Positions 1 to 55,413 of a stretch of 55,413 nt of DNA are shown piece after piece. Both the position numbers and the translations under genes were made by a program. Under the pieces are notes generated by a model. That model searched no databases. It was not told the DNA's origin and was given only the letters and a program-made list of their open reading frames with translations. Position 1 is the first letter of the stretch. Each line of letters begins with the position of its first letter. This DNA comes from Promethearchaeota archaeon (GTDB lineage: Archaea; Asgardarchaeota; Lokiarchaeia; Sigyniarchaeales; SOKP01): positions 1 to 55,413 of the forward strand of contig JAHLWS010000008.1 in the NCBI GenBank assembly GCA_019057795.1. The letters run 5' to 3'.

Positions 1-65
1 AGGGCTTATCCTTTGATAAGCTTACCATTCAGTAATACTCAATGTTCCGCATTCAATTGTATGAC

Positions 66-469
66 TTACATGTCGCACTTCAACCTTTCGCTGGCACTAT
101 CTATAGATCTTCCGGTCATTTCGGAATAAAAAAAGACTCTAAGAAAGTCCTCAGCGTCATATCTTGCGTTTTTACCTTTTCTACACCCCCACATTTGAGA
201 TTCGATTGAGTCACAAAAGTTTTTAAAAAATGCTAACATATATTCATTAGAGAAAAGTGGTTTTAACTCAGCTTCCAAATCTGAAAGTGGAGATAAATAT
301 TTTATGCGCATACATAAATATAACCACTTTTCTCTTATAAATTTTTAGATAGATTCCCACTGGAAACAAATGGAAAAAATTAATAGTTAATTAATAAAAA
401 TTAGAAGTAAATATTTATAGAAAAAGATTCAGTTAAAGAGGATTTAGAGTTCTACTTCCTTTGATACTG
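66..469 (-). mobile_element. Truncated IS element (ISH3/IS4-superfamily-like): N-terminal 81 aa of a transposase (66..311) plus a putative left terminal IR ending at 469
   Basis: The ORF ...ARYDAEDFLRVFFYSEMTGRSIDSASERL resembles N-termini of archaeal ISH3-like transposases but stops before any DDE domain. 451-469 reads CAGTATCAAAGGAAGTAGA on the minus strand, and ISH3-type ends begin with CAG. No matching second IR is seen in the window. Confidence 0.5.
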
Positions 470-526
470 ATACTTTAAAAATAAATCAGAAATTAATTAA
501 TATATTAAATTCAAAATTCTAGGCTT

Positions 527-1891
527 ATGATATTGGTTGAAAATAAAAGAACTCCTGCTTTTAGAGAAGACTTATGTGATTTGTGTGGTTTATGTTTTCA
601 TCTATGTCCCGTTCTACAATTACCTTTGGATGATGCAAAAGAAGAAATACAAAATTTAATCAAAGGTCGAAAGCCAAAATATGTACTTGAAAAATGCAAT
701 ACTTGTTTATCTTGCAATCTATACTGCCCACAAAACGCTAATCCATATCAATTGATACTCGAAAGATGGAATGATTTGTATAAAGAGAGAGGTGCGCCTC
801 CCCTTTACTATTTTATTTGTCCCACTGAAGATCGTAACATTTGGCAACTTCTAAATTTGTTTTTATCTAATCGAGAAAGAAGATGGATATATAAGTGGAT
901 GCATTACGTCCCTAAGAGTGAAGATACTGTTTTGTTAATTGGAAACTATACACATATATTCCCATTTATTATTGGGGGCAGTAAACTCCTTGATTACTTC
1001 AAACCTATTGATCGTATAGACCAATGGGAAGGAGGTGCTTACTTATACCAAGGAGGATACTTAGATATTGTACAAAAGATAGCTGAGAGGACAAAAAGAG
1101 ATTTTGATAGTTGGGGCGTCAAAAATGTTGTTGCCACTTTAGATGCTGTTGAGTATTTCTTCAGGGAAGTCCATCCAAAGGAAATGGGTGTGAAACACGA
1201 TCAGAATTTTATAAATTTTCATCGTTGGTTATTAGATAATATTAGCTCCGGAGAAATTAATCTTCAAAACCAACTTAATCTAACGGTTACTGTTCACGAT
1301 AATTGCTTTTCTAAAGCGTTAGGCGGATATTGGGAGGAACCAAGAACAATATTGGAGAAATGTGGTTGTAAAATACTTGAGATGAAACATATTAAAAAAG
1401 ATTCCCTATGTTGCGGGTTTGGAGCTGGAGCATCGTGGGTTAAGAATATGTCTCTACCTTTTGATATGATCTCTGAAGGAGTAAAAAAATTTAAGGAAGC
1501 AGAAGAAACCGGTGCAAAAGCTCTAATATCTTACTGTGGAGGATGTATTTATTTAATGTGGGCTACTAAGGAGTTGTTGAGGAGTAAAATAGATTTATAC
1601 CATATCATTGAAATTGTCAGGATGGCAATGGGCGAGGAATTGAGTTACCCTAAAGACCATATTAAACGAGCTTGGGATGTCATTGCGATTATAACATATT
1701 CTTTGCTACTATCGACTTTTAAGAAAAACTTTTACATAAAAAGTATTACATACGACAAAGATTTTAGCACATATAAACCAAAAAAGTATTTACTATTAAG
1801 GTTGATAAGGTATCTGTTTGATTTTAAGTTAATTAGAATCGTTTATGCTAAACTATTTTGTTTAATGATGCCAATAATGAAGACTCGATAA
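527..1891 (+). CDS. (Fe-S)-binding protein, HdrD/GlpC-like (2x[4Fe-4S] + CCG domain)
   Basis: N-terminal CDLCGLCFHLCP and CNTCLSCNLYCP ferredoxin motifs; C-terminal CCG domain (HDNC, LCCGFGAG, SYCGGC). Confidence 0.85.
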   Translation: MILVENKRTPAFREDLCDLCGLCFHLCPVLQLPLDDAKEEIQNLIKGRKPKYVLEKCNTCLSCNLYCPQNANPYQLILERWNDLYKERGAPPLYYFICPTEDRNIWQLLNLFLSNRERRWIYKWMHYVPKSEDTVLLIGNYTHIFPFIIGGSKLLDYFKPIDRIDQWEGGAYLYQGGYLDIVQKIAERTKRDFDSWGVKNVVATLDAVEYFFREVHPKEMGVKHDQNFINFHRWLLDNISSGEINLQNQLNLTVTVHDNCFSKALGGYWEEPRTILEKCGCKILEMKHIKKDSLCCGFGAGASWVKNMSLPFDMISEGVKKFKEAEETGAKALISYCGGCIYLMWATKELLRSKIDLYHIIEIVRMAMGEELSYPKDHIKRAWDVIAIITYSLLLSTFKKNFYIKSITYDKDFSTYKPKKYLLLRLIRYLFDFKLIRIVYAKLFCLMMPIMKTR

Positions 1892-2149
1892 AATATAATT
1901 TTATATTTTCTATATTGTTTAATTATTAACTAATTATTACTAAAAATTTATTAAAAGTAATAAAATATGAGTGAAAAAATTTTAATAAATTATATAATTA
2001 TGAGAAATTTTTATATTAATCTAACCCAAAAAAGGTATTAAAATTTGTTAAAGGGTTAAACCACATTTAAATAGGTGAGTTTCCAATATAATATTAATCA
2101 AATGTTTTAAACTAAAATATTTGTTAAACTTTATACAAAAAAGTAATGG

Positions 2150-5100
2150 GTGAAAATTATAATAAATAAAAAAAAACTAACGCCTTTAATAGCAATTGTT
2201 TTATTTATATTGCTAGGCGCATTTAATATAAGTTCTGGTATCGCAATTCACATGCAAGGAGACGGAGCAACCTTTAACCTTGATAAAGCGGATCCGGTAG
2301 GATACGGTGTTTATATTCCAGCACCAAATATGTATGCTACTATGTCGATAACTGGGTCAAATCAGGGAGAATTTGTTTCAATGGATTGGGACGGAACACC
2401 ATGGCAAACAGAAACAGTAGATTATCCAGGAAATGATATTAGTTATGCATATCCGTGGTACTTTGAAAATTATCCACTTATTAGTAGTACGACTGATAAT
2501 GGCTATATTAACCCTTGGTCAGTACAATGGCTGAATGTAAGCGCATATGAGGCAGAAAATGATACTTTATCGCCTTATACTTTTAATACTGCATTTAATT
2601 ACTATGTTATGGCTGAAGGAAGTGAATTAATTGTGCCATTAAATCATTCTATCCCTATACAAGTTGATATCATGATTCATAATACAGGGCCTAAAATATT
2701 AAAATTTGATTGGTTAACTGATAATCCCGCGGCAGTAACATCTAGTTATGAATTAATATCCCCATCAGGTAAAATAGTGATGACAGATTTTCAAACTGCT
2801 CAGTCTATGATGGGTGGAGTTAATGTGTTTGATTATATTGCATTTGTTGCTAATAACATTGGTACATATAGATTATTAGTAGAGGCTGCGCATAACAAAC
2901 CTGCTTATTTAAATTTGGAATTTTTACAAACTCACATATCTACCTTACCTTTAGAAAAATTAACCTTTGAAGGAAATGGTGATGAAAATCCTACATTACA
3001 TGAGATGTATGATATAGAATGGCAATCTAACTGGTTTAAGATTAATGGAAAAAAAGGAGATTTATTTAGATTAGATTTAGGAATAGATTACATCTCTATA
3101 GTACCTATGATAGATGCGTGGCTACCCTGTGAAAATGGATATATTTTAGATTCTACTATTACAACTGGAGTTTACGATCTTTACTTCCCTAACAGTGGTG
3201 CAGCATATATTTCTTTCAATGACGCTCAATATGGTCAGTGGTATAGATATTCGGTATTCTTGAGTGAAATTGAAGTTTCAGATTATAATATCGGGGATAA
3301 TATTACGAGTATAAGAGTATCGAGGGACCAAAGGAAAGCAATAGATTTTACAATAGAGCAGGATTCTTTTGTAAGATTCAACTTTACTGAATGGGGTGAC
3401 GGAGATGCTAAAATATCTTCGATGGGAACAGACAGGGGTTTTATTTTTAAAGATGCTAAAAAGCTTGACTGTTATGAAATCTTAAGTCCTATTGAAACAA
3501 AGACCGTGGATACAATGGATTTTTATTACTATTATTTCCCTGTGGGGGAGTATGAAGCAATAATTAAAAATACTGACTATCAATGTGACGGTGTCCTACA
3601 AATTAGTTCAAACTTTGTTGAATGGGCGAATGATACTATTCCAGTAAATTCATTAACTTATCCAGAAGTAGATGCCTCCCAATATATAACTCTTGAATTT
3701 GGTCCCGATGAGTATTATTCAAGTCTTAAAGAAGCTCAATGGATTGGAATAAATATAACAGAACCAGGTCAGTATATATTAAATACAACAATATGGGCAA
3801 CAGATAATAGTGGTGCTTCTGCTACTGGCGGCGTTTCCCAACTTTATACATATAATGCTACAGATACAAGTTATTATAGCTTTGGTTATCCACAGCCCGC
3901 ATTTTCTACTGATGGAAGTTCTACTCAAAATGACTTATTATTTATTGGTGCCTCAACAAGATGGACAGGTATGCTCTTTAATTTTTCAATCCCGGGCTCG
4001 GTAGGGGGATTTATGACTCCATGGGTTTATACAACAGGAGGATGGAGTACTATGTCACATTCTGATGGAACTAGTGAACTAACCCAAGATGGGGTTATAG
4101 AATTCACATTAACTGATAATGACTTTAGAGATTGGACACGTGGAGCTGGATCTTATGCTATTGATCCTTCTATTGATGAGAACGATTATTATTGGTCGAT
4201 ATTACAGTGTACTTCTGATTATAGTACTGTGCCAATTATTGAATTAATAACACTTTTAAACCAAACAATTAGAGGAGATGTGAATTTTGCTCTTTTAAGA
4301 GAAAGTGGTTATGAATACTGTGATACTTGGGGACCAACATGGTTAGATCAGCCTATTCAACCAGATGGATTGAGAGTTAGTCGAGATGAAGATAATGATT
4401 TCTTTGGTACTCTTGAATACGATTCTGATGAAAGTTTTATAATCGAGTCATCTGAACCTTTTACAATTGGATTTGAAGAAGGACTATACAAATTGTTAAT
4501 CGTTCCAGAAAATTGGGACTTTTCAGGTTCAATCAGAATTCGATTTGCTGTTGAAAATTATTGGCCTTATAAAGCGCACGCGACATATAATATTTCTGCT
4601 TTAACACCATATCCAAATTTACATTTGTTTGATATAAACAATTATACTGCAACTGGTTACGGACATAACAATGATACGCTTTATAATTACGGACTTATCA
4701 AGACCTATAATCATACCGAAGTGTCTTTAGGATCAGTTGGTTTCGATCGAGCCTATTTTCTCCTTGAAGTCTATGGTAAAGCTTATCAATGGACTCAATT
4801 AGTTGTAGCAATGCAGAATGTTAGTAACTATGATTTATTTTTATTACAAGATCTTCCTTGGGTTGATAATTACGGTCCCAATTATGAAGTTATAAACCCC
4901 ATATCCGGTGATTGGGATAATGTAGCAGTAAATAAAACCTATGAATTTGGAGTACATGTTGATCATTTCTTTTTACTATTTAAAGCTAATGATATCTTTC
5001 CAAATGAAATCATGACTTTTAGGATTGCTTTGAGTCAATATAACACAACAGCATTGTATGCCAGTGAAATCACCGCAACATACACTCCTCCTGTGCCAGA

Positions 5101-5206
5101 TCTAGGTCCACTTATTTTAACTTTATTGATTGCAATACCCTCAGCTATAGGAGTCGCTGTTGTAGTTGTTTATGTGGTAAAAAAGAGAAGCGGTTCAAAA
5201 CAGTAA
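2150..5206 (+). CDS. Large secreted, C-terminally membrane-anchored surface (glyco)protein
   Basis: Basic + hydrophobic N-terminal signal; acidic, aromatic, beta-rich body with many N-x-S/T sequons; C-terminal TM helix followed by KKR. Confidence 0.75.
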   Translation: MKIIINKKKLTPLIAIVLFILLGAFNISSGIAIHMQGDGATFNLDKADPVGYGVYIPAPNMYATMSITGSNQGEFVSMDWDGTPWQTETVDYPGNDISYAYPWYFENYPLISSTTDNGYINPWSVQWLNVSAYEAENDTLSPYTFNTAFNYYVMAEGSELIVPLNHSIPIQVDIMIHNTGPKILKFDWLTDNPAAVTSSYELISPSGKIVMTDFQTAQSMMGGVNVFDYIAFVANNIGTYRLLVEAAHNKPAYLNLEFLQTHISTLPLEKLTFEGNGDENPTLHEMYDIEWQSNWFKINGKKGDLFRLDLGIDYISIVPMIDAWLPCENGYILDSTITTGVYDLYFPNSGAAYISFNDAQYGQWYRYSVFLSEIEVSDYNIGDNITSIRVSRDQRKAIDFTIEQDSFVRFNFTEWGDGDAKISSMGTDRGFIFKDAKKLDCYEILSPIETKTVDTMDFYYYYFPVGEYEAIIKNTDYQCDGVLQISSNFVEWANDTIPVNSLTYPEVDASQYITLEFGPDEYYSSLKEAQWIGINITEPGQYILNTTIWATDNSGASATGGVSQLYTYNATDTSYYSFGYPQPAFSTDGSSTQNDLLFIGASTRWTGMLFNFSIPGSVGGFMTPWVYTTGGWSTMSHSDGTSELTQDGVIEFTLTDNDFRDWTRGAGSYAIDPSIDENDYYWSILQCTSDYSTVPIIELITLLNQTIRGDVNFALLRESGYEYCDTWGPTWLDQPIQPDGLRVSRDEDNDFFGTLEYDSDESFIIESSEPFTIGFEEGLYKLLIVPENWDFSGSIRIRFAVENYWPYKAHATYNISALTPYPNLHLFDINNYTATGYGHNNDTLYNYGLIKTYNHTEVSLGSVGFDRAYFLLEVYGKAYQWTQLVVAMQNVSNYDLFLLQDLPWVDNYGPNYEVINPISGDWDNVAVNKTYEFGVHVDHFFLLFKANDIFPNEIMTFRIALSQYNTTALYASEITATYTPPVPDLGPLILTLLIAIPSAIGVAVVVVYVVKKRSGSKQ

Positions 5207-5371
5207 ATTTAAATTAATTAATTTTTTTTTTTGTTTTTAATATATAAACACACATTTTTTTATGTACTTCTTGTCTTTTAGAATAATAAAGAATGCTCAT
5301 TTGCATTATTATTCCAATTAATTATAATCTCCTGAAAAATATCATTTAAATATTGTATAAATTGTGTTCAA

Positions 5372-6427
5372 ATGGATTTAATTAACCAAAAATTTCTAAG
5401 AGAAGCAAGATTTTATGAAAAAATCGATGAAAAATACTCCCAATGCTTAACTTGTGAAAGAAAATGCAAAATAGCAAAAGAAAAAGTTGGTTATTGTCAA
5501 ACTCGAATTAATATAGCCGGAGTTATCTATACAATTGTTTATGGATTAATTCCTGCTTTATCTTTCAATCCTATAGAAAAAAAACCATTATTTCATTATC
5601 ATCCAGGAAGTACAGCTATAACGGTTGGTACTTATGGATGCAACTTCAATTGTTTTTGGTGTCAAAATCACCATATTTCACATCCTAAAGAAAGTATTGT
5701 TGATTTGGCCAGAAAGGCAAAAGATTATCTGTCCCCAGAAAAAGTAATCGAACTAGCTCTAACAAATAATTGCCAGGGAACATCAATCTCGTTTAATGAG
5801 CCTACTCTACTATTTGAATACTCATTGGATGTGTTTAAATTGGCAAAAAAGGAAGGACTATACAACACATACGTTACGAATGGATATATGACTGAGGAAG
5901 TATTAAAAGAATTGGTGAAAAGCGGATTAGATGCCATGAATATAGATATCAAAGGCGATGGTAAGATGATTAAAAAATATTGTAAAGCGGACATAGAAAA
6001 TGTATGGGAAACTGCCATCCTAGCAAAGGATTTAGGTGTTCATATAGAACTAACAACACTTCTTATTGAAGATTTTAACACTAATGATGAAGTTACTAAA
6101 TCAATATCTGAGAGGATAATCAATGATCTGGGAAAAGAAACGCCATATCATATAAGTCGATTTTTTCCTCATTACAAATCCCATGAATATAACCTTTTTA
6201 AAACCACTCCAATAAAATATTTACACAAAACCTATGACATTGCTAAACAGGTTGGTTTAGAATTCGTGTATTTAGGAAATTTAGCTCATTCACATTATGA
6301 AAACACATATTGTCCTAGATGCTCAAAATTAGCTATTGAACGCCCTATTTATGGATTGACCAAAATTAATTTAAAAATAGATGGGACTTGTGCCCATTGC
6401 GGATTTCCTATCATAAAAACCTCGTAA
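5372..6427 (+). CDS. amrS: AmmeMemoRadiSam system radical SAM enzyme (PFL-activase-like)
   Basis: CLTCERKC N-terminal motif, PIEKKPLFHYHPG, CNFNCFWCQNHHIS (CxxxCxxC), VYLGN, C-terminal CPRC/CAHC. Confidence 0.9.
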   Translation: MDLINQKFLREARFYEKIDEKYSQCLTCERKCKIAKEKVGYCQTRINIAGVIYTIVYGLIPALSFNPIEKKPLFHYHPGSTAITVGTYGCNFNCFWCQNHHISHPKESIVDLARKAKDYLSPEKVIELALTNNCQGTSISFNEPTLLFEYSLDVFKLAKKEGLYNTYVTNGYMTEEVLKELVKSGLDAMNIDIKGDGKMIKKYCKADIENVWETAILAKDLGVHIELTTLLIEDFNTNDEVTKSISERIINDLGKETPYHISRFFPHYKSHEYNLFKTTPIKYLHKTYDIAKQVGLEFVYLGNLAHSHYENTYCPRCSKLAIERPIYGLTKINLKIDGTCAHCGFPIIKTS

Positions 6428-6497
6428 TCAAAATATTAACAATTTACTTTTTCGTTATTGTCTGGGTTTATATATAGATTTTAAAATTTATTATTAG

Positions 6498-6526
6498 TGA
6501 GATTTTATATTGAATATAAAATCTCA
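6498..6526. promoter_or_regulatory. Perfect 14-bp inverted repeat (1-nt spacer) downstream of a TATA box
   Basis: TGAGATTTTATATT-G-AATATAAAATCTCA; TTTATATA at 6467-6474; ATG at 6561. Confidence 0.55.
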
Positions 6527-6560
6527 AAAAGCAAAAATCTATGTGTAAAGGTTTTTAATT

Positions 6561-7271
6561 ATGGCAAAGAAACCCGTAACTAAAAATAGTCAGATTAGTA
6601 AAGCTAAAAAAGAAACGAAAAAGGTTCCTCCTAAAACAACCACTAATAAAACCACGCCTAAAAAGCCTGCTCCTATAAAAAAAAACGCCTCCTAAAAAGC
6701 AAACACCACAAAAAGCTAAAGTAAAAGTACTAAGCAATCTTTCAATTTTGAAAAGTTCTCCTTATATAAAGCAGAAAAATGAAGCAAAAACAGCTCAGAA
6801 GCAATTATCTCTAAAAGATTTATTTGAAAAGAATTTACTTTCTCAGAAAGAAGAAAAACTTGAGATCGTATTAACCGGACAATACGAGCAAGCTCTTGAT
6901 TTAATGTTCGAAGCTGATGCTTCTAACTTATATCCAATCCTGGTAGGGCCTCCAGGAATTGGTAAAACAACGCTATGCAGATATTATGCTCAGTCAAGGG
7001 CAGAGATTACTGGAAACGACTCGTTTGAGTGGATTACTTTTGACGAATCCATAACATGAACGATGGATCTTACGATATTCACGAGTTTTCTACAAATTAC
7101 TATGGAAAAATGATACTTAATCATACTGAAAAAGTATCGAACTCTCAGATACTATCAAAAGCACCAGATAAATTTCTTGTTACCAATAAATGTTTTGAGA
7201 ACTTATTAGAACATTTTGAGATGCTAAAACTCGACCCTCCAAAAGTAATCAAGAACAAAAATAAAAAGTAA
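6561..7271 (+). pseudogene. Disrupted MoxR/NorQ-like AAA+ ATPase with a Lys/Pro-rich N-terminus
   Basis: The ATG at 6561 (MAKKPVTK...) joins ORF 6748..7059 if one A is removed from the A9 run at 6677-6685. Walker A GPPGIGKT is present, but the frame stops at FDESIT before any Walker B. A 71-aa ORF (7056..7271) follows and is probably the C-terminal remnant. Confidence 0.7.
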
Positions 7272-7277
7272 TCGTTT

Positions 7278-8039
7278 TTAGAAATAGATTTTCAACCAAT
7301 TTAATGTTTCTTTAATAAAAACTTGTAAGTGTTTTTCATCAAAATCGTGAGTTGCGTCTTGAACCTCTATTAATTTATGATTCTCGCCTTGTGGCATCAT
7401 ACTGAAAGCCTTCTTCGTTAATTCTAAGGGAGTTTGTTCGTCCGCCGTGCCCTGTATTATAAGCGTAGGAGGTTCGAGTTTCTTCAAAACAGGTCGGACT
7501 CGAAATTTACCAAACTCCGTCACAAAGCTCATATCAATTATTATAGGATCATATTCTCCGGAAGATGGAATTTTCACAGGTCCTTTATCTATATCTTTAA
7601 ACCATTCTGATTGATCTCCTGTTGTATGAAGTAACATCACGGGAGCCCAAAATACATAAGAAGTAATTCCAGGTAAATTTGCTTTTAATGTAGTAATCCC
7701 ACCAAATGAGAGTCCCAATACTGCTATTTTTGAATACCCTTGATTTTTGATCCAGCCATAGACATTCTCTAGATCGGTAGACTGTTTGAGTAAATTTACT
7801 GGTTCTCTCTTATTTTCACCAGAACCAGAAAAATCAAAAATCAGTACATCATAACCTTCTTTATTTAAAGCTTTAGCTGTTTCAGGAAAGCGCTCCAACT
7901 CGTATTTATCACCTGTAAACCCATGACACATTATAAGGATGGGAGGTTTAGCAGAATTGTTTTCTTCTGATGCTATAAAAAATACTCCATGAAGCTCATT
8001 CCCATTCGTACTGGGGATTAATACTTTTCTTTCTTCCAT
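7278..8039 (-). CDS. Alpha/beta hydrolase
   Basis: CHGFTG, FDFSGSGEN, nucleophile GLSFGG, QGTAD, ATHDF catalytic triad. Confidence 0.9.
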   Translation of the reverse strand: MEERKVLIPSTNGNELHGVFFIASEENNSAKPPILIMCHGFTGDKYELERFPETAKALNKEGYDVLIFDFSGSGENKREPVNLLKQSTDLENVYGWIKNQGYSKIAVLGLSFGGITTLKANLPGITSYVFWAPVMLLHTTGDQSEWFKDIDKGPVKIPSSGEYDPIIIDMSFVTEFGKFRVRPVLKKLEPPTLIIQGTADEQTPLELTKKAFSMMPQGENHKLIEVQDATHDFDEKHLQVFIKETLNWLKIYF

Positions 8040-8194
8040 AGAAATTACCTGTTATAACATGAAAAAAGTATAATAAAAGTAATGATTTTAAAGTAGAATC
8101 ATTTTTAAAATTAATTTTTAAATGAATATTTCTAAGCAAAAAATCTTAAATAGAACTGATCCCTTGATAAAATAATTATTAAATAGAGATTAAT

Positions 8195-9040
8195 GTGGAA
8201 ATTATGACTGAAGAATATGCTGATTTAAATGGAGTTAAAATTTGTTATGAAATTTATGGAGAGGGGTATCCATTATTTTTAGTTCATGGATTTGGAGCAA
8301 AAAAGGAATCTTGGATAGCTCAAGTACCTGAGTTATCTAAGCATTTTAAAGTTATTAGACTTGACAATCGCGGGGCGGGAAAATCAGATAGACCCGAAAC
8401 AAAATACACCATGGAAATATTTGCTGATGATATTATAAACCTTATGGACCATCTTGGAATTGAAAAAGCAAATGTGTGCGGGTGGTCACTAGGAGGGATG
8501 ATAGTTCAGAATTTTGTTTTAAAATATCCTGATAGAGTAAATAAAGTAATTTTAATTAATACTAATTACGGTTTCCCTGATTCATCAGGACCAGAAGTCT
8601 ATAAAAATATGCGTCTTAGCGAGTTAGAGTTGAAAAAAGAGGATCCCGCCAAAGCATGGTGGTCTGGAACCCGTACAAGTTTTTATATAAAATTTAGGAA
8701 ACAAATGGAAGCAGACCCTTCAAAAAAGTGGTATGGCGTATGGTCCGCAGAAGATTTAATAAAAGAAAGTGCGATCAACCCCCCTACAGCTAAAGACATT
8801 AATATGCAAGCTGGAGCATTAAAAACCCACAACACATTCGATAAATTAGATACCATAAACAATCCCACGCTATTACTTACTGCTTCCCACGATAGGTTAA
8901 CTCCAAAATCATCGATGGAAAAGATTCATGAAAAAATACCTAATAGTACACTCGTAGTTATTGAAAAGGCTGGTCATAGCAGCCCTCTCGAAAAAACTCC
9001 AGAAGTTAATCAAAATATAATTGAATTTTTAAAATCATAA
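8195..9040 (+). CDS. Alpha/beta hydrolase (MhpC/PcaD-like)
   Basis: VHGFG, DNRGAGKSD, GWSLGG, HDRL, AGH. Confidence 0.9.
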   Translation: MEIMTEEYADLNGVKICYEIYGEGYPLFLVHGFGAKKESWIAQVPELSKHFKVIRLDNRGAGKSDRPETKYTMEIFADDIINLMDHLGIEKANVCGWSLGGMIVQNFVLKYPDRVNKVILINTNYGFPDSSGPEVYKNMRLSELELKKEDPAKAWWSGTRTSFYIKFRKQMEADPSKKWYGVWSAEDLIKESAINPPTAKDINMQAGALKTHNTFDKLDTINNPTLLLTASHDRLTPKSSMEKIHEKIPNSTLVVIEKAGHSSPLEKTPEVNQNIIEFLKS

Positions 9041-9126
9041 TTTTTCCTTTTTTTTTAGATTTATTTTTTACCTTTTTTCTAAGAAAACAAGATTCAAATA
9101 TCTCGAATGTGTAATTTTTCGTTTAT

Positions 9127-10317
9127 TTAGTTTTTATGTGTGAAAATTTTCTGGAAAGATATAACAAGTGCCGGAAATGCAATAATTGCAACAACGATTC
9201 CTAACCAATAAGGTGGGAGCGTATCAAGTATGAAAGGCCCTAATAATGGCCCAATAATTTGAGCAATACTGTCTAAAGCAGAAGAAATACCATTTATTTT
9301 ACCTTGCTCCTGAGGAGAGACTGTTTGACTAATTTTGCTATTCATAGGGCCCCGGGTTAGGGAGGCGGCAAAACTAATAAACATAAAAAGAATAAAAATA
9401 CTTAAAATATTTGTTGAAAAACCCACTAAGAAAAAGCTGACTAAAAAAATAGCCAAACCCAAGCGAATAGCATTATCTTCCCCAAGTTTCCTAATAGTTG
9501 GTTTAAAAAGAGTAAATCTTATTCCTGTCCGAAATATTCCAGATGTCATAAAAAGGATTGAAATGTCCATTGCCGTAAGATTAAGAACGCTCACACTAAA
9601 AAAGGAAAGGGTAGACATTACAATAGTAAAGGAAGTTGTATGAAAGCCCCAGAGAACTAAAATATAAAGAGCACTTTTATTATTTCTTATTTTAGGCAAA
9701 ACTTCAATTTTGCTTTCATGAGGTTGAATTCTTTTTTCCTTCGGCCATGTCTCTTCCAACATAATTAGCGTAACAATAATTGTAATTACTGTTAGACCAG
9801 CTGCAAATAATCCTGGTCCTAAAAGACCAAACCACGTAAAAAGAACACCGCCAATTCCCGGTCCTATTAGAGATGCTAACACATGGGCGATCCCAACATT
9901 AGCCATTTGAATACCTCTATCTTTTGGTGGAACTTTATCGCTTATGATAGCTTTAGCAATTGGAAAGTTTCCTCCAAACATTCCATCAATCATGCGCGCT
10001 AAAAATAGCATCCAAATTGTGTTTGAAAAAGCTGTTAATATAAATGCTAAACACGTGCCGAATTGAGAAATCAAAAGTAATGGTTTTCTCCCATACTTAT
10101 CGCTGAGCTTTGCTAAGATTGGCCCAAAAACAAAGCCGAACATTGCATTAACAGAAAATATTAAACCGATCATCGTCATGGAGGTATTAAAGAGTTCACT
10201 GAAAAATCCTACCATGGGAAAGAAAATCGTGAACCCTAGGACGTCAATGAAAATAGCAATCCATAAGGGCGTTAACATTCGATATTTGAATAATTTTTTA
10301 TTGTTATTTTCGGTCAT
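9127..10317 (-). CDS. MFS transporter (DHA1/TetA-like)
   Basis: About 12 TM segments; motif A LSDKYGRKP; ARMIDGMFGG; GPGIGG. Confidence 0.9.
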   Translation of the reverse strand: MTENNNKKLFKYRMLTPLWIAIFIDVLGFTIFFPMVGFFSELFNTSMTMIGLIFSVNAMFGFVFGPILAKLSDKYGRKPLLLISQFGTCLAFILTAFSNTIWMLFLARMIDGMFGGNFPIAKAIISDKVPPKDRGIQMANVGIAHVLASLIGPGIGGVLFTWFGLLGPGLFAAGLTVITIIVTLIMLEETWPKEKRIQPHESKIEVLPKIRNNKSALYILVLWGFHTTSFTIVMSTLSFFSVSVLNLTAMDISILFMTSGIFRTGIRFTLFKPTIRKLGEDNAIRLGLAIFLVSFFLVGFSTNILSIFILFMFISFAASLTRGPMNSKISQTVSPQEQGKINGISSALDSIAQIIGPLLGPFILDTLPPYWLGIVVAIIAFPALVISFQKIFTHKN

Positions 10318-10634
10318 ATTTTGAAAGTCCTAAATTATTTTTAAGAAGAATAAGACAAGAATGCAGTTAATATTCCCTAAACTTATCAAGTAAAATAGAT
10401 GATGACTATTAAATTATACTAAAAAGCATTTTGTATTTTTTATGTAGATGAGATTTTAGCTTAAGTAATTTTACTTATAAAACTCTCTATTTCAATAATT
10501 TTATATGTTAATACTAGATGATTAATCTAGCAAAAAAAAGTTAAAAGTTATTTATCGTCTCTCAAAAAGAATGTAAATTTTAAAATTCATCAGAGTTATT
10601 ATGTTTTTATTAAAAAAAAAAAGAATCGTAATTA

Positions 10635-11765
10635 ATGATGTCTGAAACTTATAAGAGCTTTATGATTTATGGATTAGAAAGTACCGGAGAAAAAGTAAGG
10701 TTAGATATTTCTGAAGATATCTTTCGGTTGAATAACGGATAAAATGTATTAGATCCTAACCAAGTGTTAATAATTATAAACGAGGGGCTAAGGAGGATCT
10801 ACATCTGGAAAGGCGTCAATTCACACGTCAGGAAAAAATTTATAGCATCACGGGTTGCCGCTGAATTACAAAACGATTTGGTTGTTGAAGGGCATTTTCA
10901 TCGGTGCAAAATTATCTCAGTAGACCAAGGAGACGAACCTAACGAATTCTTAAGGGCTTTTGGTTTTACGACAGTTGAGTTACCAGAACTTCTTGATCGA
11001 AATTCACAAGAGTTCAAACAAATTCATTCTATGTCTACAAAAACTGCGTCAAAATTAGAGGGAAAGAAAGTTCATAGTTGGAGGGGGCCTACTCCTTCTC
11101 TAAAAGGAAAAAGAGCCTCTCCAACAATTACTCAAACTATGGCGAAAAGAACAAAAGAAGAACCTAAAAAGACAATAAAATCCTTCAAAACTGACGAAAT
11201 GGAAATAATTGAGAAAATAGTAAAAAATAATGTTCCTGCCGATCTAAAAAGACAAAACCTAATCTTAGGTAATTTTCAAATTTTTGGTGCTACTATTAAA
11301 AAAGCTAAAATATTTGGCGAAGAAGTAGAAGAAGTCATGTGGGAACCAGTGAACTCGCTACCAGAAGGAATAATTGAACTAACTGATCGCACTCTAAGAA
11401 TTTATGTCGATGATACCTCTAAGACTATTGAAGGAATAGAAATTCTCCAAAAGCTCGAAGCACCTAAAATTGTAGAACCAATGGCTGAAAGGGGCGAAGA
11501 GGTAGACTACAATACTTGGACTGTTAAACAGTTAAGAATTTATTGTCAAAAGAACAAGATAAAAGTACCTATCTCTTGCAGAAAAGCACAAATTATAAAA
11601 CTAATTAAAAATGGGCCCTCCCAAGAATCTATTGAACCAGAATCAAATTATAAGACTTGGACAGTAAAGCAACTGAAAGAATACTGTAAAAAAAACGATA
11701 TCAAAGTGCTTTCTGCATACAGAAAAGCAGATTTACTTAAACTTGTGAAAGAACATCAAAAATAG
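10635..11765 (+). CDS. Asgard gelsolin-domain protein (1DGelX-like) with two C-terminal HeH/Rho-N/SAP-like repeats; in-frame TAA at 10740-10742 (possible pseudogene)
   Basis: Gelsolin-fold motifs LDPNQVLIII...IYIWKG...VDQGDEPNEFL. Tandem repeats YNTWTVKQLRIYCQKNKIKV...RKAQIIKLIK and YKTWTVKQLKEYCKKNDIKV...RKADLLKLVK. The in-frame ATG at 10635 is separated from ORF 10764 by a single TAA. Confidence 0.7.
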
Positions 11766-11804
11766 AAAGAACTAATAAATAAAAAAATACTAAATTAAAT
11801 TTAC

Positions 11805-14771
11805 TTAACCCTGAGAAGCGTAGAAATCGTCAAAATTCTCTTGTAATTGATCCATATATAGCTTTCTCTTTCCAGGTATAACTTTTTCTGTAAGCATTTT
11901 TGCTTTCGCGTAGCAGGTGGTTGCTTCTACGCGCATTCCTAAGTGTTTATAGGACTGGGCCAATTTTAGAAAAGTGTGAAATGCGAACCAACCTCTTGGG
12001 TTGGCATCTAAAGCTTGAGTAAATTTCTCAATAGCGCCTTTATAATTTTTTGAGTTCATCAATACTTCTCCGTATGTGTCATACAGGTTTGCGTCGAGAG
12101 GATCGATTTCGATGGCTTTTTCAATTGTCTCAAGCGCTTCATCGTATCTTCCGATATTACTCAATGAAATGGCTCTATTGTTTAATAACCCTGGTGAATC
12201 CGGATAAAGGTCTAAGGCTTCGTCAATAGTCTTGATCGCTTCTGCATCTTTACCCATCGCGTAATAAGTAAAGCTTTTCTTTTGATACAGCGACTTACGC
12301 TCCTGTGGAAATCTTTTAATCATCTCATCGATTAGGGCCATTAGCTCGCCTCTCATATTATCATTCGTGAGATATAAGTGAATTTTTGTAGCATACATAT
12401 CGAAGTGGTCAGGGCTTAATTCAATTGCTTTTTCAATTTCAAATAAAGCATCTGCAATCCCATTTGTCTCATTTAAAATATAACTATACAGTTGATAATA
12501 CCTGGACAACTGTTTTTCACTCGGCTCCATTGATATCGCCTTCTCAAATTCTTCAACATAGAGCTCTTTGTCTGCTTTACTCGCGTCAAAATTGTATACA
12601 ATGTTAAATCCGTGAACGAATCCAGTAATAATATGAGAAAGTGGGTGGTTTGCGTAATGAAATTTTACCTTATTGACGATGCCTAAGGCTTTCTCGAATT
12701 TTCCTCGAGCTAAATACGAGAAGGAAAGTATCAAATACGCTGCCGTATCAACGCGGGGGTTATGCTTGAGTAAATTGAATTCAACCACCTGTTTAATCCA
12801 ATCTTTTCCCTCTTTGTAGTTATTTGTGAGCGTGTATAATAAAGCTTTCATTACTGAGAGTTCCAAGTCCTTAGGTTTTGTTTCAATTAATGAATTAATA
12901 AGTTCCAAAGGTTCGTCAATAGATTTTACACAGCACTCTTTATCTGTTAGATTACACAGGAATTTAGTTCGTTGGAGCAAAAAATTATCAGGATATTCAT
13001 CTAATGCTTCTTCAACAAAGCCTAAAGCTTTATCGTGATCTTGATTTATTAGTATTTGTGCTTTTTGAACAATAAGCGACACATCATAAGCCCTGCTTAA
13101 CCCTGATTCGATGGTTTCTAACGCTCTACTGTAATTACCCATAAAGAAATAGGTTAATGATTGAAACAAATAACCAATATATTCGTTAGGGTGTTTTATG
13201 ATGATTTCTTCAGTTAGCTCGAGCGAATCCTCTAACTCTCCATTGTATGTGTAAAATAAATCTTTCAGAAGCAATAACTCGATATCAGTTAAATTCTTTA
13301 GGTTCTCTGTAAGTAAGTCGTTTACTTTAGATAGTTTCCCTCTCGCTAATTTACGTTCAATTTTCGTCAAGAATTCCGAATTCTTAGGAAAGTATGTCTT
13401 TTTGAACTGAGATGTTCTAATAAAGTTAATTTTAGTCAAATAGAATATATCCAAAGTATCAAAAATTCTGTTGTGTAAGAAATAATACGCTTCGCTATCG
13501 GCTGGTTTGTTCATAGTACTCGCCGTATCAGATGTATCGAAACTTTGAATTACCTCAAAAACATTTTGGAAGGCGATCCCTTTTATTTTATCTGTGTGGT
13601 TGATCAAATTCTTCTCGCTCTCAAATTTATATGCCAAATGCTCGATATACTCAGGAATGAATTTTTTTAAAGCCGGTTTCAAATCGTCGTGGAATAAATT
13701 ACTACACATTTCGCTCGTTATATCTTCAAGTAACTCGTTGATATTGGGGATACTATATTGAACTCCACTCGCTTTCTGTAATTTACTCAAATACGTAAAC
13801 CTCCTAATGTAATCCTCGATAATTACATTGAGCATTTTTTCTAACCGCTCTTCTGCCTGAATGTAGTAGGTGTATTCATCTCTTACATTTAATTTAAAGA
13901 AGCGTATCGGATAGATGTTATCTTCAACGATCTTCTCAATGAAGAAGTTAAGTGTTGTTAGCTTTATATCGTATTCTAAAGCAAAATCTTTAGCCGTGAT
14001 GTAGTTAGGGTATTGATCCGGGTGATTAATAGAGAGATAAAGTAAAATTTTATCAAAATCCACCTCGTCGGACAAAGTGCTTTCAACCTTAGTATAATCC
14101 AACCTAAGTACCATGTTCAAAAATCTGTACTTTATCCCGTCATCATCGATATCGTAATCGTTAAAAAACTCCGTTACCTTGTCAGTTATTACCTCAACTC
14201 TCTTACTCTCTTCGTCTAATATTGATTGGCGATCCAGATCGTATTTTTTTAACATATTGAAGTATTCTAGTTCACCTGAATTAGTAATCTGATACTCACG
14301 GTTATTCTTTTCAACATAACCATTTTCAAGTAATAAATTCAAATTCTTTGACAATGAGGATTGATTTATTCTAAGGGGTTCCTCAAGGAAGTCTGACCAT
14401 CTGCAATGGTGGTTATTGTATAACATCCAAAGAATCCAATCATCGTAATTTCTCTTATTTGTTATAATCTCAGGTGGATAATTCAATGTTTTTTCAAGCG
14501 CACCTTTAACTTGAAGATTGGTATACTGTTTTCGACCTTCAGGTGTAATCTTATACTTACCTTTCTTCTCCTTCTCAATAAAACCATTATTAATTAAGAT
14601 TGTAAGATATTTCGACAAAGTTGCTTGACTTATATTTACGGGATCCGATTTAAAATCAGACCATGAACAATAGTCGTTATTATAGAGCATCCAGAGTATA
14701 ATATGCTCAAAATCTTTGTTGATTTTCATAGGTGTAATTATACCTACAGGTGGAAATTTTGGTATACTCAT
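11805..14771 (-). CDS. Tandem winged-helix (2x wHTH) + TPR-repeat protein, putative transcriptional regulator/peptide receptor
   Basis: Duplicated N-terminal unit ILWMLYNN..C.WSDF...P..I.Q..LSK.L..L..NG..EK....Y.IT..G (wHTH). The C-terminal half is a long run of TPRs, e.g. NNRAISLSNIGRYDEALETIEKAIEIDP and YDTYGEVLMNSKNYKGAIEKFTQALDANP. Confidence 0.85.
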   Translation of the reverse strand: MSIPKFPPVGIITPMKINKDFEHIILWMLYNNDYCSWSDFKSDPVNISQATLSKYLTILINNGFIEKEKKGKYKITPEGRKQYTNLQVKGALEKTLNYPPEIITNKRNYDDWILWMLYNNHHCRWSDFLEEPLRINQSSLSKNLNLLLENGYVEKNNREYQITNSGELEYFNMLKKYDLDRQSILDEESKRVEVITDKVTEFFNDYDIDDDGIKYRFLNMVLRLDYTKVESTLSDEVDFDKILLYLSINHPDQYPNYITAKDFALEYDIKLTTLNFFIEKIVEDNIYPIRFFKLNVRDEYTYYIQAEERLEKMLNVIIEDYIRRFTYLSKLQKASGVQYSIPNINELLEDITSEMCSNLFHDDLKPALKKFIPEYIEHLAYKFESEKNLINHTDKIKGIAFQNVFEVIQSFDTSDTASTMNKPADSEAYYFLHNRIFDTLDIFYLTKINFIRTSQFKKTYFPKNSEFLTKIERKLARGKLSKVNDLLTENLKNLTDIELLLLKDLFYTYNGELEDSLELTEEIIIKHPNEYIGYLFQSLTYFFMGNYSRALETIESGLSRAYDVSLIVQKAQILINQDHDKALGFVEEALDEYPDNFLLQRTKFLCNLTDKECCVKSIDEPLELINSLIETKPKDLELSVMKALLYTLTNNYKEGKDWIKQVVEFNLLKHNPRVDTAAYLILSFSYLARGKFEKALGIVNKVKFHYANHPLSHIITGFVHGFNIVYNFDASKADKELYVEEFEKAISMEPSEKQLSRYYQLYSYILNETNGIADALFEIEKAIELSPDHFDMYATKIHLYLTNDNMRGELMALIDEMIKRFPQERKSLYQKKSFTYYAMGKDAEAIKTIDEALDLYPDSPGLLNNRAISLSNIGRYDEALETIEKAIEIDPLDANLYDTYGEVLMNSKNYKGAIEKFTQALDANPRGWFAFHTFLKLAQSYKHLGMRVEATTCYAKAKMLTEKVIPGKRKLYMDQLQENFDDFYASQG

Positions 14772-14792
14772 GATTAAATAATGGTTTTGTAT

Positions 14793-14862
14793 CTATATAA
14801 GGATTCTTATTCGCATCGAACTTCGAAGTTCGTTCGAACTTCCTAAAGTCAAACTATATAAG
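14793..14862. promoter_or_regulatory. Divergent promoter: two TATA boxes (CTATATAAG at 14793-14801 and 14854-14862) flanking a palindromic operator (14817-14842)
   Basis: CGAACTTCGAAGTTCG is a perfect 16-bp palindrome (14817-14832), followed by TT and a third half-site CGAACTTC (14835-14842). Confidence 0.7.
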
Positions 14863-14931
14863 AACTGCGAATTTAATAAAATTAAAAAAAAAAAAAAAGA
14901 ACTTAAAAAAAAAGTAAAGAAGTGAAAAAAA

Positions 14932-15219
14932 ATGGCACAAGCAATAGTAAAAAAAACCATTTCCAAGGACGACATAGAAATTGCGGACCCAATTTCTGCC
15001 CAGAATCAAGCACCTGAGGTGTTAAAGCCTCAGGTGCTGGTCAAAGCAGCGCTAAAAAATCAAGCTAAATTACAAACACCTAAGAAAAAACTCTTGAATG
15101 TGTTTAAAAAAATCAAGTATAACGCGAGAATTTCGGAAGAAAGTATTTATATAAATAATTATAATGGAAATCTTGACGCAAAGCTTCTTGGAGCTCGCAA
15201 TTCCATGTTAAATTTCTAA
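14932..15219 (+). CDS. Small hypothetical protein (95 aa), first member of the peptide array, ends ...MLNF
   Basis: ATG preceded by an A-rich leader and GAAGTGAAAAAAA; T-tract after the stop. Confidence 0.65.
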   Translation: MAQAIVKKTISKDDIEIADPISAQNQAPEVLKPQVLVKAALKNQAKLQTPKKKLLNVFKKIKYNARISEESIYINNYNGNLDAKLLGARNSMLNF

Positions 15220-15269
15220 TTAAAAATAATTTTTTTTTTAACCAGGAAAAAAAAAAGAGGTAAAATAAA

Positions 15270-15344
15270 ATGAAAAGGAATGAAAATAAAAAGCTCATAA
15301 AAATGGCAGAATTTAACCCAGTATATTTAGTTTTTAGATTTTAA
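15270..15344 (+). CDS. Small peptide ORF A, 24 aa: MKRNENKKLIKMAEFNPVYLVFRF
   Basis: SD-like GAGGT in GAGGTAAAATAAA-ATG; context shared with neighbouring ORFs; T-tract after the stop. Confidence 0.65.
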   Translation: MKRNENKKLIKMAEFNPVYLVFRF

Positions 15345-15415
15345 TTAAATAATAATTTTTTTTATAATTTTTAAGCCAAAAAAACCAAAAAAAAGCAAAA
15401 ACGAGGTAAAATAAA

Positions 15416-15484
15416 ATGGAAAAGTATGAGGAGAGAATAATAATTAAGAACGCAGGATACCTTCCTGATCGTTTAGAGTTTTAA
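15416..15484 (+). CDS. Small peptide ORF B, 22 aa: MEKYEERIIIKNAGYLPDRLEF
   Basis: Same GAGGTAAAATAAA-ATG context as ORF A, with an A-rich leader. Confidence 0.65.
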   Translation: MEKYEERIIIKNAGYLPDRLEF

Positions 15485-15573
15485 CCTAAATTAAACTATT
15501 TATTTAATTTAATATTCAGAATTTAACCAAAAAAAAAAAAAAACAACCAAGAAATAAAAACGAGTGAAATAAA

Positions 15574-15651
15574 ATGACAAGAAAAGAGAAAATAGATAAA
15601 AAAACAATCCTAAACCCTACGGGATATAATATTACATATTTCAGATATTAG
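15574..15651 (+). CDS. Small peptide ORF C, 25 aa: MTRKEKIDKKTILNPTGYNITYFRY
   Basis: AAAAACGAGTGAAATAAA-ATG context (ORF B has AAAAACGAGGTAAAATAAA-ATG); long T-tract after the stop. Confidence 0.65.
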   Translation: MTRKEKIDKKTILNPTGYNITYFRY

Positions 15652-15657
15652 AACTAA

Positions 15658-15668
15658 TTTTTTTTTTT
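15658..15668 (+). terminator. Oligo-T tract, putative archaeal terminator of the peptide array
   Basis: Run of 11 T beginning 7 nt after the ORF C stop. Confidence 0.45.
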
Positions 15669-15722
15669 ACCTTTATATTATATTTCAATTCTCATCAGTT
15701 TAACTTTTCCATATTTGTTTTG

Positions 15723-15880
15723 TTAAAAGGGATAATATTTACGAGAATGGGTAAGGTTTTTGCCTTTAATTAGTCTTTTCAAGTCATTTTCAATTGATTT
15801 TATATCGTAATCTCCTTCCCATCTTAATTTCGTATATTTGTTCAAATTTCACCTCATTCGCGCGATTTATGATATCATTT
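15723..15880 (-). pseudogene. Frameshifted remnant paralogous to the C-terminus of ORF 17206..17553
   Basis: Translates as KFEQIYEIKM/EGDYDIKSIENDLKRLIKGKNLTHSRKYYPF* with one frameshift near 15819, versus NFKPIYEIKVEGDNNFRLIEKDVKDLIKGKKGTSFRSNYPL* in the 17206 ORF. Confidence 0.7.
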
Positions 15881-16033
15881 TTTTAATATTTAATATTATT
15901 ATTTATATGGTTGTATGGGTAACTGTTATTTAGTAAACAAAATACGGTTTCTAAGCATTGCATTAAAAAAATTAATTGTAATGAGATAGTAGAGTGTATT
16001 ACTAATTGTCTTTCTAAAATATAAATCTAAAAC

Positions 16034-17080
16034 TTGGCTAAAGGTGTGAAAAAAATAGTAAATAATAGATTAATAAAAAAAATAACTACAAGAATACTAA
16101 CAGATAGTTCTGAAATTTTAACATATTTGCAATTTGGAACTAATATTCCAATTCTACCCGATCTTTCAAAATACATTTTACATGATCTGGAGTACTTTAA
16201 AGCAAAATCCATTTTGCTATTGGAAAGTGGAAATCCTGCTGGACAAGTATTAGTATATGATGATGGGCGAGATACCTTATTTTTTGGATATTTCGGCATA
16301 TTAAATCACAATAATAATAAAATAAACTTGTTGATTGATGCACTTATTGAGTTTGCGAAAGAAAAGGAATTAAAATTTATAAGAGGACCAATCAATATAC
16401 CGGTGATTATATATGGATGGGGTTTTATGAAAGAAGGAAGTTTTGAAAATTTGTTTATTGGAAAACCCGTGAATCCTCCAATATATCCAAATTCATTCTT
16501 AAAGAAGAAATTTTATGTAAAATCTGAACAGGTGACTTGGTTAGGGCCCCGTTTACCTCGATTTGATCCATGGAAACTCAAGAGATATGATTATAGTGAT
16601 TACGAATATTTTTACCCTAATGATATTGCTGATTTTAAAAAGTATAAATCCGAATTTTTAAGAATTCATGCAGAAAACTTGCCCCTCTCCGCTCAAATTA
16701 CTCCGAATATAAATGGGGTTTTTGATAGTTATGTAGACTTTGTTTTTAGATATGGTTTTAACTTTATGATTTTTTTTGTAAAATATAAACCTACAGAAAA
16801 AATTGTTGCGTGTGGAGCTTATTTACCAAACCCTTTTAGAAAGGATTCAAAAGGAAACTATGATTCTTGTGTAATTTATACATGGGCAGTTGAATCTAAA
16901 CATAGGCGTAAGGGGTTAGGAATGCTAATGTATGGGGCTACTTCTCAATTACTTTGGAAACATAAAATTAAATATGGTATCGGACCTATGCCTAAAAGTA
17001 ATACTGCCAATATGGGTTTTGCGGTGAAACTTGGTGGTGTAATTAGTAGAACTCATCTTATTTTTGAATACAAGGTATAA
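16034..17080 (+). CDS. GNAT-family N-acyltransferase (YghO-like, two-domain)
   Basis: FFGYFG, FIRGPIN, NPPIY motifs; C-terminal acyl-CoA motif AVESKHRRKGLG. Confidence 0.75.
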   Translation: MAKGVKKIVNNRLIKKITTRILTDSSEILTYLQFGTNIPILPDLSKYILHDLEYFKAKSILLLESGNPAGQVLVYDDGRDTLFFGYFGILNHNNNKINLLIDALIEFAKEKELKFIRGPINIPVIIYGWGFMKEGSFENLFIGKPVNPPIYPNSFLKKKFYVKSEQVTWLGPRLPRFDPWKLKRYDYSDYEYFYPNDIADFKKYKSEFLRIHAENLPLSAQITPNINGVFDSYVDFVFRYGFNFMIFFVKYKPTEKIVACGAYLPNPFRKDSKGNYDSCVIYTWAVESKHRRKGLGMLMYGATSQLLWKHKIKYGIGPMPKSNTANMGFAVKLGGVISRTHLIFEYKV

Positions 17081-17205
17081 TAAAAATAATAGGTTATGCT
17101 TATAATGTAAATAGGAGATGTTAAATGATGACAAAATCGGCAGGATTAGACTCAAAAGTTTAAAAAAAATAAAAGAAATTAAATATTATATTGATATAAT
17201 ATAAA

Positions 17206-17553
17206 TCATAAAGGGTAATTAGAGCGAAATGAAGTTCCTTTTTTTCCTTTAATCAAATCTTTAACGTCCTTTTCGATTAATCTAAAATTATTATCTCCTT
17301 CAACTTTAATTTCATATATTGGTTTAAAATTCTTTTTGTTTTGAGTATCAAGATTATTTTCGAATAAACGGATTAAATAAGAACAAGGTGCATCAATAAT
17401 TGATATTATTATCCACTTCCTATTTTCTTCTTCATTAACATCTTTATAATTAAATTTTACATTTTGTAAAGTGATTTCACATATATTTTCGAATTTTTTA
17501 ATTTTTATTTGATAATTATTTTCCAGTTTTTCTAATGCCACTAAAAGATTCAA
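17206..17553 (-). CDS. Hypothetical protein (start uncertain; frame open to about 17595)
   Basis: 115-aa ORF; a degraded paralog at 15723-15880 supports a coding origin. Confidence 0.55.
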   Translation of the reverse strand: MNLLVALEKLENNYQIKIKKFENICEITLQNVKFNYKDVNEEENRKWIIISIIDAPCSYLIRLFENNLDTQNKKNFKPIYEIKVEGDNNFRLIEKDVKDLIKGKKGTSFRSNYPL

Positions 17554-17753
17554 AACATTATCGGGAATATCATCTATCGCTTTAATATAATCATCCTAAA
17601 ATTATTAATTTAAAAAAATTTCTATACGAACCTATTATGAAAGATTTTCTATATAAATTCAATTTTACAAGTATTCAAATAAATAGGTCGGGAAAAAAGA
17701 ATTGTTATTTAATTTTAAAGTTATTTTGATTAGAAAAAAAAGGCTATTTGTTT

Positions 17754-18470
17754 TTATAACTCACGCCCGATTCCATAATAAATAAAAATTGCCGAGGAGA
17801 TCATTAAAAAAAAAGTAATTACAGCCCACAACGACTTAAAAAGAGGGTCTTGCCACGTGATATAAAGAACTGCCCCATAAAGTATTGAAAATGTCCCGAA
17901 AACACCAATAATAAAGGTTACGAGTTTCTTCTTTAGTATTTTATCTTGAAATGTTTTTATTAAGCGTACTGAATATATCAGTGTTGGTATAACAATACTT
18001 ACTGTAAAAACAATATAAATACACATAGAAAAAGTCCAACTATAAATCGGTCGCCACTCTTCGGTAAATGTAATTCCATTGGGAATAAAAAAAATTAAAC
18101 AATTCACAAAACCGTAAATAATTGTAATAATCAATTGTTTTTTTAATGTAAATACAAATTCAAGCTTCAGTATGCTAACTATAAATGTAAGGATAAAAAT
18201 AGGTGAAATCAGCATTGGATAAACTGTGAAGAAGTAAAGTATTTGTAACAACAACACATTGTCAGGTATAAATGCTGCTATTACAATAAAAATAGCATTA
18301 AATATCAGTCCAGAAGCTGTAAAAAAATAAAACATGCTTAAAGTAATAATGGGACGCGGTCGGTTACGTATTAGTAATTTTACCGCGATAAACAAAAATA
18401 TACATGCTACAATCAACTGCGGGATAAAAATAATTAATAATCTTGACGGATCGGTTGATTGTAATATCAT
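17754..18470 (-). CDS. Polytopic (about 7 TM) membrane protein, HisKA_7TM-like sensor domain without a kinase
   Basis: Six to seven hydrophobic helices with short basic loops, ends IYYGIGREL. Confidence 0.65.
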   Translation of the reverse strand: MILQSTDPSRLLIIFIPQLIVACIFLFIAVKLLIRNRPRPIITLSMFYFFTASGLIFNAIFIVIAAFIPDNVLLLQILYFFTVYPMLISPIFILTFIVSILKLEFVFTLKKQLIITIIYGFVNCLIFFIPNGITFTEEWRPIYSWTFSMCIYIVFTVSIVIPTLIYSVRLIKTFQDKILKKKLVTFIIGVFGTFSILYGAVLYITWQDPLFKSLWAVITFFLMISSAIFIYYGIGREL

Positions 18471-18592
18471 TGTTATAACACTACGATTTATTAACCACTT
18501 AGTTAATTTAATATATTATTTCTATTATTAATTGTTCAATCTTTTTATTAAGTATACTAATATGTGAATATAAATTAGATGTTTATTTACAT

Positions 18593-19444
18593 TTAGAATT
18601 TGAAATTTATTGATTCTGATTTAAAATAATCATATCCAATTATCTGGGGGGCAAGAATTATCCTTTTGATTTTAAGAACTCCCGAAAAAATCACCTCAAA
18701 AGTAAGATACGAAGCAGCTATTCTTACTAAAGGAGCCATTGATATAAAAGGAAGCTTTCCTGAAAATATCCCGTCAATAGCACCCTTTTCACGATCATAA
18801 CGCGAGATTATTTCGGGAAACTGTGTCAATTTATCTAGAACCTGTCTTTTAATGTCTATTAAAACCGATTTTGATTGATAAATTTCGGGAATTGTCATTT
18901 TTTTTGTTTTAAAGCCGTAGCAAGTTTCGTAATCCTCGCTTTCAGAAGTAAACCACCACGCCCAGAGGTAAGGTACCGCCCATGCCTCTAGCATTAAAAT
19001 TTTTAATTCTCTACATTTACGCGAAATCAGTATAGAAGCAATAGGATCGTCTAAAGTTAAAGCCACAACGGAAGAGCCCTCTATAATTTTTAATAAATTT
19101 CGCTCGTTAACTTCGTAATACTTACACACATTAATTTCGGGGTTAATATTCTTTAGTAATTTTTCAACTACATCAACTTTGTATTTTCCTATATCTGCTC
19201 TTACGCATACTTGTCTGTTTAGATTAGATTCTTCAAACTTATCGTTATCGCATATAACAAGATTTTCACATCCAGAACGAGCAAGTTGTTCTGTTAGCGG
19301 TCCACCAAGACCTCCTTGACCAAAGATTGTAATCCGAGCTTCACGAAGTTGTTCTTGTTCAAGAAATGTTACGAGTCCGATATTTCTATTAATATGATTC
19401 CAATACGACTGAGACCAATTTTTAGGTCGTTTATCTTCGAACAT
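18593..19444 (-). CDS. ThiF/MoeB/E1-like adenylyltransferase
   Basis: RNIGL...EQEQLREARITIFGQGGLGG, CDNDKFEESNLNRQ, GKYKVDV, INPEI; lacks the MoeB CxxC pairs. Confidence 0.85.
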   Translation of the reverse strand: MFEDKRPKNWSQSYWNHINRNIGLVTFLEQEQLREARITIFGQGGLGGPLTEQLARSGCENLVICDNDKFEESNLNRQVCVRADIGKYKVDVVEKLLKNINPEINVCKYYEVNERNLLKIIEGSSVVALTLDDPIASILISRKCRELKILMLEAWAVPYLWAWWFTSESEDYETCYGFKTKKMTIPEIYQSKSVLIDIKRQVLDKLTQFPEIISRYDREKGAIDGIFSGKLPFISMAPLVRIAASYLTFEVIFSGVLKIKRIILAPQIIGYDYFKSESINFKF

Positions 19445-19595
19445 AATAATCTGCTTTTAATGATAAAATAACACATTCCAAGATTTCCTACACTCTTTTG
19501 CAGTTTTGGCTTAATTACTTCCCTTATCCTATAATCTTTGAACTATTTTTCATCGGAGATATGTTATAACATATTTTCCATTTAATAAAAAGAAT

Positions 19596-20843
19596 TTATT
19601 TTTTTCTTATTTCTTTATAGTATTTTATAGTTTTAAGAAACTCTATCGTTTCTGGAATTAACTTGGTATCTTTATTTAATCTTCCTTCGTGATATACAAA
19701 CAAGACCTGGTCTTCAAACAAATTTTTAGCTTTATTGTACTTAAAAGCAGGTACATAGCCTGTTGGTTTAAATCCGGCGTTAAAGAAAATTGTTTGATGT
19801 GCGGGATTATAAGCGGATAAATATGCTTCAAAATAGCGTAGTCTCAATTCCTGAGTTATTGATTTTATCTCTTCTATAAACACATATAACTCCTCTAAAG
19901 TTGAAACTTTATAAACCACTTTTTCTGCGATACAGATATTATCGTAGTGTAAAAATTCAAAGAAAGAATTGGTACCTTTTATCGAAATAGTAATAAGCTC
20001 GTTACCAAACTTGTCTCTTTCAACTTTTCTCTTTAAAAGCGAGTTTATCTTTACTATTTTATGCTTATCCAATTCCGACTCTAAATTATCGTAATTCTTT
20101 ATCGTAGGCAGTTCTAAACTATATTTTTGAAAAGCGTGAAAATAACAGAAAATCGCCTGAGATATTATTTTAGGTTTTTCAGAGCTTCTGTAATTAAATA
20201 GCGCTTTCCGATTGTAAATAATAAATAAGATTTCTGATTCAGAATGGTTAAAAAACATGTCCTTATTAGGAAGAAACGCCGTTGGCTTAAATCCTGCTAA
20301 CTTTGCTAGATATTGGATACTAGAAAAACTTGAGCGAATTTCAGCAAACCAAATGAATATTTGATCTTTAAATTTATACATAGGAGCTATCTCACAGGCG
20401 ATACTTGCAGTGGATATGTCTGCATTATGCTGATAATTCTTTCTAAAGGCGAAACCAAAAAAATTTCCGATTTTATTTTCAAAATCAAGGTGAAGGCCAA
20501 TACAACCTATTGCTTTATCGGGTTTAAATCTAAAAAGTATCCAATAATAATTAGGACTTCTTATCATGCTCCGAATTTCAGAGATATCCTCCATTCTTTT
20601 ATAAGGATAAGTATTTTCGTAAACTTCCTTGAAGATATTTGTGATTTCCTCTGCGTCCTCTTCTGTGGCAAACTTTAATGAGGGAATTCTCTTTCCGTTC
20701 CTTATGGAGTTTTCAAATTCATACCCTTTTTCTAAATCCATTTCCCTTGAGTAACGATATTTGTTGAGCATATCCTCAATAGTAATGATATCCTCTTTAG
20801 ATTTAGAAACACTTTTAGAAAACAATATTAAATGGTCATCCAT
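19596..20843 (-). CDS. GNAT-fold protein (probably tandem GNAT)
   Basis: FATEEDAEEITNIFKEVYENTYPY; repeated AGFKPTAFLP and AGFKPTGYVP GNAT C-terminal motifs. Confidence 0.65.
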   Translation of the reverse strand: MDDHLILFSKSVSKSKEDIITIEDMLNKYRYSREMDLEKGYEFENSIRNGKRIPSLKFATEEDAEEITNIFKEVYENTYPYKRMEDISEIRSMIRSPNYYWILFRFKPDKAIGCIGLHLDFENKIGNFFGFAFRKNYQHNADISTASIACEIAPMYKFKDQIFIWFAEIRSSFSSIQYLAKLAGFKPTAFLPNKDMFFNHSESEILFIIYNRKALFNYRSSEKPKIISQAIFCYFHAFQKYSLELPTIKNYDNLESELDKHKIVKINSLLKRKVERDKFGNELITISIKGTNSFFEFLHYDNICIAEKVVYKVSTLEELYVFIEEIKSITQELRLRYFEAYLSAYNPAHQTIFFNAGFKPTGYVPAFKYNKAKNLFEDQVLFVYHEGRLNKDTKLIPETIEFLKTIKYYKEIRKK

Positions 20844-21383
20844 GAACTACTTAACATTATTATTATTTTATTATTAAATTTATGGAATATATGGAAGATA
20901 ACTTATTATGACAACTTATAAAGGAAAAATTTTATAGGTTTAAATTTTTCTCCAAATTTGTTTTATAAACAGTAATTACGATTTTTTTAATACTATTTAT
21001 TGGAATATTAATTAAAATTTGGAAGGTATTCCCATATGTCATTAGATATATCCCTAATTTTAAGCTTATATGGCGTTTAATAACCTTGCTCTTAATTGCC
21101 ATTTCAGAATTTTTAATTTATTAGGGAATAGGATTAAATTTATAATTCAACTCTAAAGCCATAATTCAAAACATTTCTCATAAAGTTTTCTTTTTTGTAA
21201 AAATTCGGCTTGGAAAGAAAACCCATGAAAATTATTGTTTTAATTAAATAGCTCCTTTTTTAATAGTTCGAAGTTTGAGTAAAGTTCACGATTCGAAACT
21301 ATTAATAGCATCATACTTATCAGATACTAAAAGAAATGGAATTTAAGTATTTAGAATCAAATTATTAGGAGTTTTGAAAAAAT

Positions 21384-22679
21384 ATGGAAGAATTAACTAC
21401 GAAAAAAACGTTTAGGCATTACCTTTATTTTATGTTTGGGCAACAGTTTTCGCTGTAGGGCTCAGGAATTGTTGGATTTGTAATAGCGTGGTGGATTACG
21501 ATTGAAACACAGAGTGCTATATTTCTTTCAATCGCAGTATTTTTAATATTTTTACCTCAAGTTATTGTTTCGCCATTCGCAGGCGTTTTAGCTGATAGGA
21601 TGAACCGTAAAACGATAATCTTTATGGTAGATTCTCTTCAAGCGGTTTTAACATTTGTTCTGTTTCTATTTTTCTTTATAGGATATATTAATATTTTGAT
21701 GATATTTGTAATACATACTTTGCGCAGCGTTCTTTTTGCGTTTCAGGTACCAGCATTTCAAGCGATTATTCCATCCATGGTCCCAAAAGAAAGATTACCT
21801 CGAATTAATGGACTAAATTTTCTTATTTCGGGAGTAGTTTTTATAATAGGGCCCTTATTATCGGCAATACTTTTATAGTTGTTTCCAATAACATTTATCT
21901 TTTTAATCGATGTTCTAACCTTCGTTATTGCGCTTATTCCGTTGCTATTAATAACAATCCCCAATGAAGCGAAATCCTTGAAGGAGTCAGAATCAGAGAA
22001 GAAATCGTTTACAAGAGAATTTAAGGAAGGCTTTATTGTCGTAAAAGCAGTACCAGGTCTCTTAAGCATGATAGTATTTGCTATGATTTTTAACTTCATA
22101 AATAGACCTTTTAATGTATTATGGCCTTACTTTATAAACATAACCCATGATGGAACAGCGCTTAATTTGGCGTTACTTTTTGGTTCTATGCAGATAGGAA
22201 GACTGCTTGGTTCTTTAATTACATCAATCAAAAAAGAGTGGAATCATAAGATCAAAATTAATTTAATTGGAGTAACGATATTTTTTGCCGCGTATTTACT
22301 AATAAGTTTTGCACCCTATCAATCGTTTAATTTAATGATGATTGGTGGATTCCTCGGTGCCATAATCTTTCCAATAACAGTAGCTACCTATTTAACGATA
22401 TTACAAACAGTAGTTCCTTCGGACAAAATAGGAAGGGTTATGTCAATAGATCATACGATATCTATGGCAATAGCACCTATTGGTGCTCTAATGGCGGGGC
22501 CTATGGCGGATTTAATGGGAATAAATACTCTTTTTATTATTTGCGCTTTTATAGGGATAATTTATCCCGTTCTCTTATGGTTTTTCACAAAGATTAGATA
22601 TCTCGAATATCCTCAAGAAAAGAAAATAGAAGTTGTGCGTAAACAAGAAATTATTGAATTAAAAGCTCAAGAAGCTTAA
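21384..22679 (+). pseudogene. MFS transporter (MefA/DHA3-like) interrupted by two in-frame TAG codons
   Basis: One frame from ATG 21384 (MEELTTKKTFRHYLYFMFGQQFSL*GSGIVG...PFAGVLADRMNRK...SAILL*LFPI) with TAG at 21456-21458 and 21876-21878. Confidence 0.8.
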
Positions 22680-22756
22680 TTTTTTTTTTTTATTTTAATT
22701 TTAATCTAAAAATCTGGTTAAATAATTTTTTATAAGACTATAGTAATAATTATACT

Positions 22757-23563
22757 ATGGAAGAAAACAAAGTAGAGGGAAAAGCAAATTCCGATTTTGA
22801 GCAGAAAAAAGGGCAAGTTGTGGAACTTCCCATTTTAGACTTCCTCAAAATTAATTTTATTAGCTTCTTGGTTCCTCTTTATGCATGTTTAGGGCTTTTT
22901 TTACTATTTGAATACGGTTTTATTATCTATTTTTCAATTCCACAAATAATTCATTTCTTAATACTCCCTGGTTTCCTATTATTTCTTTATTTTCTTTATC
23001 TTATTTTATTAATTGAGTTCACAGCATTATGGGTTCAACGATGGAGTAAAAGGTCTCCTCCCAAAGAAGGAGTTTTCAAACGGGTTTTAGACGATGTTAA
23101 TAGCGAAGAAGGAAAGATGATGAAGTATTACCACAAAAGAGGATTCATAATAAAATATCCGATGTGGTTGACTTCCAAATCGCCTTTTCCTTGGCTCGTG
23201 AATCGCACGCTAAGAAGGATCAGTCATAATAAAATCGGAAAGAACGTAATTTATTGCGATTCCTACGTAGGTTTAGAATTCACAGATTTAGGAGATAACG
23301 TCTTCTTCTACCCTACATCTGCATTGTCGAGTCACGCCGTCAATACGATCTTTGGAAAGATAAGTATGATGGAAATAAAACTTGGAAAAAACACGACGTT
23401 CTATCCTGGAATAATTGCCGGTCCCAACGCTTTAACAAAGGATAATAATGTTATCTTTCCAAATACGGTATTACATAAAAATTGGAGAGGGAAACCAGAT
23501 AAATATTATTACCAAGGAAGCCCCGGAAGACCCATAGAAATCAACCATTTGGAAAAAAGATAA
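22757..23563 (+). CDS. Membrane protein with a C-terminal left-handed beta-helix (acyltransferase-like) domain
   Basis: Two TM helices, PPKEGVF, hexapeptide-like KIGKNV/DLGDNV/KLGKNT, terminal YQGSPGRPI. Confidence 0.6.
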   Translation: MEENKVEGKANSDFEQKKGQVVELPILDFLKINFISFLVPLYACLGLFLLFEYGFIIYFSIPQIIHFLILPGFLLFLYFLYLILLIEFTALWVQRWSKRSPPKEGVFKRVLDDVNSEEGKMMKYYHKRGFIIKYPMWLTSKSPFPWLVNRTLRRISHNKIGKNVIYCDSYVGLEFTDLGDNVFFYPTSALSSHAVNTIFGKISMMEIKLGKNTTFYPGIIAGPNALTKDNNVIFPNTVLHKNWRGKPDKYYYQGSPGRPIEINHLEKR

Positions 23564-23589
23564 AATTTTTCTTACAATTTTATTTTAAA

Positions 23590-25089
23590 TTAAGATGATT
23601 GTATAGTTTCAATTTTTGGGAATTTTCCATGCTTTTGCAAGAATTCTCGATAGGAATTCACCTTATCTAAAACAGAACCCGCAAGTTCTAACGATTCGAA
23701 AACAGGAACATTGCGATTTAACAATTTTAGCTTAAATTTGTATCGACTTTTATACGCTTCGAATCCTTCGTTTATTTTTAACATAACGCAATACATTGGT
23801 TTTGTACACGCGCTTTTTGCTTTAGAAATGTATCTTATAAATTCTCTGTTTAAATCGAGCCCTTTATACCCCAATTCATCTAAAATTTCCTCAAACCCTC
23901 CAAATCTTTCGGGATCTTTAACAAAGATAATAGAAGAAATGTTAGGGTCTTTATCTAGCGCTAAAATTGTACGATAATAGGTGTTTGGTTGGATTCCCAT
24001 TCCGCCTAGATCTATTGGATTTGTTAAGTTAGTATTTACATCTGGGATGAATCTTTTCATTTTATTCATTGTCTTCTCTGATAATTGGGGTATTTTTAAA
24101 TTATATTTTTCTAATATGTCTATTGCCTCAATCGTGGAACCACCACCAATTCCAATCGCCCCTACATTGCGCGTGTTTGGTAAGCGAGTTAAATTAAAGG
24201 CAGAAGCTAGCGCGGCAAGCTCGTTTGAATTACTTGCTATACAACTACCTGTTTGCTTCCCTACTGCCTTCCAAATTTCATTGTTCCCGGCTAAACCTCC
24301 AGTGTGAGATAAAATTGCTTTCTTTGTTGCCTCGCCATATCCGGCCCTCCAAAGAATTACGGGTTTCCTATTTAAATTACATTTCTTAACTATTTCCATA
24401 AATTTCCGTCCCTGTTCGATTGATCTCAAGTTCTCAATGTATAAACCAATAATTTTGGTGTGTTCGTCAGTTAAGAAATATTCTAAAAATTCTACTGGAG
24501 ATAAATCTAACGAATTACCGATTGAAATCGATTTTGAGGTATATAATCCATATGAAACGATAAGCTGAGAGATATTTTGAGCAATTCCACCAGATTGAAA
24601 TATTCCACCAAAGTTACCTGATTTTCTGGATTGCTCAAAAGCGAAATAGAGCCCTCCTTTTGGATTGTATACGCCGATACAGTTAGGTCCTATAATTCGG
24701 ATGTTATATTTTCGAGCAACTTGTATTGTTTGGTTTTCCAGCGACTGGTTTCCTACTTCGCGGAAACCGGAAGAGAAAATGGTGCAAAAAGGGACATTTC
24801 TCTGACCGATCTCCTCCAATAATTTAGGAACCAGACGTGAAGGGACGGCTAATATGACGTAATCGATGGGTTCCGAAATATCTAAAATAGAGTTATAGAC
24901 TTTATGACCTAAGAGCTCTTTTCCAGCTAATCGAGGATTAAATAAATACATCGGTCCTCGAAACTTATCTTTCATTGCCCGGACGAAAAAGCCACCCCCT
25001 GCTGGATCCCAGCTCGCTCCAATAATTCCAATAGATCTTGGAAAGAATAATCTATTAAAATCAATTTTTGATTCTTGTAATGTAGACAT
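23590..25089 (-). CDS. ADP-forming acyl-CoA synthetase alpha subunit (CoA-binding protein)
   Basis: FFPRSIGIIGAS, RIIGPNCIG, QSGG, SIGN, phospho-His SHTGGLAG, NPIDL. Confidence 0.85.
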   Translation of the reverse strand: MSTLQESKIDFNRLFFPRSIGIIGASWDPAGGGFFVRAMKDKFRGPMYLFNPRLAGKELLGHKVYNSILDISEPIDYVILAVPSRLVPKLLEEIGQRNVPFCTIFSSGFREVGNQSLENQTIQVARKYNIRIIGPNCIGVYNPKGGLYFAFEQSRKSGNFGGIFQSGGIAQNISQLIVSYGLYTSKSISIGNSLDLSPVEFLEYFLTDEHTKIIGLYIENLRSIEQGRKFMEIVKKCNLNRKPVILWRAGYGEATKKAILSHTGGLAGNNEIWKAVGKQTGSCIASNSNELAALASAFNLTRLPNTRNVGAIGIGGGSTIEAIDILEKYNLKIPQLSEKTMNKMKRFIPDVNTNLTNPIDLGGMGIQPNTYYRTILALDKDPNISSIIFVKDPERFGGFEEILDELGYKGLDLNREFIRYISKAKSACTKPMYCVMLKINEGFEAYKSRYKFKLKLLNRNVPVFESLELAGSVLDKVNSYREFLQKHGKFPKIETIQSS

Positions 25090-25193
25090 ATAAAAACAGC
25101 TTAAAATTACTTCTAATAATAGGTTTAATAATAATTTTTAACTAAAATATTTTATTATGGCTTAACGGGGAAATTATCTTTCATGAAAAAATA

Positions 25194-25919
25194 TCAGGCG
25201 ACTCTTCCTAGTAATTCATTGGCCATTGAAATATCATCAGTAAAAATTCCATCGACCCCAAGTTCTATTAAACGCTCCATAACATCCTTATCGTTTACCG
25301 TCCAAACATTGACTTTAAGATTGTTATCATGAGCAAAATCTACGATTTCTTTATCAGCTATATTATAATGTGGATGAATTGCGTAAAATTTTTTATCAAT
25401 TGCTTTTAAAATTTTTCTTTTAATTTGGCTAACTCGCACAAGTTCTGCGGGTAACAAAAAACCTAGCTTTAATTTAGGCTCTAAATTTTTCAACTTCACT
25501 AACTCGTCAAATGCAAAACAGCTAACAATTGAAGTATTTACAAGATTTTCTTCTTTTAAAAGTTTAATTAATTTCTCAAGTAGACCACTCGATTTAATTT
25601 CTATTTGCAAACCCACTTTCTCTTTTGCAACTTTTATTAATTCTAATAAAGTAGGGATTTTTTCGCCTTCGCCTGCATTTAATTTTTTAATTTCTTCCAA
25701 AGTCATATCTTTAATCAATCCTTGGACGCCTGTAGTGCTTAAGGTATCTGAATCGTGAATTATGACAATTTCGCCATCTTTAGTTTTATGTATATCAAAT
25801 TCTACCATATCAGCTTTTAATTCAATTGCTTTCATAAAAGCCTTTAACGTGTTTTCAGGAGCGATCGCGCTTGCGCCTTTATGTCCAATTATTAAAATAT
25901 CTTTTTTTTTTATTGTCAT
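25194..25919 (-). CDS. Glycerophosphodiester phosphodiesterase
   Basis: IIGHKGAS..APENTL, EFDIH.TKDG, HD, IPTL, EIK, WTVN, DGIFTD. Confidence 0.92.
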   Translation of the reverse strand: MTIKKKDILIIGHKGASAIAPENTLKAFMKAIELKADMVEFDIHKTKDGEIVIIHDSDTLSTTGVQGLIKDMTLEEIKKLNAGEGEKIPTLLELIKVAKEKVGLQIEIKSSGLLEKLIKLLKEENLVNTSIVSCFAFDELVKLKNLEPKLKLGFLLPAELVRVSQIKRKILKAIDKKFYAIHPHYNIADKEIVDFAHDNNLKVNVWTVNDKDVMERLIELGVDGIFTDDISMANELLGRVA

Positions 25920-25938
25920 TAATATATTCCCCTAGAAT

Positions 25939-26673
25939 TTAAGAAAATGATTTTAAGATATCTTTCGCCCGAGAAATATCATTAGTAATTATGCCATCAA
26001 CACCTAACCTTATAAGTTTCTTAATAGACACCTTTGAATCAACCGTCCACGGAAAAACCTTTATGTTATTATCGTGAGCAAAATCTACAAACTGCTGATT
26101 TACCATCATTACTAAAGGATTAATCGCGTAGATGTTATTATCTATACAATACTGAATCATTTCTTTTTTTTTATCCCAATCAATCTTTATTGTGCCTGGA
26201 GTTGGTTCTAGTGAAGCTAATTTTAGGGATGACTCAATCTTTTGAATTTTTAATAGCTCATCGTGTATAAATGAACTCACTAATGTTGTGCCTATAATAT
26301 CATATTCTCTAAAAATATGAATAACTTCTTCTGTAATTCCTTCTACTTTTATTTCGCAATTTAAACCAATTTTATTTTTTGTCAGTTCAACTAATTCTTG
26401 CAAAGTTGGAATTTTTTCAGACTCTCCAAAGTTCAATTTTCTCAATTCGTTCAGCGTCATATCTTTTATTAATCCATCTTTACCAGTTATTCTTTTAATT
26501 TCTTCGTCATGTGTAACTACTAGAACTCCATCTCGAGTTTCTTGGACATCAAACTCCACATAGTCAGCTTTTAATTCAATAGCTTTTTGAAACGCTTTTA
26601 GTGTATTTTCGGGTGAAACCGAGCTTGCACCACGATGGCCTATTATTAGAATTTTTTTTTCGCTTTCAATCAT
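25939..26673 (-). CDS. Glycerophosphodiester phosphodiesterase (tandem paralog)
   Basis: IIGHRGAS..SPENTL, EFDVQ.TRDG, HD, IPTL, EIK, WTVD, DGIITND. Confidence 0.92.
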   Translation of the reverse strand: MIESEKKILIIGHRGASSVSPENTLKAFQKAIELKADYVEFDVQETRDGVLVVTHDEEIKRITGKDGLIKDMTLNELRKLNFGESEKIPTLQELVELTKNKIGLNCEIKVEGITEEVIHIFREYDIIGTTLVSSFIHDELLKIQKIESSLKLASLEPTPGTIKIDWDKKKEMIQYCIDNNIYAINPLVMMVNQQFVDFAHDNNIKVFPWTVDSKVSIKKLIRLGVDGIITNDISRAKDILKSFS

Positions 26674-27016
26674 CTTATAAATCTCACTTAAATCTTGTTA
26701 TTGCTAAAGAAATTTAATATTACTTTTTAATTAAATTTTTATTTTAGCAAATTAAAAACTATTAACTCAGAAAAATATGACTTCTGATAATTTATACTTT
26801 CACAAACAAACTTCCCATAACCAATTATTAGTTATACAATAAGATTGTAAAACAAAAATTTAAATACTCAATTACGGCAACAAGTATTGGTCGCCATTAA
26901 ATTTATAAATATAGAATATTTTAATAATTAATTGATAGAAGATTATTGTATAATACTAACAAGTAATAAGAAAGCGTAAAATTTTTAAAGAAAAAAATTT
27001 GGTGGTTAACGAAATT

Positions 27017-27268
27017 ATGAGGTTTTGCCCAGATTGCGATAATATCCTGATACCTAAAAACAAAAAACTATACTGCAAAGCGTGCGATAAAGAATTTGAG
27101 ATAGATCCAAACAATAACGATTATAATATAGTTAAAACGATAAAACACGACGATAAAGAAGCAGCTCCTGTAGTGATAAAGAATGATATTGCGAGATCGA
27201 GGATTTCTGCTCAAGATAGGAAAGCTTTTGAAGAATTCTTCGATGTGGGCGATGGCAATGGGTATTAG
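27017..27268 (+). CDS. TFS/RpoM-like protein with only the N-terminal zinc ribbon
   Basis: MRFCPDCDNILIP....LYCKAC matches the N-terminal ribbon of TFS/RPB9; no second Zn ribbon. The track start (26999) is a TTG; ATG 27017 is preferred. Confidence 0.65.
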   Translation: MRFCPDCDNILIPKNKKLYCKACDKEFEIDPNNNDYNIVKTIKHDDKEAAPVVIKNDIARSRISAQDRKAFEEFFDVGDGNGY

Positions 27269-27404
27269 TTTTACGGAGATAAACTATTATATTTTATTCA
27301 TTCCATCTTCCTTATTTTAAATTCTAGATTTAGTAGAAAATAGATATTTTTAACTTTCATATTAGATTTAATTTAAGTGGGATATTTTTTTAAAATATTG
27401 AAAG

Positions 27405-27812
27405 TTGATTAAAATGGCTGAAGAAAAAAAGAAACGTTTAAAAGGGTTTGCTAAGGTCGTAGCTAAAGAAGTCGAAGTTTTAAATACTATTGAGCAGTTT
27501 AAGGAAGATTTTAAGGATTCTGAATTAAAAATTCTCTTAAACGCCAAAGATGGAAAATACGCCGCCTTGTTAGTAATCGATAAAGGCAAAGTTTATGTAG
27601 AAAGTATTGAAAACAACCCAAAGGAAAACATCAAGAAGAAGAATGCTGGATGGGATGGTTTTCTACAAGCAAAAATGCAACTTTTTGTAGAACTTCTAGG
27701 TGGAGGGGATATTTCGACGGGATCTATAATCTGGAAGATTCTTACCTTCCGAATCAAAATTAAGGGAATTAAAAACGTTCTAACTCTAATGAAATTATTT
27801 GAATATGAATAA
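27405..27812 (+). CDS. Hypothetical protein, possible SCP2/sterol-carrier-like fold
   Basis: Pattern ...LVIDKGKVYV...WDGFLQA...F..LLGG...IKIKG resembles SCP2-like proteins. Confidence 0.5.
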   Translation: MIKMAEEKKKRLKGFAKVVAKEVEVLNTIEQFKEDFKDSELKILLNAKDGKYAALLVIDKGKVYVESIENNPKENIKKKNAGWDGFLQAKMQLFVELLGGGDISTGSIIWKILTFRIKIKGIKNVLTLMKLFEYE

Positions 27813-27881
27813 ACTTTTGTAAGAATTTCATAAGATCAAAATTAAAGATAAGAATTTGATTTTTTCTTTTTTTTTCTAATT

Positions 27882-28313
27882 TTAAATTTCTAATTTGAAT
27901 ACGTTAATTAATGATAGCATTTTTTCTTTTAATCCTTCAGAGGCTTCATCTTTGACAGATTGAATAAGTACATTTTTATCTTGGTCAGAGATATCATGAA
28001 ATCTATCAAGAAAGAGTCTCAAGTAGAGAACTTTTTTTGAGGGATTTTTCTGGATATTGGAAACGAGATTATCAATTATGGAATTGATCGAAATAATTTC
28101 TGAGCTTACCGATTCAGAAACACAAACATTTTCTTTAGAAAAGCCATGTTCTTTAATAATCCTATTTTTTTCAATAATATCGCTGGTTATCTCTTTGAGA
28201 AGATCAGTTCGTGAGGTGATTGTTAAGTTTGAAAGAAATTCTTCCATTTCTCTGTTTTTTTTCTCAATATCCTTAATCATCAAAAGCGTTTTGTTTACTT
28301 TTTCCTGATTCAT
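27882..28313 (-). CDS. Hypothetical helical protein
   Basis: 143-aa ORF with ATG start and typical composition; no motif recognised. Confidence 0.6.
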   Translation of the reverse strand: MNQEKVNKTLLMIKDIEKKNREMEEFLSNLTITSRTDLLKEITSDIIEKNRIIKEHGFSKENVCVSESVSSEIISINSIIDNLVSNIQKNPSKKVLYLRLFLDRFHDISDQDKNVLIQSVKDEASEGLKEKMLSLINVFKLEI

Positions 28314-28367
28314 ATATAGACTAGACTAGTCTAAATTTTTAAATTTTTCCTTACTTATTTTATTGGT

Positions 28368-29093
28368 ATGGATAAACTAATTATAGGAGATAAATTAAAA
28401 CTGTTTCAAGAGTTTATAAATTATCAATTTCAAAACCCCGAAATACTACTCGAAGCCTTAACAACACCTCAATTTGGGAATGAAAATAATTTAGCTCATT
28501 ATGAAATTTTAGAAACTCTCGGAGATGCGGTGATAAAATTAATCTTTAGCTTAAAAATATATAATTCAGGTGAAAATGATCCTGGCAGATTAACGAAAAC
28601 AAAACAATGTTTAGAAGATAACCAGACCTTTTTAAAGGTAGCTACCGAAATGAAATTATGGAAATATATTATTTCATCAAAGAAACAGAAAGTCAGGGGC
28701 ACTTCAATTTTATCCGATGTTATTGAGTCAATATGCGGTGCTATTTATATTGATTCTGGAAATAACATCGAAATTGTTGAGCAAAAAATAATTAACGCCT
28801 ATTTCTATGATTGGGATGCTTTAATAAAGGAGTCATCCAATTTATACAAAAACCAACTCTTAGAATACTTACAAGACATATTCAAAATAACGCCCACAAT
28901 TAAATTTGAATATGAAAAGTTAGGTCCAGACAATGACGCTCTTTGGATTGTGAAAAATCCTCAGATTTTAGATAAAAAACAAAATAAAATATTAAATCTT
29001 CCCGATAATTTGAGATCAGAAAAATTTAGAAAAATAAAAGATGCTGAAAAAGATCTCAGTTTAAAAGTATTAAAATATTTACAATCGAAGTGA
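28368..29093 (+). CDS. rnc: Ribonuclease III family protein (RIII domain + dsRBD-like C-terminus)
   Basis: YEILETLGDAVIKL signature and LSDVIESICGAIYIDSG (acidic catalytic residues intact); C-terminal YKNQLLEYLQ...GPD...KDAEK. Confidence 0.85.
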   Translation: MDKLIIGDKLKLFQEFINYQFQNPEILLEALTTPQFGNENNLAHYEILETLGDAVIKLIFSLKIYNSGENDPGRLTKTKQCLEDNQTFLKVATEMKLWKYIISSKKQKVRGTSILSDVIESICGAIYIDSGNNIEIVEQKIINAYFYDWDALIKESSNLYKNQLLEYLQDIFKITPTIKFEYEKLGPDNDALWIVKNPQILDKKQNKILNLPDNLRSEKFRKIKDAEKDLSLKVLKYLQSK

Positions 29094-29314
29094 CTCCTGA
29101 GTTTAGTTAATATCCTATATTGCCATATACTTTTAAAGTACATTTGAAAAGAAATGAAAGCCGTCTAAATGTTCGAACAAATTAGAATCTTAAGGTTTAA
29201 AGCCTTTTTATACTTTCTTTTCTTACAGTATTAAAATTTATTTAATCATGTATTAGATTATTTTTAATTATAATTTTCATATCTAAATTTTTTAATTTTA
29301 ACGGGTTAAACTTT

Positions 29315-30493
29315 ATGTCTGAATCAAGAATCATAAAAAAAACTCCTGAAATGGAAGATTATGAAGAAGAAACGGGAAAATTAGCAATATGGAAAGGTAA
29401 GGTAAACAAAGATTTTAAGAAGTGGCAAATAAAGAAGCAAAAAGATACTATTAAAAAAGAAAAAATAGAAACGCTCTCGTTATCTCGTGAAGAAAGAAAA
29501 CAAATAAAAACAGAATTGAAACAACAAAAAGAGATAGGAAAAGATTACAAACACTTAATTGTTGTTGAAAACCTCCACAAGACTTATTTACTAGGGACGA
29601 CAGCGGTTGCGGCTCTCCGTGGTGTCGATTTAACAATTGATAAAGGCGATTTCATTGATATTATGGGTCCTTCTGGAAGTGGTAAGACAACACTTTTAAA
29701 CCTTATAGGCGGTCTTGACACTCCTACGAGAGGAAAGATCTTTTTAGAAGGTCGTAATATTTCTATGCTAAATGATAATGCTTTAGCAGAAATAAGAAGA
29801 GAACGAATAGGATTTGTATTTCAATTCTATAATTTATTACCTCAAATGACAGCTTTAGAAAATGTAATGGTTCCCCTACATTTCTCAGGGAAATTAAGTA
29901 AACGAGGAAAGAGAAAGAAAGCTTTGGATTTATTAAGGCTTGTTGGTTTAGAAGAACGTTCGCATCATGCTCCTTCAGAATTAAGCGGCGGAGAACAACA
30001 AAGGGTAGCAATTGCAAGGGCATTTGCTAACGATCCAGCCATAGTAATTCTCGACGAACCGACTGGCGACTTAGACTCCAAGACCGGAATTATGATTTTG
30101 AACCTTATTAGAGATCTAAATAATAAAGGAGCAACATTTATATCGGTATCTCACGATGCTGTAGTTTCTGAATTCGCTTCTAAAGTTTATCACATGATGG
30201 ATGGAAAGTTAACCCATGAAGGGAAAATAGGAGGCTTAAAAGAAACAGAAACCATGCAAATAAGAAGAAAACAAGAAGCCGAAATAAATAAAGAAAAATG
30301 CAAAAGTTTGATTTTTCGATTTTTCTTTGCAAATCAAGGAAAAAATCAGATTAGAGTAAGTGATATTAAAGATTCTATTCCAAACTTAATCATTATGAAC
30401 TTACCAGAGCATTTTAACGATATTTTGGCAGAATTAATACAAGAAAATAATATTAACGGAATTATTACAGGAGATATATTGTTCTTAAATTAA
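29315..30493 (+). CDS. ABC transporter ATP-binding protein (LolD/MacB family) with N- and C-terminal extensions
   Basis: GPSGSGKT, IGFVFQFYNL, LSGGEQQRVAIARA, LDEPTGDLD, SHD. Confidence 0.92.
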   Translation: MSESRIIKKTPEMEDYEEETGKLAIWKGKVNKDFKKWQIKKQKDTIKKEKIETLSLSREERKQIKTELKQQKEIGKDYKHLIVVENLHKTYLLGTTAVAALRGVDLTIDKGDFIDIMGPSGSGKTTLLNLIGGLDTPTRGKIFLEGRNISMLNDNALAEIRRERIGFVFQFYNLLPQMTALENVMVPLHFSGKLSKRGKRKKALDLLRLVGLEERSHHAPSELSGGEQQRVAIARAFANDPAIVILDEPTGDLDSKTGIMILNLIRDLNNKGATFISVSHDAVVSEFASKVYHMMDGKLTHEGKIGGLKETETMQIRRKQEAEINKEKCKSLIFRFFFANQGKNQIRVSDIKDSIPNLIIMNLPEHFNDILAELIQENNINGIITGDILFLN

Positions 30494-30546
30494 AGCAATT
30501 CATCTAGATAAATATTTAATGTAAATATAGAAATTTTTTAGTTCAA

Positions 30547-33537
30547 ATGCCCAATATTAGATTAGTATTTAAATACGCATTTAAAGACCTTTTACGTCAT
30601 AAAGTTAGAACCTCATTAGGTATAATTGGGGTTATGATTTCTGTAGGACTTTTAGCATTAGTTCTATTTTTATCTGATTCTATTTCAGTAACTTTTGTTG
30701 ATTACCTTAGTATAGACGCGGGCCAGCAAGATTTTAATATCCGCGTAAGACATTACAATGGTGAGCCCGATAATCGTTCTAATTATTTTGATTATCAACC
30801 AATAGTAGAAACAATACAAAACAATATGGATGAAATTAGAGGCTTCATACCAAGAATTAGTTTATGGGGTAATGTAAGCGTTTCAAAAGGGTTCGAAACT
30901 CAAGAATTGATAAATGAAAGTGAAGGAGTATATATCTCAGGAATAAATTTCACTTTGGAAAACAAACTGACATTTGGTAGTTTTGTTAAACCCGGTTTAA
31001 ATGAATTGTTAGATTTATCGAGTCTACCCTTATATCACTGCGCTATTTATTATGGTTTCAATGATGATATTAAATATGCGGAAAACGATACAATTGAAAT
31101 AAGGATGGGTTTGCGGTATGGTGATAAAATTTTACATAGAGTTAAAAATTTTACAATTGATAGAATTTTTGATTTTCAATTAAAATGGCCAATAGGTTAT
31201 GCAAATAGACCATTGATTGTTGTTGATATCAACACGCTTTATGATCTTTTTGAAAATGAAACATTGAATGGAAAATGTAATGAATTAATTCTTACTTTAA
31301 AAAAAAGTCTAAACCTGTATGATGCAAGAGATATTGATGGTTCTGAAAACATAGTGAAAGACTTAGCTGCTGAAATCCAACTTTTAATCGGAATTAATGA
31401 ATATAATATCGATCTACCCAAATTAGATGTATTAGGTTTTTCAGAATTTTTGAGCGTTGGAATCACGATAATTTTTGTTTTTGTATCGATGATATCGATG
31501 TTGATATCAGGAATTTTAATCAACGGAATACTTAAAACATCTGTGGAAGAACGAATAAGAGAGTTCGGAATCTTTAGAACCTTAGGTGCTACTAAGAAAT
31601 ATAATTTGATAATAGTTTTAGTTCAAGGAATGATCCTATGTAATTTTGGAACGATATTAGGTATAATTTTTGCCCAACTGGCAACTCAATACATAGTGCT
31701 CCCTATCGCGGGAGCTGTAGTAGCAGAATCCATACCTGGTTTAACAGGCAACATATCGTTTTCTATTACATTTTGGTCAATATTATTTTCATATATTATA
31801 GGAGTAAGTGTTGGGCTTATAGTAAGTATCTCTCCAGCGTTAAAAGTAATGAAACTTCAATTAATTGAGTCAATTCATCCTTATCGTAAGGAAGATGTGT
31901 TATATAAGCTTCGAAAAAAGGCTCCTGTAGATTATAAATTATTAATAGTTGGCGTTATATTGGCTGCTAACAGTGCTTTTGTTCTTTTTGTTATTCCAAG
32001 AATAATGACAACTGGAGATGCTGCACTACTGTCAGGTACATTAATAGCCCTCCTTATACTATTTTTAATCGGAATGACACTCGCAGGACTAGGATTATTA
32101 CCTTTGATTTTAAGATTTTTTATTGAGTTTTTTCACATCTTTAATAAAAAATTAGCACCTGTGTATAAAATATTCATATTTAGATATGCAAGGAGAAATT
32201 CGAGCACAATTGTTACTTTTGCTTTTACTTTTTCTTTCGTGATATTTACAGCAGGAGCATTTAGTTTTTTGTCGAGTCAAACAGTGCTTAGTGCAAATCT
32301 TAACTATGGTGCTGATTTAGTGATAGAAACGCAAGGTTGGTACGAACCGGAAGAAATAGAAGGATTTGGTTTTGGAGGTCTGGGTGGTGACTTTGCAAGC
32401 ATTTCAAATAACGAACTTAAAATTAGTCAAGAGAATGGATATTCTATAGATCCAAATAGAATCTTAACAAGCGACTTTAAATTTGAATTGCTAAAAATAG
32501 AGGGAATAGAAAGAGTATCTACGGTAATCGCAAGCCCTTTCCATTTAACACAAATTTATTCAGAAGAAGGTAAAGAATTCACGGCAGAGATTGGCGATTA
32601 CGCAGGTTTAAACGTTCATGAAATTAGTTTAATAGGAATTGATGAAGTTTATCCTTCTACAATTAAAACAAAATATATAGAATTTACCCAAGGTGATATT
32701 TTATCGTCTATTGAACAACTTTTTGAGGAACAAGAGGAATATACATGTATCATTTCCGAAGGCATTTCTGCAAGTTTAGATATGCATTTAGGCGATATTG
32801 TACGAATGGTAATTCAACGCGGCGACGAAACTGAGATATATCCGTTTAAAGTAGTAGGTGTAGCGGCCGTTATGCCAGGTTTTTTTGCGGAATTTGGCAG
32901 ATCAAGCGCATCGGCACATATGGGAGGCGTTATGATTTCACAAAAGGTTTATATGAATATTATGGATATCCCTCCTATCCCGTATTTAGATAAAGTATTT
33001 ATCAAACTCAATTTAGAGACTCTAAGTTTGTCTATTAAAAGCCAATTAGAAATAGAGAACGAACAAAATTATGACTTTGATGTTATAAGCTTACAACAAG
33101 CGGTTACACAACAACAGTTATTTTTCACGATTATAGATGTATTTTTTACGATAACTTTAGATGCAACTATAGTTATATGCCTTTTTGGATTGCTCTCATC
33201 TTCTTATTCTACAATAATCGAAAGAAAAAAAGAAATAGGGATAATTAGGACCTTGGGTTTAAAAGGGAAAGAAATAACTAAACTATTCACTATCGAATCA
33301 TTAATTATAATGTTGAGTAGTGGAACAGTAGGCGTCATTGTGGGATGGACAACCGGATTATTATTAACTACATCAATGAATTTAATGAGCGATTTACCAA
33401 ATATTCTCACTTTTCCGTTATCAGATATGATTGCAATTTTTATGATTTCAATTATATTTATTTTGATTGGATTGAAAGTATTATTAAAAAAATCCCGGAA
33501 ACAGAAAATTATTGATATTTACAGAGAAACTATGTAA
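30547..33537 (+). CDS. FtsX/MacB-type ABC permease (duplicated, about 10 TM)
   Basis: SVEERIREFGIFRTLGA and IIERKKEIGIIRTLG FtsX motifs; two large extracytoplasmic domains. Confidence 0.9.
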   Translation: MPNIRLVFKYAFKDLLRHKVRTSLGIIGVMISVGLLALVLFLSDSISVTFVDYLSIDAGQQDFNIRVRHYNGEPDNRSNYFDYQPIVETIQNNMDEIRGFIPRISLWGNVSVSKGFETQELINESEGVYISGINFTLENKLTFGSFVKPGLNELLDLSSLPLYHCAIYYGFNDDIKYAENDTIEIRMGLRYGDKILHRVKNFTIDRIFDFQLKWPIGYANRPLIVVDINTLYDLFENETLNGKCNELILTLKKSLNLYDARDIDGSENIVKDLAAEIQLLIGINEYNIDLPKLDVLGFSEFLSVGITIIFVFVSMISMLISGILINGILKTSVEERIREFGIFRTLGATKKYNLIIVLVQGMILCNFGTILGIIFAQLATQYIVLPIAGAVVAESIPGLTGNISFSITFWSILFSYIIGVSVGLIVSISPALKVMKLQLIESIHPYRKEDVLYKLRKKAPVDYKLLIVGVILAANSAFVLFVIPRIMTTGDAALLSGTLIALLILFLIGMTLAGLGLLPLILRFFIEFFHIFNKKLAPVYKIFIFRYARRNSSTIVTFAFTFSFVIFTAGAFSFLSSQTVLSANLNYGADLVIETQGWYEPEEIEGFGFGGLGGDFASISNNELKISQENGYSIDPNRILTSDFKFELLKIEGIERVSTVIASPFHLTQIYSEEGKEFTAEIGDYAGLNVHEISLIGIDEVYPSTIKTKYIEFTQGDILSSIEQLFEEQEEYTCIISEGISASLDMHLGDIVRMVIQRGDETEIYPFKVVGVAAVMPGFFAEFGRSSASAHMGGVMISQKVYMNIMDIPPIPYLDKVFIKLNLETLSLSIKSQLEIENEQNYDFDVISLQQAVTQQQLFFTIIDVFFTITLDATIVICLFGLLSSSYSTIIERKKEIGIIRTLGLKGKEITKLFTIESLIIMLSSGTVGVIVGWTTGLLLTTSMNLMSDLPNILTFPLSDMIAIFMISIIFILIGLKVLLKKSRKQKIIDIYRETM

Positions 33538-33554
33538 GGAGGATTAGAAAAAAC

Positions 33555-36500
33555 TTGATAAGATTTAAAAAAATGATTGTTTTTGTATTAATTCTGAGTT
33601 TTCTTTCTACTCCACTTTATATAAATTTTAAGGAAAAAATCATTGCTCCTAAAATAGAAAATAACGATTTATATAAATATGATTTAATAAATCCATCTGA
33701 CATCGCAGGAACAGATCTTTATGCTGAACAGATTAATGTATTTGTCGCGGGCAATAAGTCCATCATAAAACAATCTCTTTTTACTAATGACACAAGCATA
33801 TTGCCCCGTTTTGATACTAGAGACCCTGCATTTTATAAATGCAATGTTCTCTTTAGTGTATCGAATGGAATTACGCCCGAAATTTTTCCGCGTATCCTAA
33901 ATGAAGATGGTTTTAATAGGCAATACGAAATGACTTTCAACAGCTTTTCTGGATTCCTTTATTACGACGAAGAAATGAACGAAGACGACGTTAAATTAAG
34001 GGCAGAGAGAGCTCTCGAAATCATAAAAAGAAAATTTGAAATAGACCTTATCATGATAAGCGTATCTAACCCATACCTTTTTCCTTTCGTTGGTTATTAT
34101 CCCGATTGGGACATTTATTTTCACGAAATCACTACTAATCTTCCTATGGATGGATATTGGAAAGCGTTAGATGTTGAACGCTTAACATCTGAAGAATACA
34201 TAAATAGTCAGCATTTATCCTCGACATTTCTTTTAGTAAATTCTTTAGATTTATTAGATAAAGATATAACCGAATCAATAGATCAAGTTAATTTTAACAT
34301 CGATTCTCTCGATTTAACATATTTAGAAAATTTTGAGGTTGATAATATATTTGAGCAGTTTTCAAGCATTTCAGTTGGTAACTTTTCAGATGTTTTAGAT
34401 TCAAATCAAACTACTCAAGAAGATTCTGAAGGTTTTGGTGATATGTTTAGCGGTTTAACTTTGTCAAACGAATCCCATTACACAAGTTTAATGGTTCAAT
34501 ACGAGGGTTTAAGTGAGGGTATTAAGAATATAGGCGAAAATGAGTATAAATTTAATCTATGGGACGCTTTAGGTTATCAAGGCGAACAACTTCAACCAAG
34601 TGAAAAAATATTTATAGCCTTAATGGGAGCCTTTATGAGCGAAATAAATATTAATATATTTTGCACAGAAATAGTAGATGAAACACCTAAATATTTCACC
34701 TTTTATGATTTTTTGTTAGAACAAATAGCTTTATTGTCGTTCTATGCGGATGTTGATTTCGACGTTCAAACATTAAAGAATTATTCATTTGAATTAATTT
34801 GGGTTGATGAAAAAGGATTTAAACATAATTATGTCAAACCTGTAAATTTAAATGACCCTACTGATGTTATAAATTTTTTACATCAACTTGGATGGCAAGG
34901 TTTACCAGGGATTCCTACAGGGATATTGAATCCTATCGAAGATTTAGTAATTACATATAAAATCTCGAATTCAGAACCAAATTTACTTATTACTAAAGAT
35001 TTAATTGGGGATAACGCATCATTTGGAGTTTATAACAATTTTTCTTTTAATATAATGGCAAAAAATGTAGGAAACGAAACCGCGTGGGGCGTTCCTACTC
35101 CAATCCCGATAGAACTAGACGACGCATTTTCAATAGTTGTAGGGCCTATCGGCGTAATTTTAGGATATGACGAAGACCTTAAAGATGCTATTTGGGAGGT
35201 GGTAAGAGTTGAATATTCTGGTCAATATGATTCATTAGAAGATTTTTTTAATTTTGACGAGGACCCTCGGATGTTTTATTTTGATACCACGGGAGCTGGC
35301 TCAATTGACACTTATTATCCAAACTTTAGTAATTTCTCTAACCTTCTACCATATAATGAAAACATGAACCATGTGATTGATCTAATAGCAATTGGTAACC
35401 CACAATTGATATCTAATCTAGAAACAGTAGGACTATCTTCGGATTCTCTAAAAGAAACTTTCACGAATGAAGAGAGTATTTGGAACGATGATAATTGGAA
35501 ATTAGAGCCAAATGAGATGATTTCGTATACTTTTGACAATTTTTCCATTGAAGAGTATGACACTTTTTCTCAATTTTACAAGTACAATTTCACGATTAAA
35601 GAAATATTTCCAGAATTACCCTCAATAATTTCAGGCGTTTCGATCGAAGAAACTTCGCCTCAAATGGCATTGGCTAACGACGACGAAGACTGGATTATCG
35701 AATCAGAAGAAAAATATGTAGACCAACATGAAATTGAGATTCAATTTCTTTTTCAGAATATGACAAATATAGATTTAATTAATAATTCTTTAGATAGAGT
35801 TTCAATAATGATCAACTTCACCGATCCCAGTAATGTTTTGGAATTTGAAGTTTTTAATTTTTCTACAGAAGAATTTCAAAATATATCCGCATACTTGACG
35901 TCAACAGTTAATAATACATCAACATTTTCATTTATAAAAAATCAAGGAACATTAGAATGGTTGTTTGATCCTACAGCGAGAGATAATCATACAATCATAT
36001 TAAAAATAAAGGGTATTAGTACAAGCCTTTTTAATATTTCAATTAATGACTTAGATGTAGAACTTTATTATAGGGACATTAATGAGTATAAGGTTTTAGG
36101 ATCGAGAGTCATCTATACTTCGTTAAACGGAAAAGTTGAGTACATAAGGACCTCGAATTCAATATCTTTAAGTACTTATGATATGGCTTCGATTGTTTCC
36201 TATTCTTATTTAACTGGTTATAGCACAAAAGTGGGAGATATTAATAACCTTACATTAGTTTTTAGAAACATAGGTTCTGATTCTGCTAAAAACATTAACA
36301 TTTCAATATTAATTCCAGGAATAATTTACGATCCAATCAACTTTACTATTGTGGAAAATTACTTAAAATATAATACAGCTGAACTTGCTCCTTACGCAGA
36401 AAAGCAAGTAAGTTTTTCTTTTTACGTTCCAAATACGGCAGTAATTAGCAGTACAAATATTAGTTATAGTACCCCAGAACATATCCAAAATTTAAATTCA

Positions 36501-37505
36501 ACTATTTTAGAAACTCATCCTAATCAAGTCTGTTTTTCCGCTCCCATTGATTATTTAACTCGTTTTCCCTATATTAAAACAATCGAAATTTATTTGGATG
36601 CTTCGAATCTTGCTCCCTCTATAGGAGAAGAACTGGATTTGTCTGTTTACATTAAAAACAACGGTCTTGAAGGATTTAACATTCAAAACTTAGTTATTTC
36701 AATGAACGATCAGTTTGGGGATTTAGCACGAATAGATAGTGAAGATTTAATTCTAGCGGAGATAGGATATAATGAAACTAAATCATGTAACATAACTTTA
36801 ATCAAACGCGATTGGAAAGGGTATTTTTATCCTTCCATTAATTACCTGGAGATTTCAGAAAAAAATTTAATTCAAATTGCTTCTTCAGAACCATTAATAT
36901 TAGGGAGAATTAATTTTTCTATTATTAAATCAGTTGATAAAAACCAAGTTGAAATTGGGGACATTATAACTGTTGAACTTAATGTTAAAAATGTTGGAAC
37001 AATTTGTGTTAAAAACCTAAGCATTAATGACATTATTAGTTTCACAGAAATTGAATTCAACTTAATAAGTGGCAGTCTTATTAACACCATTTCAAGTTTG
37101 CAACCAGGAGAGAATTTAACCTTTTCATATAAAATTCAAGCTATAACTCAAGCTGTATTAAGGTTAAAGTCTGCCAGTATTGAGTATTATTACCTATTGA
37201 AGCTCAAGGATACTTCTAATTTAGTCGAAGTCAAAGTAGTAATTCCAGAAATAATTCAAGTCTTTTTTGTTTTAGGTCCAATGTTAATTTCTTTAACAGT
37301 TTTAACCATTTTCCTTTGGAAAACAAAAAAATATAAAGCCAAAAAGTACGAGCTTAAACGGAACGAGCTAATGCTTTTCAAAGTTTCTGGCAGTAGTACC
37401 ATTCTAAAAATTGAGAATACTTTAAGAGATAGATTTAATTCAATTTCTAAGATTCAAAGTGAAGAAATTATTGAAAAAGAAAATGGAGGTGAATCTATTA
37501 GCTGA
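33555..37505 (+). CDS. Large secreted, membrane-anchored protein with Ig-like (DUF11/CARDB/BatD-like) domains
   Basis: Signal peptide; repeated KNVG/RNIG/KNNG motifs and IIKSVDKNQVEIGDIITVELNVKNVG; C-terminal TM plus cytoplasmic tail. Confidence 0.75.
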   Translation: MIRFKKMIVFVLILSFLSTPLYINFKEKIIAPKIENNDLYKYDLINPSDIAGTDLYAEQINVFVAGNKSIIKQSLFTNDTSILPRFDTRDPAFYKCNVLFSVSNGITPEIFPRILNEDGFNRQYEMTFNSFSGFLYYDEEMNEDDVKLRAERALEIIKRKFEIDLIMISVSNPYLFPFVGYYPDWDIYFHEITTNLPMDGYWKALDVERLTSEEYINSQHLSSTFLLVNSLDLLDKDITESIDQVNFNIDSLDLTYLENFEVDNIFEQFSSISVGNFSDVLDSNQTTQEDSEGFGDMFSGLTLSNESHYTSLMVQYEGLSEGIKNIGENEYKFNLWDALGYQGEQLQPSEKIFIALMGAFMSEININIFCTEIVDETPKYFTFYDFLLEQIALLSFYADVDFDVQTLKNYSFELIWVDEKGFKHNYVKPVNLNDPTDVINFLHQLGWQGLPGIPTGILNPIEDLVITYKISNSEPNLLITKDLIGDNASFGVYNNFSFNIMAKNVGNETAWGVPTPIPIELDDAFSIVVGPIGVILGYDEDLKDAIWEVVRVEYSGQYDSLEDFFNFDEDPRMFYFDTTGAGSIDTYYPNFSNFSNLLPYNENMNHVIDLIAIGNPQLISNLETVGLSSDSLKETFTNEESIWNDDNWKLEPNEMISYTFDNFSIEEYDTFSQFYKYNFTIKEIFPELPSIISGVSIEETSPQMALANDDEDWIIESEEKYVDQHEIEIQFLFQNMTNIDLINNSLDRVSIMINFTDPSNVLEFEVFNFSTEEFQNISAYLTSTVNNTSTFSFIKNQGTLEWLFDPTARDNHTIILKIKGISTSLFNISINDLDVELYYRDINEYKVLGSRVIYTSLNGKVEYIRTSNSISLSTYDMASIVSYSYLTGYSTKVGDINNLTLVFRNIGSDSAKNINISILIPGIIYDPINFTIVENYLKYNTAELAPYAEKQVSFSFYVPNTAVISSTNISYSTPEHIQNLNSTILETHPNQVCFSAPIDYLTRFPYIKTIEIYLDASNLAPSIGEELDLSVYIKNNGLEGFNIQNLVISMNDQFGDLARIDSEDLILAEIGYNETKSCNITLIKRDWKGYFYPSINYLEISEKNLIQIASSEPLILGRINFSIIKSVDKNQVEIGDIITVELNVKNVGTICVKNLSINDIISFTEIEFNLISGSLINTISSLQPGENLTFSYKIQAITQAVLRLKSASIEYYYLLKLKDTSNLVEVKVVIPEIIQVFFVLGPMLISLTVLTIFLWKTKKYKAKKYELKRNELMLFKVSGSSTILKIENTLRDRFNSISKIQSEEIIEKENGGESIS

Positions 37506-40500
37506 AGAAACTAATTAAATTCACACTTATTTTATCTCTTATCATAGGTTCGACTGTGGGAATGAGTTTCATTTTTAATTTAATAACTCCATATAAATTA
37601 AATTTTGGAAAACAAGAGAGTGTCGACGAACATCTACATAGATCAAATAATGGTAAAAAATCTGTTATCGTTTTTTTTAATGAATCCACATTTGATGCCA
37701 ACGCTAAAATTAGGTTTGAATTTTATGGAGGAGATTTTAAAGAAAACGAAGAATGGAACTCTTTGTTTAATAGCTTTTCAGGGTTTGCAGGAGCAATTCC
37801 TACAGAAAACATTTCCAAGTATAAAAGCGAGTTTCCAGACATAAACATAGAAGCTGATGAAATTATTGAAGTTCAAATGAATTATGCTAGCATTCAAACC
37901 CAATCAGTTAATTCAACATGGTATATAAATGGTTATAAAGGAAATACAGATTCTTCTATTGCTGTTTTGGACAGTGGTGTAAATCTTAACCATGACTTTT
38001 TACAAGGTAGAATTATAGGTTGGCAGAATTTTATTAGTCAAGATCCGATGACGGATGATAATGGTCATGGCACATTTATAGCTTCAGTTATTGCGGGCAC
38101 TGGTACTTCAGCTTATAATTCTATCAGTCCTTCAATTGTGAATTTATACGGCAATTATTCTCATTTAGATCTTTTTGACGAATACTTACCTTCTAAAAAC
38201 TATTCAGTAAAAATCTTTTCAACTAATATATCAAAATCAGATTCAATTATCGCAATAAATTCCACAAGTAATTTTCAGTTAAGCGAGATAGATGGATTTT
38301 GGTTTGAGTTATATCTTAATTCCAGTTTAGTAAACTCGTCTCACATTCAAAATCCAAGTCAATATTATTCATTCAATCATAGTGTTCCTCAAACCGAACG
38401 AGGAATTTACGATTTGTACATAAAGTATCACAAAAAATCAAGTTCCATTCCTTTTTTTTCATTCAATTCGTCTGTTTCGTTCTTTCCAGAATCATATATT
38501 GAAGATTTCAATCATTTTACAGGAATAGCTAACGCAACTAATATACTGGCATACAAGATCGTAAACCAAACTGGAAAGGGGTATGTGTCTGATTTAATAT
38601 CAGCGATGGCAAGTGTAATTCAAAATCGAACGAACCATCATATCGTTAGTGTTTGTTTAAGCATCGGAACTTTAGGAGAAGATGTTTCCGCCATTAACGC
38701 TGTAATTGATGAAGTAATTGAAAACCATATTTTAGTAGTAATTGCCGCTGGAAATAAAGGGATTGAAGGTTCAAAACCTTTTAATAAGTTAGGTATGAAT
38801 AAAAACGCGATTGTCGTTGGGGCTATCAATGATAAGGATCAAATAACATCTTATAGCAGTATGGGGCGGGATGTAGGGAATAACGTTCTAAAACCAGATA
38901 TAGTTGCTCCTGGAGGTAGTAAATTACCAGGCCACCGCTCGCTAATAAGCGCAGATGCAAAATCGAATGAATCTACCGCTTCATATGGGACATCAATTTC
39001 TACTGCGATTGTTTCAGCAACAATTAATTTATTAATAGACGCAAAATGGGGTAGTTGGACAGATTGGGATAATCAAGATTTATCGAAGTGTGTAAAAACA
39101 CTTAAAGCAATTTTACTAATGACTGCTTCAGAAACCTCTCTTGAAAGAGAAGACGATCCTGAAACAGATATTGATGAAAGTAATTACTCCCCATCGAAAT
39201 ATTCTGGATTGTTAAATAGTTTAAAAGATGAACATGAAGGATACGGAAGGTTAAATATACAAGCCGCTATTGATGCGTTAACTAAGAATATTATAGTAAA
39301 TCAAACTGTAATTAACAATTTAATTAATTCGGAACAAGATCCTCTTGGTAATCATGTTTTTGCTAGAAAAATTACTCTACAAGAAGATATCCAATATCTA
39401 TTTAATTTAACGGGCGTAGACGACAATGTTGATTTGGACTTATTCTTATTCTCGAACGAATCTAATCAATATGGTGAACCCTTATTATTACAATCAACAC
39501 AAAAATGGTATGGAGATTTCGATTCATTTTATTTCACACCGAAGTATAATCAAACAGAATGCGTTGTTATCGTGAAAGCTATCAATGGTAGTAGTAGCTT
39601 CAAGTTAAAAATCTCAAATGTTAGTAACAATTTCGTTCCTGAGTTAAAAGTCCCTGAAATTACTTATTCTGGTGGAATAAAAAATGCTACTGTCATTAGT
39701 GTTCAAGAGTTTTATGGAAATGATCCCGCAAAAAATTATACTATTGATAGTTATAGGTTTTACATAGAATATTTTGATGAAGATAGTTTAAATGTACCTC
39801 CACAAGAAGTACTAGTACATATTGTTGAAACTTCAGAAAGTTATAGTTTATTTCAATTAAACGAGTTGGACAGCAACTATACTAATGGAGCTATTTTTAG
39901 AAGTAATTTGGTAAAGTTTTCTACACCTAATACGTACCACTATTATTTTACTGCTAGCGATGGTTTACACCAAGCGAGATATCCCCAATCTGGAGAATTA
40001 AATATTACAATTGAATTTCCAACAGATAGCGAGACATTTCCTTACGCTCACGATTTTAATGATGGTTTCAATGGTTGGACTTATAATGGAACAGGCTGGG
40101 GCTTATTAACACAATCTAATCAATTAGACAATCGTTCCCGTTTATATTCTGAGGAGTGGTCAGCAATGTATTTTGGTAGAGATCATAATTATCCTTCGAA
40201 TTACACTTATCAACCATATCTTATTACAAACCCTTTTCCAAATGGTTCTTTACGAAGTCCTTTATTTAACATAACACAGGTTAATAAGAATTTTACTCAA
40301 GTTTTTGCTAAGTTTGGTTTAAGAACAAGTATAAATTCTGGAGATTTTATGTATTTGCAAATTAACCCGAATTGGACTGGTTGGATTACTTTGAAAACTT
40401 ATACAAATGAAGAAAGAGATTGGTTTCTCGAAGAAATAAATATCACGCAATATATTGGTAATTACGTGCAATTTAGATTCCTCGCTTTGCTAGACGATGA

Positions 40501-42301
40501 GTTTGATCCTATCAATTACAAAGGACTAATGTTGGACTATTTTTCTTTAGAGAACCATACCAACCTTTATTCTCCAGAAATCGATTTTGTTCTCGAGGAG
40601 AACTTACTCGCGACGCAAGGTTTTAAATACGACAGCTTTACATTCTCCTGTAGATATTACGATTTTGATGGAAATTATCCCGAATTTGTATACTTTGAGA
40701 TTGACAATAATAATTACTCTATGATAAATTTATTTGGAGACTGGAACATTAGTTCCAATTCTATCGGAAATCGTGGGATTCTATTTGTTAAATCATTAGT
40801 TATTAGTGATCTTTCTGATCTTTCTTTCAGGTTTCATGTATTTGATGGAAAATTTCAAGATTCAACTATTTATTATAACCAAGATAATTCATTGTTTAGT
40901 TTTCAAAACCCTGATGTATTTGAATTTAATGTAAATCAAAATGATAAATTGATTGGATATGAATTCTCAAGCGATTCCCTATCAGAATATTATGTTGTAG
41001 GGGATCCCATACAAAAAGAATTAACTTCGTGGTTAAAAGGAGACAATACATGGCACATTACTTCTCGTTTTAAGCAATCATATATTTATGGAGGTTTAGG
41101 TCAAAGTTTTGGAAGCCTTAATCAAAGTTACGAGACAAATTGGAATATGAAACTAATTACACACCCCTTACATGTTAGAGGTGAATATAAGGTTTACCTA
41201 AAGTATTATTTTGATATTTCTTTAGAAAATGAATTCTTTTTAGAACTTGACGAACTCGATAACTGTACAGTTTCGATATCAAAAAATTTTGGTGAAAGTT
41301 GGGTTATTCTTAAAGAATATTACTTCGATAGCGAGATTCTTTCTGGAAACGAATCGTTGGATATTTCGCAATTTTCTGATGAAGATGTAATGATTATGTT
41401 TACTTTGTCTACCAATGATATTACTACTGGACTTGGGAATGGATGGTTGTTATCAAACATATATATAGGTTATAACAAGTCAACAGATTTTGTTGCTCCT
41501 AAGATCGAGATTCTTAGCCCTTCAAACGACGAATTGGTTAGTGGGATTACTACATTGGAAGCAAATGTCAGCGATGATGTGGAATTAGACAACTCAAGGA
41601 TATACATATATATTAACAATCAAATTGTTGATAAGACTTTACTTAATTACGATCAAGCAACAGGCATTTTAACATTCCAATGGGATACAACGCTATACAA
41701 AGACGGACGCTACGATATAAAAGTTGTAACATTTGATAAAGAAGGTAATAGAGGCGAATCCTCTATATCCGTCGTAGTAGATAATGGATTTATAGATCTG
41801 CGAACGTGGGGGGTGTGGTTAATAATAATCGTAAGTGTTCTAGCTATTGGCATAATATCATATTTTATTGCTGAGAAAAGAGGTAAGGTTTGGATTAAAA
41901 ATCGTAAAAATTCAAATGCTGGGAAAATAAGGTTAAAACATATTGATAAAGATCAAATAATCAAAAGGATAGAGATAATAGAGCCTAAAGACGAACAACA
42001 AAGACCATTAATTCTTCACTGTAAGTATTGTAGATCATGGTTTGAATCTAATAAATTCAACTATATCTGTCCAGTATGCGAACACGATCAAATTTATGTA
42101 GCATACAATTGTATGAATTGCGGAAAGTGGTACTTTAAAGACGAACCGAGCGATGACTATTATTGTAAAAAAAAAAATTGCCAAGGCGTTCGGTTAATAA
42201 AACGTGAAAAAGAAGAGATTAAAGATATTTTAAATCAAAAAGGTAAACTTCTAAGAAAATATGAATTTAAAAGTAAAAAATCTAGTATATTAGGCCCTTA
42301 A
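37502..42301 (+). CDS. Membrane-anchored S8 (subtilisin-like) serine protease with an Ig-like domain and a cytoplasmic zinc-finger tail
   Basis: Triad AVLDSG / DDNGHGT / YGTSIS, oxyanion AAGN, KPDIVAPG, GYGRLN; TM near the C-terminus, then CKYC, CPVC, CMNC, CKKKNC. The start is proposed at CTG 37502 (track: GTG 37556). Confidence 0.85.
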   Translation: MKKLIKFTLILSLIIGSTVGMSFIFNLITPYKLNFGKQESVDEHLHRSNNGKKSVIVFFNESTFDANAKIRFEFYGGDFKENEEWNSLFNSFSGFAGAIPTENISKYKSEFPDINIEADEIIEVQMNYASIQTQSVNSTWYINGYKGNTDSSIAVLDSGVNLNHDFLQGRIIGWQNFISQDPMTDDNGHGTFIASVIAGTGTSAYNSISPSIVNLYGNYSHLDLFDEYLPSKNYSVKIFSTNISKSDSIIAINSTSNFQLSEIDGFWFELYLNSSLVNSSHIQNPSQYYSFNHSVPQTERGIYDLYIKYHKKSSSIPFFSFNSSVSFFPESYIEDFNHFTGIANATNILAYKIVNQTGKGYVSDLISAMASVIQNRTNHHIVSVCLSIGTLGEDVSAINAVIDEVIENHILVVIAAGNKGIEGSKPFNKLGMNKNAIVVGAINDKDQITSYSSMGRDVGNNVLKPDIVAPGGSKLPGHRSLISADAKSNESTASYGTSISTAIVSATINLLIDAKWGSWTDWDNQDLSKCVKTLKAILLMTASETSLEREDDPETDIDESNYSPSKYSGLLNSLKDEHEGYGRLNIQAAIDALTKNIIVNQTVINNLINSEQDPLGNHVFARKITLQEDIQYLFNLTGVDDNVDLDLFLFSNESNQYGEPLLLQSTQKWYGDFDSFYFTPKYNQTECVVIVKAINGSSSFKLKISNVSNNFVPELKVPEITYSGGIKNATVISVQEFYGNDPAKNYTIDSYRFYIEYFDEDSLNVPPQEVLVHIVETSESYSLFQLNELDSNYTNGAIFRSNLVKFSTPNTYHYYFTASDGLHQARYPQSGELNITIEFPTDSETFPYAHDFNDGFNGWTYNGTGWGLLTQSNQLDNRSRLYSEEWSAMYFGRDHNYPSNYTYQPYLITNPFPNGSLRSPLFNITQVNKNFTQVFAKFGLRTSINSGDFMYLQINPNWTGWITLKTYTNEERDWFLEEINITQYIGNYVQFRFLALLDDEFDPINYKGLMLDYFSLENHTNLYSPEIDFVLEENLLATQGFKYDSFTFSCRYYDFDGNYPEFVYFEIDNNNYSMINLFGDWNISSNSIGNRGILFVKSLVISDLSDLSFRFHVFDGKFQDSTIYYNQDNSLFSFQNPDVFEFNVNQNDKLIGYEFSSDSLSEYYVVGDPIQKELTSWLKGDNTWHITSRFKQSYIYGGLGQSFGSLNQSYETNWNMKLITHPLHVRGEYKVYLKYYFDISLENEFFLELDELDNCTVSISKNFGESWVILKEYYFDSEILSGNESLDISQFSDEDVMIMFTLSTNDITTGLGNGWLLSNIYIGYNKSTDFVAPKIEILSPSNDELVSGITTLEANVSDDVELDNSRIYIYINNQIVDKTLLNYDQATGILTFQWDTTLYKDGRYDIKVVTFDKEGNRGESSISVVVDNGFIDLRTWGVWLIIIVSVLAIGIISYFIAEKRGKVWIKNRKNSNAGKIRLKHIDKDQIIKRIEIIEPKDEQQRPLILHCKYCRSWFESNKFNYICPVCEHDQIYVAYNCMNCGKWYFKDEPSDDYYCKKKNCQGVRLIKREKEEIKDILNQKGKLLRKYEFKSKKSSILGP

Positions 42302-42331
42302 GTCAAATTAAACTAATAAAAGCTGGAAAAA

Positions 42332-45298
42332 TTGAGTTTGAAAAATTATTTATATAGGATTAGATTAAAAATAAGGTTACAATTTTTAAGACATCTTTGG
42401 CTTAATATTAAAAGAGATCGCGCAAAAGCATTATTTGGCATAGGAGGTATCACTGTTTCAATAATCCTGCTAACTAGTATAGGAATGGTAAACAATACGA
42501 TGTCGTTTAATTATATGGGATTAATTACAAGCACAACAGGAAGCGCGGATATAATGATTTCACGAACAATGAAAACGGACTTAACATTTGACCCTTTCTT
42601 TGATGAAACTATCATAGATGACGAATTGCAAGATATTGATGGCGTAGAAGAACTTTTTCCAAGAATAATGATGCTCGTAAAAGTATCTTCTGATAAAACA
42701 GATTCAAATGGTACCTTACAAATCTACGGTATTAACTTTATTAAAGAAGCAAATAATGGTCATATGGGAAATCTAAACTTAGTTAATCAAAATGGCACAG
42801 AAACCAGAGGGATTTATACCAGCGAACCTGGAATGGGAGAATGTGTTATCTTATGGACTGTAGCAGAATTATTAAATGTTAGTTTAGGGGATTTAATACA
42901 TTTGGATTACCAAGAATATAGTTTGGATGTCAAAGTTGTCGCAGTCTGCAAGCAAGATTTAAAATTTACAGATTTTGAAAATGCTTTAATAATCATTAAT
43001 TTACAACAAGCTCAATTGTTTTTACAAAGGGATGGAGAAATTAATTTGATTATGGGAACGCTTGAAAATCCACAGTCAATATACGATGTTAGTGATATAG
43101 ATCTTACAAAAAGGAAAATACGAGTGATAGGAACTCGAATTCAACAGAGATTGGACCCAAATATCTATTCTGTGTCAATGCCAAAATTACAAGAATTAAG
43201 TAGTCAGCAATTGATGCTAATTGGGATGACTATTATCTTCTGGTTTATTACGGGTATATCTATGCTCATTACGGCGATTTTAATAAATTCAATTCTTTCC
43301 ACCTCTACTGAAGAAAGAATAAGAGAATTTGGCATTTTAAGAGTTGTGGGAGGAAAAAAGACATTCCCTGTCAAAATAGTTGTCTTTGAAGGCGTATTAA
43401 TAGGAGTCGTAGGGGCTATCTTAGGAATTATTATAGGAATAATATTTACACCCCCAATAGTAGACTATTTATTCATTGTAATGAATTTTCCAATTCAAAA
43501 TATGGAGTATGTAATCCAACCTCAGACAATTATTTTGGCTTTTTCAATAGGAACCATTGTTTCTTTAGTTGTCTCGTTGTTACCAGCTTTTAAAACTGCA
43601 AAAATTGATATTATAAAATCTATTACACCATTTCACAAAAAAGAACAAGGATGGGAAATAAAAAAGGAAGGAAGTATGAATGTTAGGAGTTTTCTAATTG
43701 GAAGCTCTCTCGCTACAATCGGTATGCTTGTTTTTATTTTACTACCAAGCGTCTTCATAACAGGGGATATTATGCTAATTGCTGGCTTGTTTATTGGACT
43801 TATTGCAGCTATATTACTTGGGTTGGTATTCGCATCGGTGGGAATTATACCATTTATTCAGAGCTTACTTATTGGAGCAATTACACCATTAATTAAAAAG
43901 TATGCTAATATTATTAAAATCTCTCTAAAAAGAAACAGAAGGCGTAATACAAGCACAATTATAATGTTTGCCATTAGTTTTTCTTTTATTTTTTTTATTA
44001 CGAGTGTTACAGAAATGGAATCAAAAAATATGTCTTTAAATTTAAGATTTCAGTATGGTTCCGATTTGGTTTTAATTAACCAAGGTTTAGAATCTGATGG
44101 TGACGCAGTTACCTTAGATATGATCCAAGAACTCAATTCTATTCAAGGAATAGACCAAACAGCGTTAATATTGTACAATATGTTTGATATTACAGCTGTT
44201 ATGTCAGTAATATTTGACTTCGGCGATAGTGGTCCAAGTTTTGACGAAGATTCTATCAATGAAGCGTTCTTAAACATTTTTGAGTTTTATTCCGCACAAG
44301 CAGAAACAAAATTTCAAGTAAAAGCTGCCGACATTGCTAACTTCGACGAAAATGAAGTTGGGTTTATTGGTATTGAAGAGGAGTATTATAACGTGATGGA
44401 TAGAGAGCTAATGATTTGGAGTAGCCCGGAAAGTGGTTTTAATTATTCATTTAGTCAAATTTTTGATTATAACAACACCTGCATAATTGCTAATGCTCTC
44501 GCTAGCGTTCTTGGAATAAGCGAAGTTGGCGAATACATACGATTAACATTCATCAACCCTCAAATTCCTAACGATCCAGGAAATATTACGCTTTTCCGCG
44601 TCGTAGGGATCTCAGGAGGGATGCCCGGATTTACCAACTTTAAAAGTTCTGAAGCTACAGCAAATGGTGGAGGTATAATGGTATCCTTAGATAATTACAT
44701 GCGTTTAATGAATGTTGAGGATCCTGGCGGTCCAAATATGATTGTGGATAAAGTCTTCATCAAATTATTAGACGATTCCGAAGAAAATATCGAAACCACA
44801 AAAGAAGAAATACAAAACCTATCCTCTGAAAAAGATTATTTTCTAGATGATGCCATATCAAAAATCAACTTCATGCAAGATATGTTTGAAAGACAAAGTA
44901 GTTTGATGGAGATCGTCCTATGGTTCGCTATAGTTATCGCAATCTTCGGATTAGTTAGTACTATGTATGCAATTATTTCTGAGCGGAAGTTTGAAATCGG
45001 TATTTTGAGATCACTTGGCATGAAAGCTAAAGACGTAAGGAACTTATTCTTGATTGAGAGTTTCATCATAATGTTGAGTAGTGGAGCCATGGGGACAGTA
45101 ATAGGTACTTATTGTGCTTATTTAATGGAAACCAATTTAGGTCTCATGACTGAAATGCCTATTGTATTTGCAATTCCTGTGGATGTTTTAGTAAGGGTTT
45201 TTACCCTTTCAATTACATTTGGAGTTTTAGGAATGTACTTAGTGCTAATAAAATTAAGTAAGCAAAGTGTAATGGATATCTTCCGCCAGACATTTTGA
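42332..45298 (+). CDS. Second FtsX/MacB-type ABC permease
   Basis: STEERIREFGILRVVG and ISERKFEIGILRSLG; paralogous to 30547..33537. Confidence 0.9.
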   Translation: MSLKNYLYRIRLKIRLQFLRHLWLNIKRDRAKALFGIGGITVSIILLTSIGMVNNTMSFNYMGLITSTTGSADIMISRTMKTDLTFDPFFDETIIDDELQDIDGVEELFPRIMMLVKVSSDKTDSNGTLQIYGINFIKEANNGHMGNLNLVNQNGTETRGIYTSEPGMGECVILWTVAELLNVSLGDLIHLDYQEYSLDVKVVAVCKQDLKFTDFENALIIINLQQAQLFLQRDGEINLIMGTLENPQSIYDVSDIDLTKRKIRVIGTRIQQRLDPNIYSVSMPKLQELSSQQLMLIGMTIIFWFITGISMLITAILINSILSTSTEERIREFGILRVVGGKKTFPVKIVVFEGVLIGVVGAILGIIIGIIFTPPIVDYLFIVMNFPIQNMEYVIQPQTIILAFSIGTIVSLVVSLLPAFKTAKIDIIKSITPFHKKEQGWEIKKEGSMNVRSFLIGSSLATIGMLVFILLPSVFITGDIMLIAGLFIGLIAAILLGLVFASVGIIPFIQSLLIGAITPLIKKYANIIKISLKRNRRRNTSTIIMFAISFSFIFFITSVTEMESKNMSLNLRFQYGSDLVLINQGLESDGDAVTLDMIQELNSIQGIDQTALILYNMFDITAVMSVIFDFGDSGPSFDEDSINEAFLNIFEFYSAQAETKFQVKAADIANFDENEVGFIGIEEEYYNVMDRELMIWSSPESGFNYSFSQIFDYNNTCIIANALASVLGISEVGEYIRLTFINPQIPNDPGNITLFRVVGISGGMPGFTNFKSSEATANGGGIMVSLDNYMRLMNVEDPGGPNMIVDKVFIKLLDDSEENIETTKEEIQNLSSEKDYFLDDAISKINFMQDMFERQSSLMEIVLWFAIVIAIFGLVSTMYAIISERKFEIGILRSLGMKAKDVRNLFLIESFIIMLSSGAMGTVIGTYCAYLMETNLGLMTEMPIVFAIPVDVLVRVFTLSITFGVLGMYLVLIKLSKQSVMDIFRQTF

Positions 45299-45394
45299 TG
45301 GTTATTATTATTATTAATATCTCAGAGTTGACAATCAATTCCAGTGTTCCTATCAGAAACTTTAATCAAAAATCAATTTTAGTACCTCTAAGAA

Positions 45395-45796
45395 TTAAAT
45401 AAAGTAAAGAGGGAAGCAAATCATTTGTATAAAACTCTGATATAATAAAACTTTTAATGCCATTCTGAATGAATCTTTAAATTCTTCCTTATAAAATTTT
45501 TTAACAATAAGAGGTCCTATTATTAAGAATGTACTTAAAGATATAATTAGAGTTATAGTGAATAAAGATATTGAGAGGATATTATCGGTTTCTAAAAAAG
45601 TTAAATTTCCAGTAACTAGTTGAATTATATAACCTATACTAAAAGTTATTGTCATCCATATAAAAATAACGATAAATGCTGTTTTATAGGAGATGTCCCA
45701 CTCATTAGTTTTAGCTATATTTCTTGCAATTAATGTGCCTGTTATTATATAAATTGCAAAAAGAATTGGATATAAAAAAGGAGCTAATATTCCCAT
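45395..45796 (-). CDS. Small membrane protein (about 4 TM)
   Basis: Four hydrophobic segments. Confidence 0.6.
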   Translation of the reverse strand: MGILAPFLYPILFAIYIITGTLIARNIAKTNEWDISYKTAFIVIFIWMTITFSIGYIIQLVTGNLTFLETDNILSISLFTITLIISLSTFLIIGPLIVKKFYKEEFKDSFRMALKVLLYQSFIQMICFPLYFI

Positions 45797-45905
45797 TTTA
45801 TTTTTCCCTCGAAATTCTAAATTTGAAAAAGAATATTGGACTATGAAACAAAGGATAATTTCTATATTTAAATTTATCTTTTAAATGATAATTCTTTAAA
45901 GACTG

Positions 45906-46493
45906 TTATTGATTTTCTTTTAAAAATTCAATCAATTTTTTCCAAGCCTTTCTGCGGTGCGAAACAGCATTCTTTTCTTCAGTTGTCAATTCCGCGAATG
46001 TGTTTGTTGGGATATCATTAGAGAGAAAAATGGGATCAAAACCAAATCCATTTGTACCTCTAATTGTTTCTGAGACTTTTCCTTCGACAGAACCTTCAAA
46101 TAAAAACGTTTTATTCATTGGTTGAAAGTAAAGAGCGATGACTGATTCAAAATGAGCTTTAGTATTTTTGAAATTATCGATAAGTTTTAGAATTCCTTTG
46201 TTTCCAATTGTATTTAATACGAATTTAGAATAAACGCCAGGAAAACCGTTAAGTGGGATATCAATAAAAAAGCCAGCATCTTCAATAAAATAGGAATTGT
46301 CAAACTTTCCTTTTACGCTGTTTAACTTAAAAAGAGCTACTTCTTTAATACTTGTCGCTTGAATTTCTGTTGTATCAATCGTATTTTGCCTTAAAATATA
46401 AGATATCTTCTCTTTTTGAAACATTCTTTCAATTTCATTAAATTTGTAATTATTGCCTGTAATAAAATAAATAGTATCTTTTGTATCATCCAT
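45906..46493 (-). CDS. rdgB: Non-canonical purine NTP pyrophosphatase (RdgB/HAM1, XTP/dITP diphosphatase)
   Basis: FITGNNYK, EDAG, GFPGVYSK, GFGFDPIF, EKNAVSHR. Confidence 0.93.
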   Translation of the reverse strand: MDDTKDTIYFITGNNYKFNEIERMFQKEKISYILRQNTIDTTEIQATSIKEVALFKLNSVKGKFDNSYFIEDAGFFIDIPLNGFPGVYSKFVLNTIGNKGILKLIDNFKNTKAHFESVIALYFQPMNKTFLFEGSVEGKVSETIRGTNGFGFDPIFLSNDIPTNTFAELTTEEKNAVSHRRKAWKKLIEFLKENQ

Positions 46494-46652
46494 AATTACT
46501 ATAATTTCTTAAGATTTATTTAGATATATAATCAGAATTTTTAACTAAATACAAGAAAATGCTAAATCAAAAATTTTAATTTATATGATTCTTTTTTAAT
46601 TTTATCAACAATACTATATGTATTAACTATTTTATAAACTGAGAAGCAAAAA

Positions 46653-47111
46653 ATGGCTCGAATGCACTCAAGAAAGAAGGGTAAGTCCGGTAGTACTCGA
46701 CCAGCAAGATTGGAGAAGCCCGTATGGGTAGAACTCTCTTCTGAAGACGTTGAAAACGAAGTTGTAAAACTAGCTAGGAAAGGATTTTCTCAATCGTTAA
46801 TAGGCGTGAAATTAAGGGATAGTCATGGTGTTCCATTAGTAAAAGTAGTAACTGGTAAATCAATTAATCAAATTTTTAAAGAACATGATATCGAAACGCC
46901 ACTTCCAGAGGATCTAACTAATTTAGTTAAAAAAGCGCTCAATCTTCGAAAACACTTAGAATCAAATCATAAGGATATTGATTCACGCAAAGGGCTCCAA
47001 AGGACAGAAAGTAAGATCTATCGCTTGATTAAGTATTATAAATCGAAAAATGTAATGAAAGCAGATTTCGAATACGACCCCGAGAAAATCAGAACAATTG
47101 TTATGAGGTAA
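46653..47111 (+). CDS. rps15: 30S ribosomal protein S15 (uS15, archaeal/S13e type)
   Basis: MARMHSRKKGKSGSTRP, LRDSHGVP, LPEDL, ESKIYRLIKYYK. Confidence 0.97.
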   Translation: MARMHSRKKGKSGSTRPARLEKPVWVELSSEDVENEVVKLARKGFSQSLIGVKLRDSHGVPLVKVVTGKSINQIFKEHDIETPLPEDLTNLVKKALNLRKHLESNHKDIDSRKGLQRTESKIYRLIKYYKSKNVMKADFEYDPEKIRTIVMR

Positions 47112-47120
47112 ATGTAAGTT

Positions 47121-47942
47121 ATGAGTCAAAAAGCTAGGAAAAAGAAAACTAAACTAAGGAAAGTTTCATTTAAAGATAAAACTTGGTATTCAGTAATTGC
47201 TCCAAAGAGTTTCGACTTTAAACCCATAGGAGAAATTATAGGGATGGAGAACAATTTAATTGGAAGAACAATCGAAACTTTATTGTACGATTTCACAAAT
47301 AGTTACAACGATATTAGTTTAAAATTAAAATTTAAAGTGGATAGTGTTAATCAGGAATCAGGTCAAGCGCAATCTATATTTTTGGGTCATTCTTACACTA
47401 ATGATTATGTAAGATCATTAATTGGAAGAGGAAGTTCTAAAATCCAAACAATAATGAATTTAACAACTAAGGACAACTACATCTTCCGATTGACGACAGT
47501 ATGTACAACAATACAAAGAGCTCGCAGTTCACAACAAATTATAATTCGGAAAATAATAAGAGAAATTTTAAAAGAATTTGCTAAATCGCTTAATCACGAG
47601 AAGTTTATAACGGGTATGATTTATTCTGAATTCTCTAATCAGATTAAAAGAATAGCTAAAACATTATATCCTCTTTCAAGTTCCAAAATAATCAAGAGTA
47701 AGTTAGTTAGTGTCCCTGAGGGGGGAAAAGATGAGATTTATATCGCAAAAGACGAAGAATTTGAAGTTGTTGAAGTCGAAGTAAAGCGATCTCGAAAAAG
47801 CGATATAAAAAGAACTGAAAGAATTAATGTTAAGAAGTTAACTCGTTCGAAAAACACCAGACAAACAATAGAAAAAACCAAAAAAACCACACCTGAAACG
47901 AAAGAACCCGAACCTAAAGCGAAAGAAGAAGGTACTGAATAA
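47121..47942 (+). CDS. rps3ae: 30S ribosomal protein S3Ae (eS1) with a charged C-terminal extension
   Basis: KTWYSVIAPKSF, GRTIETLLYD, KLKFKV, DYVRSL, TKDNY, YPL. Confidence 0.92.
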   Translation: MSQKARKKKTKLRKVSFKDKTWYSVIAPKSFDFKPIGEIIGMENNLIGRTIETLLYDFTNSYNDISLKLKFKVDSVNQESGQAQSIFLGHSYTNDYVRSLIGRGSSKIQTIMNLTTKDNYIFRLTTVCTTIQRARSSQQIIIRKIIREILKEFAKSLNHEKFITGMIYSEFSNQIKRIAKTLYPLSSSKIIKSKLVSVPEGGKDEIYIAKDEEFEVVEVEVKRSRKSDIKRTERINVKKLTRSKNTRQTIEKTKKTTPETKEPEPKAKEEGTE

Positions 47943-48028
47943 TCTTACTTTTAATATTCTTAGATATTTTTTAGGTTAAAATAAATTTTAAAAATCTCGA
48001 AAAAAATTTTAGCTATTTATTTTAGAAA

Positions 48029-48916
48029 TTATTGATCAAACTTTTTAATAACATTATCAAGATGAGTTTTTAACGACCTATAGGGTTTTAAATCCCCTGA
48101 AAATTCTTTTTCTAGTACTTGTTCTTGGGATATATTTTCTACTAGTTGCTTAAATATTTCTTTAATTTTAATAATATCTCCAGAGGCGATAAAATCTAAA
48201 GAATAATCGTTGATATCACTGTACAGTATTAATTTTTTGCAACCGTTGTCTTCTAAATCATTAAAATGGATCTCTTTTATATTTGTCTTCGCTCGAATTT
48301 GGGTGTTCATGGCGATGGTTGCTAATTTTGCTGAAAGATTAGAACTAAATAAATCAAGGTTTTCAGGAGTAATTTCTCTATGAAAATTACTTAGAAGCGT
48401 TTGATCATACAATTGAGAAATTATAGGTAGCCCTTGAGTTGATATTCCGCAATAAATTATCTTGTTTTCAGTATCAACACATTTCAGTTCGATATTCTCA
48501 TCTTCTAAGGGGTCTCGATATTTATCCCATAAATACCCCGTAATTAGCTTAATAACTTTTGAGAATTCAGATTTTTTAGATGCTTCTTTAATCTTTTCTG
48601 GAGTTTCGTAATTGGCAGAAACTTTTTCAAAATATTCAGCCATCATTTTACTAACTTCTTCAGAGTTCGATAAAAAGTCGCCAGTAATGCAAAAAAACAG
48701 ATTTTGGTCGCTTTCTGTGACGATTTGTTTAATTATCATTCGTTCTTTCCCAGTCTTTCCTTCGAAATAGATATTAGTTAAGCGCCAAAAATTATTTGGA
48801 CTAATGTTACTAATTAACATTTCTACAAATAATACAATCTCAAAAGAAGGATATTTGTTCTCGTTCGAAACATATAGGACTTCATCATCTAAAATGATGG
48901 CAAACCCGGTTATCAT
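48029..48916 (-). CDS. Hypothetical protein, probably tandem longin/profilin-like sensor folds
   Basis: Two units with the beta-beta-alpha-beta3-alpha pattern (MITGFAIILDD...; IIYCGISTQGLPIIS...). Confidence 0.5.
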   Translation of the reverse strand: MITGFAIILDDEVLYVSNENKYPSFEIVLFVEMLISNISPNNFWRLTNIYFEGKTGKERMIIKQIVTESDQNLFFCITGDFLSNSEEVSKMMAEYFEKVSANYETPEKIKEASKKSEFSKVIKLITGYLWDKYRDPLEDENIELKCVDTENKIIYCGISTQGLPIISQLYDQTLLSNFHREITPENLDLFSSNLSAKLATIAMNTQIRAKTNIKEIHFNDLEDNGCKKLILYSDINDYSLDFIASGDIIKIKEIFKQLVENISQEQVLEKEFSGDLKPYRSLKTHLDNVIKKFDQ

Positions 48917-49177
48917 AGAAAAGATCGCTACAGAAATAATAGTTCGGTAGTTAAGCTCTTACTTTAAGAACTTTATTTATTTATTTATTTAATTGAATAA
49001 ATTAAATTTAAATAGAAGAAATATAAGGTACATTTTAATTTTAGTAATTTTAGTTTTTTTCGAACTTATATAACAATTAACTTTTAATAATTTCAAAAAA
49101 TATAATTAAAATAATTGAAATTTAAGAGTATGGTTTTAAAAATCTATCCTTTGAATAATATTGATTAGGTATATTAA

Positions 49178-49978
49178 ATGAAAATTCTAAGAATAATTGA
49201 AAAGAAAAAAATTCACCAAGCAGCAGAACTAATTTTAAATTCTAAAGAAGCTATTGCTTTAACTGGGGCGGGAATTTCTACGGAATCTGGAATTCCTGAC
49301 TTTAGAGGGGAAGGGGGTATTTGGGAAAAATATAAGCCTGAGATTTATGGGAACATCCAAGCGTTTTTAAAAAATCCCGCCAAATTCTGGGAGATGGCAC
49401 AAAAAATTGCCCCAAACCTATTCAAAGCAAAACCAAATCCTGGACATACTGCTCTTGCAGAACTCGAGAAGATGGATTTAATTAAAGCTGTCATTACCCA
49501 AAATATTGATGAACTTCATCAAAAAGCGGGCTCTATAATTGTTTATGAAGTACATGGAAGTATTAATAGATTTAATTGTTTAGGTTGTAAAGCCTCTTAT
49601 ACAAAAGAACAAATTTATCGCAAATTGAAGAAAGAGAAAAAAGCGGGGCCACAATGCGAATATTGCGCAGCTCCACTCAAACCTTCAGTTGTATTGTTTG
49701 GAGAAGGATTACCTAGATTTGAAATATTCCAATCTCAAGCTTTAGCTAAAAAAGCAGATGTCATGTTAATCGTGGGATCCTCCCTCTCAGTTGCCCCTAT
49801 ATGCGATCTACCCCTCTATACACTAAGGGAAAAAGGAAAATTAATAATTGTAAATGACCAACCAACTAATTTGGATGAAAAAGCAGCGGTTGTAATTCAC
49901 CATAAATCAGGCACTATTTTACCTTTAATTGTGGAAGAAATTAAAAAATTAAAATCAGAACAAGAACCTATTGAATAA
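49178..49978 (+). CDS. cobB: NAD-dependent protein deacylase (Sir2 family)
   Basis: TGAGISTESGIPDFRG, ITQNIDELHQKAG, HGS, two CxxC, VVLFGE, GSSL. Confidence 0.95.
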   Translation: MKILRIIEKKKIHQAAELILNSKEAIALTGAGISTESGIPDFRGEGGIWEKYKPEIYGNIQAFLKNPAKFWEMAQKIAPNLFKAKPNPGHTALAELEKMDLIKAVITQNIDELHQKAGSIIVYEVHGSINRFNCLGCKASYTKEQIYRKLKKEKKAGPQCEYCAAPLKPSVVLFGEGLPRFEIFQSQALAKKADVMLIVGSSLSVAPICDLPLYTLREKGKLIIVNDQPTNLDEKAAVVIHHKSGTILPLIVEEIKKLKSEQEPIE

Positions 49979-50015
49979 TCTCTTAAGGTTCTGAATTTTC
50001 CAAGAAGTTTTTTAT

Positions 50016-51593
50016 ATGTATGAAGAAAGCGTAATTATTAAAGATTGGAGAAATGTTGACTTATCTTTTGGTCTAATATATCCAAACAATTATAAATTGG
50101 GAATTTCTTCCTATTCAATCAGATTACTTTATCATTTAATTAACTCCAACGAAAGATATGTATGCGAGCGAATTTACCTTCCTGAAAAAATAAAATTTCC
50201 AGCATCTAAAGATCTATCTCCCATTGATCGCCTTCGAAGTATAGAAAATAAAGTTTTACCTAAAGATTTTGACATTTTAGGATTCTCAGTTCATTATGAA
50301 AACGATTATAGAAATATTTTATGGATTTTAGACAAATCCCAAATCCCATTAGATGCAAAAAAACGTCACGATTCTTACTTTCGTAATGTAATAAATTATC
50401 CCCTCATAATTGGTGGAGGCCCCTCAGTAACTTCAAATCCTTTACCATTGAGTAAGGTTTTTGATCTCTTCTTTATCGGTGATGCTGAACCAAATCTAAA
50501 TATATTTTTTGATGTTTTCATGGATTACAAATTAAAAAAAATTAATTTTCAAGCATTTCTTGATCGGGTAAAAAATATAGAAGGAATTTTTATACCAGCT
50601 CTCGATAACAAAACAAATCGAGCAGTTTTAAAAAATCTAGATGAATCTCCTACACCACAATTTCAATTATTAGCTAAAAATGATAATAATAATAAGATAT
50701 TTGAAGAAAACTATTTTATTGAAGTTAATAGAGGTTGTCCGTATCAATGCAAATTTTGTTTATCTTCTTTTCACAATTCTCCGTTTAGAAACAAGAGTTA
50801 TGAGGAGATAATTAAAAACATTGAAGAAGGTATAAAATATTCAAATTTTAGAAAAATTAGTCTAATTGGATCGTGCATATCCTCCCATCCTAAATTCGTT
50901 GAAATATGCGAGTTTATAAATAATAAAGGCAAGAACTTTAGCATCCCTTCAATTCGTTTAGAACATATCACGCCTAAAATCATTAAAATATTCGAAAAAA
51001 ACGATTCTAAAACTATTACTATTGCTCCAGAAACGGGAACAGAATCGTTACGATACGACTTAGGAAAAAAAATATCTAACGAGAAGATTTTACAAGTTTT
51101 AAACCAAATTAAAGAATCTAAGATAAAAAAAGTAAAGTTTTATTTTCTAGTAGGATTGCCAAACGAAACCGATGATGATGTTTTAGAAATTATTAATCTT
51201 TTGAAATCCATTAAGAAAATTGGTTTTACGAGGAATGAACTTAAAGTTAACGTTAATCCGTTTGTTCCTAAGCTAAACACGCCCTACGGAAATAAATGTC
51301 ACTTTTACTTATCAAATAATCTTAGTGATTTAAAATTGAAACTTAAAACTTTAGAAGTAGCGTTAAAAAACATCACCTCAATTAAATTTAAAAACCCAAA
51401 AAACATCGTAAATAACGCGAGATTACAGGCTTTAATATCGTTAGGAGATCGAAATATATCCGAATTACTCCTACAATATTACTTTAATGGTGCTAATATG
51501 GGCTCTTTAAGAAGGGCTGAAAAGGATTTGAATTTTTCAATTGATAACTATTTCCAAAAAGTCCAAGATGGTTACAAACCGTGGATAATCTAG
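50016..51593 (+). CDS. Radical SAM protein (B12-binding-like/TIGR03960-type)
   Basis: YPNNY, IIGGGP...NPLP, IGDAE, EVNRGCPYQCKFC, TIAPETGTESLR, VGLPNET, FVPKLNTP. Confidence 0.85.
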   Translation: MYEESVIIKDWRNVDLSFGLIYPNNYKLGISSYSIRLLYHLINSNERYVCERIYLPEKIKFPASKDLSPIDRLRSIENKVLPKDFDILGFSVHYENDYRNILWILDKSQIPLDAKKRHDSYFRNVINYPLIIGGGPSVTSNPLPLSKVFDLFFIGDAEPNLNIFFDVFMDYKLKKINFQAFLDRVKNIEGIFIPALDNKTNRAVLKNLDESPTPQFQLLAKNDNNNKIFEENYFIEVNRGCPYQCKFCLSSFHNSPFRNKSYEEIIKNIEEGIKYSNFRKISLIGSCISSHPKFVEICEFINNKGKNFSIPSIRLEHITPKIIKIFEKNDSKTITIAPETGTESLRYDLGKKISNEKILQVLNQIKESKIKKVKFYFLVGLPNETDDDVLEIINLLKSIKKIGFTRNELKVNVNPFVPKLNTPYGNKCHFYLSNNLSDLKLKLKTLEVALKNITSIKFKNPKNIVNNARLQALISLGDRNISELLLQYYFNGANMGSLRRAEKDLNFSIDNYFQKVQDGYKPWII

Positions 51594-51624
51594 ATTACAA
51601 ATAAAAAGAAAAATTAGATAAATT

Positions 51625-52140
51625 TTAATCGATTTTATTAAATACTTGTTTAGGAGATTTACAAACTGGGCATGGGTCTGGAGGTTCTCCTTCGTGAGTG
51701 TATCCGCATACAGAGCATACATACATTGGCCCTTCTTCTAAATCTTTACCGCTTTCAACTAATTCTAAAGCTTTTTGATAAAGTTTATGGTGTATCTTCT
51801 CCACATCGTTAGCAAGGTTAAAAGTTCTTTCTGCGCTTTTATTTTCTTCTGTTTTGGCGTCGTTAATGAAATCAGGGTACATTTTTGTAAATTCGTAATA
51901 TTCACCCTCAATTGCTTCTTTTAAGTTTTCGGTAGTAGACTTGATACCTCCCATAGCACGCAAGTGGTTAAGTGCGTGTACTGTTTCTGCAGCCGCAGCA
52001 GCTCTAAATAAGCGAGCTACTCCTGGAAGTCCGTCTTGTTCTGCTTTTTTTGCAAAAGCTAGATACTTTCTATTGGCTTGAGATTCACCCGCAAAAGCGG
52101 CTTTTAAATCTTCTTCTGACTTCGTCATATTAAAGTTCAC
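51625..52140 (-). CDS. rbr: Rubrerythrin
   Basis: AFAGESQANRKY, ETVHA, EGEYYE, EKIH, C-terminal CSVCG...CPVC; likely start ATG 52128. Confidence 0.93.
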   Translation of the reverse strand: MNFNMTKSEEDLKAAFAGESQANRKYLAFAKKAEQDGLPGVARLFRAAAAAETVHALNHLRAMGGIKSTTENLKEAIEGEYYEFTKMYPDFINDAKTEENKSAERTFNLANDVEKIHHKLYQKALELVESGKDLEEGPMYVCSVCGYTHEGEPPDPCPVCKSPKQVFNKID

Positions 52141-52282
52141 TCATTAAATTTTTATTATGAATTATATTTCAAAATATTTTAAGTTGCATTTTATAATAAA
52201 TAATCTTTTTTGAATCGCGAAATTTAGCAACAAATCATGAAAATGATAAAAATAGATAGATTAGAAATATGATTTTCTGATA

Positions 52283-53089
52283 CTAATCATTAAGAAAATT
52301 TATTATCTTGTTTACAACTTTCTGTAAATAAAATTCTGCCATTCCAAATCTAATTTTGGAATCGAAGATAAGAATTAATATATATAGATCATTTATATTT
52401 TCAGAAAAAATTAGCTCGTTGTTCTTAGAGGTGTAAAATAATTTTAGAATAGTATTATTACAAATTTTCACTCTAAAATCGACCTCCTTTAAAAAATCTT
52501 TTATAATCATCTTATTGAAAGAGGAAAAAACTACTTTACCTATAATAGTTAAAAGAATAGCTCCCTTAATGTCATCGTTTAAGTGGAGTTCTTTGAGTAA
52601 GCTAATAATTTCATCTTCTTTGATTAAATCAAATTCGCTACTATAGGGTTCCCTAATAATATCTTCGATGAGGTAATTTAATTGCTCATCATTGACATAT
52701 TCTAAATCGGTTTTTATGTCGTTTTTAATTACGTATTCTGAAAATTTAGAGTGGATTTTGGAAATTATTTCATCCAAAAGCTGCCAATTTTCGATCGTAT
52801 TACACAGAAGGTTGTAGTATAAATTTTTTTTTTCAAAAACTACTAATTTTATACCTCCACCCATTTCAACAGTTTTAATCTTATTTCCGATAAACTCTTT
52901 AGTAAAAGACATTAGCGCTGTAAAGTATGAGGAAATTAACTGTTCTTGCTCTAAGGGGTACAAATTTGTAAGATTTAAGCCATAGATACATATACCAGAT
53001 TTATTGAAGATGAATAAATTATGTATATTCAATTTATCAGATGTTCTTTTGATCTTTGAAACGATTACGGAATTGTCGGGAATACCCAT
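52283..53089 (-). CDS. Longin-like + roadblock-like two-domain protein
   Basis: IHNLFIFNKSGICIY...LISSYFTALMSFTKE...IKTVEM (longin-like); IKGAILLTIIGKVVFSS...FGMAEFYL (roadblock-like). Confidence 0.6.
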   Translation of the reverse strand: MGIPDNSVIVSKIKRTSDKLNIHNLFIFNKSGICIYGLNLTNLYPLEQEQLISSYFTALMSFTKEFIGNKIKTVEMGGGIKLVVFEKKNLYYNLLCNTIENWQLLDEIISKIHSKFSEYVIKNDIKTDLEYVNDEQLNYLIEDIIREPYSSEFDLIKEDEIISLLKELHLNDDIKGAILLTIIGKVVFSSFNKMIIKDFLKEVDFRVKICNNTILKLFYTSKNNELIFSENINDLYILILIFDSKIRFGMAEFYLQKVVNKIINFLND

Positions 53090-53233
53090 ATTAAATTGTT
53101 AAAATCAAACTATAAAAAGCACAAACTTTTCGATAACTTAGGAAACAGGAGCGCTAGTTAGGCTATTTCTTATAGCATAGATCATGTCGAAAATGTATAC
53201 CTATAAATCTGAATCAAATGATCTCCCAAATCC

Positions 53234-54235
53234 CTAAGTTATAGTGCTATGAACTCCCTTAAAACATAATTTACATGGAAGTATCGTATATCCTTTCTCA
53301 ATCAACTTCTCTTTTATTTGGTTTTCGTGACCAATTTCTGCTAGTATGGTTGCTGAACCGCCACCTCCAGCCCCATTGCATTTAAAGCCAAGAGCACCAT
53401 TATCTTTTGATATTTTTTCTGCGTTCATAATGCTTTCATTGACCATTAATGGATGGAGTCTTTTTTGCGCATCCCAATTTTTATTCATAATTTCTCCTAT
53501 ACTTATTAAATCAGATTTTATTGCACTTTTCATTTCCCACGCACAATTTTTCATAATCTCAAACGAATTAATAGTATTTGGGTCTCTTTTTTTGTAATTT
53601 TCTATAACAGCTCTATGCATTTCATCTGAGCTTCTTGAACCCAAAAATAGCAATAAAAATTGGTTTTCTAATTCTCTAATTCTTTTATCGTTAATTTTAA
53701 TGTTGGATATTTTAACATCAGGATAATCAATCTCCATAAAATTAATTCCTCCATAAGACGCAGCAAACTGATCTTGTACTCCACTTTCCAAGTTTAACTC
53801 TTCAGTTTCAAGTCTATGGGCTAATTGCGCAATTTCATAATTAGTTAAGTCTACTTGATTATATTTAGATAACGCAGAAATTAAAGTAACAGCAATACTC
53901 GCACTAGTGCCAGTTCCACATCCAGGAGGCGCGTCTGCGCTCACATTAATATCTAATCCTTTTTCAATATTCATACTTTTAACTGCGGCTTTTAACAAAT
54001 CTAAGTTTCCATCGTATTCAACTGCTTTAAAATTTATAATTTCAGTGCTTTGTTCGAAATCTTCGGCGAAAATTCTTATTTTATTCAATCCATTTTCCGT
54101 TAGTTTTACTTTGCTATAAAGATCAACACAAAAGCTAAAAACGGCACCTTTAGGATAAAACCACGTATCAGTCCAACCACCTATATCACAAATTCTCACA
54201 GGTGCTCTTGATAAGATTACCTTTTTTATACTCAT
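53234..54235 (-). CDS. GHMP-family sugar kinase (HddA, heptose-7-phosphate kinase-like)
   Basis: RAPVRICDIGGWTD, PPGCGTGTSAS, GVQDQFAASYGG, KCNGAGGGG. Confidence 0.88.
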   Translation of the reverse strand: MSIKKVILSRAPVRICDIGGWTDTWFYPKGAVFSFCVDLYSKVKLTENGLNKIRIFAEDFEQSTEIINFKAVEYDGNLDLLKAAVKSMNIEKGLDINVSADAPPGCGTGTSASIAVTLISALSKYNQVDLTNYEIAQLAHRLETEELNLESGVQDQFAASYGGINFMEIDYPDVKISNIKINDKRIRELENQFLLLFLGSRSSDEMHRAVIENYKKRDPNTINSFEIMKNCAWEMKSAIKSDLISIGEIMNKNWDAQKRLHPLMVNESIMNAEKISKDNGALGFKCNGAGGGGSATILAEIGHENQIKEKLIEKGYTILPCKLCFKGVHSTIT

Positions 54236-54732
54236 ATTTCAAATTTTTAATTATCTCTTCAATAATCATTTGTATGTTCCTAGTAGTTAAAATTTTTATT
54301 TTTTAGAACGATTATTTGTAACTCATTTATTAATTTTAATATATTTAGTTTTAACCATAGACTTCCTCTCATATGAGGTATAATTTACGATAGGTACATT
54401 GTAAAATTAAAAAATGAATTTTATATTTAATTCAATTTTCATTTCAGTATATTAAAAAGAAAAACGATCGGTTCTCAAACAGTGAAGATATATGACCGCA
54501 AATTGATTATGTTCAAAATTAAACATTTTTGGAGTTAATTTATATAATGAAAGAACTAAAACTTGATGGCTTCAAAAAAGAAGTAGAATTATTTTGAATT
54601 CTTTTTATCTTACTCTATTTTTATTATGAATTAGGAATAGAATCATTTAAAAGAAAAAAGAAAATTCCATATTATAAAAAAAGCAAAGAGTCTTAAATGG
54701 AATATATAAAGAAAAAAAAGAGAAAAATTTAA

Positions 54733-55413
54733 TTATTGTACTTTTCTCCGACGTTTTCGAATCAATAATATTATTGTTATAGAAACAGCTAATCCTCCAC
54801 CTGCAATTGCTGCGATAATAGCAATGATAATCGCAAAGGGAAGTGCTAAATACAGAATGCTATCACAAATTGGCGAAGTTTCTCCTGCTGCAATTCGAAA
54901 CTTAACACAGATTGAATATTCCATATTATTTGTAGAACCTTCTAAATATAATTGTTTTGCTGTAGCATAAGGTTCCCAATCAGTCCAAGCACCAGTAGTT
55001 CCATTTCTAAAGCACATTTCTGTTGCTCCATCCGCCGAGAGCGTGAGATTCACTAAGGTAGAATCAGTACTGGCATCTCCATTATTTATAATTATGGATA
55101 GATTCAATGGAGATGATCTTAATTTTTTATAAAATATATCATGATCCGTTCCCGAACCGCTATAATCCGTATAATCAGTCCACGCAATGTGCACGTTTCC
55201 GGAACCGTCCAATGCTATTGTTGGAGAAGAAGAATGACCGGTGCTTTCCGTGGAGACCACCTCGGTCGTGGTCCAGGTCGCCGTGGTCTCGTTACTTTGC
55301 TTATAAAATATATCCGTATACTTTGCCTAACGGCGTTATTGTGTTTTTTGATTCCTAGCAATGTTCTCGTTTCCGGAACCGTCCGCTGCTATTGTTGGAG
55401 ACCAAGAATAACC
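54733..55413 (-). CDS. C-terminal part of a repeat-containing, membrane-anchored surface protein; the upstream repeat is disrupted and the gene runs off the window
   Basis: Repeat WTTTEVVSTES...SPTIALDGSGNVHIAW.D..DY.GSGTD.DIFYK, then an Ig-like domain, TM and RKRRRK. A second repeat copy (about 55300-55413) carries in-frame TAA and TAG. Confidence 0.7.

Follow-up and report, generated by a model that had tools for sequence, protein, structure and literature searches.

A winged-helix–TPR regulator divergent from an array of conserved micro-protein genes in Lokiarchaeia

In the Rgg/SHP layout, a regulator built of HTH and TPR domains is encoded beside a divergently transcribed short peptide gene. 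A preliminary description of a 55,413-nucleotide stretch of Asgard DNA (the window) reported a comparable arrangement, in which a 988-aa protein lies divergent from four small ORFs with a palindromic operator between them, and proposed a peptide-sensing or feedback system analogous to the RRNPP regulators of Firmicutes. We confirmed the coordinates and translations of the four ORFs against the sequence. The divergent arrangement was borne out, as was the Asgard host, a Lokiarchaeial (Promethearchaeia) MAG. The first small gene encodes a 95-aa protein (P95); the micro-ORFs A, B and C that follow were recorded by no gene caller (Table 1). To our knowledge, this Lokiarchaeial family has no cultured member.

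Table 1. Features of the locus (nucleotide positions in the window) and of the regulator (residues)
Feature	Position	Strand	Basis or remark
988-aa regulator gene	11805..14771	-	Pfam and AlphaFold2 model
Regulator wHTH 1	residues ~21-90		
Regulator wHTH 2	residues 109-175		
Regulator third winged-helix-like unit	residues 236-305		AlphaFold2 model
Regulator helical linker with disordered loop	loop 384-427		
Regulator TPR superhelix	residues ~434-985		
TATA-like box CTATATAAGG, oriented toward the regulator gene	14793..14802	-	Read from sequence; conserved in orthologous intergenic regions; putative function
Operator, half-sites GAACTTC / GAAGTTC / GAACTTC	14818..14842	.	Predicted; half-sites 1 and 2 make up a 14-bp palindrome
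TATA-like box CTATATAAGA, oriented toward the 95-aa gene	14854..14863	+	Putative function
95-aa small protein P95	14932..15219	+	Homologues, synteny, dN/dS
T10 run after P95 stop	15230..15239	+	Sequence; likely archaeal terminator
A-rich leader and GAGGT Shine-Dalgarno motif, micro-ORF A	15247..15269	+	
Micro-ORF A, 24 aa	15270..15344	+	Syntenic homologues, dN/dS
Leader and CGAGGT Shine-Dalgarno motif, micro-ORF B	15393..15415	+	
Micro-ORF B, 22 aa	15416..15484	+	Homologues, dN/dS, profile matches
Leader and GAGTG Shine-Dalgarno motif, micro-ORF C	15551..15573	+	
Micro-ORF C, 25 aa	15574..15651	+	Homologues, all ending in Phe or Tyr
T11 run closing the array	15658..15668	+	Sequence

The regulator matches the RRNPP architecture, with a C-terminal TPR-type domain and an N-terminal DNA-binding domain, and it does so in architecture only. 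Pfam identified two winged-helix domains (HTH_45, 3.5e-11; HTH_34, 4.7e-10; MarR, 1.6e-6; each found twice) and many TPR families. The AlphaFold2 model (pLDDT 83), in which the helix-helix-helix-hairpin topology of the winged helices is visible, added a third winged-helix-like unit and a superhelix of ~27 helices. Both analyses agreed with the two winged-HTH domains and long TPR solenoid originally described. The top 50 Foldseek matches comprised TTC7B, OGT, APC/C subunits, Ski3 and Tom70/71 and included no RRNPP receptor, so that the fold matches generic long TPR scaffolds; a PDB sequence search likewise returned consensus TPR proteins, OGT and TOM70. As the HTHs are winged helices and the Foldseek and PDB matches are generic TPR proteins, we rejected homology to Rap, Rgg, NprR, PlcR, PrgX or AimR. 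More than 950 homologues of the regulator were found, all in Asgard archaea and named only as TPR, wHTH or hypothetical proteins.

Like the Rgg/SHP systems, the locus combines a cytoplasmic protein of DNA-binding and TPR type with divergent tiny genes (~20–35 codons for SHP), and genomes carry several regulator paralogues. However, the Lokiarchaeial regulator has two winged helices where RRNPP proteins have an XRE-type HTH, an extra middle region of ~250 aa, and a TPR superhelix of ~550 aa compared with ~200–300 aa in RRNPP proteins. Its candidate ligands also differ, being three hydrophilic peptides lacking an export segment plus a 95-aa protein, and the locus has no linked transporter, no sequence or fold match to RRNPP, and an archaeal host. 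A long TPR superhelix is also found in receptors of C-terminal tails (Hop and Tom70 for EEVD, PEX5 for PTS1, and APC3/Cdc27 for an Ile-Arg tail), and here too the candidate ligands are conserved at their very C-terminal end, with an invariant position of the stop codon. Tom70/71, Cdc27, OGT, Hop and PEX5 were among the best fold or sequence matches of the regulator. However, these matches reflect the consensus TPR fold and no specific relationship, and Hop, Tom70, PEX5 and APC3 are not transcription factors.

The putative operator, located between two CTATATAAG boxes, has no second copy in the 4.95-Mb genome, either as a palindrome or as a group of three half-sites; the background of half-sites was 0.16 per kb. 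It was retained in 8 orthologous loci, and half-sites were present upstream of 5 regulator paralogues (43–48% identity). The palindromic operator claimed from the window thus held up, as a genome-unique triple half-site conserved in orthologues. Judged from its sequence, the regulator's own promoter region holds a predicted palindromic operator, as for a winged-helix autoregulator. MarR/PadR autoregulators share this placement between their own and a divergent promoter, and share the winged helices of the MarR, HTH_34 and HTH_45 families. Unlike them, the Lokiarchaeial protein carries its winged helices in tandem in one chain, faces an operator with three half-sites, ends in a very large TPR domain and would have micro-protein genes as its targets.

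The DNA of the array is low in complexity (51% A). Upstream of each micro-ORF lie an A-rich leader and a Shine-Dalgarno motif of the GAGGT or GAGTG type; the motif has a fixed spacing to the ATG and complements the 16S 3' end GGATCACCTCCT. Only ~9% of the long ORFs in this genome have GAGG upstream, so Shine-Dalgarno motifs are rare in it. Three of the four genomic occurrences of the pattern GAG(G)T[GA]AAATAAAATG lie in this array, and a genome scan for a leader, Shine-Dalgarno motif, 15–40-aa ORF and T-run matched this array only. The stops of P95, A and C were each followed by a T-run (the runs of A and C being families D5 and D6), and the one after P95 may also be part of the next promoter.

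Distinct homologues of the micro-ORFs numbered 31 for A, at syntenic positions, 34 for B and 17 for C, with similar lengths; in all 82, the same frame was open and the remaining sense frames were closed. Peptide A (net charge ~+4) has a conserved C-terminal half, Phe/Tyr-Asn-Pro-x-x-Leu-Val/Ile-x-Arg/Lys-Phe/Tyr. The core of B (charge ~-1) reads Ile-Ile-Ile-Lys-Asn-Ala-Gly-Tyr-x-Pro-x-Arg-Leu-Glu/Asp-Phe, and C (net charge ~+4) has the core Ile-Leu-Asn-Pro-Thr-Gly-Tyr and the end Arg-Phe/Tyr. The last residue was F/Y in 26 of 31 A and all 17 C homologues, and F/M in 33 of 34 B homologues. A central Pro was kept in most A homologues (as Asn-Pro) and in 15/17 C homologues (again as Asn-Pro, with the following Thr-Gly/Arg-Tyr in 17/17). 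The aromatic last residue noted for the window is thus conserved in homologues, and the central Pro is kept in most A and C and in part of B. Conservation covered most of the peptide length, including the charged N-terminus. Several diversified ligands had been predicted; orthologous peptides proved to be conserved and not strongly diversified.

Selection was evaluated by dN/dS computed from independent nearest pairs. The ratio was 0.30 for B (95% CI 0.23–0.40) and 0.51 for A (95% CI 0.35–0.78). For C it was 0.70 (CI 0.39–1.66), not significantly below 1; as this interval spans 1, the dN/dS test alone does not show coding selection on C. Differences in B fell on the three codon positions as 177/83/279, and profile matches of B in genomes of the genus all lay in open frames of ~25 codons, making B the most conserved and most persistent of the micro-ORFs. 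A protein collection with 15 billion entries contained no homologue of A, B or C. The P95 family comprised 183 clusters, all hypothetical and all from Lokiarchaeia, with a dN/dS of 0.33–0.6, and its gene was divergent from the regulator at every locus compared. At the level of sequence comparison, A, B and C are shown to be conserved genes, with purifying selection on A, B and P95. P95 carries the tail Gly/Ala-Tyr/Ala-Arg-Asn-x-x-x-Asn-Phe, and its AlphaFold2 model (pLDDT 58) had a disordered N-terminal half and, at low confidence, a helical C-terminal half. A mostly disordered state is common among proteins that fold on a partner.

The preliminary description had named the absence of micro-ORFs at homologous loci, or of frame and C-terminal conservation, as grounds for abandoning the idea. 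When homologous loci were compared, both recurrence and conservation were found. Fourteen species genomes of this Lokiarchaeial genus and 25 of the 26 usable metagenome contigs had the regulator, the 95-aa gene and then A, B and C in this order, with identical frames and stop positions; the genes are thus conserved in dozens of Lokiarchaeial genomes. A search of 25 genomes of the genus with both queries found the orthologous regulator and a type-1 peptide B in the same nine. Single components had been lost in a few cases: P95 in genome G005, A in G020 and both in G142. Regulator paralogues of other genera (43–45% identity) had the same layout, with a P95-like gene of 70–90 aa and micro-ORFs, and the micro-ORFs beside these distant paralogues shared with peptide B its central Ile-Ile-Ile-Lys-Asn motif. 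The locus is best read as a self-contained gene module of one Lokiarchaeial family.

The reading that we favor, to which we give about an even chance, is of a transcription factor that regulates its own gene together with a row of genes for cytoplasmic micro-proteins, which possibly feed back on its TPR domain. The regulator would bind the triple GAACTTC operator between the two divergent TATA boxes and from there would govern its own gene and the mini-genes on the other side. The latter would yield the 95-aa protein, largely disordered, and three peptides of ~23 aa. As none of the four products has an export signal, they would probably work as cytoplasmic micro-proteins. All four share a related tail with a free C-terminus, Gly-Tyr-Asn-Pro-x-x-Leu-x-Arg/Lys-Phe/Tyr, whose likeliest role would be docking on a partner protein. 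The leading candidate is the cis-encoded TPR superhelix, and docking there would complete a feedback circuit acting on the operator. That the tails dock in the regulator's TPR is speculative, and we advance it tentatively; divergent placement, which is seen for any regulator–target pair, is by itself no argument for binding. The wider proposal, that Lokiarchaeial wHTH-TPR proteins are peptide-responsive transcription factors in which docked aromatic tails switch GAACTTC binding, we rate as possible and somewhat unlikely. If true, it would describe the first ribosomal-peptide-sensing regulatory circuit in archaea, intra- or intercellular, evolved independently of bacterial RRNPP.

A rival reading, which we consider unlikely, is that A and B (and C) are multi-copy mini-gene cassettes acting elsewhere, for instance in translation; the regulator would merely be the transcription factor of one copy, with its TPR sensing something else. 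Homologous A-B pairs without the regulator immediately preceded the EF-2 gene in 6 genomes, some on the same strand, and lay beside a HAD-like hydrolase in 5 genomes, and these pairs have a conserved 130-nt upstream element of their own. One genome (G008) holds four cassettes, one of them a second A-B-C array lacking P95 and the regulator. Many regulator paralogues lack small-gene partners, including the two others in this genome. Because A-B pairs occur at regulator-less loci, the data do not require a dedicated ligand–receptor pairing; a cis-encoded receptor is not needed, and the peptides may have another target. However, the Ile-Ile-Ile-Lys-Asn micro-ORFs beside paralogues of 43–45% identity in several genera would be hard to account for if no functional tie existed, and the C-terminal tail common to the peptides and P95, the universal partner gene, points to one docking site.

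Extracellular signaling as in RRNPP systems, the model of the preliminary description, is in our view improbable. The peptides would leave the cell, possibly undergo processing, be taken up again and bind the TPR domain, changing operator occupancy. The Rgg/SHP-like layout with its genes of 22–26 codons, the conserved C-terminal residue and stop position, and the 2–9 regulator paralogues per genome, reminiscent of the Rap/Phr or Rgg expansions, speak for it. However, A, B and C have no hydrophobic stretch of at least 10 residues and no signal segment, as the original caveat about a classical signal peptide had anticipated. A dedicated exporter had been considered, but no gene for an exporter, a protease or an Opp-type importer recurs beside the orthologous loci, whose flanking genes vary. 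The conservation of whole peptides, N-terminus included, speaks against a short processed core, and the similarity of P95-like tails across paralogue subfamilies against pherotype specificity; the lack of an RRNPP receptor in the fold search adds to this. The proposed peptide-sensing or feedback system is supported only in part: the conserved genes, the regulator, the operator and their recurrent linkage stand, while no export signal, linked exporter or resemblance to RRNPP receptors was found. No archaeal RRNPP-like system emerged from a literature search; this bears on novelty and gives no support.

We consider it very improbable that A, B and C are cis-acting leader or arrest peptides without a function of their own, whose translation, by stalling at the Ile run or the C-terminus, controls neighboring genes. 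Their 22–26 codons, conserved C-terminal half, variable N-terminus and the three Ile codons of B recall the ilv and his leaders and the fungal arginine attenuator peptide, and some A-B pairs do precede EF-2 on the same strand. However, in the window and its orthologues nothing is conserved downstream on the same strand, the next gene differing or lying on the opposite strand; each ORF has its own strong Shine-Dalgarno motif, A and C are followed by a T-run, and the order of the three distinct peptides is maintained. It is barely credible that the ORFs arose by chance in A-rich spacer DNA or that they belong to a non-coding RNA repeat: although the DNA is simple, 23 codons would stay open by chance in ~8% of cases and dN/dS of C is not below 1, identical frames are open in all 82 homologues, substitutions in A and B follow the pattern of coding sequence, start and Shine-Dalgarno spacing are fixed, and the array region has no Rfam match.

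Other archaeal small proteins, namely the micro-proteins known from Haloferax and Methanosarcina, zinc-finger micro-proteins among them, are likewise below 100 aa and missed by annotation. Unlike these, A, B and C are 22–26 aa long, have no cysteine motif and occur in fixed-order arrays tied to one regulator family. Zinc-ribbon micro-proteins of 32–60 aa were found in the paralogous modules.

The preliminary description had placed a 988-aa wHTH-TPR regulator head-to-head with a 95-aa ORF (P95) and three further micro-ORFs downstream of it (A, B, and C). P95 and all three micro-ORFs were recovered in the ORF listing and the sequence. Units A, B, and C are paralogous to one another at the DNA level, and every micro-ORF unit consists of an A-rich leader, a GAGGT or GAGTG Shine–Dalgarno motif, a fixed spacer, and an ATG; T-runs lie 3′ of the stops of P95, A, and C. 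The 3′ end of the 16S rRNA reads GGATCACCTCCT, and only about 9% of the long ORFs in this genome have GAGG upstream, which together make the Shine–Dalgarno motif of the array unusually strong for the organism. The leader-start pattern occurs in four copies in the 4.95-Mb genome, three of them in the array, and a cassette-signature scan of the entire genome returned the array as its sole match. An Rfam search of 14600-16100 gave no match, and sigma-70 and intrinsic-terminator scans carry no information for an archaeon. Uninterrupted A runs of 10-15 nt (14885-14900, and 15247-15256 and 15531-15545 in the leaders) sit 5′ of the Shine–Dalgarno motifs of P95, A, and C, and A-rich tracts are kept in the orthologues; these runs may serve as a leader, an opposite-strand terminator, or a slippage site.

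Features of the divergent locus, with selection estimates for the micro-ORF families
Feature	Position	Strand	Source	dN/dS	95% CI
Regulator ORF, 988 aa	11805-14771	minus	ORF listing and sequence		
Intergenic region regulator/P95, 160 bp	between 14771 and 14932		ORF listing and sequence		
P95, 95-aa ORF	14932-15219		ORF listing and sequence		
Micro-ORF A, 24 aa	15270-15344		ORF listing and sequence	0.51	0.35-0.78
Micro-ORF B, 22 aa	15416-15484		ORF listing and sequence	0.30	0.23-0.40
Micro-ORF C, 25 aa	15574-15651		ORF listing and sequence	0.70	0.39-1.66

Recurrence of the micro-ORFs at homologous loci had been set beforehand as a test. The relatives are MAGs of Promethearchaeia (Lokiarchaeia), among them Loki_b31, ABR02, ABR04, ABR11, and Hel_238_bin105. 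Regulator orthologues were found in 8 of the 24 other genomes of the genus (63-93% identity over the first 480 residues), with P95 as the divergent neighbour and A, B, and C downstream of it in the same order, frame, and stop position, with the same leader type and similar lengths. Of 26 metagenome loci that extend 230 nt or more past P95, 25 contained the array, and further examples came from additional species genomes and from contigs reached via protein look-up, giving 31 A, 34 B, and 17 C distinct homologous sequences. The annotated frame is the sole sense frame open across all orthologues. The dN/dS values, computed from independent nearest-neighbour pairs, are tabulated; differences in B fall 177/83/279 by codon position. 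Given the confidence interval for C, support for this unit comes from conservation of frame, length, and motif, and the selection test adds none. On this comparative evidence, the A, B, and C families are conserved genes, which confirms and strengthens the original observation.

The likeness extends to the C-termini. The final residue is Phe or Tyr in 26/31 A and 17/17 C sequences, and Phe (21/34) or Met (12/34) in B; the penultimate residue of A and C is basic, that of B mostly acidic. P95 ends in Gly-Tyr-Arg-Asn-x-Leu-x-Asn-Phe in most homologues, resembling the A tail, so that a motif near Gly-Tyr-Asn-Pro-x-x-Leu-x-Arg-Phe with a free C-terminus is common to all four products. Readings of these tails as an HbYX proteasome-activator motif or a PIP box were dropped, as the residue spacing did not fit either motif. 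Half of P95 is predicted to be disordered, its two predicted helices are of low confidence, and Pfam and ESM Atlas searches gave no family for it.

Pfam and AlphaFold2 agreed on the proposed regulator architecture of two winged helices and a long TPR solenoid. Pfam matches comprised two winged-helix domains (HTH_45, HTH_34, MarR) plus numerous TPR families. The AlphaFold2 model (50 homologues, pLDDT 83) placed the winged helices at residues 21-90 and 109-175, a third winged-helix-like unit at 236-305, a helical linker containing a disordered loop, and an uninterrupted superhelix of some 27 helices that runs from approximately residue 434 to the end. Foldseek retrieved generic long TPR scaffolds (TTC7B, OGT, APC/C subunits, Tom70/71), with no RRNPP receptor (the Firmicute peptide receptors, such as Rgg) in the top 50, and a PDB sequence search gave the same picture. 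The family has >950 members, all from Asgard metagenomes, at 2-9 copies per genome, named only TPR, wHTH, or hypothetical.

A palindromic operator had been proposed between regulator and array. The predicted operator, GAACTTC / GAAGTTC / GAACTTC, lies at 14818-14842 and is flanked by two outward-facing CTATATAAG boxes. It is the genome's only palindrome of its kind and its only cluster of three half-sites, against a half-site background of 0.16 per kb, and it is kept in eight orthologous loci; the same half-site also lies upstream of five paralogues with 43-48% identity. From this uniqueness, conservation, and recurrence, we strongly infer that the regulator controls its own gene and the divergent promoter.

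The P95 profile matched 62 of the 135 genomes of the family, spanning 4 of 13 genera, and several hits directly adjoin regulator paralogues. The same layout recurs in other genera and in a regulator subfamily only 43-45% identical: a regulator, GAACTTC-type repeats, a 70-90-aa P95-like gene, and micro-ORFs of 22-30 codons containing the central Ile-Ile-Ile-Lys-Asn motif of B. B-like peptides are frequent, though not universal, and no micro-ORFs were detectable at some P95-like loci, so P95 is the more general partner. Zinc-ribbon micro-proteins of 32-60 aa are often part of distant modules; with two Cys-x-x-Cys pairs, they lie between the P95-like gene and the Ile-Ile-Ile-Lys-Asn micro-ORF (loci L082, L083, L084, L056, and L058), most without a gene call. 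The module was found in 0 of 11 genomes of the sister family holding the order's single-contig genomes, and the regulator paralogues on contigs C80 and C21 of the window's own genome have no micro-ORFs. Both queries were run against 25 genus genomes, and the nine with the orthologous regulator were also the nine with type-1 peptide B; since the two are physically linked, this shows only inheritance, gain, and loss as a block. Individual components can go missing: G005 lacks P95, G020 lacks A, and G142 lacks both. Upstream of the regulator at L083 (contig JAHQWK010000004.1), a 27-codon ORF has a P95-like start and then runs on as a B-like peptide, as if the P95 body had been deleted in frame.

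In the best-supported account, an autoregulated transcription factor of the winged-helix/TPR type controls a row of divergently transcribed genes for cytoplasmic micro-proteins. The TPR superhelix is the foremost candidate for a docking site, given that the tail is shared and strictly terminal, that P95 is disordered, and that the pairing recurs across deep paralogues; the tails of P95 and the micro-proteins might bind there and close a feedback loop. We propose this step only tentatively because A-B cassettes free of the regulator indicate that the peptides can function elsewhere. A complex prediction of regulator residues 176-988 with P95 (both entered as alignments, without controls), with a score of 0.00 and an uncertain partner fold, speaks neither for nor against binding. 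Homologous A-B pairs with no regulator nearby immediately precede the EF-2 gene in six genomes, a region that is empty in the genome studied here, and in five they adjoin a HAD-like hydrolase. In genome G008, another complete A-B-C array lies 1.9 kb past the first, without P95 or regulator. Action on a target unrelated to the regulator, which these cassettes would suit and the pairing with regulator paralogues would not, is a reading we regard as rather unlikely. The regulator-free A-B cassettes share a conserved ~130-nt upstream element regardless of genomic context (L088-L100 in other genomes of the genus, e.g. L099:2830-2961), with a GTTCA direct repeat, a TATA-like box, and an inverted repeat falling in the presumed leader; it could act as a portable promoter/leader, or else be bound by another paralogue, and no copy was found in the window's genome.

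The preliminary reading as a signalling module held in part: micro-protein genes tied to the regulator do recur, but no exporter or protease is linked to them across orthologous loci, and A, B, and C contain no hydrophobic segment. Secreted signalling, suggested by the RRNPP-like layout, is thus improbable. Because flanking genes are not conserved across orthologous loci, GNAT, ThiF, and other neighbours do not belong to the module; they were rejected as partners for modification or export, since only the closest relatives have them beside the array, in differing order, and unrelated genes flank it at other orthologous loci. A role as cis-acting leader peptides would be compatible with the small size of the ORFs, but is very unlikely. 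That the micro-ORFs are not genes is hardly credible given their conserved frame.

In layout, the module is closest to Rgg/SHP-type RRNPP pairs. However, the regulator lacks homology to RRNPP receptors and the peptides are not export-competent pro-peptides, both defining features, so the module can be no more than an independent analogue. Its TPR portion resembles eukaryote-type tail receptors only at the level of the consensus fold, whereas MarR/PadR-style autoregulation fits the DNA-binding part and the predicted operator. The preliminary description knew of no earlier account of such a locus; literature searches on archaeal RRNPP-like systems and Lokiarchaeial wHTH-TPR regulators yielded nothing relevant, and a collection of 15 billion predicted proteins contains P95 as a hypothetical protein and none of the exact A, B, or C sequences. 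Gene callers omit ORFs below about 30 codons, which accounts for why these families, although conserved across dozens of Asgard genomes, are missing from this collection. Neither the micro-protein families nor their tie to a large, uncharacterised regulator family found only in Asgard archaea appears to have been described. To our knowledge, this lineage has almost no transcription factor with a known site or signal. Should the tails bind the TPR domain, a transcription switch that senses peptides through a long TPR scaffold of eukaryote-like type would exist in the archaea closest to eukaryotes; even without binding, the module is compact and easily tested, with a 25-bp operator, one regulator, and four synthesisable small products.

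Several genes in the surroundings were also recorded. Genes for small GTPases (Arf/Ras/Roc) and Roadblock/LC7 proteins are frequent within 1-3 kb of paralogous regulator/P95-like modules (L063, L067, L082, and L087). A gelsolin-like domain fused to two HeH/SAP/Rho_N-like repeats is encoded at 10764-11765, convergent with the regulator, and the same neighbour occurs at several orthologous loci (L085, L086, and L091). Just after the array, a 40-aa minus-strand ORF (15723-15845) is 46% identical to the last 35 residues of the 115-aa ORF at 17206-17553 (E 2e-8), and is probably the remnant of a duplicated gene left by rearrangement beside the array.
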